DNA of 64,000 bases from an uncultured delta proteobacterium (GTDB lineage: Bacteria; Myxococcota_A; Polyangia; Fen-1088): NCBI GenBank assembly GCA_963767925.1, contig CAVYGB010000008.1:1472001-1536000 (forward strand). The letters are read 5' to 3'. Position 1 is the first letter of the stretch. Every line of letters begins with the position of its first letter. The notes below the pieces were generated by a model. That model did not search any database. It was not told the origin of the DNA and saw nothing but the letters and a program-made list of their open reading frames with translations. Positions 1 through 64,000 of this stretch are shown here, piece after piece. Both the position numbers and the translations under genes were made by a program.

Positions 1-57
1 AGCACAGGGCTCGGGCCGTCAAGGAGGCCGGGCGCAATCCCCAGGCTGGCCGGCCAG

Positions 58-1908
58 TTACACCGGCAAACCCACCAGCTTCATGAGCGCCAGGGCGTTG
101 CCGCGCGACACAACCCCCGGCCGCAGGCGGTAGTCGAAGCTGAGCCGGCCCTCCTCGATCACGTCCTCGAAGTGCACGTTTTTCGCGGCCGCTCGCAGGT
201 CGTCCACGATGCGCGCGAGCGTCAGGTCGTGGGTGGTGACCAGCCCGATCGACCCCCGCGACACGAGGGCCTGCACGATGGCGGTGGCGCCGGCGAACCG
301 ATCCTGAGAGTTGGTCCCGTGCAAGATCTCGTCGAGCAGGAACAGCGTGAGGGGCGACCGCTCGCTGAGGGCCACGATGCTCCGCAGCCGCTGGATCTCG
401 GCGAAGAAGCGGGAGACCCCCGCCTGCAGCGAATCGACCGTGCGCAGGCTGGCCCCTACCCGCAGGTAAGAGAGCCGGGCCTGGGTGGCGACAACCGGCG
501 CTCCCGCCAGCGCCATGACCGTCGCGGTGCCAACCGTGCGCAGCAGGGTGCTCTTGCCCGACATGTTCGATCCGGTGACGAGCCAGAGGCGGGTGGCGGG
601 GTCGAGCCGGACATCGTTGGCCACCCGGGTGGCTCCAGGCAGGAGGGGATGGGCCAGATCGCGGCCCTCGAACAGAGGGCCCTCGCCGTCGGCGACGATC
701 TCGGGGAACGGCTGCTCCGGGTGCTCGAAGGCGTAGGTGGCGAGCGAGGCGAGCGCCTCGAGCTCCCCGATGGTCTCCAGCCAGCCCGCCGCCGCCGCTC
801 CGTGCCGGCTCCGCCAGGCCTCGATGGCGAAGGCGAGCTGGGTCGTCACGAGCAGGGGGGCCGAGAGGAGGGCGTAAAACGGGTTGCGGCGCGATTCGAA
901 CCACTCCACCCGCCGGCCGAGGGCCAGCACGCGCTGCCGGGCGCTGACCCCCTGCGAGCGCAGGCTCTCCTGCAGGGCGAGCAGGCGCCGGCTGGCGAAG
1001 CGTTCGCGCTCGAGCAACCCGGCCAGGGCCGCCACCGCGGCCAGCTCATCGGCCCGGTGCTGGACGCCGGCGCCCACGTCCGCCACCAGCCGACGGTGGG
1101 GCTGGGTGAAGATGAGCTCGGCGAGCAGGATCCCGAGGGCCCAGAACACCTCGCCGGCGATCACCAGCGCGGCCAGGGCAGCCAGGGCAGCCGCCGCCAG
1201 CAGCGGCGCCAGCAGGCGGGCCCAGCGGCTGACCGGCCGGGCGGGGGTCGCCAGCCAGGCCCCCAGGACCTCGGTCCGGACCTCCAGGCTCATGGTGCCG
1301 GCCGCGCGCCAGAGCTCTTCGCGCAGGTCGGGACGGCCTCGCAGCTCGGCCACCGCCTCCTGGCGGAGTCGGATCTCGTCGGCCGGCGCCCCCTCGCACA
1401 GCCAGGCGGCCAGCCGGCGCTGGCCGGTCGAGGTGCGGGCGGTGCACAGCAGGGCGAACAGCGACTGGGGGCCGAAGATGTCCAGGTCGGCGGCGTAGGG
1501 GTGATCGGGTGGCTCGAAAGCGCGCCCGTCCGACACGACCGCCTCCCAGCTCCCGGCCAGTCGGGCCAGCCCTGCCTGGTAATACCGTTCGGCCTCGGTG
1601 GCCCGGGCGATGGCCCCCGCCGCCTTGCCCACCGCGACGGACAGGGCGACGACCAGGACCAGGGCCACCAGCACGGCCGCGGTCGATCCCCCACGCGCGC
1701 CACACCGCTCGTAGGCCGTGCCGGCCAGGAGCAGCAGGGCCCCCAGGCGGGCCCAGGCCACGATGTCGTGCACCCGCTGGGCCTTCCGGCGCGAGCGGCC
1801 CCAGCGGACGAGCCGCTCCTCGTAGGCGGGCCGAGGCGACGAAGGCGGCGCGGAAGGAGGTGAGGAAGGGGATGAGGAAGAGGGCGAAGGCAGGGCCGGC
1901 GACGACAT
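58..1908 (-). CDS. Membrane-associated MutS-family ATPase (domain V only, N-terminal TM helices)
   Basis: Walker A GSNMSGKSTLLR, SRFFAEI, Walker B LLDEILHGTNS and TTHD. Hydrophobic stretches in the N-terminal half. No mismatch-binding domain is apparent. Confidence 0.85.
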   Translation of the reverse strand: MSSPALPSPSSSSPSSPPSAPPSSPRPAYEERLVRWGRSRRKAQRVHDIVAWARLGALLLLAGTAYERCGARGGSTAAVLVALVLVVALSVAVGKAAGAIARATEAERYYQAGLARLAGSWEAVVSDGRAFEPPDHPYAADLDIFGPQSLFALLCTARTSTGQRRLAAWLCEGAPADEIRLRQEAVAELRGRPDLREELWRAAGTMSLEVRTEVLGAWLATPARPVSRWARLLAPLLAAAALAALAALVIAGEVFWALGILLAELIFTQPHRRLVADVGAGVQHRADELAAVAALAGLLERERFASRRLLALQESLRSQGVSARQRVLALGRRVEWFESRRNPFYALLSAPLLVTTQLAFAIEAWRSRHGAAAAGWLETIGELEALASLATYAFEHPEQPFPEIVADGEGPLFEGRDLAHPLLPGATRVANDVRLDPATRLWLVTGSNMSGKSTLLRTVGTATVMALAGAPVVATQARLSYLRVGASLRTVDSLQAGVSRFFAEIQRLRSIVALSERSPLTLFLLDEILHGTNSQDRFAGATAIVQALVSRGSIGLVTTHDLTLARIVDDLRAAAKNVHFEDVIEEGRLSFDYRLRPGVVSRGNALALMKLVGLPV

Positions 1909-1932
1909 CGCCGCCAGTTATATGCGAGATTG

Positions 1933-4533
1933 CTACTGGCAGACGCCGTTGCGGCAGGTGGTGCCACCGGCGCAGGCCTGGCCGCAGGCCCCGCAGTGGC
2001 TGTTGCCGGAGGCCAGGTTCACGCAGGACCCCGAGCACTCGGCCTGCCCGGCGGCGCAGGTCGAGCAGCAGCGGAAGCCCGCGTCCAGGAAGGAGTAGTC
2101 CTCGGCGAAGGCCAGGAGGCTCGAGTCGCAGCGGAGCGCCGGCTGGTAGTTGTTGAACGAGCCACCCCGCAGGATGAAGATCCGCTTGCCCCCCACGGTG
2201 CCGTTCTGCTGGCTGGTCCACTCGGCCACGTTGCCGCTCATGTCGAAGAGGGAGGTGCCGCCCACCGTGGTGCAGGTGGTCTCGCTGCCGCCGGCCACCG
2301 CCCCCGACCGGCCCTTCTCGGCGCCGTTGCACCGGTCCTCGTCGAACGCGCAGCCGTAGGGGAAGTAGTCGGCGGTGCAAGCCTGGCTCCCCTTGCAGCC
2401 GGCGGTCCACTCGGCGGCCGTGCACAGGCGCATGCCGATGCGCTCGCAAGCGGTCTGGGCCTGGCTCTGGTTGACCAGCGTCCAGGGGACCACCGCGGCC
2501 CGCGAGCAGGGGCGGGCCGAGCTGGCGCCTTGACCGCTACCGCTGGCGTCGACCCGGCTGGCCTCGTACCGGAAGATGTAGGAGGCCCCCACCTGGGCCA
2601 GGTCCTCCCGGACGCCGCGGCAGTCGAGGCCCGAACACTTGGTGAAGGCGGCCAGGTTGGGGTTGTCCCAGCTCTCGTCGATCAGCCCGTCGCAGTCGTT
2701 GTCCTTGCCGTCGCAGGTCTCGTGGGCGGGCGACTTCACAGCCACCCCCGTGAAGTCGCAGGCGGTGTCGGCCTGGACATTGGCCTGGCAGCGGTGGACG
2801 CCCTGGCGCCGGCACTCGCCCACCCCCGTGCTCTCCTCGCAGGTCGTTCCGGGGCGGTTGCTGGTGTGCTCATCGGTGGCCCCGTCGCAGTCGTTGTCCT
2901 TGGTGTCGCAGATCGACTCCTGGGTGACGATCTGGTTGGGGCTGCCCGCCACGGTCTGCACGGTGGCGGGATAGTTACAGATCCAGTCCGGGCGGGTGGC
3001 GCCGGAGGGGGTCGCGCAGACCGGGTAGCTGGCGGCGCTGCCATAGCGGGTCGACCCGCCCGGCCCCTTGCCACACTCGCCGAGCTGCGAGCAGAAGTTC
3101 GTGGTTGGGTACTGCAGGTCGGGATCGTCGGCGTCGGTCTTGCCGTCGCAGTCGTTGTCCCGGCCGTCGCAGACCTCGACCCCTTCGCTGGTGCAGGCGT
3201 ATTCACACCCGTCGGCGACGACCCCGTTGGCGTCGGCCCAGCCCTGGTCGCAGGGGCCCCGCCGGCAGGCCCCGCTCTGGCACAGGGCGATGGCGTTGGG
3301 GTATTCGCACCGGGTGCTGCAGCTCCCGCAGAAGCGGGGGTCGTTCTGCTTGTCGAACCCCTCGTCGGTGGTGCCGTCGCAGTCGTTGTCGGTGTTGTCG
3401 CAGGTCTCGTTGCTGGGGGTCGCCATGCCCTGGCAGGCGAGGCGGCCGGCGCTGCAGGTCCAGCTCCCCAGGCGGCAGGGGCTGGTGCAGGTGCCGGCGT
3501 TGACGTCACAGCCCGTGACCCCCACCGGGTAACAGCTCGTCCCCAGGAAGGGGTCCTCCTCGTCGGTGGTGCCGTCGCAGTCGTTGTCCTTGCCGTCACA
3601 TACCTCGGTCCCGGGCGTGCCCGCCCCCACGCAGAGCAGACCGCCGTTGATGCACATGCGGGTGCCCTGCCGGCACTCCCCCGAGCCGCCCGGCATGCCG
3701 CCGCAGGCCCCACCGGCGTCGCTGGTCACGCCGTCGATGGTGCCGTCGCAGTTGTTGTCCGCCCCGTCGCAGATCTCGACCCCGCCGTTGCTGGGCGAGC
3801 AGCGATATTCGCAGCCATCGCCGGCCTCCTCGTTGAGGTCGAGGTAACCGGCCTGGCACAGGCCCATCTGACAGGTGCCGCTCGCGCAGCTCGCCGCCGC
3901 CTGGAAGAAGCTGCAGCTCCGGAAGCAGCCCCCGCAGTGGGTGAGGTCGCTCGCGAAGTCGAAGTCCTCGTCGACAGTGCCGTCGCAGTCGTTGTCCGCC
4001 CCGTCGCAGATCTCGACCGCCCCGTTGGTGTAGAGACACTCGCAGCCGTTTTGCGGGTTGTGGTCGGCGTCGGCGTAGCCCTGGAAACAGGTGCCCAGCG
4101 CGCACTGGCCGGCCTGGCAGGCCGGGAAGGCGTGCACGAAGCTGCAGCTCCCCCCACACCGGCCACAGTTCGACGGATCGGTCTGGAGGTCGAAGCCGTC
4201 GTCGGCCACCCCGTCGCAGTCGTCGTCGAGCCCGTTGCAGATCTCGTCGCGGGGCAGGGGACAGGCCCCCCCGGTGCCGCCGGTCCCCTGGCCGCCGCTC
4301 CCGCCCGTCCCGGGGCCGCCGCCCGTGCCACCCGTGCCCCCGGTCCCCCCGTCGGGCCCGGCGCCGCCCGCGCCGCCGCTGCCGCCCGAGCCGCCGAGGT
4401 TGAAGCCGCCCGTGCCCCCGGTGCTCTGGCCCCCCTCTCCGCCCGAGCCGGTGGGGCTCTGACGGACCTCGATGCTCCGCACCTCGCAGGAGACCAGCAG
4501 GACCAGCGCCGCCGCCAGACCGGCGCGGCTCAT
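1933..4533 (-). CDS. Cys-rich lipoprotein with about 8 MopE-like E-x-C-D-G-x-D-N-D-C-D-G repeats and a C-terminal FGE-sulfatase (SUMF1-like) domain
   Basis: Start re-placed at ATG 4533 (MSRAGLAAALVLLVSC, lipobox), overlapping the upstream stop as ATGA. Gly/Thr linker. FGE motifs RLCTAAEW, DMSGNVAEW, RGGSF and GFRCC. Confidence 0.8.
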   Translation of the reverse strand: MSRAGLAAALVLLVSCEVRSIEVRQSPTGSGGEGGQSTGGTGGFNLGGSGGSGGAGGAGPDGGTGGTGGTGGGPGTGGSGGQGTGGTGGACPLPRDEICNGLDDDCDGVADDGFDLQTDPSNCGRCGGSCSFVHAFPACQAGQCALGTCFQGYADADHNPQNGCECLYTNGAVEICDGADNDCDGTVDEDFDFASDLTHCGGCFRSCSFFQAAASCASGTCQMGLCQAGYLDLNEEAGDGCEYRCSPSNGGVEICDGADNNCDGTIDGVTSDAGGACGGMPGGSGECRQGTRMCINGGLLCVGAGTPGTEVCDGKDNDCDGTTDEEDPFLGTSCYPVGVTGCDVNAGTCTSPCRLGSWTCSAGRLACQGMATPSNETCDNTDNDCDGTTDEGFDKQNDPRFCGSCSTRCEYPNAIALCQSGACRRGPCDQGWADANGVVADGCEYACTSEGVEVCDGRDNDCDGKTDADDPDLQYPTTNFCSQLGECGKGPGGSTRYGSAASYPVCATPSGATRPDWICNYPATVQTVAGSPNQIVTQESICDTKDNDCDGATDEHTSNRPGTTCEESTGVGECRRQGVHRCQANVQADTACDFTGVAVKSPAHETCDGKDNDCDGLIDESWDNPNLAAFTKCSGLDCRGVREDLAQVGASYIFRYEASRVDASGSGQGASSARPCSRAAVVPWTLVNQSQAQTACERIGMRLCTAAEWTAGCKGSQACTADYFPYGCAFDEDRCNGAEKGRSGAVAGGSETTCTTVGGTSLFDMSGNVAEWTSQQNGTVGGKRIFILRGGSFNNYQPALRCDSSLLAFAEDYSFLDAGFRCCSTCAAGQAECSGSCVNLASGNSHCGACGQACAGGTTCRNGVCQ

Positions 4534-7500
4534 CGGCGGGCACCCCCACGCAGCGCCCGGCGCCAGCGCCGCCACCTCCCCCGCAGGCCGGCCAGGCCGG
4601 CCAGGGCGAGCAGCCACCCTCCCGCCCCCGGCTCCACCCCTGGCGACCGCCCCAGATCGCAGGTGCAGCTCACCCCCCCGCCCGAGGCGGAGAACGTCTT
4701 CACCGCCCCCGAGACGGTCGGATCGAAGAAGCACTGGGCGGTCCCGCTCGGCGAGACCCGGCAGGTGTCGCCATACGGACAGCGCGTGACGAGGCAGGGA
4801 TCCTCCTCGCAGGCGCCCGACTCCTTGAGGCAGACCATCCCGATCATGCACTGGACGCCCTCGCAGCCCGAGGCCTTGCAGATCCCGTCGGCGGGATCGC
4901 AGTAGTCGCTCCCGTTGCAGGTGACGTTCGCGCAGGCGTCGCGCACGCAGGCCCCCTCCTCACAGCGCTGCCCGGACGGACAGGAGCTGGGGCAGGCCTT
5001 CACGCAGGCCCCCTCGCGGCAGTAGCTGCCGCCCTCGCAGCTCACCTGGTAGCAGGGGTCCGGCTCGCAGTCGTGGACCCGGCAGATCTCCCCGTCCTTG
5101 CAGTTGCGGCGGGTGTGGCAGTCGTGGCAGAGGCCCGCCTCGCAGGTGGTGCCCGATGGGCAGCTCACCGCCGCGCAGGGATCGGCGCAGACCCCCTCGG
5201 CGTTGCAGGTCTGGCCGGTCTGGCAGGGGTTGTCGGCGCAGGCCTTGCGCACGCAGTACCCCTCGCGGCACAGGCGGTCGGCGGGGCAGCGCTGCGTCTC
5301 CTCGAGCTTGCAGGCCGGCAGGCACTCCCCGGTCATGCAGGTGGCCCCGGCGGCGCACTCGGCGCCCGTGTCGACCACGCCGTCGCAGTCGTTGTCCTTG
5401 CCGTCGCAGATCTCGGGCTGGGGGCCGATCCCGCCCCGGCACTCCCAGCCACGCGCCCCGGCGCAGATGCGCTGGCCGGGCCGGCACTCCCCCAGCAAGG
5501 GGCCGGCGGGCACCCCGAGCGGCCGGCACTCCTCGCCCGTCCCGGGCAGGTTCTCGTCGACGCTGCCGTTGCAGTTGTTGTCCAGGCCATCGCAGACCTC
5601 GTCGCTGGGCCCGACCGGCGTGCAGACCAGGGTGCCCTCCACGCAGCGGGTGGTCCCCTGGCGGCACTCGCCGACCTGGCTGCCGCACAGGGCGCCCACC
5701 CCCGGCAGGGGGTCCTCGTCCACGAACCCGTCGCAGTCGTTGTCGTCGCCGTCGCAGACCTCGTCGCCGGGCGTTGCCGACCCGACGTTGCACACCGTCC
5801 CGGTCCCCACCGAGTTGCAGATCTTCTTGCCCACCTTGCGGCAGGCGCCCTGCACGCCGTTGTCGCACTCGGCGCCCACGTCGAACCCCTCGTCGGTCAT
5901 CCCGTCGCAGTCGTTGTCCTTGCCGTCGCAGACCTCGGCGCTGGGCGTGACCGCGTCCAGACAGCTCGGGGCGCCGGTGTTGACGTCGCAGACCAGCTTG
6001 CCCGTGCGACACTCCCCCACGCAGGTCCAGGTGCTGCCCGATCCGGTGCAGCCCACGACCCCCGCTGGATAACAGGAATCGTTGGGCGTGGGGTCGTTCT
6101 CGTCGACGAGGCCGTCGCAGTTGTTGTCCCTCTTGTCGCAGGGGACCTCGGCGATGGGGCTGATCGAGCCGAGGCAGACGCTCTGGTCCCAGCTCCCCAT
6201 CACGCAGGCCTGCAGCCCGGCCTGGCACTGGCCCTTGCAGTCGTAGCTGCGGGTGGCGGGGTTGTAGGTGCAGCCCATGAACCCGAGGGGGAAGCAGATG
6301 CGGGAGGCCAGGTCGTCGACGATGCCGTTGCAGTTGTCGTCGAGGTTGTTGCAGTCCTCCGCTTCGGGCCCGGTGGCTCCCTGGCAAACCAGGCTGGCGC
6401 CCCCCATCCCGTCCGACAGGCAGCTCGCCGTGCCCGGGCGGCAGATGCCGATGTCGAGGCCACAGCTCCCCATCGGGATGTCGTCGACCATGTTGTTGCA
6501 GTCGTCGTCCCGCCCGTTGCAGATCTCCGGCGTGCAGGCACAGGAGAGCCCCTCGTCGATCTGACCGTCGCAGTCGTCGTCGGCGCAGTCCTCGGGCGTG
6601 GGGGCGTTGCAGACCCCGGGCGCCACCCCACATTGCTCCATCACGCCGGTCCCCGGCGTCAGGGGGGTGGCCGGGCAGATGCTGGCCGCGGTCGACGAGC
6701 AGACGGTACCGTCTTCTCCGGAGTTGCAGGCGTAAACGCCGGTGCGCTTGCAGCGCCCCAGGCCCACGCTGCAGGTCAGCCCCTTGTCGGGAAAGGCGGT
6801 GGCCTCCTCGTCGCAGGTGCTGTCGCAGTCGCAGGCCGCCCGGGGCAGGGAGCGGGCCACGATGTCGGCCAGCGAGGCGGTCAACTCGGCCCGGTTGGCG
6901 GCGGCGTAGGCCTGGGTGGTGCCGCCCGCCGCCGCGATGGCGTTGAGCCGGGTGCGCTGGGACGAGGAGACGCCAAAGCCGATCACGTAGACGTTGACGC
7001 TGCTGGTGCCGTCCGGCGACCCGCCGATCTCGCAGCGCCCGTCGGTGGTGTCCCAGGTCCCCCCGTTGGTGCAGGTCCGCCGCAGGGCGGTCGCTGCCCC
7101 GGGAGGGTCGCCGCAGCAGGACTCGTCACCGTCGGTGAGCAGGATGACGTTGTATTGCCGGCACGATGCCCGCGCGTCGGAGAAGGCGTGGCCCGCCAGC
7201 AGGGGCCCCGACTGGGGGCCGGTCGAGCTGGTGGCGGTGGTGAGCCACTCCCGCATCGAGTCGAGCGAGCTGGCCAGGGGGGTGCCCAGGTCGGCGTGCA
7301 GCTCGGGATCGGGGTTGGAGATGGCGAAGGGCGGCGTCCCGTTGGTGCCGTTCATCCAGCGAAACATCTCCGAGTAGTTGCTGCCACCCGCCCCCGGGAA
7401 GGGGACCAGCACCTCGCCCGCCTTGCAGGCCGGGTGAAAGCAGCCCTGGCCGGCGGTGCAATTGGCCGCGGAGATCCCCCGGCACGCGGTGGAGCGGTAG

Positions 7501-7993
7501 AGGATGCGGTTGTTGAAGGGGGTCTTGCAGGTCAGCGCGCTGCAACCGCTGCCCGTGCAGGCGTAGTGGCTGGCCGAGTAGACGCAGGCCCCACTGACGC
7601 AGGTGACGCCGCTCCAGACCGAGCCGGTGGCAGGATCTTGGGGCAGTCGGCGGTCGCGGTGCAGGCCTGCCCCAGGTTGATGCCGGTGAACCGGGCCAGG
7701 GCGAACTCCGCCGAGCCGAAGGCGGCGATGGTGTCGGCGATGGCGCCCTTGGCCTGATAGAGACGACTATCCCCGTAGGGGTAGGTTCCGCTGGGCGCCG
7801 CCGGGCTCCGGTCGCAGCCCTCGTGGTCGGTCGAGCCGTCACCATAGGTGTCGACGCTGCTGGGATCTTCGGCCATCGAGGACGACGTGTCCACGATCAG
7901 CACGAACCGCGGCTTGACGGCCTGAGCCCACGCGATGTGGGAGGTGCCCCAGCCCAGCCCGACCAGGACCACGAAGATAAGCAAACGCCTCAT
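4530..7993 (-). CDS. Large secreted vWA (CglB-like) protein with MopE-like and Cys-rich repeats and a MYXO-CTERM-type tail; 1-nt frameshift near 7637-7641
   Basis: Signal peptide MRRLLIFVV...AWA, MIDAS DTSSS and LLTDGDESC. Shifting frame at ...TGC CCC AA|GAT CCT... gives a continuous Cys-rich reading into ORF 4530..7412. The C-terminus is GGVSCTC-linker-WLLALAGLAGL-RGRWRRWRR. Confidence 0.75.
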
Positions 7994-8152
7994 CAGAATC
8001 CTGCCCTTCCGAGAGCCCAGATAGGGCTCCGCCCGCGAGTCCAGCCCCCGGCCCATCGACCGGCCCCGCGAGAAACCTGAGGGCCGGGCGGCCTCTCAGG
8101 AAGCGCTCCCCACCTGCCGAGAACACTCGCCGGGGCATCCGCAGAACCGCCC

Positions 8153-8650
8153 ATGCACGCCGAAACACTCAGCGCATGGCTCAACGACTTCTCCGACCTT
8201 CACGTTCGGGCGAAGCAGGGCACCTTGACCGGCCAGCAGCTCGAGGAGTACGTCCGCGCACGTGAGGAGCTGGCCGAGGCGCTCCTGCTCTCCCAGAAGG
8301 CGAGCGCCCACCCCGAGATGGAGCTGCGGCGCGCCCTGCGGGTGGCCCAGGCGCTGCCGGTGGAGCTGGAGATGGCCCGCGGCCGCACCATGGCGATCAC
8401 GCTGGACCTGAGCTCGGGTGGGTTCTCCACCCTCCTGTCCGACGCACCCGAGGTGGGGACCACCATGGGGTTCAAGCTGCGGCTGGGCCGGGGCCTGGCG
8501 CCGGTCACCGGCCGGGCCCGCATCGTCAACGCCGTCCCCCAGACCGGGGCCTTCCGCGTCGGCTTTTACTTCGACGAGGTCCCCAGCGAGGACCGCGAAC
8601 GGGTCGACTACGTTGTCGTCGACGCCGTCCTCAAGCAGTTCGGCCGCTGA
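8153..8650 (+). CDS. PilZ domain protein (c-di-GMP receptor)
   Basis: RxxxR (RRALR) and DxSxxG (DLSSGG) motifs followed by a beta-rich region ending in GFYF. Confidence 0.8.
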   Translation: MHAETLSAWLNDFSDLHVRAKQGTLTGQQLEEYVRAREELAEALLLSQKASAHPEMELRRALRVAQALPVELEMARGRTMAITLDLSSGGFSTLLSDAPEVGTTMGFKLRLGRGLAPVTGRARIVNAVPQTGAFRVGFYFDEVPSEDRERVDYVVVDAVLKQFGR

Positions 8651-8714
8651 AACGGAGCGTCTCGCCGCGCGGGGAGGGTGCGCCCGGACGGTGTCCGCGT
8701 TAAGGTCTGCCCCG

Positions 8715-9400
8715 ATGTCCCAGCGCGCTCCCGCCGCCGTGCTCTTCGATCTCGACGGCACCCTCGTCCACTCCGAGCCGGTCAACGTCGAGTCGGTGGT
8801 CCTGGCGGTCCGCCGCTGGGGCGGCGAGCTCGACGCCGAGGACCGCCAGTTCGTGGTCGGACACTCCTGGAACGAGATCCACCAGCGGCTGGTCGGGCGC
8901 CTCGGCCTACCCGTCGACATGGACACGCTCATCCTGGCCGCGGTCGAGGAGAAGCGGGCCCTCATCAAGGACAGCGGCCTGCCCGAGCTGCCCGGCGCGG
9001 TCGAGGCCGTGCGGCGGCTGGGCAGCCGCTCGCCCCTGGCGGTGGTCTCGGGCGCCAGCCGGGTCGAGGTGGAGGAGGCCATCGACGGCCTCGGCCTGCG
9101 CAGCCACTTCGCCTTCCTGCTGGGCGCCGAGGACTACCAGCGGGGCAAGCCGGACCCCGAGCCGTACCGCCGGGCCATCGAGCGGCTGGGGGTGCCCGGC
9201 CAGCGGCTGTGTGGTGATCGAGGACGCCAGCCCCGGGCATCCGGTCGGCCCGGGCGGCCGGGACCCGGGTGGTGGCGGTCCGGGCGGGCAACTTCTCCGG
9301 CTACGACCTCTCCCTGGCCGACGTCGTCGTCGATACCCTGGACGAGGTCACCCACGACCTCTGCGCCCGACTGGTCCTGCCCGAGCAGATTTCGCGCTAA
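8715..9400 (+). CDS. HAD-family phosphatase (beta-PGM-like); frameshifts near 9205 and 9237
   Basis: Motifs FDLDGTLV, VVSG and GKPDPEPY, then VIEDA..GIRSARAAG in shifted frames. Stop TAA at 9398-9400. Confidence 0.8.
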
Positions 9401-9409
9401 GATCGGGGG

Positions 9410-10349
9410 GTGTTCGAGCACCTGCCGCCTGAAGTCACGCTCTACGAGGTGGGGCCTCGGGACGGTCTGCAGAACGAGTCGCGCCTGATCCCCACCACCG
9501 ACAAGGTGGCGCTCGTCGATGCGCTGTCGGGGACCGGCCTGCGCGCCATCGAGGTGACCAGCTTCGTCAATCCCAAGTGGATCCCGCAGCTCGCCGACGC
9601 CGTCGAGGTCGCCTCCCGGATCAAGCGCCGCGAGGGGGTGACCTATTCGGCGCTGGTCCCCAACCGGCAGGGGCTCGAGTCGGCCCTGCAGGCCGGCATG
9701 ACGGAGATCGCCGTCTTCCTGTCGGCCTCCGAGACCCACAACAAGAAGAACGTCAACAAGACCATCGCCGCCACCCTCGACGCCTTCCGCGAGACCATCC
9801 CCCCGGCGCTCGAGCGCGGGCTGAAGGTCCGCGCCTACGTCTCGACCGTCTACGGCTGCCCCTACGAGGGGGCGGTCGATCCCGGCAAGGCGCTGGAGCT
9901 GTGCCGGGCGCTGCGGGCGCTGGGCTGCTACCAGATCTCGCTCGGCGACACCATCGGGGTGGCCAATCCCCGGCAGGTGCGCGACGTGCTGTCGCGCGTG
10001 CTCGCCGAGACCCCCGCCGCCGACGTCGCGGTGCACTTCCACGACACCCGGGGCACCGCCCTGGCCAACATCCTCGTGTCGGTGGAGATGGGCATCACCA
10101 CCGTCGATGCGGCGCTGGGCGGCCTGGGCGGCTGCCCCTACGCCCCGGGCGCCTCGGGCAACGTCGCCACCGAAGACGTCGTCTACATGCTCGAGGGCAT
10201 GGGGGTGCGGACCGGGGTCGATCTCGACAAGCTGATCGACTGCTCGCCGGCTGGCCTCGTCGCTGGTCGGGCACGAGATGCCGTCCAAGTATTACCGGGC
10301 CGCCATGGGCGCCCGGCAGCGCTCGGCTTCCCGAACGGGGGCGGGCGCG

Positions 10350-10353
<4 letters not shown>
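9410..10353 (+). CDS. hmgL: Hydroxymethylglutaryl-CoA lyase; frameshift near 10245, 3' end approximate
   Basis: EVGPRDGLQNE, HFHDTRG and GGLGGCPYAPGASGNVATED. Confidence 0.9.
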
Positions 10354-11153
<800 letters not shown>

Positions 11154-11164
11154 AATGTCGGTCG

Positions 11165-12711
11165 ATGAGCAAAGTCGACGACCTCCGCGCTCTGGCCGAG
11201 AAGATCCGCCAGGGCGGGGCGCCCAAGTACCACGCCAGCAACGCCGCCGCCGGTAAGAAGTTCTGCCGCGAGCGCATCGCCCTGCTGTGCGACGACGGCG
11301 GGCGCGACTTCGTCGAGGACGGCCTGCTCGCCAACGCCACTGGCCGGCGATCTGCCCGCCGACGGCGTGGTGACCGGCATCGGCCGGGTGCACGGCCGGC
11401 CGGTGGCCATCATGGCCAACGACTCGACGGTGAAGGCCGGCTCGTGGGGCGCGCGCACGGTCGAGAAGATCATCCGCATCCAGGAGACCGCCGGCGCGCC
11501 TGCGCATCCCGCTTGTTCTACCTGGTCGACTCGGCCGGCGCGCGCATCACCGATCAGATCGACATGTTCCCCGGGCGCCGCCACGCCGGGCGGATCTTCC
11601 GCAACCAGGTGCGCCTGTCGGGCGCCATCCCCCAGATCTGCCTGCTGTTCGGCCCCTCGGCCGCCGGCGGGGCCTACATCCCGGCCTTCTGCGACGTGGT
11701 CTTCATGGTCGAGGGGAACGCCTCGATGTACCTGGGCTCGCCCCGCATGGCCGAGATGGTGATCGGCGAGAAGGTCACGCTCGAGGAGATGGGCGGCGCG
11801 CGCATGCACTGCGAGGTCTCGGGCTGCGGCGACTTTCTGATGAAGGACGAAGCGAGCTGCCTGGAGGCGGCCCGCGCCTACCTGGCGTACCTGCCCCAGA
11901 ACGGCGCGGAGGCGCCGCCCGCCGCCGCCGCCCGGCCGCCCGCCCGCGGGCGGCCGCCGCATCGACGAGATCCTGCCGCCCAAGGAGAACCAGGCCTTCG
12001 ACATGCACGAGCTGATCGACGCACGGTCTGCGACGAGGGGAGCTTCTTCGAGATCAAGCGGCTCTTCGCCCGCGAGATCATCACCGGCTTCGCCCGCGTC
12101 GGGCGGACGGGCCGTCGGCATCGTGGCCAACCAGCCCAAGTGGAAGGGCGGGGTGCTGTTCGTCGACTCGGCCGACAAGGCGGCGCGCTTCGTCTGGCTG
12201 TGCGACGCCTTCAACATCCCGCTGCTGTTCTTCGCCGACGTGCCGGGCTTCATGATCGGCAAGGCGGTCGAGCGCCAGGGCATCATCCGCCACGGGGCCA
12301 AGATGATCTCCGCGATGGCCGACGCCACCGTGCCCAAGATCTCGCGTCATCGTGCGCAAGGCCTACGGGGCGGGCCTCTACGCCATGTGTGGACCGGCCT
12401 TCGACGCCGACGCCACCCTGGCGCTGCCCCAGGCCATGATCGCGGTGATGGGGGCGGAGGCCGCCGTGAACGCCGTGTTCGCCAACAAGATCGCCGCCCG
12501 GCCCGAGGCGGAGCGAGCGGCCTACGTCGAGGAGCTGCGCGACCCAGTACCGCGACGACATCGACATCGCTCAAGCTGGCCGCCAACCTGCACGTCGACG
12601 CCGTGGTGCCCGGGCGACGACCTGCGCGGCGAGCTCGATCGGCGGCTCTCGACCCTCTCGACAAAGGTCGATCCGGGCTACCCGCGCCGGCGGGCCGTCG
12701 TGCCGGTGTAG
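11165..12711 (+). CDS. Acyl-CoA carboxylase carboxyltransferase (beta) subunit, methylcrotonyl-CoA carboxylase-like; several frameshifts
   Basis: [49 protein letters not shown] and [11 protein letters not shown], found across frames. Confidence 0.85.
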
Positions 12712-12716
12712 CCCCG

Positions 12717-13943
12717 GTGCCCGGGACCGGTCTGATCTGCATCTCGGCGTCCGAGGCCCGCCGCCGGCTGGCCGGCTGGGTGCCCCGCCTGGGCACCGAG
12801 GTGGTTGACCTGGCCGAAGCCGTCGGGCGCGTGCTGGCGGCCCCGCTGCGGGCGCCCGAGCCGGTCCCGGCCTTCCCCCGGGTTGCGATGGACGGGTTCG
12901 CCGTGCGGGCGGCCGACCTGGCGGGCGCCGACCCCGGCGCGCCGGTGACCCTGCGGCTGACCGGCCGGGTGGCGATGGGGGAGCAGCCGGTGGCCCGGGT
13001 CGGCCCCGGCGAGGCGATGGCCGTCTCCACCGGGGCCCACCTGCCTCCGGGGGCCGACGCCGTGGTCATGCTGGAGGAGGCCGCCACCGGACCGGCGGGC
13101 AGCGTGCAGGTGCTGCGCCCGGTCGCCTCCGGTCGCCACGTGGCGGCCGTCGGGGAGGAGCTCGCCGCCGGCAGCCTGGTGATCCCGGACGGGCGGCGGA
13201 TCCGGGCGGGCGAGGTGGCGGCGCTCGCCGCCTTCGGGGTGGTGCAGGTCCCGGTCTTCCGGCGCGCGCGGGTGGCCATCCTGTCGACCGGATCGGAGCT
13301 CCGCCCTGCCGAGCAGGTCCCCACCGGCGGCCAGGTCCGCGACATCAACCAGCCGGCGCTGGCCGCCGCAGTGCAAGCGCTGGGGGCCCGGACCACCCAC
13401 GCCGGCATCGTGCCCGAAGATCCCCAGGCCCTGGCGCAGGCGCTGGCGCGCCTGGCGCCCGAACACGACCTGGTGCTCGTGTCGGGGGGCACCTCGGTGG
13501 GCCCGCGCGACTTCACGGGCGAGGCGGTCGCCCACCTCGGCGCCGAGCTGCTGTTCCACGGGCTCGAGGTGCGACCGGGGCGCCCGACCCTGGCGGCCCG
13601 CCTGGGTGGCAGCGCCCTGTTCGGACTGCCCGGGGTGCCAGCCGCCGCGCTGACCATTTTCCAGGTCTTCGTCGACCCCGCCCTGCGCGCCCTGCAGGGA
13701 GAGGCGCCCGCCCCCGCGCCGACCCGGACCGCCTGGCTGGAGGCGCCCGTGGCCTCCCGCCGGGGACGCGAGGACTATCTTCGCGTGCGCCTGACCGGGT
13801 CCGGCGCGGAGACCCGGGCCGCGGTCATCACCGGCCCCACCTCGCTGGCGTCGCTGCTGCGCTCTGACGGCCTGGTGGTGGTCCCCGAGGAGGTGGAGAC
13901 GCTGGCCGGCGGCACGGCGGTCGAGGTCTACCTGTCCGGTTGA
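12717..13943 (+). CDS. moeA: Molybdopterin molybdotransferase MoeA
   Basis: [49 protein letters not shown] and GLPG. Start GTG 12717 is inferred. Confidence 0.9.
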
Positions 13944-13953
13944 TCGCCGCCCG

Positions 13954-15039
13954 TCACCCGTTCCCGCACTGCCCGCGCTGGCGCAGGAAGTGGTCGGCCA
14001 GCACCAGCGCCATCATGGCCTCCACCATGGGCACCGCCCGGGGCAGCACACAGGGATCGTGGCGGCCGCGGGGCTTGAGGGTCGTCTCGCGGCCCTCCAT
14101 GTCCACCGTCGGTTGCTCGCGGAGGATCGTCGCGGTCGGCTTGAACGCTGCCCGGACGACGATGTCCTCGCCGTTGGAGATCCCGCCCTGGATGCCGCCC
14201 GACCGGTTGGTCCGGGTGCGGATCTTGGCGGCCTGATTGTAGAAGTGATCGTTGTGCTCCGAGCCGCGCAGGAAGGTGCCGGCGAAGCCGCTGCCGCTCT
14301 CGAACCCCTTGCAGGCCGGCAGCGACAGCATCGCCTTGCCCAGGTCGGCCTCCAGCTTGTCGAACACCGGCTCGCCCAGCCCCACCGGAACGCCCCGGGC
14401 GACCGCCTCGACCACGCCGCCGAGCGAGTCGCCTTCCTTGCGGGCCCCATCGATGAGGGCGATCATCTGCTCGGCCACGGCGCCGTCGGGGCAGCGGACG
14501 ATGTTGCTCTCCACCTCCGCGCGCGCGACCAGCGCCGGGTCGACGGCGGCCTCGACCTGGGCGACCCGCTTGACCCAGGCGACGATCTCGACCCCCGCCA
14601 GCGTCGCCAGCAGCTTGCGGGCGATCGCCCCCGCCGCCACCCGCCCCACCGTCTCGCGGGCGCTGGCCCGGCCGCCCCCCTCCCAGGCGCGGATGCCGAA
14701 CTTGGCCTGGTAGGTGTAGTCGGCGTGGGAGGGGCGGTATTTGGTCCGCATCTCGTCGTAGTCCCCCGAGCGCTGGTCGGCGTTGCGGACCAGCAGCGCG
14801 ATGGGCGTCCCCTGCGTCTTGCCGTCGATCACCCCGGACAGGATCTCGACCTCGTCGGCCTCCTTCCGCTGGGTCGTGATACGGCTCTGCCCGGGCCGCC
14901 GCCGGTCGAGCTCCACCTGGATCTCCTCCCGGGAGACCTCCAGACGCGGCGGGCAGCCATCGATCACCACGCCCACCCCGGGACCGTGCGACTCCCCGAA
15001 TGTCGTTATGCGAAATAGAACCCCGAACGAGCTCGACAC
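13954..15039 (-). CDS. aroC: Chorismate synthase
   Basis: [38 protein letters not shown] and GRHDPC. Confidence 0.97.
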
Positions 15040-15045
15040 CCGCCC

Positions 15046-15054
15046 AGGCTACCA
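15046..15054 (-). promoter_or_regulatory. Extended -10 box (TGG-TAGCCT) 6 nt before the aroC start
   Basis: Minus strand TGG TAGCCT GGGCGG GTG, with no room for an SD. Confidence 0.55.
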
Positions 15055-15242
15055 CAGGCGCCTGAGCCCCCGCGCAGGGCGGCATGGCACTCCAGGCCGG
15101 GCCTCACCTCCGCGAAAACGCTGGGCTCCTGGACGTTCCCCGGGCCATGGCCCGTTTCGCTCCAATTGGCGAACACTGTAGGGCATGTCTGGACTTGTGC
15201 GCTTTCAGCTACGATTATGACCCGGCCCCGGAGGCGAAAACG

Positions 15243-16591
15243 ATGCGCAGACTGACCTTCACCGTGCTCCTCATGACCCTCGGCTGCTCCAGCGGCTCGG
15301 ACAACGGTACCCCTGGCACCGGCGGCGCCGGCGGCCAGGCCCCCACCGCCGGCAGCGGCGGGCGCGGCGGCAGCGCCCCCTCCGGCAGCGGCGGCTCGAC
15401 GGCGGGCACCGGCGGCGCGGCCACCGGCGGCAGCGCCGGCTCCGCCGCCGGCAGCAGCGGAACCGGCGGCGCAGCCGGCTCCCCCGGCACCGGCGGCACC
15501 CCCGTCCCCCCCGCGACGGCGGCCCCCCCCGCACCCCCGACGCCGCCCCCCGCGCTGACGGCGGCCGCGCTGACACGGGCAACACGTCGCCCGCGACCAA
15601 CCCCTTCGTTTACGTCAGCACGGGCAACTTCGGGGGCAACCACCTCAACATCTATCAGCTCGACTTGCAGACCGGCGCCCTGACGGCGAGGGGCATGGCC
15701 GCGACGGGAGCCGGGCCCACCTACGGCGCCTTCCATCCCAACGGCACGTCGATGTACGTGCTCAACGAGAGCGGCTCGCGCATCGAAGCCTTCAGCATCA
15801 ACCGCGGCACGGGCGCCCTCACCAAGCTGAACGACGCCTCGAGCGGCGGCAGCGGCCCGGCGCACCTCTCGGTCCACAAGAGCGGGAAATGGGTGCTCTC
15901 CTCGAATTACGGCAGCGGCCATGCGGCCGCCCTGCCCATCATGGCCGACGGTCGGGTGGGCGCTCCGGTGATGCCCCGGGTCGCGGGCGCCGAGGCACAC
16001 ATGATCGTCGACGACGGGATCACCGGAAAGTTCGTGTTCGTCCCCTCGAAGGGCACCAACCGCATCCTCCAGTACCGGTTCGACGAGATGACGGGCCAGC
16101 TCACGCCCAACACGCCCGCCTTCGTCGCCCAGGCCGGTCAGCCCAGACACATGACCTTCCACCGGAACGGGCTCTCCGCCTACCTGCTGACCGAGGGCGG
16201 CCGAACCATCGTTTCTTACAAGTACGACTCGATGACCGGCCTGCTGAGCGACGGGCAGTCGATCGCGGCCGCGCCGGGCGGCAATGGTGCGCACATCGCC
16301 GTGCACCCCACCAAGGAGTTCCTGTACGCGTCCATCCGCGGGGACAACAGCATCGGGATCTTCGCCATCGGCGCGGAAGGCCGCCTGACCCTGGTCACCC
16401 ATGTCCGCGACGGCGTCTCGAACCCCTGGGACTTCGCCTTCGACCCCTCCGGCAACTTCTTGCTGGTCGCCAACGACGGCAACAGCACGGTCCGGGTCTT
16501 CCGCGTCGACCAAGCCACCGGCCGCCTCACCTCGGTAGGCAGCGGAGCAAACATCGGATCCCAGCCGCACTTCGTCGGCGTCCTCCCCTGA
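15243..16591 (+). CDS. Lactonase-family (6-phosphogluconolactonase-like) beta-propeller lipoprotein with a Gly/Ser/Thr linker; frameshift in the C7 tract at 15506-15512
   Basis: GGAGG SD, lipobox MTLGC, and propeller motifs GPAHLSV..SSNYGSG, QPRHMTFH and NPWDFAFDPSG. One extra C joins the two ORFs. Confidence 0.8.
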
Positions 16592-16598
16592 ATCGAAA

Positions 16599-16613
16599 AG
16601 GGGCGTCGCCCCT
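16599..16613. terminator. Short GC hairpin after the lactonase gene
   Basis: AGGGGCG-T-CGCCCCT inverted repeat preceded by an A run, which is a U-tract on the minus strand. Confidence 0.3.
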
Positions 16614-17024
16614 GCCGTCAATGGGCGGGGTCGACGGTGGACAAGGAACGTGATTTCGGGGTCGGTGAGTCGCTCAGGTCGAAGAAGCCCGACTCCGCTG
16701 AGCCGGAGTTGTCTCGCGACGACCTACTACGAGGGGCAGTGATCCGATAGTCCGCGTGCCGTTGGATGGTCTGGGGGGCCCTGCCAGGCACCGGGTTGGG
16801 CGGTCCGCTCCTCAGCTGTGTCGGGGAGCCGTGCGCGCGAGACTGAGCGAACGCGAAGCCAGTCCCGCAGGAGATCCCGGAAGATCCCCTAGGTCAGAAA
16901 GCCTCGCGGCGGGCGCCAACGCCTGTACGCGATCTCACACTGTTACGCGATGCAGACAAAGATCTTGCAGCATCTCGCCGCGTGTTGTTAGACATGTTCC
17001 AACTCACGCGGGGCAAGAATATCC

Positions 17025-19106
17025 ATGAGTAGCCGCACCTGAACTCGTAGCTCAGCTTCGCCTATCACGGCGTCTCGTCTCCTTGCGCTTCTCGCCAGCA
17101 TCGCTATGGCCGCCTGTGATCAGCCGAATCGGTATGATCCTACGTTGCATGGTTTTCAGCCAATGGTTGTCGACGGAAGTACGTCAGATGGACCAGGCCG
17201 GGGCAGCGTTGGTGCAGGCTCGACTCCAGCGACAGACGGTCCCGAGCCGGATCCTTCGTTGGGTTCGTCCAATTGTTCTACCGGCTTCCATGTCTGCAGC
17301 AGCTCGTGCGTTGAAAACAGATCACCAGAGAACTGCGGAACCTCCTGCGAGGCCTGTCCAGCCATCGGCGGAGGGGTTGCTACATGCGACGGGTTTCGCT
17401 GTGGAGTGGCTTGTCCAAGTGGCCAAAAACCGTGTCTCGATCGCTGCGTGCCCGAAGGCGACGTTTGCGACGGTGCTTGCCCAGATGGAAAGAACTCATG
17501 TGGCGGTGTTTGCGTAGAGGCAACAAGCTTGAGTGCGTGCGGCTCCTCTTGCTCCCCTTGTCCCGCATCACCAGACGGGGTGAGCAGTTGCGATGGGGAC
17601 AGGTGCACACTGACGTGCAATCCCCGGTTTCATCGATGTGGCGACGCGTGCCTTAGCGACAACAACGTCACCACCTGCGGGAACTCGTGTGCACCCTGTC
17701 CTGTACCGGCCGGAGGTCGGGCCACCTGCGATGGCACGAAGTGTGGCGCAGAGTGCCCTGAGGGTTCGATCCTATGTGCCGGCGCCTGCATCCCAAGCAA
17801 CCAAGCCTGCAATGGAGTCTGCCCTTCGGGCCAAAGACAATGCTCCGGAATGTGCGTCCCCACTGACGATGTAAACTTCTGCGGCTCCTCCTGTCTCCCC
17901 TGCCCGACGAAAGACAACTCGGACGCCAAATGCCAGGGCGGAACGTGCACCTATTCCTGCCGAGCGGGGTATCACAAGTGCGGAGATCTCTGTCGGGACG
18001 ATCGCAGCGTTGAAACCTGCGGGAGCCGCTGTGAGCGCTGTCCCTCTCCCACGAACTCGACGCCGAGTTGCAACGGGTCATCTTGCAGCTTCACGTGTAA
18101 TCCCGGAACCCATCAATGCGGCGACGCCTGTGTTGCCCGGACTCAATCTTGCAAGGGCGCCTGTCCAGCCGGACTTCGCGTCTGTGGAGCCGCTTGCGTC
18201 GACGGCAATTGCTGCAACGACGGGGATTGTGGGGCTTGTAAGACCTGCCAGAGTAGCCGCTGTGTGAGTACCGGCAACGGTCAGCCCGGCCCTAGCTGCT
18301 CAGGGGGTACCTGTGCGGGCGACAACCTGACCCGAAGGGTGTGCCAGCAAGGTGAATGCAGAGAGAGCAACACCAGCTGCAGCGGCTTCGGCTGCGACGG
18401 AAGCTCTGCCTGTCGAACAAGCTGCGGCCCAAACACCTTTCGTCGTGGGAACGCATGTGTCTCCTGTGGCGGCAATTCCGGGCGCTGCTGTCCTGGAGAC
18501 ACAAGAGACTGCTCAAATAACTGTGGCGACAGAGGCACCGCACGTTGCAACAACGAAGGAGCCTTCGACATGAGCGGTTGTCCCGCGAATCGGTCACCTG
18601 GCCAGACAGACAGGAGCGCCTGCGGATCTACCTGCGCAAGATGCGGCGGGAATGACGAGTGCCGAGGCGGACGCTGCCAACCACCTTGTGGGGCCAACGG
18701 TGATCAGTGCTGCCCAGGGAACACGTGCAACGGTTCCAATCTGTTCTGTGACGGCAGAAGCTGCGTCCAGAAGCTAGGTCGCGGCAGACCATGCGGTAGC
18801 AACAACAATTGTCAATCTGGGAAATGTGGAGCCGTCACAGGAGAAGGTGTCTGCTGCGACAGTTGCAGAGACGGCGACGTTTGCAGCAGCGACGGAACCT
18901 GTCGCGGCGGCCCTGGGAAATCGTGCAACCCTCAGGGGTCTAACACCTGCCTCTCTGGCTTTTGCGAACCAGCGGGAACCGGCACGTGCCAGGATGTCAA
19001 CGGAAATCGAATCACGTGCAACCCGAACACGAGTCAAGAAGAAGAATGCATCGTTCCCTTCCATGAATGTCCGGTGACCCAGGGTAGGTGCTCAGAGCCC
19101 TTCTAA
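17025..19106 (+). CDS. Very Cys-rich repeat lipoprotein of atypical lower-GC composition; in-frame TGA at 17040-17042 lies before the signal peptide, so possibly a pseudogene
   Basis: ORF 17106..19106 is about 1/6 Cys. The upstream in-frame sequence encodes SRLLALLASIAMAA-C and an ATG at 17025. Confidence 0.7.
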
Positions 19107-19115
19107 GCATCGGGG

Positions 19116-22100
19116 TCAAGGCGCGGGGGTGAGGGCGCGGGCGGGGAGGGTTAGTTTGGGTTCGGAGGGGCTCGACCAGGAGAGGCGGATGAGGGCGCCG
19201 CCGCTGCTGTCGTAGTACTCGAGGCGGAGCGAGACCGGCACCCCGGCGGTGAGGGCGATGGTGCCGCTGTTTTCGGTCGATCCGTGGTTGGTCCAGTTGT
19301 TGACGAGCTGGACGTCGTTGACCCAGAGGCGCACGCCGTCGTCCGACTGCGTGTAGAAGGTGTAGGTCGCGCTGAAGGCGGGGGTGACCTGGCCGGTCCA
19401 GCGGATCTGGAACCCGTCGGCGGGGACGCCGGAGGCGGGGGCGGCGGTGCCGAAGTCGAAGGCCACCACCCGGTCGGTGCGGGTGAGGACCAGGTCGGAG
19501 GCGTTGAAGGTGCGGGCGTCGAAGTATTCGCCCTTCAGGCCGCAGGTCCGGCTGGCGCAGGCGAGCTGGTCGAGCAGGGCCGAGTGGCGCTCGTCCCCGA
19601 AGGCGAGCATGTTGGACTTCTCCGCGTCGAAGTTGCACAGGTTGGTGACCGGCGAGGCGTTCCAGTCTGCCTGGTTGAAGCCGGAGGCGGCCACCTCGAC
19701 GATCGGCTTGAAGCGCTGGGGCGAAAGGACGCCCCGCTTGGGGTCGCTGCTGGCCGGGTCGTAGGAGGCCAAATACTGCAGGCGGGTCATCAGCTCGGTC
19801 CGGTAGGTGCGGATGAAGGCGTCCTTGATCCGGTTCCAGTCGCCGTTCCGGTTGTCGGGATCGCCCCGCTCGCCGAAGAAGAACGTCTTGCGGGCGTTCC
19901 AGCCGAAGTTCTCGCCGAACTCGCGGTCGAGGTCCCAGGGGACGAAGGACCACTTGCCGGCCGCGTCCTTGTACAGGAAGTGGTTGTGGAAGATGTCGTC
20001 CCAGGGCTCGGACCAGTTCCGGATGGCGATGTAGTTCAACATCGCCTCGATGTCGAAGTTCTGCTCGACGAAGGCCCGGACCGGGACGAGGTTGTCGTTG
20101 CCCGAGTTGGTGTCGTGGAGGTTGCCGGCGACCCGGGCCGCGTCGAGCCCGGAGATGAGGGTGGCGATCTCCGAGGCGTCTTTCCAGTCCCAGGTCTTCC
20201 GCTCGTAGCTGTAGTTGTAGCGGTCGAGTGGCTGGAAGCTGGGGGTGCGTCCGGAGCAGCTCACGCCCAGCGGCTGGCCGTCGGCCCGGCCCCAGGGGCC
20301 CTCCTGCACGCCGGAGTTGCCCGAGGCCTTGAACAGGTCCCCGACCCGCACCCCGGGCAGGGTGGTTCGCCGGAGCAGATCCTCGTCCGGGACCTCGATG
20401 TCGAGGGCGTAGTCGTAGTACCCGCCGTTGACGTACAGGCGCCGGTACCGCACGCGGCTCGACGGTAGCCCGGCCGCGGCGTAGATGTGCTCGCCGACGG
20501 CGGCGTCGAGGCCGGGACAGCTCTGGTTGAGCTTGTTGAGGATCAGGGGATCGCGCCGGCCCTCGAAGCGGGCGTAACGCGGGAAGCTGACGTTCCAGCT
20601 CAGCGCGCGCAGCACCTGGGTGCTGTCGCTGGTCGAGCGGGCCATCATCGGGTTGGGCAGCGGGCTGATCGCCGTGCGGGCCAGGTCGATCTCGCTGCCC
20701 ACCGGGCGGTTCCAGCGGCTCCCCTGGTAGCGGACGCGCACGTCGTAGACCTGACCGTCGGACACGAAGACGGCAGGCACCCGCCCGTCCCAGGTCGAGC
20801 GGATCTGGCAGCGCACCGTCGAGCCCCCCATCGTCTCGGGGACGACGCGCCGGTCGTCGGCGCTCGCGATGTTGACGTTGGTCCAGAGATCGCCCCAGTC
20901 ACGGGCCTTGACGAAGAGCTGGTAGGGCGGCTGGGCGGCGGCGACGGCCGGGCTCACGAAGTAGCCGTGGTGCCGGAAGGGATCGCTCGGGCGGGGCGAG
21001 ATGACCTGCAGCCCGGCGCCGAGATCGGCCAGCACCCGGTAGCGGACGACGCTGTTGTCCGACTGCGCGGGCAGCCGGGCCTCGTACTGGTCTCCCACCA
21101 GGGACATCGTGACGGCGGTGGCGGTCTCGTCGGTCCGCTCGAGGTTGTCGACGAAGTACTCCAGGCGGACCTGCCCCAGCGACCCGTGGGCCGACAATCC
21201 CGCCCGGACCAGCACCTCGTCGGTCCGGCGGATCAGCGCGGTGCCGCTGACCGCCCCCGCGGTCAACGACTGGACGATGCGGGAGGGCGTGCCGGTTGTC
21301 GGATTGGGCTCTCCCGGGGTGGGGCCGTCGACGGGGGAGGGGACCCAGTTCGAGACCTCGTCGGTCGGCAGGTCGTACGACACCCGGGCCAGCGAGACGC
21401 CCCGGTGCCGGTGCGACTCCAGCGGGAGGAGCTCGGGGGCCAGCCAGGTCTCACCGGCGCCGAGGGCGTCGGCTGCCACCGGCCAGGGGAAGCGGTCGTC
21501 GTAGCGGAGGGCGTCCACAGTGGCCCCGGCGGCGTTCTGGAGGAGCACCAGGCCGCCCGAGTTGTCGAGCTCCCCGGCGTAGTTGCCGTGCAGGTCCGAC
21601 AGCTGGAGGCCGTAGGCCGGGACCGCCGCCAGCGCGTCCCGATTCTTGGCGACGACGAGGAAGCCCAGGGCGGAGATGCGCGAGCCGGCGGGGAAGGTGT
21701 AGGTGACCTCGCCGGCCAGCTTCCAGCCGGACAGGTCCAGCTCGAAGTCGGCCCGGTTGTGCAGCTCGATGAACTCGTGCTGGTCCTCGTAGTCCTCTTC
21801 CAGCACGGGGTGGTACATCAGCTCCGAGAAGACCACCGCCGGGGTGGGCGGCGCCCGATCGGGCGTGGTGTCCGGCATCGTGTCGAACGGTCGGTCCGGG
21901 GAGGTGTCCGGGGTCGTGTCGAACGGTCGGTCCGCCGGCATGGTGTCCGCCGGCATGGTGTCCACCGGCATGGTGTCCGCCGGCGTGGTGTCCGCCGGCG
22001 TGGTGTCCACCGGGGCGTCGGGCAGGGGCGCGGAGGTGTCCGGCCCCAGGTCGGGCGGCACGTCCGGGGGCGCGTCGGGGTCGCCGGCCGCCGTGTCGGG

Positions 22101-22472
22101 GTCGGCTCCCGGTCCGTCCGGCAGCGGCCCAGGTAGGTCCATCTCCCCCCCGGTATCCGAACCCAATTGTCCGTCATCCCCCGTATCCGTCGCCGGCGAG
22201 GCGTCGTCGCCCGTCGCCGCATCGGGCGCGTCAGCCGGGTCGCCCGCCTCGGCGGGCCCGTCCCCGACCCAGCCATCGCCGGGCGCGTCCTGGCCACCTG
22301 CGCCAGCCGAGCCGTCCATGCCACCGGCTCCCCCGGTGACCGGAGGACCGTCTACGGGCCGGATGCCGTCGATTATCCCTCCATTGAAGCAGGAGGCGAC
22401 GGTCGTCGCGATGGCCGACAGGAAAACGAGATGGCCGAAGCCTCGGGGACCAGGCGAACTCGATACGAACAC
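19116..22472 (-). CDS. Secreted lipoprotein: D/T/P-rich linker, lamin-tail domain, CotH-type kinase domain and C-terminal PA14 domain
   Basis: Lipobox VASC. LTD motifs VVFSELMYHP..EFIELHN..DLSGWKL. CotH-like motifs VRYQGS, LYVNG, HNHFLY and PWDLD. PA14 motifs GLKGEYF..FQIRWTG..SDDGVRLWVN. Confidence 0.8.
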   Translation of the reverse strand: MFVSSSPGPRGFGHLVFLSAIATTVASCFNGGIIDGIRPVDGPPVTGGAGGMDGSAGAGGQDAPGDGWVGDGPAEAGDPADAPDAATGDDASPATDTGDDGQLGSDTGGEMDLPGPLPDGPGADPDTAAGDPDAPPDVPPDLGPDTSAPLPDAPVDTTPADTTPADTMPVDTMPADTMPADRPFDTTPDTSPDRPFDTMPDTTPDRAPPTPAVVFSELMYHPVLEEDYEDQHEFIELHNRADFELDLSGWKLAGEVTYTFPAGSRISALGFLVVAKNRDALAAVPAYGLQLSDLHGNYAGELDNSGGLVLLQNAAGATVDALRYDDRFPWPVAADALGAGETWLAPELLPLESHRHRGVSLARVSYDLPTDEVSNWVPSPVDGPTPGEPNPTTGTPSRIVQSLTAGAVSGTALIRRTDEVLVRAGLSAHGSLGQVRLEYFVDNLERTDETATAVTMSLVGDQYEARLPAQSDNSVVRYRVLADLGAGLQVISPRPSDPFRHHGYFVSPAVAAAQPPYQLFVKARDWGDLWTNVNIASADDRRVVPETMGGSTVRCQIRSTWDGRVPAVFVSDGQVYDVRVRYQGSRWNRPVGSEIDLARTAISPLPNPMMARSTSDSTQVLRALSWNVSFPRYARFEGRRDPLILNKLNQSCPGLDAAVGEHIYAAAGLPSSRVRYRRLYVNGGYYDYALDIEVPDEDLLRRTTLPGVRVGDLFKASGNSGVQEGPWGRADGQPLGVSCSGRTPSFQPLDRYNYSYERKTWDWKDASEIATLISGLDAARVAGNLHDTNSGNDNLVPVRAFVEQNFDIEAMLNYIAIRNWSEPWDDIFHNHFLYKDAAGKWSFVPWDLDREFGENFGWNARKTFFFGERGDPDNRNGDWNRIKDAFIRTYRTELMTRLQYLASYDPASSDPKRGVLSPQRFKPIVEVAASGFNQADWNASPVTNLCNFDAEKSNMLAFGDERHSALLDQLACASRTCGLKGEYFDARTFNASDLVLTRTDRVVAFDFGTAAPASGVPADGFQIRWTGQVTPAFSATYTFYTQSDDGVRLWVNDVQLVNNWTNHGSTENSGTIALTAGVPVSLRLEYYDSSGGALIRLSWSSPSEPKLTLPARALTPAP
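21931..22013. repeat. Coding tandem repeat with a 15-nt unit, about 5.5 copies (P-A/V-D-T-T/M)
   Basis: TCC(G/A)CCGGC(A/G)TGGTG units at 21931, 21946, 21961, 21976 and 21991, partial at 22006. An adjacent 21-nt duplication lies at 21878 and 21914. Confidence 0.85.
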
Positions 22473-22574
22473 GTTTCAAGAAAAGATCGGCAGAACCCGA
22501 GGGTGGGTGAGGGGTCGCTCGTAGGCACTAGATTTCCCTGGTATCCGCGGTCGGATCTCTTAAATGTACGTCTC

Positions 22575-24499
<1,925 letters not shown>

Positions 24500-24616
24500 C
24501 GGCGGGCGCCGCCAGCGTGGCGAGCAAGGTGGCCGGCAAACTGATCAGCTGGCTCTGTGCGGCGAACGGTGACATTCGCTTGGTCCTCGACCGATCCTGT
24601 GCATAATGTCGAGCCC

Positions 24617-25027
24617 GTGACGCCGCGCTGGTACCGAATTATTCTGGTCTCGGTGGCGTTGGTTGGCTGTGGAGGGGACGAAGACCGGCCCCCAACCTGG
24701 AGCTACATCTCTCCGGGGATCATTCAGCCAAACTGCGCGACCTCCAGTTGTCATAGCCGCGGAGCCGCGGTCTCTGGCCTGGACCTGTCGTCGACGCAAG
24801 CTGGGTACGACAGCCTCTTCAACCAGAGGCTGGCGCCCAGTGCGTTATTGCCCAACCGACAGATGGTGACCCGCAGGCTGGTCACCCCCGGGAGCCCGAC
24901 GGAGTCCCGGGTGGTCAACATGATGCGTGCCTACGGCGCCAGTCGCATGCCGCCGGACCGGCCACTCGCCGAAGCGGATATCGCGCTCATCGAGGAGTGG
25001 ATCCTGGCCGGAGCAAAGAATGAGTAG
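24617..25027 (+). CDS. Small monohaem c-type cytochrome lipoprotein with a CX4CH haem motif
   Basis: Lipobox LVGC, CATSSCH (24734-24754), LVTPGSPTESR, distal Met in RMPP and terminal EEWILAGA. This resembles planctomycete cytochrome c domains. Confidence 0.72.
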   Translation: MTPRWYRIILVSVALVGCGGDEDRPPTWSYISPGIIQPNCATSSCHSRGAAVSGLDLSSTQAGYDSLFNQRLAPSALLPNRQMVTRRLVTPGSPTESRVVNMMRAYGASRMPPDRPLAEADIALIEEWILAGAKNE

Positions 25028-26171
25028 AGCCATCCAGGCGGGATTGTTTGCCGTAGCCGCCGGGCTGATGTTTTCAGGGACCGCTTTCGCATATCCGCAG
25101 TGGCAGTTCTCGAGCGGCACCAGCCGCTGCAGCCAGTGCCACTACTCGCCCTCCGGCGGTGGGCTCATCAACGGCTACGGTCGTGATGCCTCGGCCGAAG
25201 AGCTGTCCACCTGGGAGGGCGACGGCAGCTTCTTCCACGGGACGATGGACCTGCCGAGCTCCCTGGCCCTCGGCTTCGACGGCCGCTATTCGGTGCTGGC
25301 CCAGAACACGGGCGAGGCCAACGGGACCACCGTGGCCAACTTCCCCATGCAGGCGGACGCCTACGCCCGCCTAGGGCTCAGCGACGCCCTCTCGGTCTAC
25401 GCCAGCCTCGGTTATCGGGGCCAGGTTCGCTCGGTCGATGAGCCGACTGGCACGGGGGCGGCGTTGCCCATCGCCTCCCGCTTCATCTCCCGCGAGCACT
25501 ATCTGATGTGGCGGCCGGCCGCGATGGGCATCTACGCCCGGGTCGGTCGCTTCTTCGCCCCTTTCGGCCTGCGGCTGGCCGAGCACACCACGTACGTCCG
25601 CCGCGACCTGGGCTTCAACCTGCTCGAGGAGTCGTACAACCTGTCGCTCGGATACCTGCAGAGCGGCTACGAGATTCACGTCACCGCCTTCATGCCCGAC
25701 CTCCTTCGGAACGTCGGCGGAAATGAGCTGGGCGCGGCCGCCATGCTGGAGCGGCGGGTGGGGGACGCGAGCGCTCTGGGTCTACAAGGTCGCTACGGCC
25801 AGAGCGACGATCTCACCCGGTTCATCGGAGGGATCTTCATGAAGACCTACCTCGATTCAACCCGGGCCTTGATCCAGGCGGAGCTCAACGTCGTCCACTC
25901 GACGGCCACCGAGGGGGGGGCTACTACCGATGGGTTCGTCGGGTATGCCGGTATCAGCTTCTTCCCAACCAAGGGTCTTTGGGTTACACCTTTCGCTGAG
26001 CGCAGGCAGACCAGCATCGCAGTGCGTGATACCGCGACGGACGCGGGCGGCGTGCAGATCAATTGGTTTCCCTACCCGCACTTCGAGCTGACCTGGATGG
26101 GTAGGTTCCAGATTCCGGCGGGCGACTCCACGGCCCTCACCAGCATGTTCTTCTTCCACTACTACCTATGA
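25020..26171 (+). CDS. Cyc2-like fused cytochrome-porin: N-terminal CxxCH plus a predicted outer-membrane beta-barrel
   Basis: Signal peptide ending AFA, then YPQWQFSSGTSRCSQCH (25128-25142) and ..GGGLINGYGR. The remainder has alternating amphipathic strands and an aromatic C-terminus FFFHYYL. Confidence 0.68.
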   Translation: MSRAIQAGLFAVAAGLMFSGTAFAYPQWQFSSGTSRCSQCHYSPSGGGLINGYGRDASAEELSTWEGDGSFFHGTMDLPSSLALGFDGRYSVLAQNTGEANGTTVANFPMQADAYARLGLSDALSVYASLGYRGQVRSVDEPTGTGAALPIASRFISREHYLMWRPAAMGIYARVGRFFAPFGLRLAEHTTYVRRDLGFNLLEESYNLSLGYLQSGYEIHVTAFMPDLLRNVGGNELGAAAMLERRVGDASALGLQGRYGQSDDLTRFIGGIFMKTYLDSTRALIQAELNVVHSTATEGGATTDGFVGYAGISFFPTKGLWVTPFAERRQTSIAVRDTATDAGGVQINWFPYPHFELTWMGRFQIPAGDSTALTSMFFFHYYL

Positions 26172-26806
26172 AAAAACCAAAGCTCGCAAAGCAGTTGGCC
26201 CTCTGTGCGATCGTGGTGGTGGGGGCGTCTTGCGCGGCAGAGGTCCCCCCCGACGTCCCCTCCTGGGATCTGGACGTCTATCCCATCCTCCGCGGGAGCT
26301 GTGGCCACTGCCACGGCGTGACCGTGAACGGGATGGCCCAGCCCCTGACCCGTTACGACGTCTGCGACTCCGCAGCGTTCTCGGGCAAGGGGCTCAACGT
26401 GAGCCCCGGCGCGACCGCGGGCGCGATCCTCATCTCGATGTTCGTGAAGCCGCAGGCCGGCGGGGCGCGGATGCCGCCGCCCCCCGCGGCGCCCCTCACG
26501 GACTACGAGCGCACGGTGCTCGAGCGCTGGGGAAAGAACCCCAAGTGCAACAAGCAGGTTCCCAACCGCAAGCCCCTGCTCCGGGTAGTGCAGGCGCTGG
26601 CCAGGCAGGGCGGTCGAGCCAGCGTGACCCTCGAGGTGAGTGATCCCGATGGCGACCAGGTGATGGGCAAGGCGAAGCTCGGCGGCGCGGAGTTCGTCAT
26701 CCAGGGCTCCGGGCGCTGGCCGATCGAGTTCAACGGCGCCGGGGCCAACGATCGGCTCACCGTCTCGCTGTTCGACGGCTACGAGGCCGTCGACTTCATG
26801 CCCTGA
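26168..26806 (+). CDS. Monohaem c-type cytochrome lipoprotein with a C-terminal Ig/cadherin-like domain
   Basis: Lipobox GASC, VYPILRGSCGHCHG (26300-26314), RMPP...LERW, then NRKP...SDPDGD. Confidence 0.72.
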   Translation: MKKPKLAKQLALCAIVVVGASCAAEVPPDVPSWDLDVYPILRGSCGHCHGVTVNGMAQPLTRYDVCDSAAFSGKGLNVSPGATAGAILISMFVKPQAGGARMPPPPAAPLTDYERTVLERWGKNPKCNKQVPNRKPLLRVVQALARQGGRASVTLEVSDPDGDQVMGKAKLGGAEFVIQGSGRWPIEFNGAGANDRLTVSLFDGYEAVDFMP

Positions 26807-27367
26807 TCAGAGCAGCCGGGTCAGGTCGACCTTGAAGGCGTGCGCGCAGTAGTAGCGCAGCTCTTCCAGGCTCGCCTTCACGTCGGCCATGGCCCGGTGG
26901 TTGACCGGGCCGTGGGGGTAGCTGATCTGCGGGTACCAGGCGTTGACCAGGGCGCTCAGCGTCCCGATGTCGACCTGTCGGAAGTGCAGGTGTTGCTCCA
27001 GCCGGGGCATGTGGCGCGCCAGGAAGCGCCAGTCGTGAAAGACCGAGTTGCCGGCCAGCAGACCTTCACCGGCCGGACAGTGGGGGGCGATGGCGGTCAG
27101 GACGGCCCGCTCGGCCTCGCGCAAGGACACGCCTGAGCTGCGCACGGCTGCCAGCAGGCCGTTTTCGCTGTGCATGCGGCGCACCCGATCGCTCATCCGC
27201 TCGAGGAACTCCTCGGGGGCAGCGACGACACATTCGACCTCCACCAGGGGTTTGAGGTCGGCGCCGGTGACCACCGCGCCGATCTCGAGAACGGCGTCGG
27301 AGGCCGGGTTCAGGCCGGTCATCTCGAGGTCGATCCAGACCAACCGCACGTCCCGGGACACGCTCAT
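26807..27367 (-). CDS. orn: Oligoribonuclease
   Basis: LVWIDLEMTGL, MHSENGL, LAGNSV and HRAMADV. Start placed at ATG 27367. Confidence 0.92.
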   Translation of the reverse strand: MSVSRDVRLVWIDLEMTGLNPASDAVLEIGAVVTGADLKPLVEVECVVAAPEEFLERMSDRVRRMHSENGLLAAVRSSGVSLREAERAVLTAIAPHCPAGEGLLAGNSVFHDWRFLARHMPRLEQHLHFRQVDIGTLSALVNAWYPQISYPHGPVNHRAMADVKASLEELRYYCAHAFKVDLTRLL

Positions 27368-27383
27368 TCGGGCGTTTCGGAAT

Positions 27384-28703
27384 CTAACCCGCCGGGCGGG
27401 GCGGGCGGTCAACAAAAGCACGGTCGGGCACCCCGGGCGCGGGCGGAAGCAGCTCGGACAGCGTCAAGCCGTCGATGCGCTTGCGCCGCCCCTCCTCGAG
27501 GTCGTGTACGAGCTGCGCCAGGGCGGGGGAGAGCGTCCCGGGCGCGATCTCCAGGTCGGTGGCGCGGAAGGCGGTCAAAATGTCCGCCACGGTGATACCG
27601 CCGGCCGCGCGGGCGGGGATGAGCCCCTCCTTGTCACCGCGCACCTCGGCAATCAGCCCCTGCTGCTTGAGCCGCTCGACGAGGCGCCCCACCACGTCGG
27701 CGCTGAGCCCGAAGTCACGAGCCAGGTGCTCGCGCTCGATACCCCGGCCGCCGCGCTCGTGGTTGGCCGCCACCGCCGCCAGTAGCTGAGTCGCGACGAG
27801 CCCGTTGATCGGCTCGGCGGTGTGCTGCCGGCGCTCCTCCGCCTCGAGGAGCTGCAGGTTCTGGAAGGCGTGGGCGATCTCGGCCCCCAGCAGGACAAGC
27901 AGCCAGGAGATGTAGATCCAGAGCAGCAGCATCGGGACCAGGGCCAGCGGGCCGTACACGCCGGCGTAGCTCTCGAGCAGCATCTGCTTGGCGAACTTGA
28001 GAAAGCCCCACTTGAGCGCCTCGAGGGCCACCCCGGTGACGAGGGCCCCGGTGAAGGCGGCTCGCCAGCGGACCAGGACGTTGGGCAGGAGCTTGTTGGT
28101 CAGCAGGAGGGCGGCGAACTGGATGGCGAGCGGCCCCAGGACCTGGACCCAGCTCCCCTCGCCGATCAGCCGGCCCGACCAGTAAAAGGAGGCCCCGCCC
28201 AGGATCGGCACCAGGGTCACCAGGGCGTAAAAGGTCAGGAACTTGCCCACCAGCGAGCGCCGCGACGGCGCCCGCCAGATGTCGTTGAACGTGCGTTCGA
28301 CCGACGAGTAGAGCGAGTAGCAGGTGAGCAGGGTGATGATGAGGCCGAAGCCGCCCGCCGCACCGATGCTGATCTTGGCCGAGAAGGCCTTGAGGTAGGG
28401 GGAGGCCTCCCGGAGGTCGGGCAAGATGTAGGTCGCGATGTAGTCGAGCAGGCGGTCCTCGGCGTCGCCCGAACCCACCGTCTTCAGCAGGGCGAAGGCG
28501 ATCGCGAGGATGGGCACCATCGACAGCGTGGCCTGGTAGGAGAGGGCCGCCGCCTGCTGCGGGCAGCGGTCCCGGGCCCACTGCTTGAGGATGCGCAGGC
28601 CGAGCCGACCCACGAAGATGCCGGCCCGGGCCCGCCCGGTGAGATGGGCCGCGGGCGCGCTCTCGGTGAAGTAGGCGCGAATCTGTGCCAGCGTCCGCCG
28701 CAT
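27384..28703 (-). CDS. YihY/BrkB family inner-membrane protein with a C-terminal winged-helix (Rrf2-like) extension
   Basis: AAALSY..LSMVP, ERTFNDIW and YAGVYG.LA.VP.LLLWIYISWLLVLLGAE. The tail reads LVERLKQQGLI. Confidence 0.85.
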   Translation of the reverse strand: MRRTLAQIRAYFTESAPAAHLTGRARAGIFVGRLGLRILKQWARDRCPQQAAALSYQATLSMVPILAIAFALLKTVGSGDAEDRLLDYIATYILPDLREASPYLKAFSAKISIGAAGGFGLIITLLTCYSLYSSVERTFNDIWRAPSRRSLVGKFLTFYALVTLVPILGGASFYWSGRLIGEGSWVQVLGPLAIQFAALLLTNKLLPNVLVRWRAAFTGALVTGVALEALKWGFLKFAKQMLLESYAGVYGPLALVPMLLLWIYISWLLVLLGAEIAHAFQNLQLLEAEERRQHTAEPINGLVATQLLAAVAANHERGGRGIEREHLARDFGLSADVVGRLVERLKQQGLIAEVRGDKEGLIPARAAGGITVADILTAFRATDLEIAPGTLSPALAQLVHDLEEGRRKRIDGLTLSELLPPAPGVPDRAFVDRPPRPAG

Positions 28704-28743
28704 CCCCCCTAGAACATCGGCCGCGCCGACGTTTTCGGGAGCT

Positions 28744-30318
28744 TCAGGGCAGGGGCGGTCCGCCGGTCAGCGCGGCCAGGCGGGGGCTGCGGCGGGGAAC
28801 GTCGGCCGGCGCTGCCACCAGGGGGGCCAGCTCGGGCTCGGGCACGTCGGCCAGGGCGGCCCGCCAGTCGCCGTAGCGGCCACCGGCCCGGGCGGCCTGG
28901 ATCGCCGCCCGACCGGCGGCGAACCCGCCCTGGGCCAGGCGGTATTCGATGAAGGCCCACTTGGGGGGGGTGGGCCGCAGCTCGACCCGCCCGGCGACCC
29001 GGGCGCGGAGGAGGGCCAGTCGGGCTTCGATCTCCCCGATGGGGGTGAAGGGGTGGCGATCGAGGGGCGTGTTGCGCTTGGCCACGAAGGGCGCGATCCC
29101 GAACACGACCCGGGGCGCGATCCGGGACAGCTCGAGGGCGAACCGCCCGAGCTCCTCCACGTCGGTCATCGTCTCACCCGGCAGGCCGAGCATCAGGTAA
29201 AGCTTGAGCTGCGTCAGCCCGTGGGTGCGGCACAGCTCGGCCGCGCGGAGCAGGTGCTTCTCGTGGGTCCGACGCTCGATCTGGATGCGCATCCGCTCCG
29301 AGGCGCCATCCGAGGCGGTGGTGAGGGTGCGGTATCCGCCCCGCTTGAGGAGGCCGACGATCTCGTCGGTGAGCCGGTCGGCCCGCAAGCTGGAGATGCC
29401 GACCTCGCGGCCCGCATCGACGAGCCCCCGCAAGATGACCGGGAGCTTGGGGTGATCGGTGACGGCGGCCCCCACCAGGCCCACCCGAGCGGCGTCGCTC
29501 GGGACCCGGGCCAGCACCACCTCGGGGGGCACCAGGCGCATGCCCCCGTTCGTCGACCGGCGCATCACGCAGTACGTGCAGCCCCGGTGGCAGCCCCGCT
29601 CGGGCTCGATCAGGAACATGTTCGAGAGCTCGGTGTGGGGGGTCCGGATCTGGGAGTAGGCGGGCAGCCGGTGGTTGCCGGCGGCGGCGATGGCCGGCGG
29701 GGTCTCGCCGTGCCGGCTCGGCACGTAAAAGCCGGGGCGGTCCGCCAGCTCGGCGAGCATCTGCTCGCGGTCCTGCTGGCCAAGGCTCGCGTCCTTGATC
29801 CGCTCCATGAGCTCGGGCAACACGTCCTCGGCCTCGCCCAGGATCAACACGTCGGCGTACGGTCCGGCCGGAACCGGGTTGGAGAAGGTGAGGGGGCCTC
29901 CCACCACGATCAGCGGGTGCTGGCGGGGCGAGGCCGCCCGATCCGCGGCCAGGACCGGGATGCCGGCCATGTCCAGGCAGTCGACGAGACCGGCCAGTTC
30001 CAGCTCGTACGAGACGGAGAACGCTATCACCGGAAAGTCGCCGACCGGGCGCCCCGACTCGTAGGTGAGCAGGGTCTCGCGCAGGCGGCGGGCCTCGCGG
30101 GCGTCGTCGGGGAGGAAGGCGCGCTCCGCCGCGCAACCCGGGAGCTCGTTGAGCAGGCGGTAGACGGTCTGGTATCCCAGCGACGACATCCCGACCCGGT
30201 AGGGGCTCGGGTAGACCAGGGCTACCGCGAGGTCGGCCTGCCGGTGGATCGTGCCGATCTCGTCGCGCAGCCGTTGTGCGCGGATCTCCCGAAAATCCGC
30301 CGAGCCTCGGTTCTTCAT
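28744..30318 (-). CDS. Radical SAM protein with an N-terminal B12-binding-like region
   Basis: YRVGMSSLG, FSVSYELE, CxxxCxxC as CHRGCTYC, SSLRAD and KLYLMLGLPGET. Confidence 0.85.
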   Translation of the reverse strand: MKNRGSADFREIRAQRLRDEIGTIHRQADLAVALVYPSPYRVGMSSLGYQTVYRLLNELPGCAAERAFLPDDAREARRLRETLLTYESGRPVGDFPVIAFSVSYELELAGLVDCLDMAGIPVLAADRAASPRQHPLIVVGGPLTFSNPVPAGPYADVLILGEAEDVLPELMERIKDASLGQQDREQMLAELADRPGFYVPSRHGETPPAIAAAGNHRLPAYSQIRTPHTELSNMFLIEPERGCHRGCTYCVMRRSTNGGMRLVPPEVVLARVPSDAARVGLVGAAVTDHPKLPVILRGLVDAGREVGISSLRADRLTDEIVGLLKRGGYRTLTTASDGASERMRIQIERRTHEKHLLRAAELCRTHGLTQLKLYLMLGLPGETMTDVEELGRFALELSRIAPRVVFGIAPFVAKRNTPLDRHPFTPIGEIEARLALLRARVAGRVELRPTPPKWAFIEYRLAQGGFAAGRAAIQAARAGGRYGDWRAALADVPEPELAPLVAAPADVPRRSPRLAALTGGPPLP

Positions 30319-30378
30319 CGAAGGGACGGGGAGTCTACGCCGCGGGCATCACCGGCACCACCGGCCATCGGCCCGTCA

Positions 30379-30414
30379 ACCGACGCCCGGCAGCGACCGA
30401 CCGACGCCCGGCAG
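30379..30414. repeat. 15-nt exact direct repeat with a 21-nt period in a divergent intergenic region
   Basis: ACCGACGCCCGGCAG at 30379-30393 and 30400-30414. Confidence 0.7.
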
Positions 30415-30512
30415 GCTTTTGACCCAGAGCACCGAATCCGGTACTGTAGGGTCCTAGGGCTCTGTCCACCGCGTCCGGGCGGGCCCATCGGGACCAGTTT
30501 CGGAAGGTGTTC

Positions 30513-31415
30513 ATGATGTCACGGAACCGCGGGTGGCTCGGTCGACTGATGGCGCTCTGTATCGTCCTCGGAACTGCGGAGATGGCGGGGGCACAAGATG
30601 CGCCGCCACCGAAGCTGACCGATGTCCAGAAGCGCCAGACCACCGAACACTACGAGAAGGCCACCAAGCTCTACAACCTCGGCAAATACGCGGAGGCGAT
30701 CGCGGAGTACCAGGCGGCGTACCTCATCTCCGCGGATCCGGTGATGCTCTACAACATCGCCCAGTGCCACCGCCTCGGCGACCAGCCCGAGGAGGCGGCC
30801 CGTTTCTTCAAGAACTTCTTGAGGAATGCACCCAATACCTCTCGCAGGGCCGAGGTGGAGAAGAAGATCGAGGACATGGAACGGCTCGCGGACGAGCGGC
30901 GGCGGCAAGGGCCGCCCTCCACCCCCTCGACTGACCCCGGGCCCGGCCAGCCCGGCCCGCTCGCTCAGGTGCCCCCGCCCGTGACCCCGCTCGAGCTCCC
31001 GCCGGCCGGCCCGCCCCCCGGGCCTGCGCCCGAGGCCTCGGTCCAGCAGAGCTTGCCGCCACCCCCCGGCGAGCCACCCAGCCGGGTCGTGCCGATGTCC
31101 CTCATGATCGGGGGCGGCACCCTGGTGGCCACCTCGCTGGTCTTCGCGGCCGTGGCCGGCTCCAAGGCCAAGCAGGTCGAGGAGAAATCCCGAGCGAACA
31201 ACGCCCGCTTCGACGATTCCCTCAAGAGCCTCGAGAAGAGCGGGAAGGCCGCCAGCGGCCTCGCCGTGCTGAGCGGCCTGGCCGGGCTGGCGGCGGGAGG
31301 GATCGGCGCCTACCTCTGGTTCCGCTCGTCCCCCGGGGAAGCGCCCCCCAGCGCGGCCCTGTATCCCATCACAGGACCCGGGCTGGCCGGAGCCGGCTTC
31401 AACCTCCGCTTCTGA
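30513..31415 (+). CDS. Secreted TPR protein with a Pro-rich linker and a hydrophobic Gly-rich C-terminus ending in Phe
   Basis: Signal peptide, TPR pattern GKYAEAIAEYQAAY..LYNIAQCHR, two hydrophobic helices, terminal GAGFNLRF. Confidence 0.8.
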   Translation: MMSRNRGWLGRLMALCIVLGTAEMAGAQDAPPPKLTDVQKRQTTEHYEKATKLYNLGKYAEAIAEYQAAYLISADPVMLYNIAQCHRLGDQPEEAARFFKNFLRNAPNTSRRAEVEKKIEDMERLADERRRQGPPSTPSTDPGPGQPGPLAQVPPPVTPLELPPAGPPPGPAPEASVQQSLPPPPGEPPSRVVPMSLMIGGGTLVATSLVFAAVAGSKAKQVEEKSRANNARFDDSLKSLEKSGKAASGLAVLSGLAGLAAGGIGAYLWFRSSPGEAPPSAALYPITGPGLAGAGFNLRF

Positions 31416-31422
31416 GAGGCCC

Positions 31423-32307
31423 ATGCGCGCGCTGAACCGCTTCGCGAAACCGACCTTCGGGATCCTGGCCGCCCTGCTGGCGCCGGTTTCGATCTCGACC
31501 TGTTACAACCCCAACATCGAGGAAGGCGCCTTCCTCTGTGGCAACGACGGCTCCTGTCCCGACGGCTTTCGCTGCGTCGACATGCGGTGTTTCAAGTCCG
31601 GCTCTCCCGGGGACGGGGGCGGCCCGGACTCGGGCACCGACGCCCGCCAGTGTTCGCCCGCCACCGGCACGACCGGGTGTGATCCGGTCTGTCAGACCGG
31701 CTGCCAGTCCAGCGAGCAGTGCACGCACAACGGGTCGGACAACCTTTGCCGGGCGGCCAGCACGCCGGGTGAGGCGCTCTACGCCTCCTGCGACTCGCTC
31801 CAGGACCGCTGCCGCGCGGGCCTGGTCTGCCTGCCGGAGTTCACCGAGAACTGCGGCAGCCACTGCTACCGATTCTGCCGGGAGGACGTCGACTGCGGGG
31901 AGAACTCCCGCTGTGTCGGGCAGGTCTCCGACGAGGCGATGCGATCGCTGTACAAGACCTGCAGTCCCCGGGGCGGCAACTGCAATCCGACCGGCAGCAG
32001 CCCCCGCTGCACCGACAACGCGCCGGCCGACCGGCAGTTCCCGGACTTCGCCTGTTACATCGTCTCGCCCGAATACCCCGACGAGACGGTGTGCGAGTGT
32101 GCCGGCACCATCGCCAAGGGCGAAGTCTGCGAACGCACCTACGAGTGCGCTCCGGGGAACGAGTGCATCCCGATCAACACGGACGTCCGCTGCCGCCGGC
32201 TGTGCACGCCGCCGCTGTCCCCGCTGCCGCCGGTCGCCTGCGACCTCGGCGAGATCTGCGTGCCGTTCCCGAGGACCAACCGCAAGGTCGGCTACTGTCG
32301 TCGGTAG
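31423..32307 (+). CDS. Cys-rich putative lipoprotein
   Basis: Hydrophobic leader ending ISTC, N-terminal CYNP...CGNDGSCPDGFRC motif, CDPVCQTGC and further Cys repeats. Confidence 0.75.
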   Translation: MRALNRFAKPTFGILAALLAPVSISTCYNPNIEEGAFLCGNDGSCPDGFRCVDMRCFKSGSPGDGGGPDSGTDARQCSPATGTTGCDPVCQTGCQSSEQCTHNGSDNLCRAASTPGEALYASCDSLQDRCRAGLVCLPEFTENCGSHCYRFCREDVDCGENSRCVGQVSDEAMRSLYKTCSPRGGNCNPTGSSPRCTDNAPADRQFPDFACYIVSPEYPDETVCECAGTIAKGEVCERTYECAPGNECIPINTDVRCRRLCTPPLSPLPPVACDLGEICVPFPRTNRKVGYCRR

Positions 32308-32481
32308 CCGACCCGCCCGGTTCATGTGAGCACCGTCGCATCGCCCCGAGCGGACCGGGCGCGGCCTCAGCCTCGGGGGGCGTCGGGGTCCCGCGCCCCC
32401 GGATGGGGGCAAGCCGGGGGGCAGGCGGTCCGGCAAACCAGGCGCGAACGAGCGAGTTCACTCCATAAAGTTTTCGAACCC

Positions 32482-32490
32482 TGATAGGCT
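32482..32490 (+). promoter_or_regulatory. Extended -10 box (TGA-TAGGCT) 7 nt before the ECF sigma start
   Basis: TGA TAGGCT GGCAGAG ATG. Confidence 0.55.
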
Positions 32491-32497
32491 GGCAGAG

Positions 32498-33220
32498 ATG
32501 AGCCCTGATTCCCCGCCCGGACCGGGGGCCCCAAGCGGCCCCGCCCGGTCTTCCTGGGCGCAGGAAGGATCGGGAGACGGATCGGGAAACGGATCGGGAG
32601 ACGGATCGGGTGAGCGTGGCGATCCCACCGCCCTGTCCGACGATCAACTCGTCGAACGGGCACGGCGGCGTGACCTGGCCGCGTTCGAGCAGCTCGTCGG
32701 CCGCCACGAGGAGCGGCTGTACCGGGTGGCCATGCGCCTGCTGCGCAACGAGAACGATGCCCGGGAGGTGCTGCAGGATGCCCTCCTCTCGGCCTGGCAG
32801 AACCTCGACGGCTTCGCGGGACGGGCCCAGTTCGGCACCTGGATCTACCGGGTCACGGTCAACGGCGCGCTCATGCTGCTGCGGTCACGCCGGCGCCGGC
32901 CCACGGTCTCGGTCGAGGAGCTGGCGCCCGCGGCCTTCGACGACGCGGTCGACGAGAGCCTGCGCGACGCGGGGGGCGACTGGTCCAAGCGGCCGGACGA
33001 GCAGCTCCAGTCGGGCGAGCTGAAGAGCCACATCGAGGAGGCGCTCGACGAGCTGCCCGAAATATTGCGCCTGGTCTTTCTTTTACGCGACGTGGAAGGG
33101 CTCTCGACCGAGGAGACGGCCGACGTCCTGAACGTGACGGTGCCAACTGTCAAGACCCGGCTGCACCGCGCCCGTCTCGCGCTCCGTCAAGCTATTACCG
33201 CATACTTCGAAAAGAACTAG
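32498..33220 (+). CDS. ECF-family RNA polymerase sigma factor
   Basis: Region 2 DAREVLQDALLSAW..FGTWIYRV and region 4 EGLSTEETADVLNVTVPTVKTRLHRAR. Confidence 0.92.
   Translation: MSPDSPPGPGAPSGPARSSWAQEGSGDGSGNGSGDGSGERGDPTALSDDQLVERARRRDLAAFEQLVGRHEERLYRVAMRLLRNENDAREVLQDALLSAWQNLDGFAGRAQFGTWIYRVTVNGALMLLRSRRRRPTVSVEELAPAAFDDAVDESLRDAGGDWSKRPDEQLQSGELKSHIEEALDELPEILRLVFLLRDVEGLSTEETADVLNVTVPTVKTRLHRARLALRQAITAYFEKN
32567..32614 (+). repeat. 12-nt tandem repeat, 4 copies, encoding GSG(D/N/E) in the sigma factor N-terminus
   Basis: GGATCGGGAGAC GGATCGGGAAAC GGATCGGGAGAC GGATCGGGTGAG. Confidence 0.85.
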
Positions 33221-33251
33221 CCCCAACCCCCTCTATACTCCGGCGCTGGAT

Positions 33252-36200
33252 ATGGCCCGCGCCGGCTCTCCGTTCGTGACCGTCCGTGTACTGGGTTTCC
33301 TGGCTCTGCTGCTGTCCCAGCCCACGCAGGCGGTCTCCCCGCCCGCACCCACGTGGTTCGATCGCCTCTTCGAGCAGGAGCGGGCCGATCTCGCGCAGCG
33401 GGTGGGGCTCCCCGAAGCCGTCTCCTCGCTGTCGGCGCTGATCGCCCTCGAGGAGAACGTCGCCCCCGGCCGGCTGGAGGAGATCCTCCGCAGCACGGTG
33501 CAGGAGCCCCGCACCGATCCGCTGGTCGCGGCGCAGGCCAGTTACCGGCTCGCGCTGGCCGAGACCCGCCGCGGTGAGGTCGACTCGGCCCGGGCCCGCT
33601 ACCGGGCCATGGGCCTGGTGAGCGAGTTCCAGGTGGTGGGCCCCTTCGAGGCCCAGGGCCGGGGCGCGGTGGGCCGACCCTATGCGCCCGAGACCCCCGA
33701 GGGTGGGCCGGGACCCGACCGCCGCTTCGCCGGCAAGGAACGCGAGGTCACCTGGAGGCCCGCCCCCAACGTCCTGCGCGATGGCTCGCTCGCCCTCGAC
33801 GGCCTCCTGCGCCCGGACAGCGACGCCGTGGCCTACGCCCTGACCTACCTGCACAGCGAGCGCCGGCAGCCCATCGTGCTCCGGCTCGGCAGCCCAGGTC
33901 CGATCAAGGTGTGGGTACAGGGGAAGGTGGCGTTCGAAAAGAACGTCGTGCGCGATGTGCGGCTGGACCAGGACGCGGTGACCGTGCTGCTCGAGCCTGG
34001 CGAAAATGCCGTGCTCATCAAGACCGTCGTCACCAGCGGCGCCTGGCGCCTGTTCCTGAGAGTGACCGATCAGAAGGGACGCCCGCTGCCCAACCTGCGG
34101 GCGACCGCCGCCGGCGCCGCCTATCCGCTGGGCCCCGACCGCGGGCCCCGCGCGGGGGCTCCGCCCCGCGACCTCGGGGCGATCCTGCTGCAGCGGGCGA
34201 CGCGCAGCCCCGCCGCTGCTCGGGGGCCGGCCTGGCTCGACTACGCCCGCTACCTGGCGCTCTACCGGTCCACCGACCGCGAGGGCAAGGACCTCGAGCA
34301 GGCGCTCGATCAGGCGGCGCGGGCCGGAGCCGGCACCCGCGCCCTCCTGCTGCTGGGGGAGCTGGCCACCGAGCCCGACGACCGACGGCAGGCGCTCGAG
34401 CGCGCGGCGGCCGAGGCGACCGATCCCGAGGAGAAGGCGCTGGCGCTGGCCCAGCTCGGCCTGCTGGCCCGCGCCAGCCGCCGCGAGAGCGCAGGCCTGG
34501 AGCTGCTCCGCGCCGCGCTGGCCGCCGACCCCACCTGCGTGCCCGCGGTGCTGGCCCTCGCCGCCGAGGAGCAGCTCGCCGGCCTCCCCGCCGCCGGGCT
34601 GGCCCGCCTCGATACCCTGCCCGAGAACCTCCGGGTCCTGCCGATGGTGCGGGCGGCCCGGGCGCGGGCCCTGGAAGCCCTGGGCCGCCGGGCGGCGGCC
34701 GACCGCGAGCTGGCCATGTTGTTCGAGAGCCGCCAGACCGACGTCGAGCTGGGGCTGGACGTGGCCCGGGCGGCCCGCCTCGATGGCGACTCCCAGCGGG
34801 CGATCTTCCTGCACGCCAAGCTGGCCCGGCAGCGCCCCGATCTCTCCTTCATCGTGACCGAATGGGCCCGCCTCCTCGAGGGGGGCGGCGACATCCCGGG
34901 CGCCCGGCGCGTACTCGAGCAGGCCATCGAGCGGTTGCCCGACGAGGCGATCTTGCACGAGGAGCTGGGCCGCTTGCTGGTGCGAGCGGACGACCTCGAG
35001 GCGGGCGTCAAGCAGCTTCGCCAGGCGCTCACCCTGCGGCCGCAGAACCCCGTCCTGCGCCGGTACGTGGCCCGCCTGGCCAGCGACGCCGACGGCCGGC
35101 AGGGCGACGGCGGGGCCGACTGGGCCCGGAGCTGGGTGGAGGACGGCCGGGCCCTCGCCCGCAGCGCCCTCTCCGGCGCCGCGACCCAGGCGAGCGACGA
35201 CTCGGGGGCGGCGGTGCTTGTCGATCAGCAGGTCGTCCGGGTGCACGGCAACGGCCTCTCCGAGCGGTTCGCCCAGCGCCTCGTGCACGTCCGCACCGAG
35301 CAGGCCGCCCGGGAGCAGCTCGAGTTCCTGGTCCGCTACTCCCCCGGCACGCAGGAGGTGGAGATCCGGAGGGCCCAGATTTACCGGCGCGCCCCGGGCG
35401 GGGAGGTGCTCCTGTTGCAGGCGACCGGCCGCGACGATCGCGATCTATCGGAGCCCTGGTACGGCCTCTATTACGACCTGCGGGCCGAGGTGGTTGTGTT
35501 CGAGGGCCTGCGGGCGGGGGACGTGCTCGAGATCCAGTACGCCGTCTCCGACGTGTCTCCGGAAAATGCCCTCGCCGGCTACTTCGGGGACCTCGACTTC
35601 CTGGCCGAGACGGTGCCCCGCCAGCGCTGGCGCTACGTCCTGATCGGGCCAGCCGACCGGCGGTTCTTCTTCAACCGCCCGGGGGTGGCCGACCTGGAGT
35701 ACCGCGAGGAGCAGAAGGGCAACGAGGTGGTCTTCACCTTCGCCGCCCGCAACATCCCCCGGGTGGTCTCCGAGCCCGGCATGCCCGGGTACGCCGAGGT
35801 GTCGCCCTACCTGCACGTCAGCACCCACTCCGGCTGGCAGGAGATGGGCCGCTGGTACTGGAACCTGATCGAGGATCAGCTCTCCGCCGACAGCAACCTG
35901 ATCCGGGCGGCGACCGAGGCCACGGCTGGCGCCCGCACCGTGCTGGAGAAGGTCCGGGCCGTGCACCGCTTCGTGGTGGAGAACACCCGCTACGTCGCAC
36001 TAGAGTTCGGGATCCACGGCTACAAGCCCTACCGGGTCACCCAGGTGCTGTCGCGCCGCTTCGGCGACTGCAAGGACAAGGCCTCGCTGATGCTGGCCCT
36101 GCTGCGGGTGGTGGGCGTGCCCAGTGAGCTGGTCCTGCTCCGCACCCGGCAAGGGGGACGGGTCGAAGCGAGCCCCGCCTCCCTGGCGGTCTTCGACCAC

Positions 36201-37088
36201 GCCATCGTCTACGTGCCCGGGCTGGCCCTCTACCTCGACGGCACGGCGGAGTTCGCCGGGCTCGACGAGCTCCCCTTCCAGGACCAGGGGGTCACCGCCT
36301 TGCGGGTGGGCCCCCAGACCGCCGAGCTGGTGCTGACGCCGGTGATGCCGGCGGCCGCCAACCGGGCGGTTCGCCGCTGGCAGGCCAGCGTCGACGAGCA
36401 AGGCGGCGCCCGGGTGAGCGAGGAGATCGCGGTGAGCGGCCAGGCCGCCCCCGAGTGGCGCGAGCACTATCAGACCCCCGGCGAGCGGCAGGAGCGCTTC
36501 AGCAAGGTGTGGAGCGGCCGCTTCCCCGGCGCCCAGCTCGAGACGCTCGAGATCGACGGCCCCTCCGACCGCAACCGTCCGGTGGTGGCCCGCTCGGTGG
36601 CCCTGGTGCCCAAGCTGGCCGATCCGGCCGGGGCGGGCCGGCTCAAGCTGCCGGTCAGCGCCCGGGAGGAAGACTTCGTGCGTTCCTACGCCCGGCTGTC
36701 GCAGCGGCGCCACGAGCTCGTGCTGGCCTACCCCTGGCAACAGGAGCAGGAGCTGTCCTTCCGGGTCCCCGAGGGCTGGCAGGTCGAGGGGTTGCCCGCC
36801 CCCCGCCAGCTCGACTCCCAGTTCGGCCGCTTCCGCCAGGAGGTCGCCGTCTCCGACGACGGCCGGCACATGACGGTGCGTTCGCTGGTCGAGGTGGCGC
36901 AGAACCGCATCGCCCCCAAGGAGTACGGGGAGTTCCGGGCCTTCCTCGCGGTGCTCGATGGAGCCTTCCGGCAGACGGTGACCATCCGCAAGGAGGTCGC
37001 CGGATCCACCGAGCCGCCGGCCGAGAAGACCGAGCCCCGGCCCCTCGAGCCCGAAAAGCGCGACACCGGAACGGAGAGCCGCCAGTGA
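33252..37088 (+). CDS. Secreted TPR + DUF3857 + transglutaminase-like protein, catalytic triad present
   Basis: TRYVALEFG..GDCKDKA (Cys), FDHAI (His) and YLDGT (Asp). DUF3857-like LRAGDVLE. TPR-like Ala/Leu helices. Confidence 0.85.
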   Translation: MARAGSPFVTVRVLGFLALLLSQPTQAVSPPAPTWFDRLFEQERADLAQRVGLPEAVSSLSALIALEENVAPGRLEEILRSTVQEPRTDPLVAAQASYRLALAETRRGEVDSARARYRAMGLVSEFQVVGPFEAQGRGAVGRPYAPETPEGGPGPDRRFAGKEREVTWRPAPNVLRDGSLALDGLLRPDSDAVAYALTYLHSERRQPIVLRLGSPGPIKVWVQGKVAFEKNVVRDVRLDQDAVTVLLEPGENAVLIKTVVTSGAWRLFLRVTDQKGRPLPNLRATAAGAAYPLGPDRGPRAGAPPRDLGAILLQRATRSPAAARGPAWLDYARYLALYRSTDREGKDLEQALDQAARAGAGTRALLLLGELATEPDDRRQALERAAAEATDPEEKALALAQLGLLARASRRESAGLELLRAALAADPTCVPAVLALAAEEQLAGLPAAGLARLDTLPENLRVLPMVRAARARALEALGRRAAADRELAMLFESRQTDVELGLDVARAARLDGDSQRAIFLHAKLARQRPDLSFIVTEWARLLEGGGDIPGARRVLEQAIERLPDEAILHEELGRLLVRADDLEAGVKQLRQALTLRPQNPVLRRYVARLASDADGRQGDGGADWARSWVEDGRALARSALSGAATQASDDSGAAVLVDQQVVRVHGNGLSERFAQRLVHVRTEQAAREQLEFLVRYSPGTQEVEIRRAQIYRRAPGGEVLLLQATGRDDRDLSEPWYGLYYDLRAEVVVFEGLRAGDVLEIQYAVSDVSPENALAGYFGDLDFLAETVPRQRWRYVLIGPADRRFFFNRPGVADLEYREEQKGNEVVFTFAARNIPRVVSEPGMPGYAEVSPYLHVSTHSGWQEMGRWYWNLIEDQLSADSNLIRAATEATAGARTVLEKVRAVHRFVVENTRYVALEFGIHGYKPYRVTQVLSRRFGDCKDKASLMLALLRVVGVPSELVLLRTRQGGRVEASPASLAVFDHAIVYVPGLALYLDGTAEFAGLDELPFQDQGVTALRVGPQTAELVLTPVMPAAANRAVRRWQASVDEQGGARVSEEIAVSGQAAPEWREHYQTPGERQERFSKVWSGRFPGAQLETLEIDGPSDRNRPVVARSVALVPKLADPAGAGRLKLPVSAREEDFVRSYARLSQRRHELVLAYPWQQEQELSFRVPEGWQVEGLPAPRQLDSQFGRFRQEVAVSDDGRHMTVRSLVEVAQNRIAPKEYGEFRAFLAVLDGAFRQTVTIRKEVAGSTEPPAEKTEPRPLEPEKRDTGTESRQ

Positions 37089-40000
37089 GGCGCCGAGGAC
37101 TCGGTCCGCTCGCGCTGCTCGTCGCCCTGGGGGCGGCCTGCGCCAGCGGGGGCACCGCCCAGCCCGCGCTCGATGTCGCCACCAGGGCCAGCGCGGCCGC
37201 CTGGGCCGGCTGGCGGGCCCTGCTCGAGGGGGGCAGCGCCCAGGCCGACACCGCCTTCTTCGAGGCCCGGCGGTGGCAGCCCGACGACCCGGTGGCCCTG
37301 TTCGGCCAGGCCGCCCTGGCCTTCGAGCGCGGGCGGTCCGAGGCCGCGCTGGACGCGACCTTCGCCCTGCTCGCGCGCGCCGATCGCCGGGACGCGCACC
37401 CCTGGGCGATGCCGCTGGCGGCGGCCGCCGCGACCCGGCTGACCGAGCTGCTCGCCGAGGCGCCCGCGCCCCGGGGCTACGAGGACCGGCTGCTGGCCCT
37501 GCAGTCCCGCGGCCTGTCCTGGCGGGCCCGGCTGGCCATCGAGGAGGCCCGCGACTACATCGGCCGCCGCCGGGGAGAGGGCGAGCTCCTGCGCCGCACG
37601 GAGCTGCAGCAGGGCTGCTTGCAGCGGGTGCAGTGGATGGGCGTCGCCGGCAGCTTCCCCAACCTCGATCTGGCCCAGGAGCCGATCGGGCCGGCTCCCG
37701 CCGCGCGCGAGCTGCAGGCCTCCGGCTGCGTCCTCACGCTCCCCGAGCGGGAGGGCCGCCCGGGGGTCCACATCCTGCGCGCGCCGATCGCGACGGCGGC
37801 CGGCCGGGTGTTGCTGGTCCTCGATTACTCCGGACCGGCGCTCATCCGGGTCGATGGCGGCCCCTTCGTCGAGCACGGCTCGGCGCGCGCCTTCGGGCCG
37901 CGAGCCAGCGCGGTCGCGGTCGCCCTCACCCCGGGTCGGCACACCCTCGAGCTGCGGCTCGGCAGCTACGGGGGGGCGTCGGCCCTGCGGGCGTTCGTGT
38001 TCGACCCCGCGCCTCCCGATCCGGCCGCGCCCTCCGGAGCCGGCCTGGAGCAGCTCGCGCTGTGGGAGCTGGCCGGCGCCCTCACCTCCGATGCGGTGGG
38101 GGAGACCGACCGGGCGCTGGCCGTCGCGACCTCCCTGACCGAGCGCAAGCGCTTCACCCTGGGCCTGTCGGCGGCCGCCGCCATCCTGTCGCGGGACCCG
38201 ACGCGTCCGTCGGCCATGGCCCGCGACGAGTCGGACGCCCTGTACCGGACGGTGGTGACCTCCGACCCCGGGCTGGCTCGCGCCGCCCTGGCGCTGGCCC
38301 GGGCCGAGCTGCACCGCGACCGCAGCGCCGAGGCGGTCGAGCTGGCCAGGCAGGCGCTGACCGCGGCCCCCCAGTTCTGGCCCGCCGCCGCCACCCAGGT
38401 GGAGGCGCTGCGAGCCCGCGGGCTCGAGCGCCACGCCGACGAGGTGCTCAAGCAGACCCTGACCGCGCTCGGCCCGGTGGAGGGGGCTTGCGACCTGCTG
38501 GTCCAGGCCCACCAGCGGGCCCAGATCCGCTACCAGACCGAGGCGGAGAAGATCTTCGCCGACCGGCTCGAGCGCTGCGACGCCCGCTCGACCGTCCCCA
38601 TCGAATGGCTACGGCGCCGGGGTGACCTGGCCCAGTCGGCCACCGCCCTCCGCCGCCGCCTCGAGTTCGTCTCCGACCGCAACGGCACCCGGGCCGATCT
38701 GGCCGCCGTGCGGCTGGCGATGGGGCAGGCGGTCGCAGCCGCCCTCGAGCTGGGCGCCCTCGTCGAGTCCGCCCCCCGAGACAGCTCGCTGCGCCTGCGG
38801 CTGGCCGACGCCTACGTGGCGGCGGGACAGGCCGATCGGGCGCGCAGCCTGGTGGCCGAGACCCTCACCCGCCTGCCCGGGCACGCCTCGGTCCGCCAGG
38901 TGGCCCGGGTGATGGGCCTGCCCCTGCCCATCGACCAGTTTCGCCTCGACGGAAAGACGGTCATCCAGGAGTACCAGGCGTCGAAGAGCGACTACGCCGC
39001 CCCCGCGGTCCTCGTGCTCGATCGGACGGTGGCCTGGGTGCTCGACGACGGGACGCAGGTGATCCTGACCCACAACATCGTCAACGTGAAGACCAAGGAC
39101 GGCATCGCCCGCTGGGGAGAGGTCGCGGTCCCAGGCACCGCCGAGATCCTCGCCCTGCGCACCCACAAGGCGGACGGGCGCGTGCGCGAGCCCGAGGAGA
39201 TCTCGGGCAAGGAGACCATCTCCGCCCCCGACCTGGGCCCGGGGGACTTCGTCGAGTGGGAGACGGTCGAATACCGCGAGCCGGAGGCGGGCCTGGCGCC
39301 CGGCTTCGTGGCCGATCGGTTCTTCTTCCAGTCCCTCGAGCTGCCCCTGCACCTGTCGGAGTACCTGGTGCTGGCGCCGGCGGGGGTCGAGCTGGACTTC
39401 GATCGGCGGGCCGGCGCCCCCACCCCCGAGGTCGGCAACGGTCCGGCGGGGACCCGGCTCTACCGCTTCGTCGCCCGGACGATGCCCCAGCTCTTCAGCG
39501 AACCGGCCGCGGTCGCCCACATCGAGTGGATCCCCTCGGTGCGCGCCTCCCGCGGGGTGACCATCGAGCGCTGGGCCCGGATGCTCGCCGACGGGCTTCA
39601 CGGCATCGCCCGGACCTCCCCGTCGCTGCGGGCGCTGGCCCAGCGGCTCGTGGAGGGGGTCGATCGGCGCGATCACGGCTGGGAGGCGGCCATCGTCCGC
39701 TGGGCCCGGGAGAACATCGAGGCCGAGACCGGCCTGGCCGAACCGGCCACCGCCACGGTGGCGCGGGGGCGGGGCAACCGGGCGGCGGTGATCGTGGCCC
39801 TGGCGCGCACCCTCGGCCTCGACGCCGACCTGGTGCTGGCCCGGCCGCTCACCGAGATGCCCACCGACCAGCCCCCGGTTCGCCAGGAGCTCGACGACTT
39901 CTCGGAGGTCCTGGTCCGCTTCGCCGGCGCCGACCCCCGGGGCCCGCCGCTGTTCGTCGATCCGCGCTGGAAACACGCCCCCCTCGGCTACTTGCCGCCG

Positions 40001-40780
40001 GCGCTCGATGGGGCGCGCTGCCTGTCGCTGCTGGGCGGCTGGCTCGAGACGGCGCGCAGCCGCGGTCAGGACAGCCGCTCGGTCCACGTCGCGCTCCACC
40101 TCGAGCTCGACGGCTCCGGCACCGGCCAGGTGCGGGAGGACCTCACCGGCTGGCCGGCCATCGAGTGGGCCTCCTTGCACGAGCGGCTGGGCGGCGACGA
40201 GAGCAAGCTGCGCCAGGACTTCGAGCAGCGCTGGCTGAACCACCACTTCCCGGGGGCCCGCCTGGAGCAGCTCGCCTTCGAGATCGACAAGCGCCGGGAA
40301 GGCCAGGCGGTGCTGCGCTACAGCTTCTCCAGCTCCGGGCTCGCCACCCGCCAGGGCAACGAGCTCCGGCTGGTGCCCACCTTCTTCCGCAGCCAGCCCG
40401 GGCGCCGCTTCGCCACCGAGGGGCAGCGGCGCACGCCGCTGCTGGTGGGCCCCGATCCGCCGCTGACCCTCGAGGCCCAGATCCAGCTCCCGCCCCAGGC
40501 CACCGTCCTGGACCCGGGCCGCGAGGGCTCGGTCGCCGCCGCCCGGCAGGGCGCCCTGCGGTTCTCCGAGCGCCGACAGATTTTGCTCGGGCGTCTCCTC
40601 ATCCGGCGGCAGATCCAGCTCCCGCTGGTCCGGGTCGAGCCCAACGAATACCCGACGGTGGCGACCGAGCTCCGGCGGATCGATTCGCTCGAGCAGGGAG
40701 AGATCCGGATCGGGCGGGCCGCGGGATCCTCCGGCAGGGACGTGTCCCTGATCTCGGACGGGCTCCCCTCGGCGAAATGA
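37085..40780 (+). CDS. Lipoprotein with TPR, DUF3857 and a degenerate transglutaminase-like domain
   Basis: GTG start overlaps the upstream stop. Lipobox GAAC and PDLGPGDFVEW. RGRGNRAAV and FSEVLV stand where the Cys and His motifs are expected. Confidence 0.75.
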   Translation: MRRRGLGPLALLVALGAACASGGTAQPALDVATRASAAAWAGWRALLEGGSAQADTAFFEARRWQPDDPVALFGQAALAFERGRSEAALDATFALLARADRRDAHPWAMPLAAAAATRLTELLAEAPAPRGYEDRLLALQSRGLSWRARLAIEEARDYIGRRRGEGELLRRTELQQGCLQRVQWMGVAGSFPNLDLAQEPIGPAPAARELQASGCVLTLPEREGRPGVHILRAPIATAAGRVLLVLDYSGPALIRVDGGPFVEHGSARAFGPRASAVAVALTPGRHTLELRLGSYGGASALRAFVFDPAPPDPAAPSGAGLEQLALWELAGALTSDAVGETDRALAVATSLTERKRFTLGLSAAAAILSRDPTRPSAMARDESDALYRTVVTSDPGLARAALALARAELHRDRSAEAVELARQALTAAPQFWPAAATQVEALRARGLERHADEVLKQTLTALGPVEGACDLLVQAHQRAQIRYQTEAEKIFADRLERCDARSTVPIEWLRRRGDLAQSATALRRRLEFVSDRNGTRADLAAVRLAMGQAVAAALELGALVESAPRDSSLRLRLADAYVAAGQADRARSLVAETLTRLPGHASVRQVARVMGLPLPIDQFRLDGKTVIQEYQASKSDYAAPAVLVLDRTVAWVLDDGTQVILTHNIVNVKTKDGIARWGEVAVPGTAEILALRTHKADGRVREPEEISGKETISAPDLGPGDFVEWETVEYREPEAGLAPGFVADRFFFQSLELPLHLSEYLVLAPAGVELDFDRRAGAPTPEVGNGPAGTRLYRFVARTMPQLFSEPAAVAHIEWIPSVRASRGVTIERWARMLADGLHGIARTSPSLRALAQRLVEGVDRRDHGWEAAIVRWARENIEAETGLAEPATATVARGRGNRAAVIVALARTLGLDADLVLARPLTEMPTDQPPVRQELDDFSEVLVRFAGADPRGPPLFVDPRWKHAPLGYLPPALDGARCLSLLGGWLETARSRGQDSRSVHVALHLELDGSGTGQVREDLTGWPAIEWASLHERLGGDESKLRQDFEQRWLNHHFPGARLEQLAFEIDKRREGQAVLRYSFSSSGLATRQGNELRLVPTFFRSQPGRRFATEGQRRTPLLVGPDPPLTLEAQIQLPPQATVLDPGREGSVAAARQGALRFSERRQILLGRLLIRRQIQLPLVRVEPNEYPTVATELRRIDSLEQGEIRIGRAAGSSGRDVSLISDGLPSAK

Positions 40781-40794
40781 CGTACGCTGCCGGA

Positions 40795-41787
40795 ATGAAC
40801 ATCGCCGTCCTGGGAGCCGGGGCCTGGGGCACGGCCCTGGCCGCGGCCCTGGCCGACGCCGGCCACGCCACCCGGCTGTGGGGGCGGGATCCGGCGCTGC
40901 TGGCCGAGATCGCCACCCGGCGCGAGAACCACCGTTACCTCCCGGGACGGCGCCTGATCGAGACGATCCAGGTGGGCTCGGATCTCCCGGCGGCGGTCGC
41001 CGGCAGCGCGGTGGTCATCGTCGCCGTCCCCACCGCCTCGGTGCGCGTGGTGTCCGAGCAGCTCGGACGGGCCGGGGCGGCGGGGGCGATCCTCGTGTCG
41101 GCGTCAAAGGGGCTCGAGCAGACCTCCCGCCTGACGGTGGACGGGGTGATGGCGGACGCCTTGCCCGGCACGCGCGTGGTCCTGCTGTCGGGCCCGACCT
41201 TCGCCACCGAGATCGCCCGCGGTCTGCCCGCCGCCGCCGTCGCCGCCTCGCGGGACGGGGAGGCCGCCGGCCTGGTCCAGCGGGTGTTCGGCTCGGAGAC
41301 CTTCCGGGTCTACACCACCGAAGACGTGACCGGGGTGGCGGTGGGGGGCGCCCTGAAGAACGTCATCGCCATCGCCGCCGGCTGCGCCGACGGGCTGGGG
41401 TTCGGCAACAACGCCCGGGCCGCCCTGATCACGCGCGGTCTCAACGAGATGGGGCGCCTGGCGGTCCGCCTGGGCGGCCATCCGCTGACCCTGGCCGGGC
41501 TGGCCGGGCTCGGCGATCTGGTCCTCACCTGCACGGGTGAGCTGTCGCGCAACCGGCGGGTGGGCCTGGCCCTGGCGGCGGGAGAGCCGCTCTCCCGGAT
41601 CCTCAGCGGCCTTGGGCACGTCGCCGAGGGCGTCTACACCGCGCGGATCGCGTCCGAGCTGGCCCAGGAGCTGGGGGTCGCGATGCCCATCACGGCCCAG
41701 GTGGCGGCGGTGCTGGCCGGCCAGCGAACGCCCCGGGAGGCGGTGGCCAATCTGCTGGCCCGCGAGTCGGGCCCCGAGCGGGGATAG
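40795..41787 (+). CDS. gpsA: NAD(P)H-dependent glycerol-3-phosphate dehydrogenase
   Basis: GAGAWGTALA, SKGLE, SGPTFA, GGALKNVIAIAAG and GLGDLVLTC..SRN. Confidence 0.96.
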   Translation: MNIAVLGAGAWGTALAAALADAGHATRLWGRDPALLAEIATRRENHRYLPGRRLIETIQVGSDLPAAVAGSAVVIVAVPTASVRVVSEQLGRAGAAGAILVSASKGLEQTSRLTVDGVMADALPGTRVVLLSGPTFATEIARGLPAAAVAASRDGEAAGLVQRVFGSETFRVYTTEDVTGVAVGGALKNVIAIAAGCADGLGFGNNARAALITRGLNEMGRLAVRLGGHPLTLAGLAGLGDLVLTCTGELSRNRRVGLALAAGEPLSRILSGLGHVAEGVYTARIASELAQELGVAMPITAQVAAVLAGQRTPREAVANLLARESGPERG

Positions 41788-41794
41788 CGGAGAC

Positions 41795-41810
41795 CCGGCC
41801 GCGCGGCCGG
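41795..41810. terminator. Perfect 16-bp palindrome between convergent gpsA and cyoE
   Basis: CCGGCCGCGCGGCCGG with no U-tract. Confidence 0.3.
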
Positions 41811-41811
41811 C

Positions 41812-42732
41812 TCAGAAGCGGAACAGGGGATCGACCCCCAGCGCCACGAAGAGCCCGGTCAGGTAGACCAGCGAATAGAGAAACAGCGAGCGGGCCCAGG
41901 TCCGCAGGGCCGCCGGCTCGGCGCCGGCCGGGGGGACGCGCAGGGCGCGCCGAAGAAACCCCAGCCCCAGCCCCGCCGCCGCCACCGCGTACACCGGGCC
42001 GCCGAGATCGAGGGGGACCGGCCAGAACGAGACCAGCACCAGGATCAGGCTCGACACGACGATCGTGAACCGGGTCAACCGGGGGGTCTTGGTGAGCGAG
42101 AGGACCTTGAGGCCGGCCTGGGCGTATTCCTCCTCCCGGAAGGCGGCGATGGCCGCGAAATGAGGAATCTGCCAGACGAAGAGGATGGCGAACAGCGCGA
42201 GCCCCCCGGCGTCGACCCGTCCAGTCGCCGTCGCCCAGCCCATCAAGGGCGGCAGAGCGCCCGGCACCGCACCCACGTAGAGCGCCACCGTGGAGACCCG
42301 CTTGAGCGGGGTGTAGCCCCAGACGTAGGCATAAAACGCCAGCAGGCCCAGGGCCGCCACCACGAGGCCCCCCCCGGAAAACAGGAGGGGGACCGCGGCC
42401 GAGGCCAGCAGGGCGCCGAAGGAGAGGGCGACGAAGGGGGCGATGCGCCCCTCGGGCAGGGGACGCCGGCGCGTCCGGCGCATCAGCCCGTCCACGTCCC
42501 GCTCGAGGTACATGTTGATGGCGTTGGCCGCCGCCACCAGCAGCGTCGTCCCGACCAGCGCCATGAGCGTCCGGTCGAGCGAGATCTCCACCGGCGCCAG
42601 CAGAGCCCCCGCTCCGAAGGTGAAGACCACCATCCCCGTCACGCGCGGCTTGGCGAGCTGGGCGAGATCCCGCAGGAAGGCCAGCGCCCCTTGCAGGGTG
42701 CCGACCGCTCCGGGTGTGCTGAGGGCTTTCAC
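41812..42732 (-). CDS. cyoE: Protoheme IX farnesyltransferase (haem O synthase, CtaB/CyoE)
   Basis: LAKPRV, NMYLERDVDGLMRRTRRRPLP, YTPLKR, GAVPGALPPLMGW and WQIPHF. Confidence 0.95.
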   Translation of the reverse strand: MKALSTPGAVGTLQGALAFLRDLAQLAKPRVTGMVVFTFGAGALLAPVEISLDRTLMALVGTTLLVAAANAINMYLERDVDGLMRRTRRRPLPEGRIAPFVALSFGALLASAAVPLLFSGGGLVVAALGLLAFYAYVWGYTPLKRVSTVALYVGAVPGALPPLMGWATATGRVDAGGLALFAILFVWQIPHFAAIAAFREEEYAQAGLKVLSLTKTPRLTRFTIVVSSLILVLVSFWPVPLDLGGPVYAVAAAGLGLGFLRRALRVPPAGAEPAALRTWARSLFLYSLVYLTGLFVALGVDPLFRF

Positions 42733-42778
42733 GCTGGTTCCGGCTGGCTCGGCTACCCGCTTCGTGCTGCTTTCTAAT

Positions 42779-43492
42779 CTACTTGGCGGCGAACTCGAGC
42801 TTCAGCTCGACCGGCTTGCCGTCGGTCACGGTCACTTCCTTGGTCTGGCTGCCGAAGCGCTCGTGCCAGATCTCGAGGGTGTACGTGCCGGCCGGAACAT
42901 TCGCGATGTTGAACGTACCATCATCGCCGCTGAGGGCGAAGTGGGGATTGTCGGTGACCAGCACGAAGCCCGTCATCCACGGGTGGACGTCGCACTTGAA
43001 CTTCACGACGTCTCCCACCGTGGGGAACTTCTTCTTGTAAGGCGCCGTCCCCTGGATGTGGGCCAGGTTGAACAGGGTGGCGGTCCCCTTGTAGGTGTGG
43101 ACGTTGTGCAAGGTGGCGTCGCTGTTGCGAATCTCCACCGTCTGACCGGCCTGCGCGACGAGGACGCGCGGGCGGTAGCGACAGCCGTTCTGATCCATCA
43201 CGGCCGGCGTGCTCGGCGGGGCGGGGGGCGTGGCGATCCCCTTGGCCACCCGGACCACGACGTTCTTGAGCACGCCGCCGGCCCCCACCACGACCTCCTC
43301 GTCCTTGGCCGCCGGTTGCTTGGCGCAGAAGGGGTCCGCTTTCATGTTCACGGTCGCAGCTTCCGGCGCCTTGCCGGTGAGCTTGACCGACCCCTGGATG
43401 GTCCCGGCTGCGAGCGCCGGTGCGGGCGAGGCGAGCAGGGAGAAGAAGCCGAGCCCGAGCGAAAACACGAGAGGAGTCGACAGGGTGGGCAT
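42779..43492 (-). CDS. Secreted protein with a cupredoxin-like core (His..Cys-x-x-His-x-x-Met) within a carboxypeptidase-regulatory-like sandwich
   Basis: Signal peptide ending ALA, DQNGCRYRP, NSDATLHNVH, KCDVHPWM and GTFNIANVPAGTYTLEIWHE. Confidence 0.75.
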   Translation of the reverse strand: MPTLSTPLVFSLGLGFFSLLASPAPALAAGTIQGSVKLTGKAPEAATVNMKADPFCAKQPAAKDEEVVVGAGGVLKNVVVRVAKGIATPPAPPSTPAVMDQNGCRYRPRVLVAQAGQTVEIRNSDATLHNVHTYKGTATLFNLAHIQGTAPYKKKFPTVGDVVKFKCDVHPWMTGFVLVTDNPHFALSGDDGTFNIANVPAGTYTLEIWHERFGSQTKEVTVTDGKPVELKLEFAAK

Positions 43493-43709
43493 GGTGCCGC
43501 GGCTCTTAGCAAGCGCGTCGCTCGGAGTCAATCTCGATCGTGCCAGCAAGTTCGGCTGTTTCATCTCGTCGATCGAGACGGCCTGCACGGGTGAGATCTT
43601 CACGCGCGTCCGCACCGCCCGCCAACCGGCAGCGGCGGCCGATCAATGCGTTGCGCTGCCGACGGAAGCGCTCGCGCGTGCGCACCAGGAAAGATAATCT
43701 CGCGGTGCC

Positions 43710-45227
43710 ATGGGCGGTTTCGTGCCCGATCGCGAGGGCTTCCTCGACCTCCTGCACGGAGGCCGGCTGGCCTTCGTTTACCGCGAGGAGCTCGCCGACT
43801 CGCTCACCCCGGTCTCCGCCTTCGCGCGGCTGGGCCGCGGACCCTATTCGTTCCTCCTCGAGAGCGTCGTCGGCGGAGAAAAGTGGGCCGCCTACAGCTT
43901 CCTGGGGGTGCGCCCCCGCGCCGTGTTCCGGGCCCGCGGCCGCACGGTGGAGATCCTCCGTCCCGAGGGCGCCGACTTCATCGTGGCCGAGCGGCGAGAA
44001 GAGGTGGACCCCTTCGCCGCCCTGGGCGCGTTCGTGCGGCAGCTCCCGGCGGCGGTCCCGCCTGGGCTGCCCCGCTTCTTCGGCGGGGCGGTGGGCTGGC
44101 TGGGCTACGATGCCGTGCGCTGGTTCGAGCGCCTGCCCAGCACCGTTCCCGACGAGCTCGGCCTGCCCGAAGCCTGCTTCGCCCTGACCGACACGGTCGT
44201 CGTCTTCGACAACCTGCGCGGGACGATCAAGGTCGTGGCCTGTGTCGACGCCGGCGCGGGGGACCCCGGCCGGGCCTACGACGACGCCTGCGCGCGCATC
44301 GAGGGGGTGCTCGACAAGCTGGCCCAGCCCTCGCCGCCGCTGCTCCCGCTCGGCGTCACCCCCCTCGACCCGGCCAGCCTCCCCCAGCCCAGCTCCCGTA
44401 CCCCCCGCGAGGCCTTCGAGGCGGGCGTGCGCAAGGTCCAGGAATACATCCGGGCGGGGGACGCCTTCCAGGTCGTCCTCTCCCAGCGCTTCGATCTCCC
44501 CCGGCAAGGCGTCGACCCGTTCGACGTGTACCGCCTGCTCCGGGTCATCAACCCGTCGCCCTACATGTTCCACCTCGAGTTCCCCGAGGCGGTCGTCACC
44601 GGGGCCTCGCCCGAGTGTCTGGTCCGCCTCGACGGCCGCCAGATCGAGGTCCGCCCCATCGCCGGCACGCGCCGCCGGGGCCGCACACCCGACGAGGATC
44701 TCGCCCTCGAGCGCGAGTTGCTGGCCGACGAGAAGGAGCGGGCCGAACACGTCATGCTGATCGATCTCGGCCGCAACGACGTGGGACGGGTGGCCGCGCC
44801 GGCGACGGTGAAAGTGGACGAGAAGATGCTGGTCGAGCGTTACTCCCACGTCATGCACCTGGTCTCCAACGTCAGCGGCACGCTGGCTGACGGCAAGGGC
44901 GCCGCCGAGGTGATCCGGGCGGCCTTCCCGACCGGCACCCTCTCGGGCGCCCCGAAGATCCGGGCCATGGAGATCATCGAGCAGCTCGAGCCCGCCCGGC
45001 GGGGCATCTACGGGGGCGCCGTGGGATACCTCTCGTATTCGGGCAACGCCGATCTGGCCATCGCCATCCGCACCCTGGTCACCCGGGGCGACTCGATCCA
45101 CGTCCAGGCCGGGGCCGGCATCGTGGCCGACAGCGTCCCGGAGCGCGAGCACGAGGAGTGTGTGAACAAGGCCCGCGCCGTGGTCCAGGCCGTCGAGATG
45201 GCCCGGCGGGCGCGGAGCGGGGGTTGA
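43710..45227 (+). CDS. trpE: Anthranilate synthase component I
   Basis: FLLESV, GDAFQVVLSQ, NPSPYM, PIAGTR, KERAEHVMLIDLGRND and GTLSGAPK. Confidence 0.95.
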   Translation: MGGFVPDREGFLDLLHGGRLAFVYREELADSLTPVSAFARLGRGPYSFLLESVVGGEKWAAYSFLGVRPRAVFRARGRTVEILRPEGADFIVAERREEVDPFAALGAFVRQLPAAVPPGLPRFFGGAVGWLGYDAVRWFERLPSTVPDELGLPEACFALTDTVVVFDNLRGTIKVVACVDAGAGDPGRAYDDACARIEGVLDKLAQPSPPLLPLGVTPLDPASLPQPSSRTPREAFEAGVRKVQEYIRAGDAFQVVLSQRFDLPRQGVDPFDVYRLLRVINPSPYMFHLEFPEAVVTGASPECLVRLDGRQIEVRPIAGTRRRGRTPDEDLALERELLADEKERAEHVMLIDLGRNDVGRVAAPATVKVDEKMLVERYSHVMHLVSNVSGTLADGKGAAEVIRAAFPTGTLSGAPKIRAMEIIEQLEPARRGIYGGAVGYLSYSGNADLAIAIRTLVTRGDSIHVQAGAGIVADSVPEREHEECVNKARAVVQAVEMARRARSGG

Positions 45228-45230
45228 TCG

Positions 45231-45802
<572 letters not shown>

Positions 45803-45806
<4 letters not shown>

Positions 45807-46878
45807 GCGCCTCGGCTCCGACCGTCGACGCCGGCTCGGCCTCCGGCGCTTCCCTGGATCTCCGCACGGCGCTGGCCCGCGTCGTCGAGCGCGGCGACCT
45901 CACCGCCGACGAGATGGCGGTGGTGGTGGGGCGGATCATGGACGGGGAGGGGACCCCCGCCCAGGTGGGGGCCCTGCTCACCGCGCTGCGGATGAAAGGC
46001 GAGACAGTGGGCGAGGTGGTGGGAGCGGCGCTGGCCATGCGGGCCCGCATGCTGCGGGTCAAGGCCAGCGACGGGGTCCTCGACACCTGCGGGACGGGTG
46101 GGGACGGGTCGGGGTCGGTCAACATCTCCACCCTGTCGTCGCTCATCGTGGCGGCCTGCGGGGTCAAGGTGGCCAAACACGGCAACCGGGCCCTCTCCTC
46201 GCGCTCCGGCTCTCACGACGTCATCGAGGCGCTGGGGATCGATCCCGCGCCCAGCCCCGACCTGGCGGCCCGCTGCCTGGACGAGGTGGGCATCTGCTTC
46301 ATGTTCGCGCCGGCCTACCACGCCGCCACCAAGTCGGTGGCGGGCGCCCGCCGCGAGCTCGGCTTCCGCACGCTGTTCAACCTGCTGGGGCCGCTGACCA
46401 ACCCGGCCGGCGCCCGCCTGCACCTCAACGGGGTCTTCTCCCGCGAGCGCTGCGAGTTCCTGGCCCGGGCCCACAAGGCGCTCGGGTCGCGGCGGGCCCT
46501 CGTCGTGCACGGAGGCGGGTTCGACGAGATCGCCCCCGCCGGGCCCACCCTGGTGGCCGAGCTGAGCGCCGACGGCAACCTGCGGACCTACGAGATCATC
46601 TCCCAGCTCCTTCGGCCTGCCGGAGGCCGATCCGGCGGGGCTCGCCGGGGGTGAGCCCGCGGTCAACGCCCGCATCTTGCGCGAGGCCCTGGCGGGCGCG
46701 CCCGGGCGCGGTCCGGCTGTCGGCCTTGATGAACGCGGCGGCGGCGATGTACGTGGCGGGCGCCGCTCCCGACTTCGTGACCGCGGCCACCCGGGCGGCT
46801 CAGGCCCTCGACAACGGCAAGGCCATGGCGGTGCTCGAACGGTTGCGGGCGCTGGCCCCCGCGCCACCGCGGGCGTGA
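45803..46878 (+). CDS. trpD: Anthranilate phosphoribosyltransferase; frameshifts near 46600 and 46705
   Basis: [23 protein letters not shown] and [13 protein letters not shown]. The C-terminal [10 protein letters not shown] is in a shifted frame. Confidence 0.92.
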
Positions 46879-46895
46879 TCGGGCAGGCCCCACCC

Positions 46896-47676
46896 ATGAT
46901 CCTCGATCGAATCGTCGCCCAGACCCGCATCACGGTTGCACGCGCGCGTCAGGCGGTGCCCCTGGCCCGCCTGGTGCAACTCGCCCGGCAGATGCCCTGG
47001 CCCCGCGACTTCGCGGGAGCCCTGCGCGGCGGCCGCATCGGCTGCATCGCCGAGTTCAAGCGCCGGTCTCCCTCGGCCGGCTGGCTGCGCGAGGGGTCCG
47101 ACCCGGCCCAGATCGCCCGCCGGTACCAGTCAGCCGGGGCAGCGGCCCTGTCGGTCTTGACCGATGAGCCATTCTTTTCGGGCAGCCTGTCCGACCTGCG
47201 GGCGCGCCCGGGCGGCCACCGCCTTGCCGGTGTTGCGCAAGGACTTCATCGTCGACCCGTACCAGATCGTCGAGGCCCGGGCCGCCGGCGCCGACGCCAT
47301 CTTGCTGATCGTGTCTGCCCTCACCGACCCCGAGCTGAGGGCCCTGATGGCCGAGGCCGGCCGCTGGGACCTGCAGGTGCTGTGCGAGGCCCACGACGAG
47401 GCCGAGATCGACCGGGCGGTCGCCGCCTCGGCCCGGATCGTCGGGATCAATCAGCGGGACCTGCGCACCTTCGGCGTGGATACCACACTTGCACTCCGAC
47501 TGAGGCAGCGGGTACCCAACGGTCGCATCGTGGTGGCCGAATCCGGGATCCGTTCATCAGACGACGTAGAGCGCTTGCGCGCAGGCGGCGTGGACGCGAT
47601 CCTAGTGGGTGAGGCGTTGATGCGCGCTCCTGACCCCGGTCTCGCTCTCAAGCAGCTCCTGGCCCCTCCCTCATGA
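46896..47676 (+). CDS. trpC: Indole-3-glycerol phosphate synthase; frameshift near 47205
   Basis: IAEFKRRSPS and LSVLTDEPFF, then LRKDFI, GINQRDL, AESGI and LVGEALM. Confidence 0.92.
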
Positions 47677-48309
47677 AGTTCATGGTGAAGATATGCGGCG
47701 TCACGCGGCCCGAAGACGCCGCCTTCGCCGCCGATCAAGGGGCGACGGCCATCGGCCTGAACTTCTGGCGCGGATCCAAGCGGTTCGTCGAGGACGCGCA
47801 GGCGCGCGAGATCCTCGCCGCCCTGCCGAGCACCGTCCTCTGCGTGGGCGTGTTCGTGAACGCGCACCCGCTGGTGGTCACCGAGACCCTCTCCGATCTG
47901 GGGCTGGACATGGTCCAGCTCCACGGCGACGAGAAGGTCGGGAGCTGGTCCGAGATCCCCTCCAAGCGGATCGTGCGCGCCATCCGGGTCTACGACGAGG
48001 CCTCGCATGAAAGAGGCGCTCGCCTGGGACCCGGCCTTCTTCATCTACGACGCCCATACCCCCTCCTTCGGTGGGGCGGGCGTGACCGCGCCCTGGTCGA
48101 TCATCGCCGCCGGCGCCCGGCGCCCCTTCCTGCTGGCCGGCGGGCTGAGCCCGGACAACGTGCGCACGGCGATCGAGACGGTGCGCCCCGACGGCGTCGA
48201 CGTCGCCAGCGGGGTGGAGTCGAGCCCGGGCATCAAGGACAAGCGCACGCTCGCCGCCTTCATCCAGGCGGCCCACGAAGCGGCCCGCGCGACCGGCGCC
48301 GAGGTCTAG
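47673..48309 (+). CDS. trpF: Phosphoribosylanthranilate isomerase; frameshift near 48005
   Basis: VKICGVT and VQLHGDE, then LAGGLSPDNV and DVASGVE..PGIKD. Confidence 0.92.
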
Positions 48310-48315
48310 CCTCCG

Positions 48316-48957
48316 TCAGGTGCGGGTGAGAACCCGGGCGGTGGGCCCGCGGCCCTCGCGCAGCACCGCCACCCATTCGTCGACCAGGCTGACGACCGTG
48401 GAGGGCGCCCCGTCGAGCTCGCCGCCGTCGAGGATGAGGTCCAGCCTGGTTCCGAACTCGTCCTGGATCATCTTCGCGGTCGTGAGCGTGCGTCCGTCGG
48501 GGGCCTTGGCGGTCACCGTCACGAGCGGGAGGCCCAGCCGCCACAGCAGCTTCTCGCACAGCCGGCTCTGGGGGATGCGCACCCCGATGGTCGGCCGCTG
48601 CGGCAGCCCCGCCGAGTCGGCCACCTTGGGCGCGGCGACCAGCTCGGCGCAATACGGTCCGGGGAAGATGCGGGTCAAGACCCGGTAGGCCGGCTCGTTG
48701 ACCACAGCGTAGTGGGGCAGGGCGCCGATGTCGGGGAGCATGAGCGTGAAGGGGCGCTTGCTCGTGTCGATGCCGCGCAGATTCTGGATCCGCTCGGCCG
48801 AGGCCGGCTGTCCGAGCACGCAGCCGATGCCGTAGAGCGTGTCGGTGGGGAAGGCCAGCACGCCGCCGCCGCGCACCACATCGAGCGCGCGAAGCAAGAT
48901 AGCCTCGTCCGGCTTGTCCGGATTCACCTCGACGATGGGAGCGACGGGAGTGGTCAC
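48316..48957 (-). CDS. Sua5/YciO/YrdC family protein
   Basis: AFPTDTLYGIGC, FPGPY, TIGVRIP and PSTVV. TAK stands in place of the usual TSAN. Confidence 0.85.
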   Translation of the reverse strand: MTTPVAPIVEVNPDKPDEAILLRALDVVRGGGVLAFPTDTLYGIGCVLGQPASAERIQNLRGIDTSKRPFTLMLPDIGALPHYAVVNEPAYRVLTRIFPGPYCAELVAAPKVADSAGLPQRPTIGVRIPQSRLCEKLLWRLGLPLVTVTAKAPDGRTLTTAKMIQDEFGTRLDLILDGGELDGAPSTVVSLVDEWVAVLREGRGPTARVLTRT

Positions 48958-49059
48958 GTGACCGGGCCTCCGTGGCGTTTACCGTGCGCCGACCACGAGC
49001 GCAAGACATCCCCGCGCGAGGGCGCAACCCACGACAAGGTATGGGCTAGATTGCGCCTG

Positions 49060-51162
49060 GTGCCCGGTTCCTCATCCGTCGCAGCGGTTACGCTGCTGGC
49101 CCTGGTCATCGCGGAGCCCGCGCTCGGCTGGGCCCGCGGTGCGCACCGTGTCTCGATCGACGTGCGTGGGCCCCTGGCCCTCGTCGAGGTGGAGCGGCCG
49201 CTGGTCTTCGGCGCCGAATACGGCCGGACCGCCTCCGACGAGGTGGTGGTGGACCTGGACCTTCCGGAGGGCGCGCTGCTGGCCGGGGCCGAGCTGAGCG
49301 AGCGGGGCCGATCGCTGCGCCTGACCGCCACCGCCGCGGCGGAGGCCGGCCGGCGCTACGGAGATGCGACCCAGGCGGCTGGCTGGCGGGCGGCCAAGGT
49401 GCCCCTCGACGAGGGCGTCGACCTGCGCCTGCGGGTGGCCGGATCCGGCCTGGGAGAGGCGACCGGCGCGGCGGGCTGGTCGCTGCGCTACCGGTTCGTG
49501 GCGCCGCTCGCCTGCCGTGACGGACGGCTGCGCCTCGCCATGCCCGGCTCGCTCGACCCCGGCCCCACCGAGGCCGAGGTGACGATCCGCCTGCAGCTCG
49601 GCCGGACCGCCTCGCTGCTGGAGATCGACGGCCGCCCCCTGCGCCCGACGGGCAGCGGGGTGGCCCGCGCGCGCACCTCCCTGTCGGTCGGCCGGGCCTG
49701 GACGCTGGAGGTCGGCACCGCAAGCACCGGCCCGCAGGCCGCCGTGGGGATCGCCTTCGCGGCCGGCGCCGCCACGGCGGCGGGACATGGCCTGCTGGCC
49801 GTGACGGTCTGCCGTCCTCCGGCTGCCAGCCCACCGCCGGCGGCCAGCCGGCTGATCCTCCTCGTCGATCGATCGCGCAGCGTCGGACCGGGCGGCGCCG
49901 CGGTCGCCCGCGACCTGGCGAAGGCGCTGGTCCTGGCCCTGCCCCCCACGCTCGCCTTCAACGCCATCTTCTTCGATCGCCAGGCCGAGCCGCTCTTCCC
50001 GCTGCCCCGCTCGGCCACTCTGGAAGCGCTCGGCGCCCTGGAGGATGCCGTCGGGCTGGGCAGCCTGCGCAACGGGACCGACCTGGCGCAAGCGCTGCGG
50101 CGGGCAGCCCTGCTGACCGCGGCCGAGGTGGGCGGGGCCGCGCCCGCCTACTGGATCACGCTCACCGACGGCGCGCTGTCGGACGAGGACACGCCCGAGC
50201 GCCTGCGGGCGGCGCTGGCCGGGCTGGGCCCGGATCGGGTGAAGGCGGCGATGCTCGTCCTGAGGCCGGACGGCGATGACGCCCCGTCGCCGGAGGCCCG
50301 CCGGGCGCTGGCCGAGGTGCCTGGCCGCCTGGGCGGGCTGCTGCGGGAGCTCCCGGCCAGCGCGGCCAGCGCGGCGGCGCCGGCGATCGTGGCGGGCCTG
50401 CGCGGTCCGGGCGATCTCATCCACCCCGCGGTCAGCGGGCCCGGGATCGAGCGACCGCAGGACTTGACCCCCATCTCCATCCCTCCGGGCGCGGGCGGGC
50501 AGGTGCTGGCCCGGACCACCAGCCTCGCCGCCGGCCGCCTGGTGGTCCGGGGCTCCCTCGCGGGCGCGGCCGTCTCCCTGACCGCTCCGGTTGTCGCGCT
50601 GGGTGCGTCCTGGGGACGGGCCCTGCTCCCCCGCGCCGAGAGGCTGGCCTGGTTGAAGGCCCGCGCGGGCAACGCCGTCCTCCTCGCGCCGGCGGCGGTC
50701 GACGCCCCGCCGGAGCCGCCGGCGATGCGCGGTCGGATGGAGCGCGACGTGGTCCAGCGGGCGCTCGGCTATGCCTTTCTGCCCCGCGCCCGGGCCTGTT
50801 ACCTCACGCGCGCGATAAAGTCGGCCGCCGACTTCCTGCTCAAGGGCCGGCTGCGCCTGGAGCTGCACCTCGAGCGGGGCGAGATGATGGGCGCGGCCGT
50901 CCGGCGCTCCACCCTGGGCCGTCCCGACATCGAAGCGTGCCTGCGGGAAGCCGCCTTCGCCGTCGAGGTGCCCCGGGCCCTGCACAGCGACGCGCCGGTG
51001 ATCGCCGCCCTGAACCTCGTGTTTCGCCCGCGCACCGAGGCCCGGGTCAGCGACGCCGGCGCCGGCGACGACGCCATCGACCGCATCCTGGGACCGATGC
51101 CACCGCCCTCCGACCCGCTCGAGCTCCTGATCGAGGACGCCGGCCTCCAGCCTGCGCCTTGA
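49060..51162 (+). CDS. Secreted VIT-like + vWA protein with a C-terminal AgmX/PglI (TonB-C-like) domain
   Basis: Signal peptide, LLVDRSRS MIDAS, NGTDL and LTDG. The tail reads RARACYL..GRLRLEL..RSTLGRPDIEACL..LVFRP. Start GTG 49060 is inferred. Confidence 0.6.
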   Translation: MPGSSSVAAVTLLALVIAEPALGWARGAHRVSIDVRGPLALVEVERPLVFGAEYGRTASDEVVVDLDLPEGALLAGAELSERGRSLRLTATAAAEAGRRYGDATQAAGWRAAKVPLDEGVDLRLRVAGSGLGEATGAAGWSLRYRFVAPLACRDGRLRLAMPGSLDPGPTEAEVTIRLQLGRTASLLEIDGRPLRPTGSGVARARTSLSVGRAWTLEVGTASTGPQAAVGIAFAAGAATAAGHGLLAVTVCRPPAASPPPAASRLILLVDRSRSVGPGGAAVARDLAKALVLALPPTLAFNAIFFDRQAEPLFPLPRSATLEALGALEDAVGLGSLRNGTDLAQALRRAALLTAAEVGGAAPAYWITLTDGALSDEDTPERLRAALAGLGPDRVKAAMLVLRPDGDDAPSPEARRALAEVPGRLGGLLRELPASAASAAAPAIVAGLRGPGDLIHPAVSGPGIERPQDLTPISIPPGAGGQVLARTTSLAAGRLVVRGSLAGAAVSLTAPVVALGASWGRALLPRAERLAWLKARAGNAVLLAPAAVDAPPEPPAMRGRMERDVVQRALGYAFLPRARACYLTRAIKSAADFLLKGRLRLELHLERGEMMGAAVRRSTLGRPDIEACLREAAFAVEVPRALHSDAPVIAALNLVFRPRTEARVSDAGAGDDAIDRILGPMPPPSDPLELLIEDAGLQPAP

Positions 51163-51197
51163 CCGAGGGGCCAAAAACGCCTAGACCACCTCTTTTC

Positions 51198-51800
51198 ATG
51201 GGTTCGTTGCGCGATCGGCGCCGGCGCCACGATGTCTTCTTTCGCAAGGCGCGGGAGCAGGGCTTCGCGGCGCGATCGGTCTTCAAGCTCGAGGATCTGG
51301 ACCGCCGGTTCCGGCTCCTGCACCCCGGCGAGCGGGTGCTCGACCTCGGCTGCCGCCCTGGCTCCTGGCTGAAATATGTCCTCGGCGTGGTGGGCACCCA
51401 CGGGCGCGCCGTCGGGCTCGACCGGAAGCCCCTGGACGCGCCCCTGCCCGGGGCGCGGGTCGTGGTGGGCGACGTCTTCACCGTGACCGACGCCGAGCTG
51501 CTCGGTGAGGAGCGGGCCTTCGACGTGGTGCTCTCTGACATGGCGCCCGACACGACCGGCATCCGCTCGGCCGATCAAGCCCGCTCGGCCGATCTGGTGA
51601 AGGAGGCCTGCGGGCGCGCCGAGCGGCTCCTGGCACCGGGGGGGCGCCTGGTGGCGAAGGTGTTCCAGGGTCCCGACGTGGCCGTCTTGCGCAAGGCGCT
51701 TCAGGCCCGCTTCGGCGAGGTCCACCTGGTCAAGCCGGAGGCCTCCCGGGCCGCCAGCACCGAGCTTTATCTCGTCGCCAAGGCGTTCGCTCCGGCCTAG
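51198..51800 (+). CDS. rlmE: 23S rRNA Um2552 methyltransferase (RlmE/FtsJ)
   Basis: ARSVFKL, LDLGCRPGSW, VLSDMAP, KVFQG and KPEASR..STELY. Confidence 0.93.
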   Translation: MGSLRDRRRRHDVFFRKAREQGFAARSVFKLEDLDRRFRLLHPGERVLDLGCRPGSWLKYVLGVVGTHGRAVGLDRKPLDAPLPGARVVVGDVFTVTDAELLGEERAFDVVLSDMAPDTTGIRSADQARSADLVKEACGRAERLLAPGGRLVAKVFQGPDVAVLRKALQARFGEVHLVKPEASRAASTELYLVAKAFAPA

Positions 51801-51809
51801 GTTGGCGCC

Positions 51810-53673
51810 ATGAGTGACGCGACCGCTGCATCCCCGACCGGCGCCGGCCGGATCCGGATCCTCCCGGCCGAGCTGGCCGAGCAGATCGCCGCCGGAGAGG
51901 TCGTCGAGCGCCCCGCCTCGGTGGTCAAGGAGCTGGTGGAGAACGCCCTCGATGCCGGCGCCCGGAAGATCGAGGTCGCGATCGAGTCCGGCGGCCGCCG
52001 GCTCCTGCGCGTTGTCGACGACGGCTGCGGCATGACGCCCGCCGAGGCCCGCCTGGCCCTGCGCCGGCACGCCACCTCCAAGCTGAAGGCCGCCGACGAC
52101 CTGTGGTCGCTGGCGACCTTCGGGTTCCGGGGCGAGGCCTTGCCGTCGATCGCCTCCGTCTCCCGGCTCAAGCTGCAGACGAAGACCGCCGACAGCGTGG
52201 CCGGCTTTCGGCTCGTGCTCGAGGGCGGCCGGGAGATCGAGGCGCGCGAGACGGGCATGCCGGACGGCACCCAGATCGAGGTCAGCGACCTGTTCTTCAA
52301 CACCCCCGTGCGGCTCAAGTTCCTCAAGGCCGAGGCGACCGAGTCGGGCAACGTGGCCGACGCGCTCCTGCGGCTGGCGCTGGCCAACCCCGCCGTCCAC
52401 TTCCGGCTGCGCAGCGACGAGCGGTCGGTGCTGGACCTGCCGCCGGTGCCGATCCTGGCCGAGCGGGTCCGCAGCGCCCTCGGGCGCCGGGGCACGGGGG
52501 TGCTGCACGAGGCGCTCGGCGAGGAGAACGGGGTGCGCGTGCAGGCCCTGGTGGCGGCGCCCGAGGAGGCGAGCAACACCCCCCGCAACACCTTCCTCTT
52601 CGTCAACGGGCGCTCGGTCCGGGATCGGACCCTGCTCTCTGCCCTCGGCCTGGCCTACGGCGAGCTGCTCGAGCGGGGGCGCTACCCGCTGGGCGTGCTT
52701 TTCCTCCAGGTGCCGGGCCAGGAGGTGGACGTCAACGTCCACCCCCAGAAGCTCGAGGTTCGCTTCGCCCGGGCCCAGGAGGTCGCCGCCGCCGTCCGCC
52801 ACGTCGTCGGCGCGGCGATCGCCCGCGCGCCCTGGCTGGCGCCCGCCCAGGTCGTCTACGCACGGCCCGCCCGCCCCGCCCGACGGGGCCCGCGATCGGC
52901 CCTGGGACGCTGGCCCCTCGGGGACCTGGTCGGTCCGGGAGGCGGGGGCCCGGGCCGCGGCGGGCAGCCAGCGGAGCTTCGACCGGCCGGCCCCGGTCGA
53001 CCCGGCGCCCGTACTGCCGGATCGGCCGCCCGCCTTCCCCTGGGCGCCGCCCCCCGCCGAGGCGGGCCTCGCCACGCCGGACGCCTTCTTCGGAGACCTG
53101 ACCTACATCGGCCAGCTGCACGGGACCTATCTGGTGTGCGAGGCGCCGGGTGAGCTGGTGCTGGTGGACCAGCACGCCTCGCACGAGCGGCTCACCTTCC
53201 AGCGCCTGCGGCGGGCCTACCGCAGCCGGCAGGTGGCGCAGCAGCGGCTGCTCTTCCCGGTCGAGGTGGAGCTCGACGAGGCGGCGCTGGCCACCATCGA
53301 CAGCGAGGCCGCCGCGAGCCTGCTGTCGGGGCTGGGCTTCGAGGTCGAGGGCTGGGGCGGGCGCCGGCTGGTGCTGCGGGCGGTGCCCGACCTGCTCAAG
53401 GATGCCGACCCCCGCCCGCTGCTGCTGGACGCCCTGCACGGCCTGGGCGAGGGACCGCACTTCAGCGAGGCCGAGGGCGCCCTCGACCACCTGTTCGCCA
53501 CCCTCGCGTGCCACGGGTCGCGCCGGGGGGGCGACGTGATGGGGCGGCCGGAGGCCGAGGCGCTGCTCCAGTCCCTCGATGCCTCCGACTTCCGATCGCA
53601 TTGCCCCCACGGACGCCCGGTGCTCGTTCGCTTTTCCATCACCGAGCTGGAACGGCGCTTCGGGCGTGCCTGA
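51810..53673 (+). CDS. mutL: DNA mismatch repair endonuclease MutL; frameshift in the linker near 52870-52890
   Basis: IAAGEVVERPASVVKELVENALDA, GFRGEAL and DVNVHPQK. The C-terminal domain has DQHASHER, ACH and CPHGRP. Confidence 0.93.
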
Positions 53674-54589
53674 TCCGCCGCGGCTCGTCGCCATCCTGGG
53701 CCCCACCGCGGCCGGCAAGAGCGCCCTGGGCCTGGAGGTGGCCGACCGGCTGGGTGGCGAGATCCTCTGCTGCGACTCGGTCCAGGTCTACCGGGGCCTG
53801 GACATCGGGAGCGCCAAGCCGAGCCGGGCCGACCAGGCCCAGGTGCCCCACCACCTCCTCGACCTCGTGCCGCCGGACGAGCCCTTTCACGCCGCCCGCT
53901 GGGCCCGCGAGGCGCGCACCGCCCTCGAAGGGGTGACCGGCCGCGGGCGGCTGCCGGTGCTGGTGGGCGGCACCGGCCTCTACTTCCGGGCGCTGCTGCG
54001 GGGCCTGTTCGACGCGCCGCCGCCCGACCCGGCTATCCGGGCCCGGCACCAGGAAGAGGCCCGGGCCGAGGGGGTGAGCGCCCTGCACCAGCGCCTGGCC
54101 GCGGTCGATCCCGAGGCGGCCGCGCGCATCCACGCCGGGGACCTGCTGCGCATCAGCCGCGCGCTGGAGGTCTTCGAGCAGACGGGCATCCCGCTGACCG
54201 CTCTCCACCGGGCCGCGCCGGAGCCACCGCCGCTTTGCTGCTTCACGGTCGTCCTCGATCCGCCGACGCCGGAGCTGCGGACCCGGGTCTCGACGCGGGT
54301 GGACGCGATGCTGGCGGCCGGCTGGGTCGACGAGGTGCGTGCCCTGCGCGACGCAGGCTTCGGTGCGTCGCGCGCCCTGCAGTCGCTGGGCTACCGCCAG
54401 ATCGGCCAGCTCCTCGATGGCCACCTGACGCCCGAGCAGGCGCTGGCGGACACCAAGCTGGCCACCGCGGCCTACGCGCGCCGTCAGCGAACCTGGTTCC
54501 AGAAGGAGCCCGCAGACCTCTTGCTGCAGGGGGCTTTCGACCTGGAACCGGTGCTCGCCTCCGTCGCGGCCTGGGCCGACTTGCGCTAG
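53666..54589 (+). CDS. miaA: tRNA dimethylallyltransferase
   Basis: GPTAAGKS, DSVQVYRGLDIGSAKP, VGGTGLY and YARRQRTWF. Confidence 0.95.
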   Translation: MPDPPRLVAILGPTAAGKSALGLEVADRLGGEILCCDSVQVYRGLDIGSAKPSRADQAQVPHHLLDLVPPDEPFHAARWAREARTALEGVTGRGRLPVLVGGTGLYFRALLRGLFDAPPPDPAIRARHQEEARAEGVSALHQRLAAVDPEAAARIHAGDLLRISRALEVFEQTGIPLTALHRAAPEPPPLCCFTVVLDPPTPELRTRVSTRVDAMLAAGWVDEVRALRDAGFGASRALQSLGYRQIGQLLDGHLTPEQALADTKLATAAYARRQRTWFQKEPADLLLQGAFDLEPVLASVAAWADLR

Positions 54590-54601
54590 TCTCACGCCGC
54601 C

Positions 54602-55588
54602 ATGGCGACCCCTTCCGAGACGCCCGTGCTGGAGTTCGAGCGTCCCGTCGTCGAGCTCGAGCGCAAGATCGCCGAGCTCAGGCGCATTGCGTCTTCATCC
54701 ACGGACTTCGACCGGGAGGTCAAGGCGCTGGAGGCGCGGGTCGTGGACCTGCAGCGCGAGATCTTCGCCGACCTGACCCCCTGGCAGACCGTCCTGCTCT
54801 CCCGACATCCGGGTCGCCCCTACACCGCCGACTACCTCGGCCGGCTGGTGACCGACTTCGTCGAGATACACGGAGACCGGCGCTTCGGCGACGACCCCGC
54901 CATCCTCTCGGGCTTCGGCTGGTTCGACGACCTCCCGGTGCTGTGCCTGGGTCACCAGAAGGGCCGGACCACCCGGGAAAACGTCCTGCGAAACTTCGGC
55001 ATGCCCAAGCCGGAGGGGTACCGCAAGGCCCTGCGCCTCATGGAGCTGGCCGCCCGATTCCGCCGGCCCATCCTCTGCTTCATCGACACCACCGGCGCCT
55101 ACCCGGGGCTCGACGCGGAGGAGCGGGGCCAGGCCGAGGCCATCGCCAAGAACCTGGAGGTGATGTCCGCGCTGCCGGTCCCCATCGTGGCGGCGGTGAT
55201 CGGCGAGGGCGGCTCGGGCGGCGCGCTGGCGCTCGGGGTGGCCGACCGGATCTTGATGCTGGAGTATTCGGTCTATTCCGTGATCTCGCCCGAGGGCTGC
55301 GCCTCGATCCTCTGGCGAGACGACGACAAGAAGGGCGACGCGGCCGCCGCCATGAAGATGACCGCCCGGGATCTGCAGCGCCTGGGGGTGGTGGACGAGG
55401 TCGTCCGGGAGGCCCCCGGCGGGGCCCACCGGGACGCCGACGTCACCGCCAAGAACCTGGGGAACGCCCTCCGGCGCCACCTGGCCGAGCTCTGGGCGCT
55501 TTCGCCCGAGCGTCTGGTGGAGATGCGTTACGAAAAGTACCGGGCCATGGGCGCCTTCACCGAAGCCAGCATCGCGTCGGCTATTTGA
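54602..55588 (+). CDS. accA: Acetyl-CoA carboxylase carboxyltransferase alpha subunit
   Basis: LEFERP, NFGMPKPEGYRKALR, GEGGSGGALA and YSVISPEGCASILW. Confidence 0.96.
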   Translation: MATPSETPVLEFERPVVELERKIAELRRIASSSTDFDREVKALEARVVDLQREIFADLTPWQTVLLSRHPGRPYTADYLGRLVTDFVEIHGDRRFGDDPAILSGFGWFDDLPVLCLGHQKGRTTRENVLRNFGMPKPEGYRKALRLMELAARFRRPILCFIDTTGAYPGLDAEERGQAEAIAKNLEVMSALPVPIVAAVIGEGGSGGALALGVADRILMLEYSVYSVISPEGCASILWRDDDKKGDAAAAMKMTARDLQRLGVVDEVVREAPGGAHRDADVTAKNLGNALRRHLAELWALSPERLVEMRYEKYRAMGAFTEASIASAI

Positions 55589-55652
55589 TCTGCGCCGAGC
55601 TCCTGTTTCGCCCCTCGCCGGCGGCGCATTTGATCGATAATCCGCCCCGGTC

Positions 55653-56666
55653 ATGAGCGACGCCGCACCCCCCCCAGGCAGCAAACGTTCATCGAGCCCG
55701 GGCGCCGAGGAGATCCTCGGCCGCTACTTCCCGGTGCTCGACCACGGCTTCGTGGCGCTGGTCGACTACATGGGGACCGACGTCGACATCGAGCGCGCCG
55801 CCCGGGTGAGCTACGGCTACGGCACCCGCCAGCGCACCCAGACCCGGGGATTGATCCGCTACCTCCGCCGGCACAAGCACACAACCCCGAGCGAGATGGT
55901 GGAGCTCAAGTTCCACTGCTGCATGCCCATCTTCATCGCCCGCCAGTGGATCCGGCACCGCACCGCCAACGTCAACGAATACAGCGGCCGCTATTCGCTG
56001 ATCCCCCTGCTGTTCTACCAGCCTCCCGCCGCCGCCCTGCAGACCCAGAGCGTGCGCAACAACCAGGGACGGAGCGGGCAGGCGCTCGACGAGGGGCTGG
56101 CCGCGGAGGCCGCCCGGCGCTGGAGCGAAGCGCGCCGGCAAGCGGCCGGGACCTACGAGTGGCTCACCGACAACGACGTGGCCCGCGAGCTGGCCCGCAT
56201 CGATCTGCCGCTCTCGACGTACACGCAGTGGTACTGGAAGATCGACCTGCACAACCTGCTGCACTTTCTCACCCTGCGGGTCGACGCCCACGCCCAGTGG
56301 GAGATCCAGCAGTTTGGCCAGGTGATGGCCGGGATGCTCAAGCGAGTCGCCCCGCTCTCGTACGAGGCCTGGATCGACTACGACGTCTGCGGCGCCCCCC
56401 TGTCGCGCATGGAGCTCGACGTGGTGCGGTCACTGCTGCAGCCGGACGGGGCAGGGGGCCTGCGGTCGGCCGAGGCCTCCGTCTCCCGGGAAGCCCTGCT
56501 GAAGGCCGGGCTGGCGAACCGCGAGGCCGACGAGCTGCTGGCCAAGCTGACCCGGCGCGACCCACCCGACTTCGAGCTCGACCTCGCCTCGGGGCAGCCG
56601 CCCGAGCACTTTGCCCGGCGGTTCGAGGCCGCGGTTCCTGGCGCCGACACACCACCCGAGCTTTGA
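55653..56666 (+). CDS. thyX: FAD-dependent thymidylate synthase
   Basis: AARVSY, HTTPSE, RHRTANVNEYSGRY, RELAR and LRVDAHAQWEI. Confidence 0.95.
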   Translation: MSDAAPPPGSKRSSSPGAEEILGRYFPVLDHGFVALVDYMGTDVDIERAARVSYGYGTRQRTQTRGLIRYLRRHKHTTPSEMVELKFHCCMPIFIARQWIRHRTANVNEYSGRYSLIPLLFYQPPAAALQTQSVRNNQGRSGQALDEGLAAEAARRWSEARRQAAGTYEWLTDNDVARELARIDLPLSTYTQWYWKIDLHNLLHFLTLRVDAHAQWEIQQFGQVMAGMLKRVAPLSYEAWIDYDVCGAPLSRMELDVVRSLLQPDGAGGLRSAEASVSREALLKAGLANREADELLAKLTRRDPPDFELDLASGQPPEHFARRFEAAVPGADTPPEL

Positions 56667-56754
56667 CACGATGTAACCCCAGGTTTCCTAGCCAGCCGAG
56701 AGATGGACAGAGACGGGGGCTGGCGGGGCACTTAACTCACGGAGGATCACGAAC

Positions 56755-58212
56755 ATGACATGGAAGGCCCTCGTCCTTGGCGCCACGACCGGCGGGCTCC
56801 TCGGTTTTGCCTGCTCCAACCCGGCCGTCCGTGAGCTCGGGGGCGGCATGACGCCCGGCAATGCGCCCGCACCCGCCGCAGGGGTTCCGGCCGCCCCCGG
56901 CTTCGTCCTGCCTCCCCCGTCCAGCAGCGCGCCCACCGCGCCCGGCGCCGGGCCCTGCGTGAACCTCCAGTGCCAGCAGACCACCTGCACCTCGGGGGCC
57001 TGCACCCAGCGGGCCTGTCCGGCCGGGCAGCGGACGACCTTGCGCGGCAAGGTGTTCGAGCCAGCCGGCCGGGTGCCCCTCTACAACGTGCTGGTCTACG
57101 TCCCCAACGCGCCCCTGGATCCCATCCCGGTCGGCCCAACCTGCGATCGCTGCGATACCCCGACCTCGGGCAAGCCCATCGCCGCGGCGCTCAGCGACAC
57201 GAAGGGGGAGTTCCTCCTCGACAACGTGCCGGCCGGCGAGAACATCCCCCTCGTGATCCAGGTCGGCAAGTGGCGGCGAGAGGTCACCGTCCCGCGCACG
57301 CAGGCCTGCGCCGAGACCATCCTCGACGACCCCAACCTGCTGCGCCTGCCCCGCAACCAGTCCGAGGGGAATATCCCCAAGATCGCGCTGACCACGGGAG
57401 GCGCCGACCGGCTCGAGTGCCTGCTGCGGAAGATCGGCCTCGACGACAGCGAGTTCACCCCGGAGACCGGTGGCGGTCGGGTCAACCTCTTCGCCGCCCG
57501 GGGCATGACGACGTCGGCTTATGCCCCCACCTTGAACGGCGGCGCCGCCTTCACCCCGGCCGCGACCTTCTGGGAGGACCCGGCGGCATTCAAGCGCTAC
57601 GACATGGTCCTGCTCTCCTGCGAGGGGATGCAGTACCCGATGGACAAGAGCCCCAACGCCCGGGCGGCGGTGATGGCCTACGCCGACCAGGGCGGGCGGC
57701 TCTTCGCCTCCCACTGGCACAACATCTGGCTGCAGGGGGGACCCGCCCCCTGGTCCGAGGTCGCGACCTTCACCAACACCCAGCAGACCTTGCCCAACAA
57801 CTACGTGGGCGACGTGCAGACGTCGTTCCCGAAGGGCAACGCCCTGGCTGACTGGCTGGTCAACGTCGGCGCGTCGACAACCCGGGGCCAGCTCCCCATC
57901 CAGGAGGGCAAGCGCACGGTCGGCGCCGTCAACAAGACCTACTCCACCGCCTGGATCCAGAGCCCGCCGGATCAGCCGGCCGGCGTCCAGTACTTCACCT
58001 TCAACACGCCGGCGGGGGCCATGGCCGGCCGGGAGTGCGGGCGGGTGGTCTTCACCGACATCCACGTGTCGGCCGGTGACGTGGCCGGCCCGCCCTTCCC
58101 CAACGGATGCGTGACGACCGAGCTCTCCCCGCAGGAGAAGGCGCTGGCCTTCATCCTGTTCGACCTGTCGTCCTGCGTTCAGCCGGACGACAGGCCGCCG
58201 GTGATCCCGTAA
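56755..58212 (+). CDS. Myxobacterial lipoprotein with a carboxypeptidase-regulatory-like domain and an uncharacterised alpha/beta C-terminal domain
   Basis: GGAGG SD, lipobox GFAC, GKVFEPAG..LYNVLVYVP, GEFLLDNVPAG, LVIQVGKWRR, LECLLRKIG and QEKALAFILFDL. Confidence 0.7.
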   Translation: MTWKALVLGATTGGLLGFACSNPAVRELGGGMTPGNAPAPAAGVPAAPGFVLPPPSSSAPTAPGAGPCVNLQCQQTTCTSGACTQRACPAGQRTTLRGKVFEPAGRVPLYNVLVYVPNAPLDPIPVGPTCDRCDTPTSGKPIAAALSDTKGEFLLDNVPAGENIPLVIQVGKWRREVTVPRTQACAETILDDPNLLRLPRNQSEGNIPKIALTTGGADRLECLLRKIGLDDSEFTPETGGGRVNLFAARGMTTSAYAPTLNGGAAFTPAATFWEDPAAFKRYDMVLLSCEGMQYPMDKSPNARAAVMAYADQGGRLFASHWHNIWLQGGPAPWSEVATFTNTQQTLPNNYVGDVQTSFPKGNALADWLVNVGASTTRGQLPIQEGKRTVGAVNKTYSTAWIQSPPDQPAGVQYFTFNTPAGAMAGRECGRVVFTDIHVSAGDVAGPPFPNGCVTTELSPQEKALAFILFDLSSCVQPDDRPPVIP

Positions 58213-58240
58213 GCGACCCGGGCCCGCTCGCCGCCCCCCC

Positions 58241-59734
58241 CTACCGGGCGGCGGCGGCGGGGACGGGGCAACGGTCCGCGGAGGTCCCGTCGATGCAGGT
58301 CAGGCAGTTGACGACCTGGAGGGTGTTCGGGGGCGGAGGCGTGTCGTTGAGGCGACGCACCGTGGTCCGGTACCCCGAACCGCAGGCCGCGTCCGCCGTC
58401 AGCTCCCAGCAGGGGGGGCTCCCGAGCTGGCAGTTCGGCAGGGCCTGCTCGTTGTAGCCCCCGCCCTGGTCGCGGGGGACCCGGTCGCGGACCTGGCAGT
58501 CCGGCTGCACGCCCGCCTGCTGCAGGTCGGTGTCGACGAGCTGGCTGGTGATGCAGGTGTTCTCGAGGACGAGGGCGAACTTCTCACCGATCTGCCTCAT
58601 GGCCTCTCCCAGGTCGGCCTGGCAGATGGTGTGCAACGTGTTGTTGCGGAAGCTCTTGGTGAACTGCTCGAGCCGGATGGCGGGGGAGGCGGCCCCGGTG
58701 GTCATATCGGCGCAGGCCGGCTGCAGGTCCAGCTCGGGGCCGGACTGGGGGTTGGCCCGCTCGAACAGACCGTACGGCGTCTCGGCGACCCCGGTGTACC
58801 CCACGATTGACGAGACGATGATCTTGTCCTCGTTGCCACCCTTGACCGCCTTGATGAAGTCCACGAAGTCCTTCACGTTGATGAGGCGGGAGGTCTTCTC
58901 GTTCGGCTGGCGCTCGTAGGGGCGGCACATCCCGACGGTGGAGCGGAAGTCCTTGGAGGGCGTGACGGGCTGACCGCCGCACACGTGGCCGAGGAGGGCA
59001 CAGCGGAGGCTGCCGGCCTGGCCGGGGACGGGCTCCTGGTAAAAGGCCGCCTCGGGATCGCCCGAGCAGTCGTCCTCGTCGCTGAGGATCACGACGCCCA
59101 GGAAGGCGTCCCGGCGCAGGAAGTTCCGGTTCTGAGGGCTGATCGTCGAGCTGGGATCGCTGGCCGCCAGCGCGGCGCGGAGCGACTGGAGCTGGTGCTC
59201 GTAGCCGCAGCCGCCGATGCCGAGGCTGGCCATGCAGCTGAACACGTTGGTCAGGTCGCCGCCGAAGTTCTTGGTCCCTTTCCCGTCGATCGACAGCCAG
59301 AAGCCGTTGTTGGCCGTGTCGAGGCCGCAGTTCGGACGCACCAGGAAACCACCCCGATCGCCGTACACCGGGCACTCCGCCGCGGGCATGCCCGGACCGG
59401 CCCCGAAGTTACTGGAGATGACGCCGATGCGAATGTCGGGGAGGCCGCCCTTGATGGCCTCGAGCTGCCGCATGAACGCGGGGAAGTTGCGCTTGATGTT
59501 CTCCTGCTCCTCTTGCATCGAGCTGGAGTTGTCGATGACGAAGATCAGGTCGAGCTGGCGCAGGGGATTGAGCTCGTAGATCCGGTCGGTCTGGGCTTCG
59601 GGCGCGGGCGCGGGCTGCTCGAAGGGATGGGAGTTGCAGGCCCACAGCGTGGCGGGCACCACCAGCGCAGCCGCCAGCCAACGAAGGTTCCGCCAGCGCA
59701 ACAGGTTGCGGGTGGTTTCAGAAAAGCCAATCAT
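58241..59734 (-). CDS. vWA-domain lipoprotein (CglB-like) with a Cys-rich tail
   Basis: GGAGG SD, lipobox LWAC, LDLIFVIDNSSSM MIDAS, GCGYEHQL and FLRRDAFLGVVILSDEDDCS. Confidence 0.8.
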   Translation of the reverse strand: MIGFSETTRNLLRWRNLRWLAAALVVPATLWACNSHPFEQPAPAPEAQTDRIYELNPLRQLDLIFVIDNSSSMQEEQENIKRNFPAFMRQLEAIKGGLPDIRIGVISSNFGAGPGMPAAECPVYGDRGGFLVRPNCGLDTANNGFWLSIDGKGTKNFGGDLTNVFSCMASLGIGGCGYEHQLQSLRAALAASDPSSTISPQNRNFLRRDAFLGVVILSDEDDCSGDPEAAFYQEPVPGQAGSLRCALLGHVCGGQPVTPSKDFRSTVGMCRPYERQPNEKTSRLINVKDFVDFIKAVKGGNEDKIIVSSIVGYTGVAETPYGLFERANPQSGPELDLQPACADMTTGAASPAIRLEQFTKSFRNNTLHTICQADLGEAMRQIGEKFALVLENTCITSQLVDTDLQQAGVQPDCQVRDRVPRDQGGGYNEQALPNCQLGSPPCWELTADAACGSGYRTTVRRLNDTPPPPNTLQVVNCLTCIDGTSADRCPVPAAAAR

Positions 59735-60020
59735 CGAGTCCTCCTGGAGCGGGGCAATACGTCCTCACGGGGGGAACTCCCACGCCCCCCCGGATCCGGG
59801 GAGGGGAGCCGTCGTCAACGACCAATCTTGCATGAAAGGGTAGCTGCGCGTTCAGGGACCCACGCCGTGGCGACGCTGGAAAAGGCCTCCAGCGCGGGCC
59901 CAGAGAACGGCGGAGATGCTAGCACGAGGGGCCCGGCGGCCGGGACAAATGTGGGCGGATCTCACCGCCTGTGGGTCGCCCTCGGGGTGTCGCCTCCGGG
60001 CTCGCCAGCGGCGGTCGCGC

Positions 60021-61118
60021 TCAGATGGCGCCGGCCGGCTCCTCGACGGCACGGCCCGGGTTCCCGGGCTGCTCGGTGCGAGGAACGAGCGCAGGGTCGA
60101 TCGACGGCTCGGGCGGCCCGGGTGCTTCGGCGGGTGGAGGCGGAGTTGCAGCGGGCGCCGCGCCGGCCAGCCTGGGGGGCACCAACCTGGCCCGCCGAGC
60201 TACCACCCAGTCGGAGACCCGGGCGACGTCGCCGAACCGGGTGAGCTCGCCCTCGGTTCCCAGGAAGGCCATCCCGAGGGTCCGGCCGCCGACCTTCGCC
60301 GCCAGCACGAGACAGTACCGTGCAGCGTTGTTGAATCCCGTCTTCCCGCCCAGGACCAGGGTATTGGCCCGCGAGGCAGGTCGGTGGGTGTTGACGTAAT
60401 GAATCGGGCCCCGGCCCAGCGGCCGCACCTCGTACTCCAGCCGGCTGGTGATCGGCCCCAGCAGGGGATGGTCCATCACGGCCCGCAGCAAGGCGATCGT
60501 CTCGCGGGGGGTCGAGCGGTTCTCCGGCGACAGGCCGGTCGGCTCGACGAAGCGGGTCTCGCGCAGCCCCAGGCGCCGGGCGGTGGCGGTCATGGCCGCC
60601 GCGAGGGCGCGGGCGTCCAGCCGGACCGCTCGACCGAGGGCCGACACAGCGCGGTTGTCCGAGCCGAGCAGCGCCGCGTGGAGCAGGTCGAGGTTCGAGA
60701 GGGTCAAGCCTTCGGCCAGGCGGGAGCGGGCGCCCCCCCGCGCCACGTCCGCGTCCACCCGGGACATGGTCGTCAACTGGTCGAGCGGCAGACCCTTTTC
60801 CACGACGGTCAGGGTGGCGGCCAGCTTCGAGATGGAGGCGATGGCGCGCGGCTCATCGGCGCGGCGGGAGAACAGCTCCTCGCCCTCCTCGAGGTCGATC
60901 ACGAGCGCCCCCTGGGCCTGGACGTTGGGGAGGCTTCCGCGCAACCAGGGGATGGCCGGCCGGGGCCGCAGGCTGCGGCGCGCGCGGCGGGTGGGAGCTA
61001 CCGTCCGGCAGGCCCTTGAAACCGAGGACGGAGCGGGCGGCCCGTCCGCCTGCGCTGTCCCCAGCAGCGAAACCATCCCCAGCGTGAGCGACGCGACCCC
61101 GAGACGAAACCCTCTCAC
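60021..61118 (-). CDS. Peptidase S11 D-alanyl-D-alanine carboxy/endopeptidase (PBP7-like)
   Basis: SxxK as ASISKL, SxN as SDN, EPTGL and KTG as GKTGF. Confidence 0.88.
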   Translation of the reverse strand: MRGFRLGVASLTLGMVSLLGTAQADGPPAPSSVSRACRTVAPTRRARRSLRPRPAIPWLRGSLPNVQAQGALVIDLEEGEELFSRRADEPRAIASISKLAATLTVVEKGLPLDQLTTMSRVDADVARGGARSRLAEGLTLSNLDLLHAALLGSDNRAVSALGRAVRLDARALAAAMTATARRLGLRETRFVEPTGLSPENRSTPRETIALLRAVMDHPLLGPITSRLEYEVRPLGRGPIHYVNTHRPASRANTLVLGGKTGFNNAARYCLVLAAKVGGRTLGMAFLGTEGELTRFGDVARVSDWVVARRARLVPPRLAGAAPAATPPPPAEAPGPPEPSIDPALVPRTEQPGNPGRAVEEPAGAI

Positions 61119-61124
61119 CTTGCC

Positions 61125-61133
61125 AGGGTAACA
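61125..61133 (-). promoter_or_regulatory. Extended -10 box (TGT-TACCCT) 6 nt before the S11 peptidase start
   Basis: Minus strand TGT TACCCT GGCAAG GTG. Confidence 0.55.
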
Positions 61134-61183
61134 ACGGCGGAACGGGGGGCAAATTTAGCCCCCTCTCGCCGCCCGCGCGGCCG

Positions 61184-62449
61184 TCAGCCCCCGACCGCCA
61201 GCAAGTGCAGGTCCAGCAGGTTCGAGGTGCCCGGTCCACGCACCAGGCAACCGAGGCCCTGAAGGGGCGCGGCGCTGTTGCAGTCGAGCAGGGCCCGTTC
61301 GGGATCGAGGCCGGCCGCCCGGGCCTGCTCCCAGGTGCGTCCGTCGACCACCGCGCCGGATGCCGAGGTGTTTCCATCGCGGTCGTCGGTGCCGGCTGCC
61401 AGGAACGCCACCCCGTCCAGACCGGCGATCTCCCGGGCCACCAGCAGGGCGAGGTGGGTGGCGCGACCACCCCGACCGTCGCCGCGCACCACGATGGTGG
61501 GCTCGCCATTTCCGATCAGGATGGCGCGACTGCCCGCGGCCGCTTCCCGGCGGGCCCGCTGTCCGTAGTCGAGGGCCAGCGCGTTCACGTCCGCCTCGGT
61601 GTTCAGGGCGAGCTGCCCCGACTGGTAGCTGGCCGCCGCCACCGCCCGGCTCGCCTCCTCGAGGACGCGCTCGGGACCGGCCAGGCGCTGGTATTCGATG
61701 GCCGCCAGGCGAGGGTCGCCCGGCTTGGGCGTGTCGGCAAGCGCGCCGTCCGCGCCGCGCGCCAGGTGGTCCCGGGCGGCGGGCGCCGCGCCCGGAGTCA
61801 GGGCATCGAGCAGGGCCAGCGCCTCCGCGAAGGTGGAGGGATCTGGCGAAAAGGGCCCGGAGGCGATGGTCGCCGGGTCGCTCCCGACCACGTCCGAGAG
61901 GGCCAGCACCCGGGTCGGCACACGGGCGCAGGCCCCGAGGCGCCCGCCTTTCAGCCCCGACAGGTGCTTGCGGACGACGTTGAGCTGGGCGATGCCGGCG
62001 CCGGCCCGCGCCACGGCGCTGGTGGCCGCGCGCTTCTCCTCGAGGGTCAGCCCGGCGGCGGGCAGGACGGCCAGGGCCGAGCCGCCCCCGGACAGCAGGA
62101 CCAGGAGGCGGTCGGGGGGGCGGCGGTCGCGGACGAAGTCCAGCACAGCCTGCCCGGCGCGCAGGCTGGCTTCGCCCGGGACCGGGTGATCGGCCCCGAG
62201 CAGGCGGAAGGCGGGCGGCAGATCGCCGGAGGCGGGCAGGTGCGCGGGCGGAGCCACCACCAGGCCGCCGGCGAGGGGGGCGTCCGGGCCCCGCGCCTGC
62301 AGCAGGCCCCGGACCATCGGGCCCGCGACTTTACCGAGGGCCAGCACGTGGGAGACGTCTGCCAGCGGCGCCTCGGCCACCAGCCGAGCCCCGTCGATGC
62401 GCTCGGTCACCTCGCGAAAGATCTCGCGCAGGCGCTCGGTCGGGCTCAC
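61184..62449 (-). CDS. Glycerate kinase type 2 (DUF4147/MOFRL family)
   Basis: LGKVA, HPVP, LLSGGGSAL, VRKHLSGLKGG, SDVVG..IASGP and GTDDRDG. The GTG start overlaps the upstream stop. Confidence 0.88.
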   Translation of the reverse strand: MSPTERLREIFREVTERIDGARLVAEAPLADVSHVLALGKVAGPMVRGLLQARGPDAPLAGGLVVAPPAHLPASGDLPPAFRLLGADHPVPGEASLRAGQAVLDFVRDRRPPDRLLVLLSGGGSALAVLPAAGLTLEEKRAATSAVARAGAGIAQLNVVRKHLSGLKGGRLGACARVPTRVLALSDVVGSDPATIASGPFSPDPSTFAEALALLDALTPGAAPAARDHLARGADGALADTPKPGDPRLAAIEYQRLAGPERVLEEASRAVAAASYQSGQLALNTEADVNALALDYGQRARREAAAGSRAILIGNGEPTIVVRGDGRGGRATHLALLVAREIAGLDGVAFLAAGTDDRDGNTSASGAVVDGRTWEQARAAGLDPERALLDCNSAAPLQGLGCLVRGPGTSNLLDLHLLAVGG

Positions 62450-63564
62450 GGCGCGGCCGCCCTCGCCCGGCGCGCCCGCCAGCGCGCCAGCAGGCGGGGA
62501 CCATGCCGCGTCCGCAGCACCGACAGCCCCCACATCGCCACGCACAACAGGACGAACGCGACTGCCGTCCCGGGCAGAGAGAACTTCTTCTGGATCGGCC
62601 GGCTGATAAACCCGTAACAGAGCTCGACGTGCACCCAGTAGATCAGGAGGGACGTTCGCCCCACTTGCCGCAGGGGCGTGACCTCCGGAGACGAGCGCCG
62701 CGTGATCAGCCAGCCCAGGCAGGACAGCAGGCCGATCACCCCCAGGCGGAAAAAGAACGAACCGGGCCCCATCTGCTGCACGAGCTCGGAGGGGTAGCGG
62801 ATGAGGTCGGGGGCCAGGGCGCGGACCAGCAGGACGCTGCCCACGAGGAGGACCCCGGCGGCACCGGTGGCCAAGAAGACCCGGGCCCGGCCGGCGGCAT
62901 CCCGCCCCCTCCTCAGCCAGCCGTGACCCACGACCAGCCCCAGCAGGGCCCAAGCGCCCCAGGGAAACAGCGGAAACCAGGACATCGGCCGCTGACCCCC
63001 GATGTACGCGCTGAGGGGGCGCGGGATCCATCCAGGCATGTGGGCAGGGCCCACCAGGGGCCCCAGCACGATGAGAACACCCGCCACCGCCAGCGGCAGC
63101 CAGATGCGCGGGCGGCCCGCCCGCGGCGCCCCGACGAGCGCCAGCAGCAGCAGCGACATGCCGATGCAGTTCAGGATGTCGACCCGGAAGACCTGGGTCC
63201 AGCCGCCCCAGAACCCGGCCAGGACGTGCTCCTGCAGCCGGAAGAGGTAAGCCAGCGCCAGCACCAGGAGCCCCCGGCGCGCGGCCGATCTCCGCATCTC
63301 GGCGCTGGACGTCCCGGCGGCGAGCTGGCGCTCGAGCACGATGGCCGACGAGACGCCCACCAGGAAGAGGAACAGGCGCGACGGGATCCCCGAGGCGTGG
63401 CGCACGAGGAACCAGCCGGGACCCTGCCGCTCGGCGGGGTCCATCCAGGCATCGAAGCTGTGGGCCAGGATCATGAGCACGACCGCCACGCCGCGTAGCC
63501 AGTCGATGACCACGATCCGGCCCGGGTTCTCGGCGGACGATGCGACGGAGGGAGAGGCTGTCAA
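62446..63564 (-). CDS. DUF1624 / HGSNAT-like membrane acyltransferase
   Basis: IDWLRGVAVVLMILAH, FLFLVGVS, DILNCIG, FPLFPW and GRTSLLIYWVH. Start TTG 63564 is inferred. Confidence 0.82.
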   Translation of the reverse strand: MTASPSVASSAENPGRIVVIDWLRGVAVVLMILAHSFDAWMDPAERQGPGWFLVRHASGIPSRLFLFLVGVSSAIVLERQLAAGTSSAEMRRSAARRGLLVLALAYLFRLQEHVLAGFWGGWTQVFRVDILNCIGMSLLLLALVGAPRAGRPRIWLPLAVAGVLIVLGPLVGPAHMPGWIPRPLSAYIGGQRPMSWFPLFPWGAWALLGLVVGHGWLRRGRDAAGRARVFLATGAAGVLLVGSVLLVRALAPDLIRYPSELVQQMGPGSFFFRLGVIGLLSCLGWLITRRSSPEVTPLRQVGRTSLLIYWVHVELCYGFISRPIQKKFSLPGTAVAFVLLCVAMWGLSVLRTRHGPRLLARWRARRARAAAP

Positions 63565-63571
63565 CGGCCCG

Positions 63572-63580
63572 AGCCTACCA
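63572..63580 (-). promoter_or_regulatory. Extended -10 box (TGG-TAGGCT) 7 nt before the DUF1624 gene start
   Basis: Minus strand TGG TAGGCT CGGGCCG TTG. Confidence 0.5.
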
Positions 63581-63627
63581 GAATTGGCTGGCGCACCCGC
63601 CCTGTCCGGCCAGAAGATGCCCTTCCC

Positions 63628-64000
63628 ATGGCGCCTCCCCCGATAGAGCTTGCCTACTCCGCGGACGCGGACGACGCCTTCATGTTCCACGCTCTGCGCA
63701 CCGCCGCGGTGGACCTGGGCGGCCTCAGCTTCGCGCACCGGCGCGGCGACACGGCGGCGCTGAACGCGCTGGCGGCGGCCGAGGGCGCCGACGTCGTGGC
63801 GGTCTCCCTGGCGGCCTACCCGAACATCGCCAACCGGTACCTGCTGCTGCCCCACGGCGCCTCGGTCGGCCGCGGCTACGGCCCCGTGCTCGTCGCCCGC
63901 CAGGCCCTGTCGAGCCTGGCCGAGCTCAAGGGCCGGCGGGTGGGAATCCCGGGGCTCGACACTACCGCCTACCTGGTGCTGCGGCTCATCGAGCCCGATC
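63628..64000 (+). CDS. mqnD: MqnD-like futalosine-pathway menaquinone enzyme, 5' part only (runs off the window)
   Basis: Not in the ORF track. ATG 63628 reads MAPPPIELAYSADADDAFMFHAL...GASVGRGYGP...GIPGLDTTAYLVLRL. Confidence 0.8.
   Translation, partial: MAPPPIELAYSADADDAFMFHALRTAAVDLGGLSFAHRRGDTAALNALAAAEGADVVAVSLAAYPNIANRYLLLPHGASVGRGYGPVLVARQALSSLAELKGRRVGIPGLDTTAYLVLRLIEPD

Follow-up and report, generated by a model that had tools for sequence, protein, structure and literature searches.

The question raised by this locus is whether three small, overlapping cytochrome genes of an uncultured myxobacterium could together carry electrons across the outer membrane. The genes lie on the forward strand of the window, which is the whole 64-kb stretch of DNA that was analysed. 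Gene A (24617-25027) encodes a 136-aa lipoprotein cytochrome c, predicted to form a lid on the extracellular loops of the product of gene B. Gene B (25020-26171) encodes a 383-aa fused monohaem cytochrome-porin with a predicted 16-stranded barrel, and gene C (26168-26806) a 212-aa predicted lipoprotein cytochrome c with an Ig-like tail. Genes A and B overlap at 25020-25027, and B and C at 26168-26171 (ATGA); the coordinates, co-orientation and overlaps given in the original prediction are right. The assignment of one haem c motif to each gene holds for all three, except that the motif of A is CX4CH rather than CxxCH. Sequence searches of Pfam, NCBIfam and the PDB returned no above-threshold family for any of the three proteins.

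Nine bases upstream of the GTG start of gene A lies an A/T-rich box, TGCATAAT (24600..24607, forward strand). It is unchanged in all four aligned upstream regions, including the A/T at would-be wobble positions, in a genome of 71% GC. The box probably acts as the -10 element of a promoter whose transcript would be nearly leaderless, and its invariance in the four loci suggests that the operon has its own promoter. A consensus scan found no full sigma-70 promoter upstream of A, and an in-frame alternative start of this gene at 24599 is possible. Codon use in parts of the triplet had been described as less GC-biased than in the adjoining speA, which is true only weakly: GC3 is 0.79 in A, 0.84 in B and 0.90 in C, against 0.93-0.99 in the in-frame segments of speA. 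The latter gene is broken into five segments by frameshifts in the assembly; the triplet is intact. In related loci, the mean GC3 is 0.85 (A), 0.88 (B) and 0.85 (C), compared with 0.89 for neighbouring genes. The order of speA and triplet is seen again in L001, L003 and L007, with an oligoribonuclease gene downstream in L001 and L007. This synteny and the flat GC3 of relatives point to vertical inheritance, and the hint of horizontal transfer was consequently rejected. One distant member of the B family gave no plasmid match.

The product of gene B begins with a signal peptide (25020-25091), whose end, AFA/YP as read by eye, is kept in homologues. A haem domain follows at mature residues 1-57, with the motif CSQCH at 25128-25142. 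The features originally described for this protein, namely a cleavable signal peptide, CSQCH at mature residues 13-17, a subsequent LINGYGR and a C-terminal FFFHYYL, are all present. Loss of CxxCH among homologues had been named as a possible refutation; the motif is conserved in 117 of the 120 homologues listed, the exceptions being two N-terminal fragments and one CNQFH. The proposed beta-barrel takes the form of a 16-stranded porin fold in the AF2 model built from 109 sequences (pLDDT 87.3, pTM 0.85), in which the strands are preceded by a small helical haem domain (1-57). The best structural match is OprP 2O4V (Z 24.1, rmsd 2.8, 287 aligned residues), tied with other 16-stranded porins. 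No Cyc2 structure appears among the fold-search matches, and the structure of Cyc2 is stated to be unsolved in the available part of PMC13741234. OprP itself is named as a modelling template for Cyc2 by Keffer et al. (PMC8406198, in the portion available).

Three histidines of B stand out by their conservation in B-clade homologues: His165 of loop L3 (25584; 114/115), His330 (26079; 106/115) and the C-terminal His356 (26157; 111/115). According to the hydrophobic alternation, His356 points into the lumen from the periplasmic end of this last strand (16), beside the junction of the haem domain and strand 1. It would be the first candidate for the sixth haem ligand of B. Met86 (112/115) was dropped as a ligand since it sits on the lipid-facing phase. 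The lumen also contains conserved Arg65, Arg150, Arg243, Glu264 and Glu332, together with several His, and in some lineages (L218-L222, L225) B has a second haem motif. For one Cyc2, two axial haem ligands are reported by EPR in an excerpt of PMC13692758, and Cyc2 models described in the available part of PMC13741234 show a single one. The terminal His of B would provide a testable handle on the question of the sixth ligand in cytochrome-porins.

The relationship of B to Cyc2 can be assessed by motifs and by profiles. As defined in the available text of PMC8406198, Cyc2 is a fused 16-stranded porin of at least 365 aa with an N-terminal CXXCH, AXPXFAR[QK][TY] and PXL. Neither AXPXFAR[QK][TY] upstream of CXXCH nor PXL after it is found in any of the 109 close or 115 broad B homologues (0/109 and 0/115 for each motif); B reads AYPQWQFSSG at the former position. 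For comparison, at least 120 motif-matching metagenome proteins were collected, 61 complete single-haem sequences were kept as a canonical set, and the three largest groups (30, 21 and 8 proteins, 59/61), chosen by motif with no cluster assignment, were aligned. In a search of this genome, the three resulting profiles did not match B at E<1e-3. They did match C10:1458721-1459905, another cytochrome-porin, which has the canonical motif (PAFARKY..CGACH). Lacking the defining motifs and missed by the profiles, B is not filed as Cyc2.

Remote homology nevertheless emerges from HHalign comparisons. The canonical groups reach 98-99.7% against each other, and direct alignment gives a weak link to B, at 8-21% when close homologues are used and 26-77% with the broad family. 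A bridge family of 75 proteins with the motif PRFAAR..CxxCHVNPTGGG aligns with B at 100%. Its values for the three canonical groups are 97% (320 columns), 96% (103 columns) and 94% (339 columns), compared with 0.4-1.8% for reversed controls against the canonical groups. One bridge protein, P0274, is attributed by its source to Persicimonas caeni. All 75 bridge proteins keep His356. Judged by these profiles, B is a remote Cyc2 relative, linked via the bridge family. In a FastTree phylogeny of 58 sampled rows, 17 canonical-motif rows are split from B and the bridge family with a support of 100, on long branches and with no root. The tree proposed earlier therefore yields the separation, not the rooting, and of the "divergent Cyc2-like barrel" the architecture and remote homology are retained and Cyc2 membership is rejected.

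Gene A contains a lipobox (LVG-C, Cys codon at 24668), the CX4CH motif CATSSCH (24734-24754) and a likely distal Met in RMPPD (24947), in agreement with the lipobox and RMPP Met originally noticed. A CX4CH gene lies upstream of B in 35 of 36 testable loci, and C23, T25, C28 and H29 as well as M94-P-P-D are invariant in 33/33 aligned copies. Consequently, the unusual spacing is regarded as genuine and not as an error. A CX4CH motif is able to bind haem c, as in cytochrome c3, and the name of the NCBIfam model CxxxxCH/CxxCH agrees with this assignment. By a loose pattern, 32/38 homologues have a lipobox-like Cys ahead of the haem motif. The match of A to PSCyt1 (PF07635) has an E value of 0.13 and 13.4 bits, below the Pfam gathering cut-off of 22; two scanned homologues score 23.6 bits, over the cut-off, and 19.8 bits. 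The family profile of A matches both domains of FoxE 5MAB (E 1.3e-4) through the pattern PG.P..S..L..RMPP..WI..GA. The fold search with A alone places FoxE first as well, at a weak E 1.7 and Z 4.7, under the usual noise level; modelled without haem, the haem-motif region has a pLDDT below 50.

In gene C, the lipidated Cys would be encoded at 26231 (GAS-C), CGHCH lies at 26300-26314 and the likely distal Met at 26471. The lipobox claimed for this protein is non-canonical, and a lipobox-like Cys (loose pattern) does precede the haem motif in 43/48 homologues. The homologues have a mean identity of 23%, are often duplicated, with up to three tandem copies in relatives, and include an orphan paralogue. 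The best solved-structure match is PccH 4RLR, with E 1.4e-5 over 26 residues only, and the Pfam PccH family is hit by two C homologues at E 3e-4 and 0.024, below the cut-off. C is placed here as the putative periplasmic partner; a surface location would also fit the Ig-like tail, low conservation, tandem duplication and orphan paralogue. The fusion search, which returned four longer matches plus P0190, gave no fusion telling the membrane side of C. P0351-P0353 and P0190 were rejected as true fusions since their garbled junctions suggest read-through of frameshifts; P0164 has a frameshifted look as well.

The family of B is large. It comprises 580 matches among 7999 scored candidates and 2054 clusters at 50% identity, and 126 of the 401 genomes sampled across the phylum contain homologues. 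Titled records belong to Polyangia, Myxococcales, Myxococcota, Haliangiales or unspecified proteobacteria, and all named proteins are called "hypothetical". The complete triplet occurs in 31 of the 34 testable close-homologue loci (34/41 with enough flank on both sides). A profile search with A across the 401 genomes gave 12 matches at E<1e-20, six of which were in the profile, and all 12 adjoin a B match. Both cytochrome genes are therefore linked to B in other genomes, where an absence of such linkage would have counted against the unit as originally proposed.

The arrangement of A and B was studied with a model of both proteins and two haems, which scored 0.86, compared with 0.00 for the best of three controls. 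Of 157 solved complexes, 116 attain the mark used, as do 2 of 215 mismatched pairs, a calibration that is only rough here because own alignments were used and haem was included; among neighbours picked blindly, 7 of 44 pass the test as well. Contacts agree between model runs to at least 72%, and the pLDDT of the partner does not fall below 85. A sequence search of the PDB found no solved relative of B, which makes it less likely that the model reproduces a known structure. All 47 contact residues of B lie within three residues of loops after odd strands, with none at even turns and none in the haem domain. These loops are 3-26 residues long, compared with 2-5 at the even turns. In the standard topology of porins, the loops after odd strands form the extracellular face. 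On the grounds of this topology and of the loop lengths, the loops touched by A are taken as extracellular, and A is consequently predicted to dock as a surface lid on the outer mouth of B. A first guess from gene order, with A periplasmic and C on the surface, was dropped after this model.

On the side of A, the modelled contacts involve residues 25-27 inside CX4CH and 87-104 around Met94. Interface conservation in A is 0.61 against 0.41 for the rest, with core residues excluded and positions that are not independent. The interface loop residues of B are less conserved (0.49) than other odd-loop residues (0.63), which counts against docking. Loop L7 is the best-predicted contact and has 15-16 residues in 37/37 A-linked barrels, compared with 12-31 in 18 barrels whose locus has a MYXO-CTERM-type haem. 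Overall, the model supports binding of A to B. The proposal of two dedicated lipoprotein partners is supported by the tight linkage of A and C and, as far as A is concerned, by this predicted contact.

The survey of sister loci took 40 regions, picked by hand from the 126 genomes, and 37 barrels were called in them. Upstream of the barrel lies a gene for YceI, a lipid/quinone-binding family, in 12/37 cases (Pfam-confirmed on four) and an A-type gene in 12/37; downstream, a small monohaem is found in 18/37. By a three-part test of our own, 17 of these 18 monohaems have a C-terminal tail of Gly/Ala-Cys followed by a hydrophobic segment and then basic residues; the NCBIfam MYXO-CTERM model had no match in the five sister monohaems scanned. 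Tripartite MYXO-CTERM tails sort proteins to the cell surface, according to the available part of PMC11980579. The MYXO-CTERM-type monohaem and A never occur at one locus. Under the simplest reading, each barrel is served by a single cytochrome at the surface, either A or the MYXO-CTERM haem, and by a single partner in the periplasm, either C or YceI. The L7 lengths and gene swaps track kinship and are thus not independent events.

The genome contains CcmE and three cytochrome-c-assembly genes, so that cytochrome c maturation system I is present, and three full-length GspD secretins, which offer an export route for A. An NrfD-type gene lies in an alternative-complex-III-like cluster adjoining a COX1 gene, one of two in the genome. 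ResB, RuBisCO, MtrB_PioB and NapC/NirT were not found in this genome, which is 84% complete.

Taken together, A, B and C form a conserved unit that probably, by a narrow measure, serves as a three-monohaem electron wire across the outer membrane, with A outside, the haem of B in the lumen and C inside. Lipoprotein A would cover the outer loops of the barrel like a lid, and the haem of B would be held inside the periplasmic half of the pore, with lumen-facing His356 or His165 of loop L3 as its sixth ligand. Electrons would cross loop L3 between the haems of A and B, and lipoprotein C would take them up on the periplasmic side. A gap between haems of more than about 14-20 Å would break the proposed wire. 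Inward flow is modestly favoured, because the nearest solved relatives, weak as these matches are, are FoxE and PccH, because the alternative-complex-III-like cluster lies by COX1, and because NapC/NirT and MtrB were not found in the 84% complete genome. Both FoxE and PccH are linked to electron uptake in the available portions of PMC10654088 and PMC13591261. The source might be reduced extracellular compounds such as Fe(II), humics or quinones, or lysed prey, and the electrons might end at alternative complex III and the haem-copper oxidase, giving supplementary energy to an aerobic heterotroph. Across 75 loci, genes for a quinol dehydrogenase or an oxidase are not recurrent neighbours of the triplet, which counts against the wire.

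The predicted geometry would suit a solute channel or sensor equally well. SusD caps SusC as a lid, and A could likewise be a substrate-binding lid on a haem-dependent pore in which the haems bind or sense a ligand or the redox state and play no respiratory role. The conserved lumen Arg, Glu and His suit a selective pore, YceI precedes 12 of 37 sister barrels, and PSCyt1-like haem domains are common accessory modules in the genome (19 motif matches). There is also the precedent of TfcP, a myxobacterial cytochrome c described as unlikely to carry electrons in the available part of PMC8833165. On the other hand, TonB, transporter and signalling genes are not recurrent beside the triplet in 75 loci, almost every partner is a cytochrome whose His/Met motifs are conserved, and the second haem gained by B in some lineages suits an electron relay. 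Such a non-respiratory channel or sensor is considered unlikely. It is distinctly unlikely that the triplet works outward as a protective or assimilatory device, which would reduce Fe(III) or Cu(II) at the surface for uptake or remove NO, hydroxylamine or peroxide. A cytochrome P460-family gene does follow the triplet in several loci, the clustered lumen His could bind metal, and B has a weak match to the siderophore porin LbtU (E 0.0014, 18 bits against a cut-off of 90). Yet the P460-family gene is seen in just 5/75 loci (L029 and L160 by Pfam) and is missing from the 64-kb window, no iron-uptake gene recurs nearby in the 75 loci, and His/Met class I haems are high-potential as a rule.

It would also be conceivable for B to act in the plain Cyc2 mode, with dissolved Fe(II) or Mn(II) oxidised at the pore haem and A and C both serving as periplasmic acceptors. 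The shared architecture and remote homology speak for it, as do the aerobic respiratory chain of the genome and the YP at the mature start, which is also that of Cyt572 (AANA/YPGF in the accessible text of PMC13741234). This role is very unlikely in view of the missing Cyc2 motifs, the outer mouth of B being covered by A in the model, the separate canonical-motif cytochrome-porin in the same genome and the failure to find RuBisCO in an assembly that is 84% complete. The B family moreover spans the Myxococcota, a phylum of mostly heterotrophic predators.

The three-monohaem wire, if true, would matter because the conduits known to cross the outer membrane rely on extended multihaem chains, and Cyc2 is regarded as an iron oxidase that acts on its own. 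By comparison, a relay of three monohaems under a lid would be a far smaller design, with the Cyc2 fold serving as the core of a wire beyond its role as iron oxidase. Extracellular electron transfer would then include a large family that lacks annotation and escapes Cyc2-motif screens, and predatory aerobic myxobacteria would gain an unrecognised exchange of electrons with their surroundings, in either direction. That the loci represent a minimal class of conduit, consisting of a CX4CH surface lid, a terminal-His-ligated porin haem and a periplasmic carrier around a modular barrel, with MYXO-CTERM/YceI swaps in sister lineages, is a tentative generalisation, somewhat more doubtful than probable. 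A literature search for papers found none on the B family or the triplet. Cyc2 is reported from "Deltaproteobacteria/Myxococcota" in PMC12442345, and one Myxococcota MAG is among those with iron-oxidation genes in PMC12501874; the available parts of these two sources and of PMC10367259, PMC10654088 and PMC12133095 do not describe the B family or the triplet. The new elements are the predicted place of A as an outer lid, the bridge that ties B to Cyc2 by homology, the His signature and the swap to YceI and MYXO-CTERM partners.

Among known systems, Cyc2 and Cyt572 share with B a signal peptide, one N-terminal CxxCH, LxxYGR after the haem motif and a 16-stranded OprP/O-like barrel, and B, at 383 aa, exceeds the minimum length for Cyc2. 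In contrast to Cyc2, B is without AXPXFAR[QK][TY] and PXL, carries a PxGGG insertion, and has dedicated lipoprotein partners, one of them predicted on the outer face. Its His165, His330 and His356 have no counterpart among conserved residues in two of the three canonical Cyc2 groups. The likeness of A to FoxE of Rhodobacter ferrooxidans (PDB 5MAB) comes from its profile, which matches both FoxE domains. FoxE carries two haems and belongs to phototrophic Fe(II) oxidation, whereas A is a single-domain lipoprotein with CX4CH. C resembles PccH of Geobacter sulfurreducens (PDB 4RLR) in the Y..DV.PI...C..CHG start of its domain; this likeness is restricted to the haem-binding start, and C differs in its predicted lipidation and in having an Ig-like tail. 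As a whole, the triplet is reminiscent of MtrCAB and the Geobacter Pcc (Oma-Omb-Omc) systems, with three adjacent genes for a barrel, a predicted surface lipoprotein cytochrome and a putative periplasmic cytochrome. Those systems use two multihaem chains with haems threaded through a 26-stranded haem-free barrel (MtrB/PioB), whereas the triplet has three monohaems, with one haem motif each in A and C and a fused haem in the 16-stranded barrel of B.

In a number of relatives, the triplet of gene A (a CX4CH lipoprotein cytochrome c), gene B (the fused monohaem cytochrome-porin, or barrel) and gene C (a predicted lipoprotein cytochrome c) is accompanied by further haem genes. A cytochrome P460-type gene adjoins it at loci L029, L209, L210, L211 and L212. 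At L020, L021, L023 and L026, two additional haem lipoprotein genes lie directly upstream of A, giving a run of five haem genes; one product is PSCyt1-like (about 200 aa), and the other (about 560 aa) carries a C-terminal CxxCH and has no Pfam match.

The barrel homologues also vary in composition and context. Those of L218-L222 and L225 contain two N-terminal CxxCH motifs, and three of these barrels are preceded by an A-type gene. Operons combining YceI, a haem-barrel and a MYXO-CTERM-type monohaem cytochrome (one with a Cys-TM-basic tail) were observed at L192, L193, L194, L197, L199, L200, L201, L204, L205 and L217. The haem motif of this cytochrome resembles that of the barrel itself, and a conserved distal His or Met is absent.

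Within the window, the neighbouring speA gene for arginine decarboxylase (22572-24493) is broken into five segments by frameshifts that are probably assembly errors. The window also encodes a secreted protein of 1118 aa (19116-22472, minus strand), which contains LTD, CotH kinase and PA14 domains, and a 666-aa cysteine-rich repeat protein (17106-19106, plus strand), which matches no Pfam family and whose gene has a low GC3 of 0.61.

Elsewhere in the source genome (G000), an orphan paralogue of gene C with 47% identity is encoded on the minus strand (C10:325370-326044; L227:6371-7045), with neither a barrel nor an A gene adjoining. A cytochrome with ten CxxCH motifs and one CX4CH (C1:117862-119301; L228:7218-9906, minus strand) has a gene for a membrane protein on one side and one for a Tll0287-like haem protein on the other. 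A second cytochrome-porin (C10:1458721-1459905; L226:6722-7906, minus strand), located between DUF4266 and DUF3570 genes on one side and lipoprotein and dihaem cytochrome c genes on the other, in that order, bears the canonical Cyc2 motif, PAFARKY..CGACH.
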